Origin: Paraspadella gotoi
Lineage: Eukaryota; Animalia; Chaetognatha
Assembly (NCBI GenBank): GCA_051294375.1
Contig: CM119263.1
Location: 28,319,569-28,334,293, forward strand
Length of the DNA stretch: 14,725 bases
Reading direction: 5' to 3'
The notes below the pieces were generated by a model. That model had not been told where the DNA came from. It saw only the letters and a list, made by a program, of their open reading frames with translations, and did no database searches. Position numbers and translations under genes: made by a program. This document shows positions 1 to 14,725 of this stretch, piece by piece. Position 1 is the first letter of the stretch. Every line of letters begins with the position of its first letter.

Positions 1-9
1 ATTCACTCT

Positions 10-698
10 TGCTCTGAACTTCGTCTCGATCGTTGCCTCACTTGTTTAATTCGAAATAAGTTCATCCCGCCTCTAAGCATGACACCTTCAGTCTTGACCC
101 GGTGGTTCATTGAGTAAAGCCATCAGCTCATGATCACTAGGTATCGGGTTCAATTCCAACCCGCTACCCTCGCCTCGGGAAGAGTGAGGATGGCCTTGGA
201 GGCCTGGAAAACCCTCAAGTCTGGTTCCAAACCAAGGACCCATTCCATGGCTGCAAGAGGGGGTAAAAGAAGTTGTGGAAAGCATTATTCAGCTCGCTAA
301 GAGCCTTATCCAATATCCATACTGGTGAGCCCATCTTGTCGAGCGTATTCCAACCTTCTGATTCCAGGCCCCTGGACTTGCTGAAGATTGCTCCACTCCC
401 TCCACTGAAAGCACTGCAGGGTGGGTTACAATCGGGGGACATGTAGTCGAACTTTGCTTAATTTCACCCCGCCAATAAGCATGACACCTTCATTGTTGAT
501 CCGGTGGCTCAGTGACTAAAGCCACTAAACCCACCCGGTTCCTACCCTGCAGAAAGCGTGAGGATGGCCGTAAACCGTCTTGAGGGCGTGGAAAACCCTC
601 AAGCCTGATTCCAAGCCCAGGAACCGTTCCATGGCTGCAAGAGGCGGTTAAAGAAGTTGCGGATAACACTCTTCATCTCACTTAGCGCCTTATCCACA
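10..698 (+). mobile_element. TRIM (non-autonomous miniature LTR retrotransposon) #1 with tRNA-like cassette in its LTRs
   Basis: Two diverged direct repeats: ~10/41-321 and 442-698; the second starts TGTAG and ends TATCCACA (TG...CA). PBS-like TGGTGAGCCC at 323-332 directly follows LTR1, and a short G tract (GGGGGACA, 434-441) abuts LTR2. The ~120 bp internal region is non-coding. The 5' end of LTR1 is uncertain and may lie outside the window; no TSD could be confirmed. Confidence 0.75.
96..165 (+). promoter_or_regulatory. tRNA-derived Pol III internal promoter (A and B boxes) inside LTR1 of TRIM #1
   Basis: A-box-like TGGTTCATTGAG at 103-114 (TGGCTCAGTGAC at 505-516 in LTR2), anticodon-loop-like CTCATGA, and B box GGTTCAATTCC at 147-157. 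LTR2 has lost the B-box segment by deletion but keeps CCGGTTC, which partly pairs with GATCCGG like an acceptor stem. Not an intact tRNA. Confidence 0.7.
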
Positions 699-933
699 TA
701 TATTCGAATATAACTTTAACCCCAAAAAAATTCGTTGTTAACGATTAAAAAACTGTTTTTTTCTTAAATTTCACGAACGCAACGAAAATAAAGAAATATA
801 ACAAAATGTCTACCAAAAATATTCAAAATTATTCAAGGTATCCATCAACTAATGTTAATCCAAATAATATCAGTTCTATGGGATAAGATATTAAGATTCA
901 AATTTATCATGCACCAATTTAATAACATAAAAA

Positions 934-3843
934 TTAGACAAAGACCTTTCGCTCACAGAGTATGGCCTCTCGGCAACTGTGACAACGATCTAGTTTCATA
1001 GCGCAATTGGAGCAACTCAAATGTCCGCAATCGAAGGCGATGTCCCTCGGCGATTCCAGACATACGATGCATAGACGTTCTTCCTCCATCTGTTCCATCT
1101 CTCTCAACATTCCTTCTTTTTCCAATTCGATCCTTAGATTTTCGCAAGCGATATCTTGAGTCAGGAGGCAAAGATATTTCATTTCCGAATGAATTTCTCG
1201 CAGGTATTCAAGTTTCAGTTGGAGTTGCTCTTGCTTTTCATGCTTTTCCTGCTTTTCATACTTTTCCTGCTTTTCCTGCTTTTCCTGCTTAGTTTCTGGC
1301 TCCGATGCTTGTTTTTCCTCTTCCAGCATCTTCCGTTCTTCTTCAATTGCCTTAATTTGCTTTTCAATTTGAGCTTCTTTTGTAAAAATGCAATTTTCTC
1401 TTTTTTTTTCATCGCAATAATTTTGATTTGATTGTATAAAAGACTCTTTTTGTTGCTCCAAAATGTTTTTATCCAGTAAAATTCGACGATTTTCTTCCTT
1501 CAACCGCTGTCGCTCTTCAAACAATTCTTTATGCATGACTTCGAATTGTCTTTTTTCGGCTAAAATAATTCCATTTCTTTCTATCAATTCCATTTTCTCG
1601 TCGGTCAATTTTCTTTGCAACTGATTTTTCTGTTTATTCAGCTGATTTATTTTATTTTCATTGCTCTTTCGTAACTTATTGTTTTCCTCCGTTTTTCTCC
1701 CATTTTCTTCTTTCAATCTTTTTTCTCTCTTCAAATAGTCTACCTTTTCTTTCCTCAAGTTTTTTACGGTTCGGGAAAGCCTTTCCTGCTCGTAATGCCA
1801 ATAATCTCTATCGTCCTCTACTTGTTTTATTTGTTTCGTCATTTTTTTTACTTTATTGAATAAGATGATCTCTAATCGTTTCACCTTCTCCAAATTCTCT
1901 TGTAAACTTTCATTCAGATATTGGTTCTCCTCTTCTATTTTTTCATTTTGCGTGATTAAACGGGTCACCCTGTTGCTAAAGTTGTTATGCAATTCGTTTT
2001 TCTTCCTTTCCAGTTTAGTATTTAGTTCTAATAGGTTTTCTTTTTCCTCTCTCAACTTCTTATTTTGTTTGAGCAACTTTTCCCTTTCTCTCAGCTCAAT
2101 TTTATTATCTTTCGACGTCGCCCTCGTTAATTCTTTGCCTAGGTCGTCATCTGATGTTGTATTTTCCATTGCATTTTCTGCAACATCGTCCTTGCTGGAA
2201 TTTTTGACGTCAATAAATTCGTTATTCTCGTCACTTGAATCTTTGTCATCGTCACCTTTGTCATCAACGTCTTCGTCGTCATTAACTTTACAATTTTCAA
2301 TGCAGTTTTCTTCTCCTTTGATTTTTAAGCCGACATCGTCATGTGAATCGTTAATGCTCAAATAATGATCATCCCAGTTTCTGTGACCGTCAACGTTATA
2401 TTGATTGCGAGCAGGCCGACAATTAGCCGATCCTCGGATGTCTTGCACTATTTGATTTTTGAGAATCATTGGTTGGTTGGAAGAGTTATCGGCGAAACCA
2501 GCGTCGTTGACAAGTTCTCTGTTGCTGACATAGTCTCCAACGCTGACACGGTCTCCATCATGGACATGTTCTCCGTCACTGACATAGTCTCCTTCACTGA
2601 TTTTTTTTTCATTGCTTTCATGGTCTCCGTTGCTGACATGGTCGCCTTCACTGACATGGTCTTTGTAGATAACATGTTCTCTATCACTGACTTTTTCTTT
2701 GTTGCTGAAATTGTCTTTGTCGCTGACATGGTCTCCATCACTAACATGGTCTATAATGCTGACTTGGTCTCCATTGCTGACATGGTCACCATTGCTGACT
2801 TGGTCTCCGTCACTGACATGGTGTATATTGCTGACATGGTCACCATTGCTGACATGGTCTCCGTCACTGACATGGTCTCTATCGCTGACATGGTCTCTGT
2901 CACTGAGATAGTCTTTGTCACTAACATTGTCTTTGTCACTGACATGGTCTCCATCGCTGACTTGATCTCCATCGCTGACATAGTCTCCTTCACTGACTTT
3001 TTCTTTGTCGCTGACTTTTTCTTCATTGACATGGTCTCTGTTGCTGACATGGTTTCCGTTCATGATATGGTCTATGTTGCTGACATGTTCTCCATCGCTG
3101 ACTTGATCCCCATCGCTGACATAGTCTCCTTTACTGACTTTTTCTTCATTGCTGTCATAGTCTCCGTTGCTGTCATGGTTTCCATCACTGACATGGTCTA
3201 TGTTGCTGACATGTTCTCCATCGGTGACTTGATCTCCATCGCTGACATAGTCTCCTTTACTGACTTTTTCTTCATTGCTGTCATAGTCTCCGTTGCTGTC
3301 ATGGTTTCCATCACTGACATGGTCTATGTTGCTGACATGTTTTCCATCACTGACATGGTTTTCCTCACTGGCTTTTTCTTTATCGCTGACATTGTCTTGG
3401 ACATTGTCATGGGCTCCACCACTGACATGTTCTCCATTGCTGCAATGGTCTCCATGGCTGACATGGTCTTTGTAACTGACACAGTCTTCGTCACTGACAT
3501 TGTCTTTGTTGCTGACGTTGTCTTTGTCGCTGACATGGTCTCCGTCGCTGACACGATCTCCATTGCTGACATGGTCTCCGTAACTGAATTTGTCATTGAG
3601 ATAGTCGACTTTCTTTCCAAATTTTTTAAGCTGAATTCTGAAGCAGTCAACGCAGAGGTTGAAATCGCATTGGAGGCACCCGAAGGTCTCGACGTGGTTC
3701 AAGTGCCGACGATCTACTTGAGAGTCGCATCTGGAACAGATTTGGAAAGAATCCGGATCGATCCGTCCCAAGAGATGACCTCGAAGACAAGTCACGTGAT
3801 CCGGTTCATTGAGCGATTCGGAAGAGGGCCAGGCGGTAGCCAT
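934..3843 (-). CDS. Intronless 969-aa protein: ZZ-like zinc finger + (VSDGDH)n repeat + acidic region + coiled coil + C-terminal C3HC4 RING; putative E3 ubiquitin ligase
   Basis: Long ATG-to-TAA ORF. N-terminal CxxGH...CxxC...GCxxCDFNLCxxC at aa19-67 (nt 3643-3789). C-terminal CIVC...CGHLSCxxC...CxxC at aa925-957 (nt 973-1071) resembles the last RING of Mind bomb, RGLG and IAP proteins. An E/K/L-rich heptad region precedes the RING. Confidence 0.9.
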   Translation of the reverse strand: MATAWPSSESLNEPDHVTCLRGHLLGRIDPDSFQICSRCDSQVDRRHLNHVETFGCLQCDFNLCVDCFRIQLKKFGKKVDYLNDKFSYGDHVSNGDRVSDGDHVSDKDNVSNKDNVSDEDCVSYKDHVSHGDHCSNGEHVSGGAHDNVQDNVSDKEKASEENHVSDGKHVSNIDHVSDGNHDSNGDYDSNEEKVSKGDYVSDGDQVTDGEHVSNIDHVSDGNHDSNGDYDSNEEKVSKGDYVSDGDQVSDGEHVSNIDHIMNGNHVSNRDHVNEEKVSDKEKVSEGDYVSDGDQVSDGDHVSDKDNVSDKDYLSDRDHVSDRDHVSDGDHVSNGDHVSNIHHVSDGDQVSNGDHVSNGDQVSIIDHVSDGDHVSDKDNFSNKEKVSDREHVIYKDHVSEGDHVSNGDHESNEKKISEGDYVSDGEHVHDGDRVSVGDYVSNRELVNDAGFADNSSNQPMILKNQIVQDIRGSANCRPARNQYNVDGHRNWDDHYLSINDSHDDVGLKIKGEENCIENCKVNDDEDVDDKGDDDKDSSDENNEFIDVKNSSKDDVAENAMENTTSDDDLGKELTRATSKDNKIELREREKLLKQNKKLREEKENLLELNTKLERKKNELHNNFSNRVTRLITQNEKIEEENQYLNESLQENLEKVKRLEIILFNKVKKMTKQIKQVEDDRDYWHYEQERLSRTVKNLRKEKVDYLKREKRLKEENGRKTEENNKLRKSNENKINQLNKQKNQLQRKLTDEKMELIERNGIILAEKRQFEVMHKELFEERQRLKEENRRILLDKNILEQQKESFIQSNQNYCDEKKRENCIFTKEAQIEKQIKAIEEERKMLEEEKQASEPETKQEKQEKQEKYEKQEKHEKQEQLQLKLEYLREIHSEMKYLCLLTQDIACENLRIELEKEGMLREMEQMEEERLCIVCLESPRDIAFDCGHLSCSNCAMKLDRCHSCREAILCERKVFV
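1228..1292 (-). repeat. Coding 9-bp tandem repeat (CTTTTCCTG on +; QEK tripeptide)
   Basis: Encodes KQEKQEKQEKYEKQEKHEKQEQ in the 969-aa protein. Confidence 0.85.
2520..3590 (-). repeat. Coding 18-bp tandem repeat (GTCAGTGACGGAGACCAT = VSDGDH) with a 126-bp higher-order unit
   Basis: Hexapeptide periodicity is visible throughout. The marker TCTATGTTGC recurs at 3071, 3197 and 3323, i.e. a 126-bp (7 hexapeptide) period. Confidence 0.95.
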
Positions 3844-3869
3844 CTTGGTCGGGATTATTAGCGAAAAAA

Positions 3870-3911
3870 CAGTATGCGCGTCGGTTCAGTGTGCACGTCG
3901 GTTTAGTGTGC
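3870..3911 (-). promoter_or_regulatory. 17-bp tandem motif just upstream of the RING gene start
   Basis: CGTCGGTTCAGTGTGCA (3879-3895), CGTCGGTTTAGTGTGC (3896-3911) and a partial third copy CAGTATGCG, 27-68 bp upstream of the ATG. A regulatory role is inferred from position only. Confidence 0.3.
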
Positions 3912-4124
3912 CAGTCAAAACCTTGAGGTAGATTCGTGTCCCTAGAAAGAAAAAGCGAGGCGATGTGCATTTTTCAAATAAGGCCTAATATGTTTACATT
4001 CATACGTATAATACAATATGTTGCAGAGGCATAAAATATTTATTTCTATTAGATCAATAAAATACTCTGCTTGTTTTGCAGTAAATTTGTGAATAGAAAT
4101 ACACTAAAAATAAAATATGTGTGT

Positions 4125-4127
4125 GAA

Positions 4128-4218
<91 letters not shown>
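4125..4218. repeat. (GA)n microsatellite
   Basis: Long, nearly pure GA run. Confidence 0.98.
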
Positions 4219-4221
<3 letters not shown>

Positions 4222-5763
4222 CTCGGGACTAAGTGACCGACTTCACTTGCGATCCGCAGGAAGAGGGTCATCTCGTTCCAATGTGACTGATATGGTGACG
4301 TCATAAAGTTCGATTTATAAAATTTACTAACTTTTAATTTAAGTCGCGCAATAAACGCAGGACGAACTTATTATTGACGAAACCCAAACTAAAAATGTCA
4401 TTTTATATGGGAATTTCATTTATTACCAAAAATGTTAGAAACTGGTCGGTCACATGGAAACATATCAAAACTATAAACTACATATACGTATCTAAACTTT
4501 TTCCGAACTTTAAATTTATCAGAATTGTGGCAAAACGTCCAAGTTTTCGGTGAACAATCGAAATACTTTGTTCTTTTCTCCAAGTGATCAAGACATACTA
4601 TCTAATATTAAAAAGACATTTTAGAGGTTCAGAACGTTTATTCTTGCCTACCTGAGTAATAGTAGTGAATGCTTGGTAGTTTGAACGTAAAGGTGTAAAG
4701 AGTTTTGAGAACATTCAAGCAAAAATACTGTGATTCTTTTTATTCGTCTTTCTCATCCCAGCTTAAATAATAAAAAATGAATGGAAACCCTTTGTTTCTG
4801 AGAAATTATGCAGATAGCATGAGAGCCTCTTAGGGTGAGCGGAGAGAGATGAAGACTCAAGGATTAGATTTTGGAAAACAAAATAGCAATTTGTTATAGA
4901 AGATTTTCCTGAGGCGAGCTAATACTTTTCGTGAGTGACTAAAATTTGTGTGGCAATATTTTTAAAACTTCTAATCATTCTCTAGAATCTGTTTTTTTTT
5001 TCAATTATATAATAATTATCAATTATTAATTGTAGTGGTTGTTGAAATTTCATAGAAATTTATGTGTCTCATTTTTTTTTTAGTTTTTTTCAGAAACGAT
5101 ATTGATATTCTAACGAGAATTTCCCGGGTTGACCGGGCTGTTGTACATTGTTTCTCATTTCATTGTGCAAAGCCACCGGCGAATTATCACCAAATAGGAT
5201 TTTTAATCAAGCTAATGAAAGATATACGTTTTCCAACAAAGTGGAGTTGAGGTTGTCGAGATAAAAATAATGAACAAAATGAGATGAATCGATTTATTGA
5301 AATCAGAAAAGCGAATGGAATCGAATTGGCTAATTGTACAAAGTGGCATTTATTTTTAAAGAGAGAGAAACTTTGGTTACATTGCTAAACAAAACAATAC
5401 AAAAAATAATTCAAAATAATTTTTTATCGGGCAATGGAATTTATAAAGAACTCGTCTGGCGATTTTATTTTCTTTCTTATATAATAATACTCAGGATCTC
5501 CACTCGGCCACACTACCAAAGAAAGCAAATAAATGAGCATCAATTAATAAAATAATTCGCTAATTTAAAACTAATGGATATTAGAGAGCTTAACATGATT
5601 GGGCTTCTTGAGGTGGAACACACGAGATCTTCTCCAGTAAAAACTTGTTCATTGCCGGTCTAACAGATGGAGAATTCTCCCAGGCGGCAGGCGTGACGAT
5701 TTGCCTGACATCAAAACGGACGAGTTTGACAATACAGTTTTCTCCAGAACAACATTTGTAGTC

Positions 5764-7189
5764 TCAGCTTGGAATCTGGAGATGCTCTCCAAGCCGGACT
5801 CATTGTGGACGAAGTCTTCTTTGCTTTGATCCTCACAGATGAGAGAAATTCGCCCAGTCTTCGTCCAGGTGTCCCTTCATCTGAATCCCAAGTGGCATCT
5901 CTTATTTTTGTACCAGTCCAGGCAGTTGCAGACGATGCCTGGTTGCGGTGAGAATGGCGTCTCCCCGCGCCTGCTGTCCCATAAGACGCGCTTGCTGACG
6001 ATGCTTGACGCGAGCAGCAGGTGATCAAAGTGGGTTTTTCTTGGCGTCACACACACTTTGACACGATCGTTCGGTCTCGATCGATTTGTTGACGCAATCC
6101 AGTGTCCATCTGTCTACAAAGGATGTGATGAACTGTGGAATCACTTGCCGGTAAGGTCATCCACATGGCGTCGGTCGGTGCTTGCTAGCAAATCCAATGC
6201 GCCTGACACTCCCAGCCCGAAGTCGGATCCCAGCTCACCTCACTCCCCGTCTGCAGGGTTGAGATGGAACTAAGTTCCAGATGATGGTGCTCTTGGACGC
6301 CATTCCAAATTGTCTGTAGCGACCACCAATGAACAGAGTTCATGACTGATGACGTTTAAAATAGAAATCTCAATGACGGAATGATGATAGAGAATTTGAT
6401 TCTTGACATCTTATTGCTTTAACCCACCACCGAATCCACCCAGAGACGAATGTGGATTGACTGCTTGTGATGAAGGTCTCCCATGACTGCGCTACCTTGT
6501 CCACCACCAGCCAACAGAGAGATGTCAGTCAAAACGTGACTGACTGCCGCGGTCCTCCTTTGGTGACAGAATTGTCGATCTGACGCGAATCCACAATCCA
6601 CGCAACTCATTTTGAAAGTCTCTCATTCACAATCAGGAAATTACAATAATCAATACAGAAAAAAACTATGCGCTCTCCATTACTATTTTTACACAGTATG
6701 AAAAATTTAAAAGGAAGAACTAATGTTTTTAAGAAAAAACAATTATTGTGCAAAGAATCTAAACTGCTGACTATGTGACAATAATAATTTTTTTTTCTCA
6801 ACTTTTCCGTTCACTTCTCAGTCCAACACAGACGTGGCGACTGCAGATGACGGAACTGATAGCAGATGATGCTGTAGACTTCGGAGATTGCGCCAGGGAT
6901 CGGAGATGGGGTCAAAAAGAGGAGGATGGGGATCTGTGGCCCATAGGGTTCAAGTAAAAAAATTTTAAATTCATTTTTACGCACAAAATTTCATTTCCAC
7001 CCTTTCACATGACAGGATCTTTCATAGCAGACAATCTAGTCAAGTACTGTTTTTTTGTGAACGTCATTGAGTGAAGGTCTTCTCCACCGTCGTTGCCTTC
7101 CTGGCCACATGTGGACGCTTCCAATCATGTGGTTGATTTTCATCTCTTGTCCAGACCCGACCGTAGTTGAACCACCGGCAGATTGCTTT
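5764..7189 (-). pseudogene. Decayed Mutator-like (MULE) transposase with C-terminal SWIM finger, probably intron-containing
   Basis: GC-richer blocks separated by AT-rich gaps, with no long ORF. Minus-strand fragments occur in MULE order: MTFTKKQYLTRL (~7030-7070), PILLFLTP...EVYSIICYQFRHL (~6840-6935), FASDR...AVSHVL then SLCW (~6500-6600), SWIM-like CNCLDWYKNKRC-H (5892-5930), and a basic tail with TGA stops at 5833-5835 and 5800-5802 that look like CGA>TGA decay. A TTTTTCAG acceptor ends at 7190. Confidence 0.6.
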
Positions 7190-7650
7190 CTGAAAAAATC
7201 GACTAAAGAGCAAGAAAGCTTGGGAAAAATTAACGAAAATGATAATGAAATGAAAATGAAAAAGATGCCTTTTTTTTATATATCGTCAAAAGGAGCTACA
7301 ACGCGGAACAAAATTGAGTAGAGATTTCACGATTTCACATTTTCTCTTTTTTTTTCTTTCTTTTTTTTTAGATAAACACGCATCAAAAAAAATTTATTTG
7401 ACGCTTTCCCAAGTCGAAAAAAAATTCACGAATTTACTTGAACCCAATATTTTGCATATTCCCTTACTTCAATGTGTAAATCCATTCTATATGTTAAAAA
7501 TTCGGTCAGGTTCTTAACATCAAGAAAGATAAACAAATCAAAGCAGTTGTACAACGTCACCTTCTACCAAAAATTGACCAGTATAGTGATCTCGCCAGAC
7601 GTTACTATCAAAGAAAATTAATAAAAAAATCTGGAAAAAAAAAAGAATGA

Positions 7651-8083
7651 TTGATGGGATAATAGATATTCATTAACGCGATTAGTCATTCATCGTCAAT
7701 AAAACACGCGTGTATGAGTAAGAGAGAAAGTGAGAAAGAGAGAGAGAGAGAGAGAAAGAGTGATAGACGAAGAAAAGATCGAAGTTGAGACGGAAGTAAA
7801 AAAAGAGGAAGAAGAGGATGAAGAGGAAGAAGAGGGAGAGGAAATAAAAAATAAAAAAGAAAGATAAAAAATTGATGCAATGATAACCAATAACCAATAA
7901 TTGATACAATTATAACCAAATGTTTGATGCAATGATAACCAAATGATTGATGCAATGATAGTCATACATTAATATGATGATAATCATTCATTGATGTGAT
8001 GATAGTCATTCATTGACGCGATGAATCATTCATCGTAAATAAAAGAAATAAATGCATGTATGAATGAGAGAGAGAGAGAGAGA
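7651..8083. repeat. Composite repeat: ~100-bp direct repeats (period 340) ending in GA tracts, overlapping a 22-23-bp tandem array
   Basis: 7651-7755 resembles 7991-8083. Units like TTGATGCAATGATAACCAAAT start at 7872, 7901, 7924, 7947, 7969, 7991 and 8013. Confidence 0.8.
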
Positions 8084-8447
8084 AAAAAAAAAGTCCAACT
8101 GTAAGACATGATTATTTAATATAAACTTAAATGAGATTGAATTTCTCAATCTCATTTACATATTGCAGTATTATTATTAAATTTAAATCTAAAACCATAT
8201 CTAAATTTTTAACTTACTATGATTACCCACATTTATAAAAATCCATCGTAATTTGTAGTAGTTTTTATTTAAAAAAAAATTGTAAGCCCCAGTCAAAACT
8301 ATATAAGAAAAAAAGGGTGATGCCAATGCAGATGACGAAGTTACAAAGAAGCTGAGCCGAAGCAAAACCTAGCCAAAACGGGCGAGATAATAAAGAAAAC
8401 ACCGTTAAATAATGCGACAATATTTTTCTTCTTCTTCTCTCCCACAG

Positions 8448-8535
8448 TTCCTCGTCCCTTCTGCCGTCTCACATCGTCACACAGTTGAACGAAACTATGG
8501 GTCTCATTAACGATTTACTAGAGGAAGAAATTAAG
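8448..8535 (+). CDS. Putative exon A of a spliced acidic-protein gene (SSSLLPSHIVTQLNETMGLINDLLEEEIK)
   Basis: Polypyrimidine acceptor TTCTTCTCTCCCACAG ending at 8447, phase-0 donor AAG|GTGACT at 8536, open frame, in-frame ATG at 8497. Confidence 0.5.
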
Positions 8536-8786
8536 GTGACTCACATAGTTGAGAATGAGTTGAATGAGAGGATTGATTGATATAAAACAAGTTTGTAGGA
8601 TACAATTTCACGTGTTGAAATATAAACATCCCTTTTAAATTTCGTAATAATTAAGTACTGATTTATATGTATTGAAGAGACAGTGATAATTGTTATGTGT
8701 TAGTGACAGAACCGTTCAATATAAGCAGTTCAGGCTATAACACCGTGTTACAGGCGGGTTAAGCGCCCCGTCCCTCTTAACTGTTA

Positions 8787-8859
8787 GGCGGCCACCGGGC
8801 TAGAACCCCGGACCTTTGGGTTGAGAGGCGAATGACTTGCCTCCGGCACCAATAGCTGC
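8787..8859 (-). ncRNA. tRNA-derived sequence in the 3' LTR of TRIM #2 (pseudo-tRNA)
   Basis: 73 nt. Imperfect acceptor stem GCAGCTA/TGGCCGC, A-box-like TGGTGCCGGAGG, T-arm CCGGG-GTTCTAG-CCCGG. D and anticodon arms pair poorly. Confidence 0.65.
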
Positions 8860-9202
8860 TGATGAATGGTTGGGGGATTTTAGTCCACCATACATCCCCC
8901 CTCCCGTAAGTAGAAGTCTTGCGTCTCTTCTGTGAATTGTTGTTGGTGGAAAGTTCGTCACCAAGTTGAGGCATGTCGCCTGATGTGTTGTTGGCGTAAA
9001 GTGCATCGCCAGATTGAGGCATGTCGCCTGAAAGTGTTGTTGTTGCTGTTGTGTTCGGAAGTCGGGCTCACCAATGAAGAGACAGTGATAATTGTTATGT
9101 GTTAGTGATAGAACCATTCAATATAAGCAGTCCCTGAGCTTCGGATCAGGCTGTAATACCGTGTTACAGGCGGGTTAAGCGTCCCGTCCCTCTTAACTGC
9201 TA

Positions 9203-9275
9203 GGCGACCACCGGGCTAGAACCCCGGACCTTTGGGTTGGGAGGCGAAAGACTTGACTCCGGCACAAATGGCCGC
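9203..9275 (-). ncRNA. tRNA-derived sequence in the 5' LTR of TRIM #2 (Gly/Glu-like pseudo-tRNA)
   Basis: 73 nt. 7-bp acceptor stem GCGGCCA/TGGTCGC and T-arm CCGGG-GTTCTAG-CCCGG. TTCGCCTCCCAA resembles the tRNA-Gly anticodon region, but the anticodon stem is broken. Confidence 0.7.
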
Positions 9276-9324
9276 TGATGAACGGTTGGTGGATTTTAGT
9301 CCCTCAATATTGTCAGGCACTCAC

Positions 9325-10040
9325 TTATATCATCGAATTATGATAAATTATGCAAAAAAAACGATGTCCATCTGTCTGTCTGTCCGTCCGTCCGTCGGTC
9401 CCACCTAAGCAAAAAACCCCAATTACTCGTGATTTGATGGAAGGATTGGAGTGAAATTTTGTGTGTGGGTAGGGAAGTGTGTGATTGAGCTGTATATGAA
9501 GTTTCGATGGAATCGTCCGAGTGGAAATGAGTTTAAATGGAAAAAAACATAAAAATATATTTTACTATTTGAACACCAATTACTTAAGAGTGGATGAGGC
9601 GATTGACTTGAAATTTTGTATTTTGGTAGAAAAGTGTGTGATTAAACTGGAAATTAAGTTTTTATGGAATTGTTTGAGTGGAAATGAGTTTAAATGGAAA
9701 AAACAAAGAACCTATTTCACTAATTGATTATGCTTCTTTTTATTTTAAATGTAAATGCAAGATGTATTAATTAATCAAATAATTAATCAGTTAATTAATC
9801 AATTAGTTAATTAATTAATCAATAATTAATTAATCAGTCAATTAATCAATCAAAACAAACATTTTGGATCAAATTAATTAATTAATTGCCTAATTAATTA
9901 AATAATTAATTTGAATAAATTAATTATTATTTAATTAAATAATAAATTAACTTGAATTAATTATTACTTAATTATTAATTAATTAATTACCGATAATGAT
10001 CGTGGGCAGATCCGACATTGTTTGCTCAAACTTGTTTTTT
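9325..10040 (+). mobile_element. DINE-1/HINE-like non-autonomous Helentron (rolling-circle) element
   Basis: 5' short hairpin TATCAT..ATGATA (9328-9345), GTCY microsatellite (9366-9396), two 157-bp internal tandem units (starting 9419 and 9576), an ATTA-rich tract, and a 3' hairpin TGGGCAGA/TTTGCTCA (10003-10028, with G-T pairs) followed by CTTG and a T run. Confidence 0.6.
9765..9990. repeat. (TAAT/ATTA)n low-complexity tract
   Basis: Nearly pure A/T sequence with a 4-bp period. Confidence 0.9.
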
Positions 10041-10192
10041 CCTGATTGAAATCAATGAAACTTATAAACAAATTTTAAGAAATTGAAGTAATTTTAATAT
10101 GAAATTTAAAGATTCTTATTCGTTTTATTGTTTATTTATGTAATATTTTAATGTACTATAGCGCTTTTAATCAATCTCTTCTCCGTCTTCAG

Positions 10193-10279
10193 CTAAAGGA
10201 ATACGATTTGAAATTCCACGAAATCGAAATGGCGGAAGCGGAGGATGCTTTAAAAGACGGGAGACCCGCTTCCTTCAAG
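10193..10279 (+). CDS. Putative exon B of the acidic-protein gene (LKEYDLKFHEIEMAEAEDALKDGRPASFK); alternatively a Tigger/CENP-B HTH fragment
   Basis: Acceptor TCTCTTCTCCGTCTTCAG ending at 10192; 87 nt, phase 0 at both ends if the non-canonical donor AAG|GCGAGT is used. Read-through gives FKASRDWL, similar to the pogo/Tigger FKASxGWL motif. Confidence 0.5.
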
Positions 10280-10498
10280 GCGAGTCGTGATTGGCTAGAA
10301 TTATTGTGAGAACCGACCCATGAGATCTGAGATACGGCCTTTCGTTCCAGTTTTCCAGACCGTTCTGTTTAAAACATTAATTGCTTCGTAATGTACATAA
10401 ACTTGAAAATATTAATGAGGCATTTTGGGCAACTCTTTGTTTGTTTATTGCTCTTGTACATAACGATGTCAATCTTAAATTATTTCCTAAACCAACAG

Positions 10499-10723
10499 GA
10501 TTTCACGGTCGGCAAATTGGTCAACGACATTTGGGAAATGTTTTATGACTATGAAGAAGACGAGGACGAAGACGACGATCAATATGAGGAGGATGACGAC
10601 AATGAAGACGACGACGATGAAGAGGATGACGACGACGACGAAGAAGATGACGATGATGAGGACGAGGAAGAAGAGGAGGATATAATGGATTTTTTTAACG
10701 GAATAATTAAATTAGTTGGTTGA
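10499..10723 (+). CDS. Putative terminal exon encoding a very acidic Asp/Glu tract (DFTVGKLVNDIWEMFYDYEEDED...DIMDFFNGIIKLVG*)
   Basis: Acceptor TTTCCTAAACCAACAG ending at 10498, in frame with ORF 10391-10723. The D/E codons are mixed (GAC/GAT/GAA/GAG), as expected for a coding tract rather than a pure microsatellite. Confidence 0.6.
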   Translation, partial: DFTVGKLVNDIWEMFYDYEEDEDEDDDQYEEDDDNEDDDDEEDDDDDEEDDDDEDEEEEEDIMDFFNGIIKLVG

Positions 10724-11943
10724 ATTAAATCCGAAGAATCGTACATCATTAGTTTTCGTTCTCTTGTCCTTCCTATAAATTGACAATAGGCTTCTCTACC
10801 TGTCGCTGAACCATACCAAAGTTCACTTTCAAAACAAAAGTCCTCTATCTACCATTCTGTTTTGTTTGAAAGACGGTAAAATTGTTACAACTAATATACT
10901 ATACGTACTAATTTGAACTTTCATAATTTTTTCAACTTGCATCATTTTACATTTACATATTGCATCATAATACAAGGAGCTGAATTTTATGAAATTGGTA
11001 CAACCAATATAAAAATAATCCATTCATTTAATAACTAAGCCTTCTTGCCCCTGACTTTGGACAGGCTTTGGTGGTTTAAGGCCTCTATCAATCTTACAAG
11101 ATAATGACATATATTAGGTTAAAATTTCAAAATAGGAATTTTTGGAATTTAAAACCGGATTTGAATATTTTGCAAAAATTTTATAGTTCTTTTATCAACT
11201 TTTTATGAATAATCTGAATCTGTCTTCGAAATTTAAATTTTCACATTGTCTAGAGGTAGTAATGCATACCAAATAAGCTGACTGAGATATTACAAAATTT
11301 AAAAAAATAAAAACAGATTAGTATTCACCAAAATAAATACAGATTAGTATTTACCCATTGTATAGTTTTCAAGATTTTATTGCAAAATTTTGATTCCAAT
11401 TCACCCATATGATCATGTCAAAAGGAGACGGAGATGGTGACGGTAAAAACAAGGGACTTTGAACTTAATTCAGAACTGACAAAAACAATGTCTTTTTCAA
11501 ATTTCAAGATATAAGAAAGGATAAAAATAAATAAAAATCAATTCTTTTTATGGGGGTCATCTCGCCTGGTCAAATGTGGTGTTCACGCCAGATCGAGTAT
11601 TTTAAATATACTTCTTCCCAAGTCGATTCTAAGAAGCTGCTCCGAGCTTTAGATCTTATGACAATTTGAAAATCTTATTAAATTTGACGGTTGACCTCAT
11701 GAGAAAAGTGAAATCGATCTCATGCGGGAAAGATAAACAAGTATTATTAAATTAATGCGTATAATTATTAACAATCAATAGATTAGAGTAATATTACATA
11801 GGGTATAGCATAAAAAGTTTACTTTAAAAAATGTTAATTTTTATATCATCCTCTTCCTTAATCCTTTCCTCTGTTTCCGGGTTTCATTCTTCTGTGATGA
11901 TATATTTTCATAAATTAAAATAAGAACGAAAATTAAAATGTCA

Positions 11944-12682
11944 TGTTGCGCCGCAGTGACTTTGTTATCCCGTGTATTTCCGTGGATTTTTAATACTTAC
12001 TGCGCCGCCTTCAGGAAATTTTAAAACTATAAAGAATAAAAGGCGATGCAGTGCAATATAAAGTTTGGGCCTTTTCAATCATTGATGCCCCCTTGCCGTA
12101 TGATGGAGCAGTGAATCTCTCTAGCTCTCTCTCTGGCTGGATGACTTAGAGTCAGGATCGGGTTTGACTAATACGATGACGATAATTTGAACGATGTATT
12201 AATTGTTTAGGGTTTCGGTTAGGGATAAGGTTAGTTTAGGCGATAGATATTAGGGATTAGGGTTGGAATTAGGATTAGGGATTAGGGTTGTGATAAGGGT
12301 TAGGGATCAGGGTTAGGATAAGGGTCATTTTTCCCGACGCTACTTTTGCAACAATAAAATTCTGACTTGCTGGGTGACTCAGCAAGAGAAAGAATTAAGC
12401 CTCCGTCAGGATCGGGATCAACAGAAAAAAGGACAATAATTTGAACGATGGAGGAAGCAGTTGTGACGGTGAGAGAGATGACAAAAGGAGTGACTCATAA
12501 AATGATGATGGAAGTAGCAAAAGATACAATTTTTGTGCGTGTGTTTGAGTCCACTGCTTTAGGAGCCGCAGCAAGGGGGCTTCTTTGAAAAAAAGTGCCC
12601 AAGTTTGTTTGTTATACATAAATGTCCTAGTCATGTGATCACAGGGAAATACACGTTAAAAGAAAGTCACTGTGGCGCAACA
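11944..12682. mobile_element. MITE / non-autonomous DNA transposon with ~38-bp imperfect TIRs
   Basis: TGTTGCGCCGCAGTGACTTTGTTATCCCGTGTATTTCC (11944-11981) is an inverted match to 12645-12682, with weaker inverted similarity at ~11996-12014 vs ~12557-12575. No clear TSD; superfamily unknown. Confidence 0.7.
12207..12324 (+). repeat. Degenerate (TTAGGG)n-like interstitial array inside the MITE
   Basis: Repeated TTAGGG, TTAGGGA, TAAGGG and TCAGGG variants. Confidence 0.8.
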
Positions 12683-13629
12683 CATTGGATGGACCGATCT
12701 TCTTTCTTTTGACATATATTTTTTTCTCGTCCCATTCTATGTCGATTCTATGAGAAAATTAAATAAAAACCGTTCCTATGTTGTTGTGAGGTCGATAGTG
12801 GATGTGGCGATACGTATCCTTCATTTTTTCCCAAGATAATTGATCAACCAGCGAAACTTCATGTTTATCGTAGAAATATATCTAGTTAGGAAGCCGCTAT
12901 AGAAAAAGAAGCCAGTGACTTTTTTCTTATATTTTTATATCGATAGATGTGGAATGACGGAATATTGTAAATCTCAAGTTTCGCTTTAATCGGACCTCAC
13001 ATTGTGGAGAAATCTTAGGAAACCCATCAAAATTCCACCCCTTTTTTTCAACATTCTCGCCTTTTAAGATTTTCGCCGATTCTGACTTCCTCTTACAAAC
13101 TTATAATTCCGCTAGTTAATTTTTTTTTTCTTAAACGAGCGAAGGGAATCCACAACTTTCTGTTATTTTATGATTTCTGGGTAAAAAATATAATAAATTA
13201 CATTAACATTGGGATATTATGAAAGTATAATGTCTTGTGAAGCCTGTGAGAGTTAAATAATTAAAAAATTCGCCTATTTTATTATTGAAAAATGACAGTA
13301 AAGTGAAGAAGTTGAATGTCTTCCGGCTCATTTCAGTAAACATCCCTGTTCTCTAGCATAAAATAATGTTTACTTTTTGCTGGTGGAAAAGAAAGATAAA
13401 TACTTAGGCTGTGATGGGGTGAATAATATTTTGTAGAATTTTGTAAGCATGCTTGTAAAATCAGACAAGCAAATATTTAAGTGACAAAAAATTCACATTT
13501 TCTTTATCCAAAAAACTTTAAAGTTTTACTAGAGTACAATTTAGCCTTTTTTCTTTCAGAATCATTAAAAAGAATTAAATTTTCATTTATTCTTATGGGG
13601 TGTCATTAGTTTTAAAATTCATTATAATT

Positions 13630-13656
13630 TTGACTTAGTTTGACATTCACCCTGTA
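13630..13656 (-). mobile_element. Possible single Tc1/mariner-type terminus (TA-CAGGGTG)
   Basis: CACCCTG-TA at 13648-13656; no partner TIR was found in the window. Confidence 0.3.
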
Positions 13657-13880
13657 AGGAGGTTTCAGCATAAGTAATTCTAAAATTGTATCTTGTATGT
13701 GCCCTATGATTATGGCTTCATTTTGGTACTATTACCATCCCTTTATCTTTATTCCTTCAAAAGATATTAGGAAAAATCAGTTTTTTTCTCAACCTTCCTT
13801 TTAATTTCTTTTTAAATAAAAATTTCGTGATTCAAACCGGACTATTTCATTTAAACCTGATCATTTATGTCAAAATCATT

Positions 13881-14209
13881 ATAAAATGAAAAAAGAAAAA
13901 TAGGACAAGCTCTTCAGACACAAAGCTATCAGAATCGCGAAATTCGAAGTCGCTCATGTAACAGGAACATATAGCAATCCCGTTTGCAATTTTAAGTTTG
14001 TAAACTTTCCCTTTCATTTCTATAGTAAAAATGAGGTTTGAAAATTCTCCGGAGATGAGTAGTGCATTTCCCCTGGCTTGTTTGATATTAAATCCTTTAT
14101 CAAATGCCATAAAATGAATAGGACAAGCTCTTCAGATGTAACGCTCTCGGAATCGTGTGTTTTTACAAGTGTTTTTTAACCGAATTTCTGACAAACGCGT
14201 TTGCAATTT
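13881..14209. repeat. Diverged direct duplication (period ~218 bp)
   Basis: TAGGACAAGCTCTTCAGA at 13901 and 14119; both copies later contain CGTTTGCAATTT. Confidence 0.7.
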
Positions 14210-14725
14210 GGGTAGTCAGATTGAACGGAATTCTCTATTAGAAAAATGTTGAATTTTTTTTTAAGCGAGATTCTCGTCTAATCTAGTGGAAACACTGAGA
14301 AAGTGGGGTACAGTACTTATCTTTCTCACTCCTCTCCCCATTCCCTCTCTTTCTTATGAAAATCAAAATCAAACTTTGTTAATCTCTCAAACAACGAAAA
14401 AGAAAGGATAATTACCATGAAAAATCTACCTAAAATGTTCATAAAAATTTAAACAATTTTTTTTTCTCGGTAAAACTAGATTTTCAAGAAAAAAATATTT
14501 TTTTAAAGGTAAGCTAAAATTCTATGACAAAATTTTTAACTTAAAACTGATTCTTTACAGTAAGCTCAATTTCTACTTCTTATATTTAATTCTTCTTTTG
14601 ATGCAAGTACGTACTTGAAGTTGTATCACTAATAAGTCTAAAATAAACTGGATTAAAAAAATTAAAAACAGTAAGCCGTTTTTTAAAGACATCGGCGTTG
14701 AACAAACTCCATCATCACATCCCGT

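What the first reader, a model, noticed from the sequence alone, without database searches (positions are those of the whole stretch)
8673..9306. Miniature LTR retroelement whose LTRs contain a full-length tRNA-like Pol III cassette
Seen: TG...CA LTR pair, PBS, PPT, a ~180-bp non-coding interior, and a 73-nt tRNA-like fold (acceptor and T stems kept) in both LTRs, in the same orientation as the PBS and PPT. Known: Cassandra TRIMs carry 5S RNA in their LTRs and, from memory, Helenus/TRIMp3 elements carry tRNA-like sequence. Inference: a Pol III-driven TRIM family, a SINE/LTR hybrid that may be new for this lineage.
Basis: partly seen in the sequence, partly recalled or inferred. Interest (0 to 1): 0.8.

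Follow-up and report, generated by a model that had tools for sequence, protein, structure and literature searches.

The report
tRNA-headed mini-retrotransposon carrying twister ribozymes
A very abundant, gene-less miniature LTR retrotransposon carries in each terminal repeat a decayed tRNA-like unit (likely a promoter) followed by a twister-ribozyme fold, so its RNA is predicted to cut itself to unit length and would likely circularise, a design described so far with a different ribozyme and only in plants.

Summary
The element is real and multi-copy: two LTRs (8673-8892, 9075-9302), PBS, PPT and a 182-bp interior, at thousands of times the depth of its flank, with many unrelated flanks at both ends. 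Two corrections: the family ends are TA...CA, not TG...CA, and this copy's 5' LTR is clipped by 6 nt against a neighbouring repeat, so no TSD is readable. The tRNA-like unit is full-length in span but decayed (10-14 bits, D arm lost), which fits Helenus (Kojima 2024). It keeps the catalytic G and A and both pseudoknots, and 10 of 24 pairs are compensated against a second family in this window. P1 is reduced to a 6-nt palindrome. Best reading: a Helenus/retrozyme hybrid that likely cuts out a 416-nt unit and circularises it. Cleavage, Pol III use and circles are untested, and Rfam does not call the motif. This copy is probably dead. The scan noted this design before on other DNA of the same genome; that lead changed my reading.

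The parts
9075..9302 (-). 5' LTR, lacking the terminal 6 nt of the family end; joined at 9301-9302 to a different high-copy repeat
   Evidence: loose ends at 9302 and 9301
9203..9275 (-). tRNA-like unit, 73 nt: 7-bp acceptor-like stem, T-arm hairpin with B box at 9223-9213, D arm decayed; likely Pol III promoter
9126..9201 (-). type-P5 twister fold: closing stem 9201-9195/9132-9126, P2' 9192-9189, general-base G 9188, P1 linker 9183-9178, predicted cut 9177|9176, P2 9174-9172, T2 9171-9170, P3 9169-9151, P4 9150-9146/9137-9133, L4 9145-9138
9178..9183 (-). 6-nt P1 linker; self-complementarity broken at 9182 in this copy, while 91-99% of contig depth differs from the window there
9061..9073 (-). 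primer-binding site; 12 of 13 nt match the tRNA-Trp PBS of Gypsy-32_NVi and Helenus-2_SyJa; exact primer not identified
8893..9074 (-). internal region, 182 bp, with two ~48-nt repeats; no Pfam match in the open frame
8895..8905 (-). polypurine tract, 2 nt before the 3' LTR
8673..8892 (-). 3' LTR, TA...CA termini; 14-nt deletion between 8730 and 8729 removes L4 and P4' of its twister (rare among contigs)
8787..8859 (-). tRNA-like unit of the 3' LTR
8730..8785 (-). 5' part of the 3' LTR twister, with intact self-complementary linker 8767-8762 and predicted cut 8761|8760
8761..9176 (-). predicted 416-nt unit RNA between the two cut sites (inferred)

Best explanation
This is a decayed copy of a very abundant non-coding miniature LTR retrotransposon whose LTR joins a tRNA-like unit, likely a Pol III promoter, to a type-P5 twister fold that is predicted to cut the transcript once in each LTR and release a 416-nt unit that would likely be circularised and copied by a Gypsy reverse transcriptase. 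Shown: LTR-PBS-interior-PPT-LTR anatomy, high copy depth, precise ends, the tRNA-like unit, and the twister fold with compensated pairs. Inferred steps: (1) Pol III starts near 9275 and reads through, as the sense strand has no T4 run; (2) each twister cuts at U|AA; (3) the 6-nt palindromic P1 linkers of the two LTRs pair with each other, so cutting would need both LTRs and a monomer circle with one palindrome would be stable; (4) the unit has no terminal redundancy, so ligation to a circle (RtcB-type, as shown in vitro for animal hammerhead retrozymes) would replace strand transfer; (5) a tRNA (Trp-like PBS) primes copying and a Gypsy integrase inserts the DNA at AT-rich 4-bp sites. This particular copy is probably inactive.
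For: Copy depth of the interior is 5,600-6,400 times the flank in 3 of 3 DNA runs (the tool warns this is no copy number). Twister descriptor: 1 hit in the window, 0 of 50,000 LTR shuffles, 1 hit in 8.8 Mb of shuffled window. A relaxed descriptor adds a second hit in a different TRIM family at 556-621, with 1 of 30,000 and 0 of 30,000 shuffles. MAFFT aligns the two motifs in register; 95% of cells pair and 10 of 24 pairs change on both sides, including 2 of 3 in pseudoknot T1 and 2 of 3 in the palindrome; slid controls give 0-2. A 19-nt P4/L4 pattern taken from the two families fetched 8 viral loci; of the 7 scanned, 4 (3 distinct) are Rfam Twister-P5 above gathering. Among 57 distinct phage P5 twisters, 17 have the same 3-nt P2 strand, 1 has this family's exact T1 pairing and 24 the second family's. 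Contig majorities keep P3, the palindrome and the acceptor stem paired where this copy breaks them, and the 14-nt deletion is under 0.3% of depth. P1 and P2 flaws are tolerated by natural twisters (PMC11662667 section 32). tRNA model: the four LTR units of the two elements rank 1-4 of 7.
Against: No cleavage, RNA start, circle or strand data. Rfam does not call a twister in the window even at E<=10. A model from 52 phage P5 twisters gives only 18.2 bits (E 0.006) and 13 bits (E 0.08), mostly from P4/L4, aligns the 5' half in another register, and its training set was picked on the L4 motif. The descriptor was written after I had seen the sequence. Covariation rests on two families. No phage twister has a P1 linker under 10 nt, so activity with a 6-nt linker has no precedent in my data, and a one-pair P1 with a tetraloop is also possible. 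The A box is weak; absence of T4 is weak evidence (10% of shuffles also lack it). No TSD can be read on this copy. The predicted circle is only 49% paired.
Confidence: 0.6

Rival explanations
1. The twister is active but serves as an end-maker for a linear RNA. Cutting in only one LTR (the 3' one in place of the missing Pol III terminator, or the 5' one to drop the tRNA leader) leaves a terminal repeat, so ordinary LTR strand transfer works and no circle is needed.
For: No T4 terminator in either element's sense strand. Twisters process the 5' ends of Perere-3/RTE retrotransposons without circles (PMC8501958 passages; PMC7761336 passages).
Against: The two LTRs are identical at insertion, and a palindromic P1 would activate both ribozymes together. 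Double cleavage and circles are shown for hammerhead LTR retrozymes.
Confidence: 0.2
2. The retrozyme-like cycle holds, but transcription is Pol II read-through from flanks and the tRNA unit is a relic or a structural or packaging element.
For: Weak A box, no Rfam tRNA match; known retrozymes are described as promoter-less.
Against: B box and acceptor/T stems are kept in the contig majority; the second family has clear A and B boxes in the same position; no T4 in either element.
Confidence: 0.1
3. A plain Helenus TRIM in which the twister-like fold is inactive or a fossil.
For: No Rfam call; P1 hairpin absent; both ribozymes of this copy are damaged.
Against: Catalytic residues and both pseudoknots are kept with compensation across two otherwise dissimilar families; the damage seen in this copy is a minority state among contigs.
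Confidence: 0.09
4. A one-off local duplication of a SINE-bearing segment.
For: No TSD on this copy.
Against: Interior and LTRs at thousands of times flank depth; sharp shared ends with unrelated flanks in 4 of 4 runs; PBS and PPT in place.
Confidence: 0.01

Closest known systems
Helenus TRIMs (TRIMp3; Kojima 2024, PMC10886601)
   Same: Short non-coding LTR element with PBS, PPT and a tRNA-like unit in each LTR; size (about 650 bp) in range; PBS nearly that of Helenus-2_SyJa and Gypsy-32_NVi; animal members have 4-bp TSDs.
   Different: The paper's text has no 'twister' and names ribozymes only for retrozymes. Six L4-type words gave 7 occurrences in its supplement; the 5 passages shown had no twister context, read by eye, and line wraps can hide words. 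No chaetognath is listed. A box weaker here; ends TA...CA.
Plant LTR retrozymes (Cervera et al. 2016, PMC4918200)
   Same: Non-autonomous, Gypsy-type PBS/PPT, a self-cleaving motif in each LTR, unit RNA without R region, 4-bp TSD.
   Different: They use type III hammerheads, are from plants, give 600-1000-nt circles and are described as lacking a promoter. Here the motif is a twister, a tRNA unit precedes it and the unit is 416 nt.
Animal non-LTR retrozymes and Schistosoma SINE-like hammerhead repeats (PMC7229834, PMC6765202)
   Same: Animal; 170-400-nt units; some hammerheads cleave as dimers; the schistosome repeats join a Pol III promoter to a ribozyme.
   Different: Hammerheads in tandem repeats, stated to lack LTR, PBS and PPT.
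Type-P5 twister (Rfam RF02684) and Perere-3 twister variants (PMC8501958)
   Same: Order of strands, catalytic G and A, L4, T1/T2 and P4; the Perere-3 variants are retrotransposon-borne with weak P1.
   Different: Long P3 present; P1 is a 6-nt palindrome with no loop; below Rfam's threshold. The Perere-3 table is in P1 order and the element is an autonomous LINE.
Cassandra and Ajax TRIMs
   Same: Small-RNA-derived Pol III unit inside LTRs.
   Different: 5S-derived; no 5S match here.

Membership tests
Helenus/TRIMp3 | Two LTRs with PBS and PPT, short, non-coding, multi-copy | tested here: met
Helenus/TRIMp3 | tRNA-derived sequence in the LTR | tested here: met
   top two matches of an independent tRNA model, 13.7 and 10.3 bits; ARAGORN 84-86%; weak, no Rfam match
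Helenus/TRIMp3 | Conserved A box and B box | tested here: inconclusive
   B box 10 of 11; A box one mismatch to a loose pattern in the 3' LTR only, a level met at many window sites
Helenus/TRIMp3 | 4-bp TSD (animals) | tested here: inconclusive
   this copy is clipped; majority flanks on both sides agree with an AT-rich 4-mer, but no single copy with both flanks was seen
Helenus/TRIMp3 | Pol III transcription | not testable with these tools
   no raw RNA reads offered
LTR retrozyme | Self-cleaving ribozyme motif in each LTR of a PBS/PPT element | tested here: met
   twister fold by structure and covariation; 3' LTR copy partly deleted here
LTR retrozyme | The ribozyme is a hammerhead | tested here: not met
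   no Rfam hammerhead match; plus-strand core-like words lack stem II, by eye
LTR retrozyme | Self-cleavage and circular unit RNA in vivo | not testable with these tools
   only contigs were available
Twister type P5 | Permuted order, general-base G, U|AA site, L4, pseudoknots T1 and T2, P4 | tested here: met
   against the published parse and phage examples
Twister type P5 | P2 stem | tested here: met
   3 bp with one bulge, one pair compensated; 3-nt strand in 17 of 57 phage twisters
Twister type P5 | P1 hairpin | tested here: not met
   6-nt self-complementary linker only; 56 of 57 phage examples have 14 nt or more; P1 reported dispensable
Twister type P5 | Rfam RF02684 gathering score | tested here: not met
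Twister type P5 | Site-specific cleavage | not testable with these tools
   needs an in vitro assay

The most novel reading that the evidence does not exclude
An animal LTR retrozyme built on a twister instead of a hammerhead, with its own tRNA-derived Pol III promoter. The ribozyme works only as a dimer through a palindromic P1, so the two LTRs of one transcript trigger each other and release a stable circular transposition intermediate.
Probability: 0.4. Interest if true: 0.85.

Novelty: new variant of a known kind. Interest (0 to 1): 0.72.

Why it matters
Retrozymes with LTR, PBS and PPT are described from plants and with hammerheads; animal retrozymes are described as lacking LTRs. If this cleaves and circularises, it extends LTR retrozymes to animals, shows that a second ribozyme class reached the same life cycle, and gives a natural role for a twister. 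It also offers a way for a Pol III-driven LTR element to make defined ends without a terminator. A natural dimer-dependent twister would parallel dimeric hammerheads and is cheap to test. The tRNA-in-LTR part alone is known (Helenus, 2024) and would score about 0.3.

Tried and rejected
No genome was held, so no direct copy count, TSD list or search for the autonomous partner. No RNA holder listed; run X9 is only guessed to be RNA and was not used for expression. Exact LTR words found no copy in metagenome or viral contigs; the 11 metagenome matches to the P4/L4 word were unrelated to the element. Primer search: 22 viral loci, 1 with tRNA genes (phage tRNA-Lys), not informative for an animal. 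Host placement from the RING ORF failed. Hammerhead-like words on the plus strand rejected (no stem II; no Rfam match). The weak sR38 snoRNA match (19.6 bits against a gathering score of 50) rejected. I first read 9201-9125 as a second tRNA because ARAGORN calls it at 82%; it is the twister, which shows that sub-threshold ARAGORN calls are not specific. Whole-LTR folding is no more stable than shuffles (z 0.1). A twister in P1 order was not found. The pattern with this family's T1 pairing gave 119 viral loci, only 1 a full twister. Look-ups of earlier findings by sequence and near this place returned nothing.

Full report
Observation. Two direct repeats lie at 8673-8892 and 9075-9302, with 15 substitutions in 214 aligned bases and a 14-nt gap in the left one. 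On the minus strand a PBS follows the 5' LTR (9073-9061), a PPT precedes the 3' LTR (8905-8895) and the interior is 182 bp. The PBS matches 12 of 13 nt of the tRNA-Trp PBS printed for Gypsy-32_NVi and Helenus-2_SyJa. No genome was held, so I laid public contigs from 4 of the 9 listed runs. Depth rises sharply at 8673. The interior stands at 5,600-6,400 times the unique left flank in the 3 DNA runs and the LTR bins at 8,000-30,000 times. The tool warns that this is not a copy number; I read it as thousands of copies, probably with many solo LTRs. In each DNA run 50-106 contigs leave each listed end into unrelated DNA. A local duplication is refuted.

Corrections to the ends. Loose ends fall at 8673 and 8892, and contigs that leave at 9302 continue with the same six letters that end the other LTR. 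The family LTR therefore starts with TA, 2 nt after the PPT, and ends with CA. The 'TG' at 9306 belongs to a neighbouring high-copy repeat, since other contigs enter at 9301 from that repeat's own upstream sequence (table 7). This copy has lost 6 terminal bases and its TSD. Majority flanks on both sides agree with an AT-rich 4-mer, which fits a 4-bp Gypsy-type target but is not a per-copy TSD.

The tRNA-like unit. Default ARAGORN and Rfam do not call it and it folds no better than shuffles. ARAGORN calls 9275-9203 at 86% and 8859-8787 at 84% of threshold; 8-9 of 1000 shuffled LTRs give a sense hit at 85%. That test is not specific, as it also calls the ribozyme. A covariance model from 93 of 102 selected phage tRNAs (9 left out) ranks the two units first and second of 7 matches in the window (13.7 bits, E 0.03; 10.3 bits, E 0.28) and the two units of a second element third and fourth. 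Acceptor stem, variable loop and T arm align; the D arm does not. The B box matches 10 of 11 and the A box is weak. The contig majority keeps the acceptor stem paired. So the unit is a decayed, full-span tRNA derivative, as in Helenus, and its use as a Pol III promoter is inferred.

Earlier AI notes on other pieces of this genome proposed a twister ribozyme behind the tRNA unit. I tested this here. Using the published parse of twisters, a descriptor in type-P5 order hits once in the window, at 9188-9133, against 0 of 50,000 LTR shuffles and 1 hit in 8.8 Mb of shuffled window. Allowing one P4 mismatch adds a hit at 560-621 in a second TRIM family, which shares only a 23-nt blastn match with this one; shuffles give 1 of 30,000 and 0 of 30,000. 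I wrote the descriptor after seeing the sequence, so these rates are optimistic. MAFFT aligns the motifs in register. With 3 rows, 95% of cells pair and 10 of 24 pairs change on both sides: 1 in P2, 2 of 3 in T1, 5 in P3 and 2 of 3 in the P1 linker; slid controls give 0-2. The fourth LTR copy was left out there because a deletion misaligns it; with it the count is 11 of 24. These are two families, not many independent events. A 19-nt P4/L4 pattern from the two families fetched 8 viral loci; 7 were scanned (one duplicate left out) and 4 are Rfam Twister-P5 above gathering. Of 247 further viral loci, 59 pass a pairing filter (57 distinct): 17 have a 3-nt P2 strand as here, 1 has this family's T1 pairing and 24 the second family's.

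Against the twister. Rfam does not call it in the window. A model from 52 of the 57 phage motifs, which lack P3 and were selected on L4, scores it 18.2 bits (E 0.006) with the 5' half in another register, and the second family 13 bits. The P1 hairpin is absent: 56 of 57 phage motifs have a linker of 14 nt or more, none under 10. Published tests say that P1 is dispensable or gives inefficient cleavage when absent, that P2 flaws are tolerated, and that the catalytic G and A and the pseudoknots matter; those are the parts kept here.

The palindrome. The linker between L1' and the cut site is 6 nt and self-complementary in the 3' LTR and in the second family, with different sequences. The central two bases swap together; adjacent bases cannot pair within one strand, so this points to pairing between two ribozymes. 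A random 6-mer is self-complementary about 5% of the time. In this copy's 5' LTR the palindrome is broken at 9182, where 91-99% of contig depth differs from the window, and the deletion that removes L4 and P4' from the 3' LTR is under 0.3% of depth. This copy is probably dead while the family keeps the fold. A monomer with a one-pair P1 is not excluded.

Mechanism. Shown: anatomy, abundance, ends, tRNA-like unit, twister fold. Inferred: Pol III starts near 9275 and meets no T4 run until the flank at 8587 (10% of shuffles also lack one); both twisters cut, at 9177|9176 and 8761|8760, likely after the two palindromes pair; the 416-nt unit has no terminal repeat, so it would be ligated to a circle, primed at the PBS and copied by a Gypsy element, as modelled for plant retrozymes, with RtcB ligation shown in vitro for animal hammerhead retrozymes. 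Confidence 0.6. The main rival (0.2) is single cleavage that makes one defined end of a linear RNA.

Comparison and novelty. It meets the Helenus definition on structure, with TSD, A box and Pol III open. It works like an LTR retrozyme but fails the hammerhead criterion, so I do not file it there. Nine paper searches listed no report of a twister in an LTR element or of an animal LTR retrozyme; the library lacks most subscription papers, and Repbase and Dfam were not available. Precedents for the parts are Helenus, plant retrozymes, schistosome Pol III-plus-hammerhead repeats, dimeric hammerheads and twisters in Perere-3/RTE. The host is likely an arrow worm according to an unchecked note; word searches in two chaetognath genome papers found no 'ribozyme'. 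Verdict: new variant of a known kind, interest 0.72. The scan has noted the design before on other DNA of this genome, which is not independent support.

Papers seen. PMC10886601: text parts 1-5 of 6, supplement parts 1, 10 and 11 of 11, word searches; unread supplement parts hold most animal consensus sequences and may bear on whether a known Helenus has a twister. PMC8501958: passages and section 17. PMC11662667: abstract, passages, section 32. PMC6154101, PMC7761336, PMC12859917, PMC4918200, PMC2997562, PMC12460157, PMC6765202, PMC7229834: passages only. A/B-box patterns, the T1/T2 pairing scheme, Gypsy integrase end-processing and the DINE-1/HINE label are recalled.

Noticed in passing
window ~43-698 (+): A second, different tRNA-plus-twister TRIM family: LTRs ~43-320 and 441-698, the same first 10 nt of PBS at 323, tRNA-like units 96-169 and 498-543, twister core 556-621 with predicted cut 571|572, TG...CA ends, interior about 1,000 times flank depth. 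Its first LTR has a 10-nt gap through the cut site.
   Followed up: yes
window 9301-~9400: A different high-copy repeat with a GTCY-type microsatellite abuts the clipped LTR. It resembles DINE-1/HINE Helitron-derived elements; that label is recalled, not tested.
   Followed up: partly
window 934-3885 (-): Uninterrupted 983-codon ORF: N-terminal zinc-finger-like part (atlas score 0.87, a lead only), about 50 six-residue repeats, coiled coil, C-terminal RING (PF13920, E 2e-06); no homologues found.
   Followed up: partly
window 8893-9074 (-): The interior holds two ~48-nt repeats in an open frame whose basic end runs into the PPT, like the tail of a Gypsy pol gene (recalled resemblance; no Pfam match).
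   Followed up: partly
window 11944-12682: 41-nt inverted repeats around a stretch with TTAGGG-like repeats; possibly a MITE.
   Followed up: no
L256:36-93, L037:355-418 and other loci L042-L169: 57 distinct phage type-P5 twister parses, including 3-bp-P2 forms and one with this family's T1 pairing.
   Followed up: partly
window 5700-6650: GC-richer stretch with broken frames, not identified.
   Followed up: no
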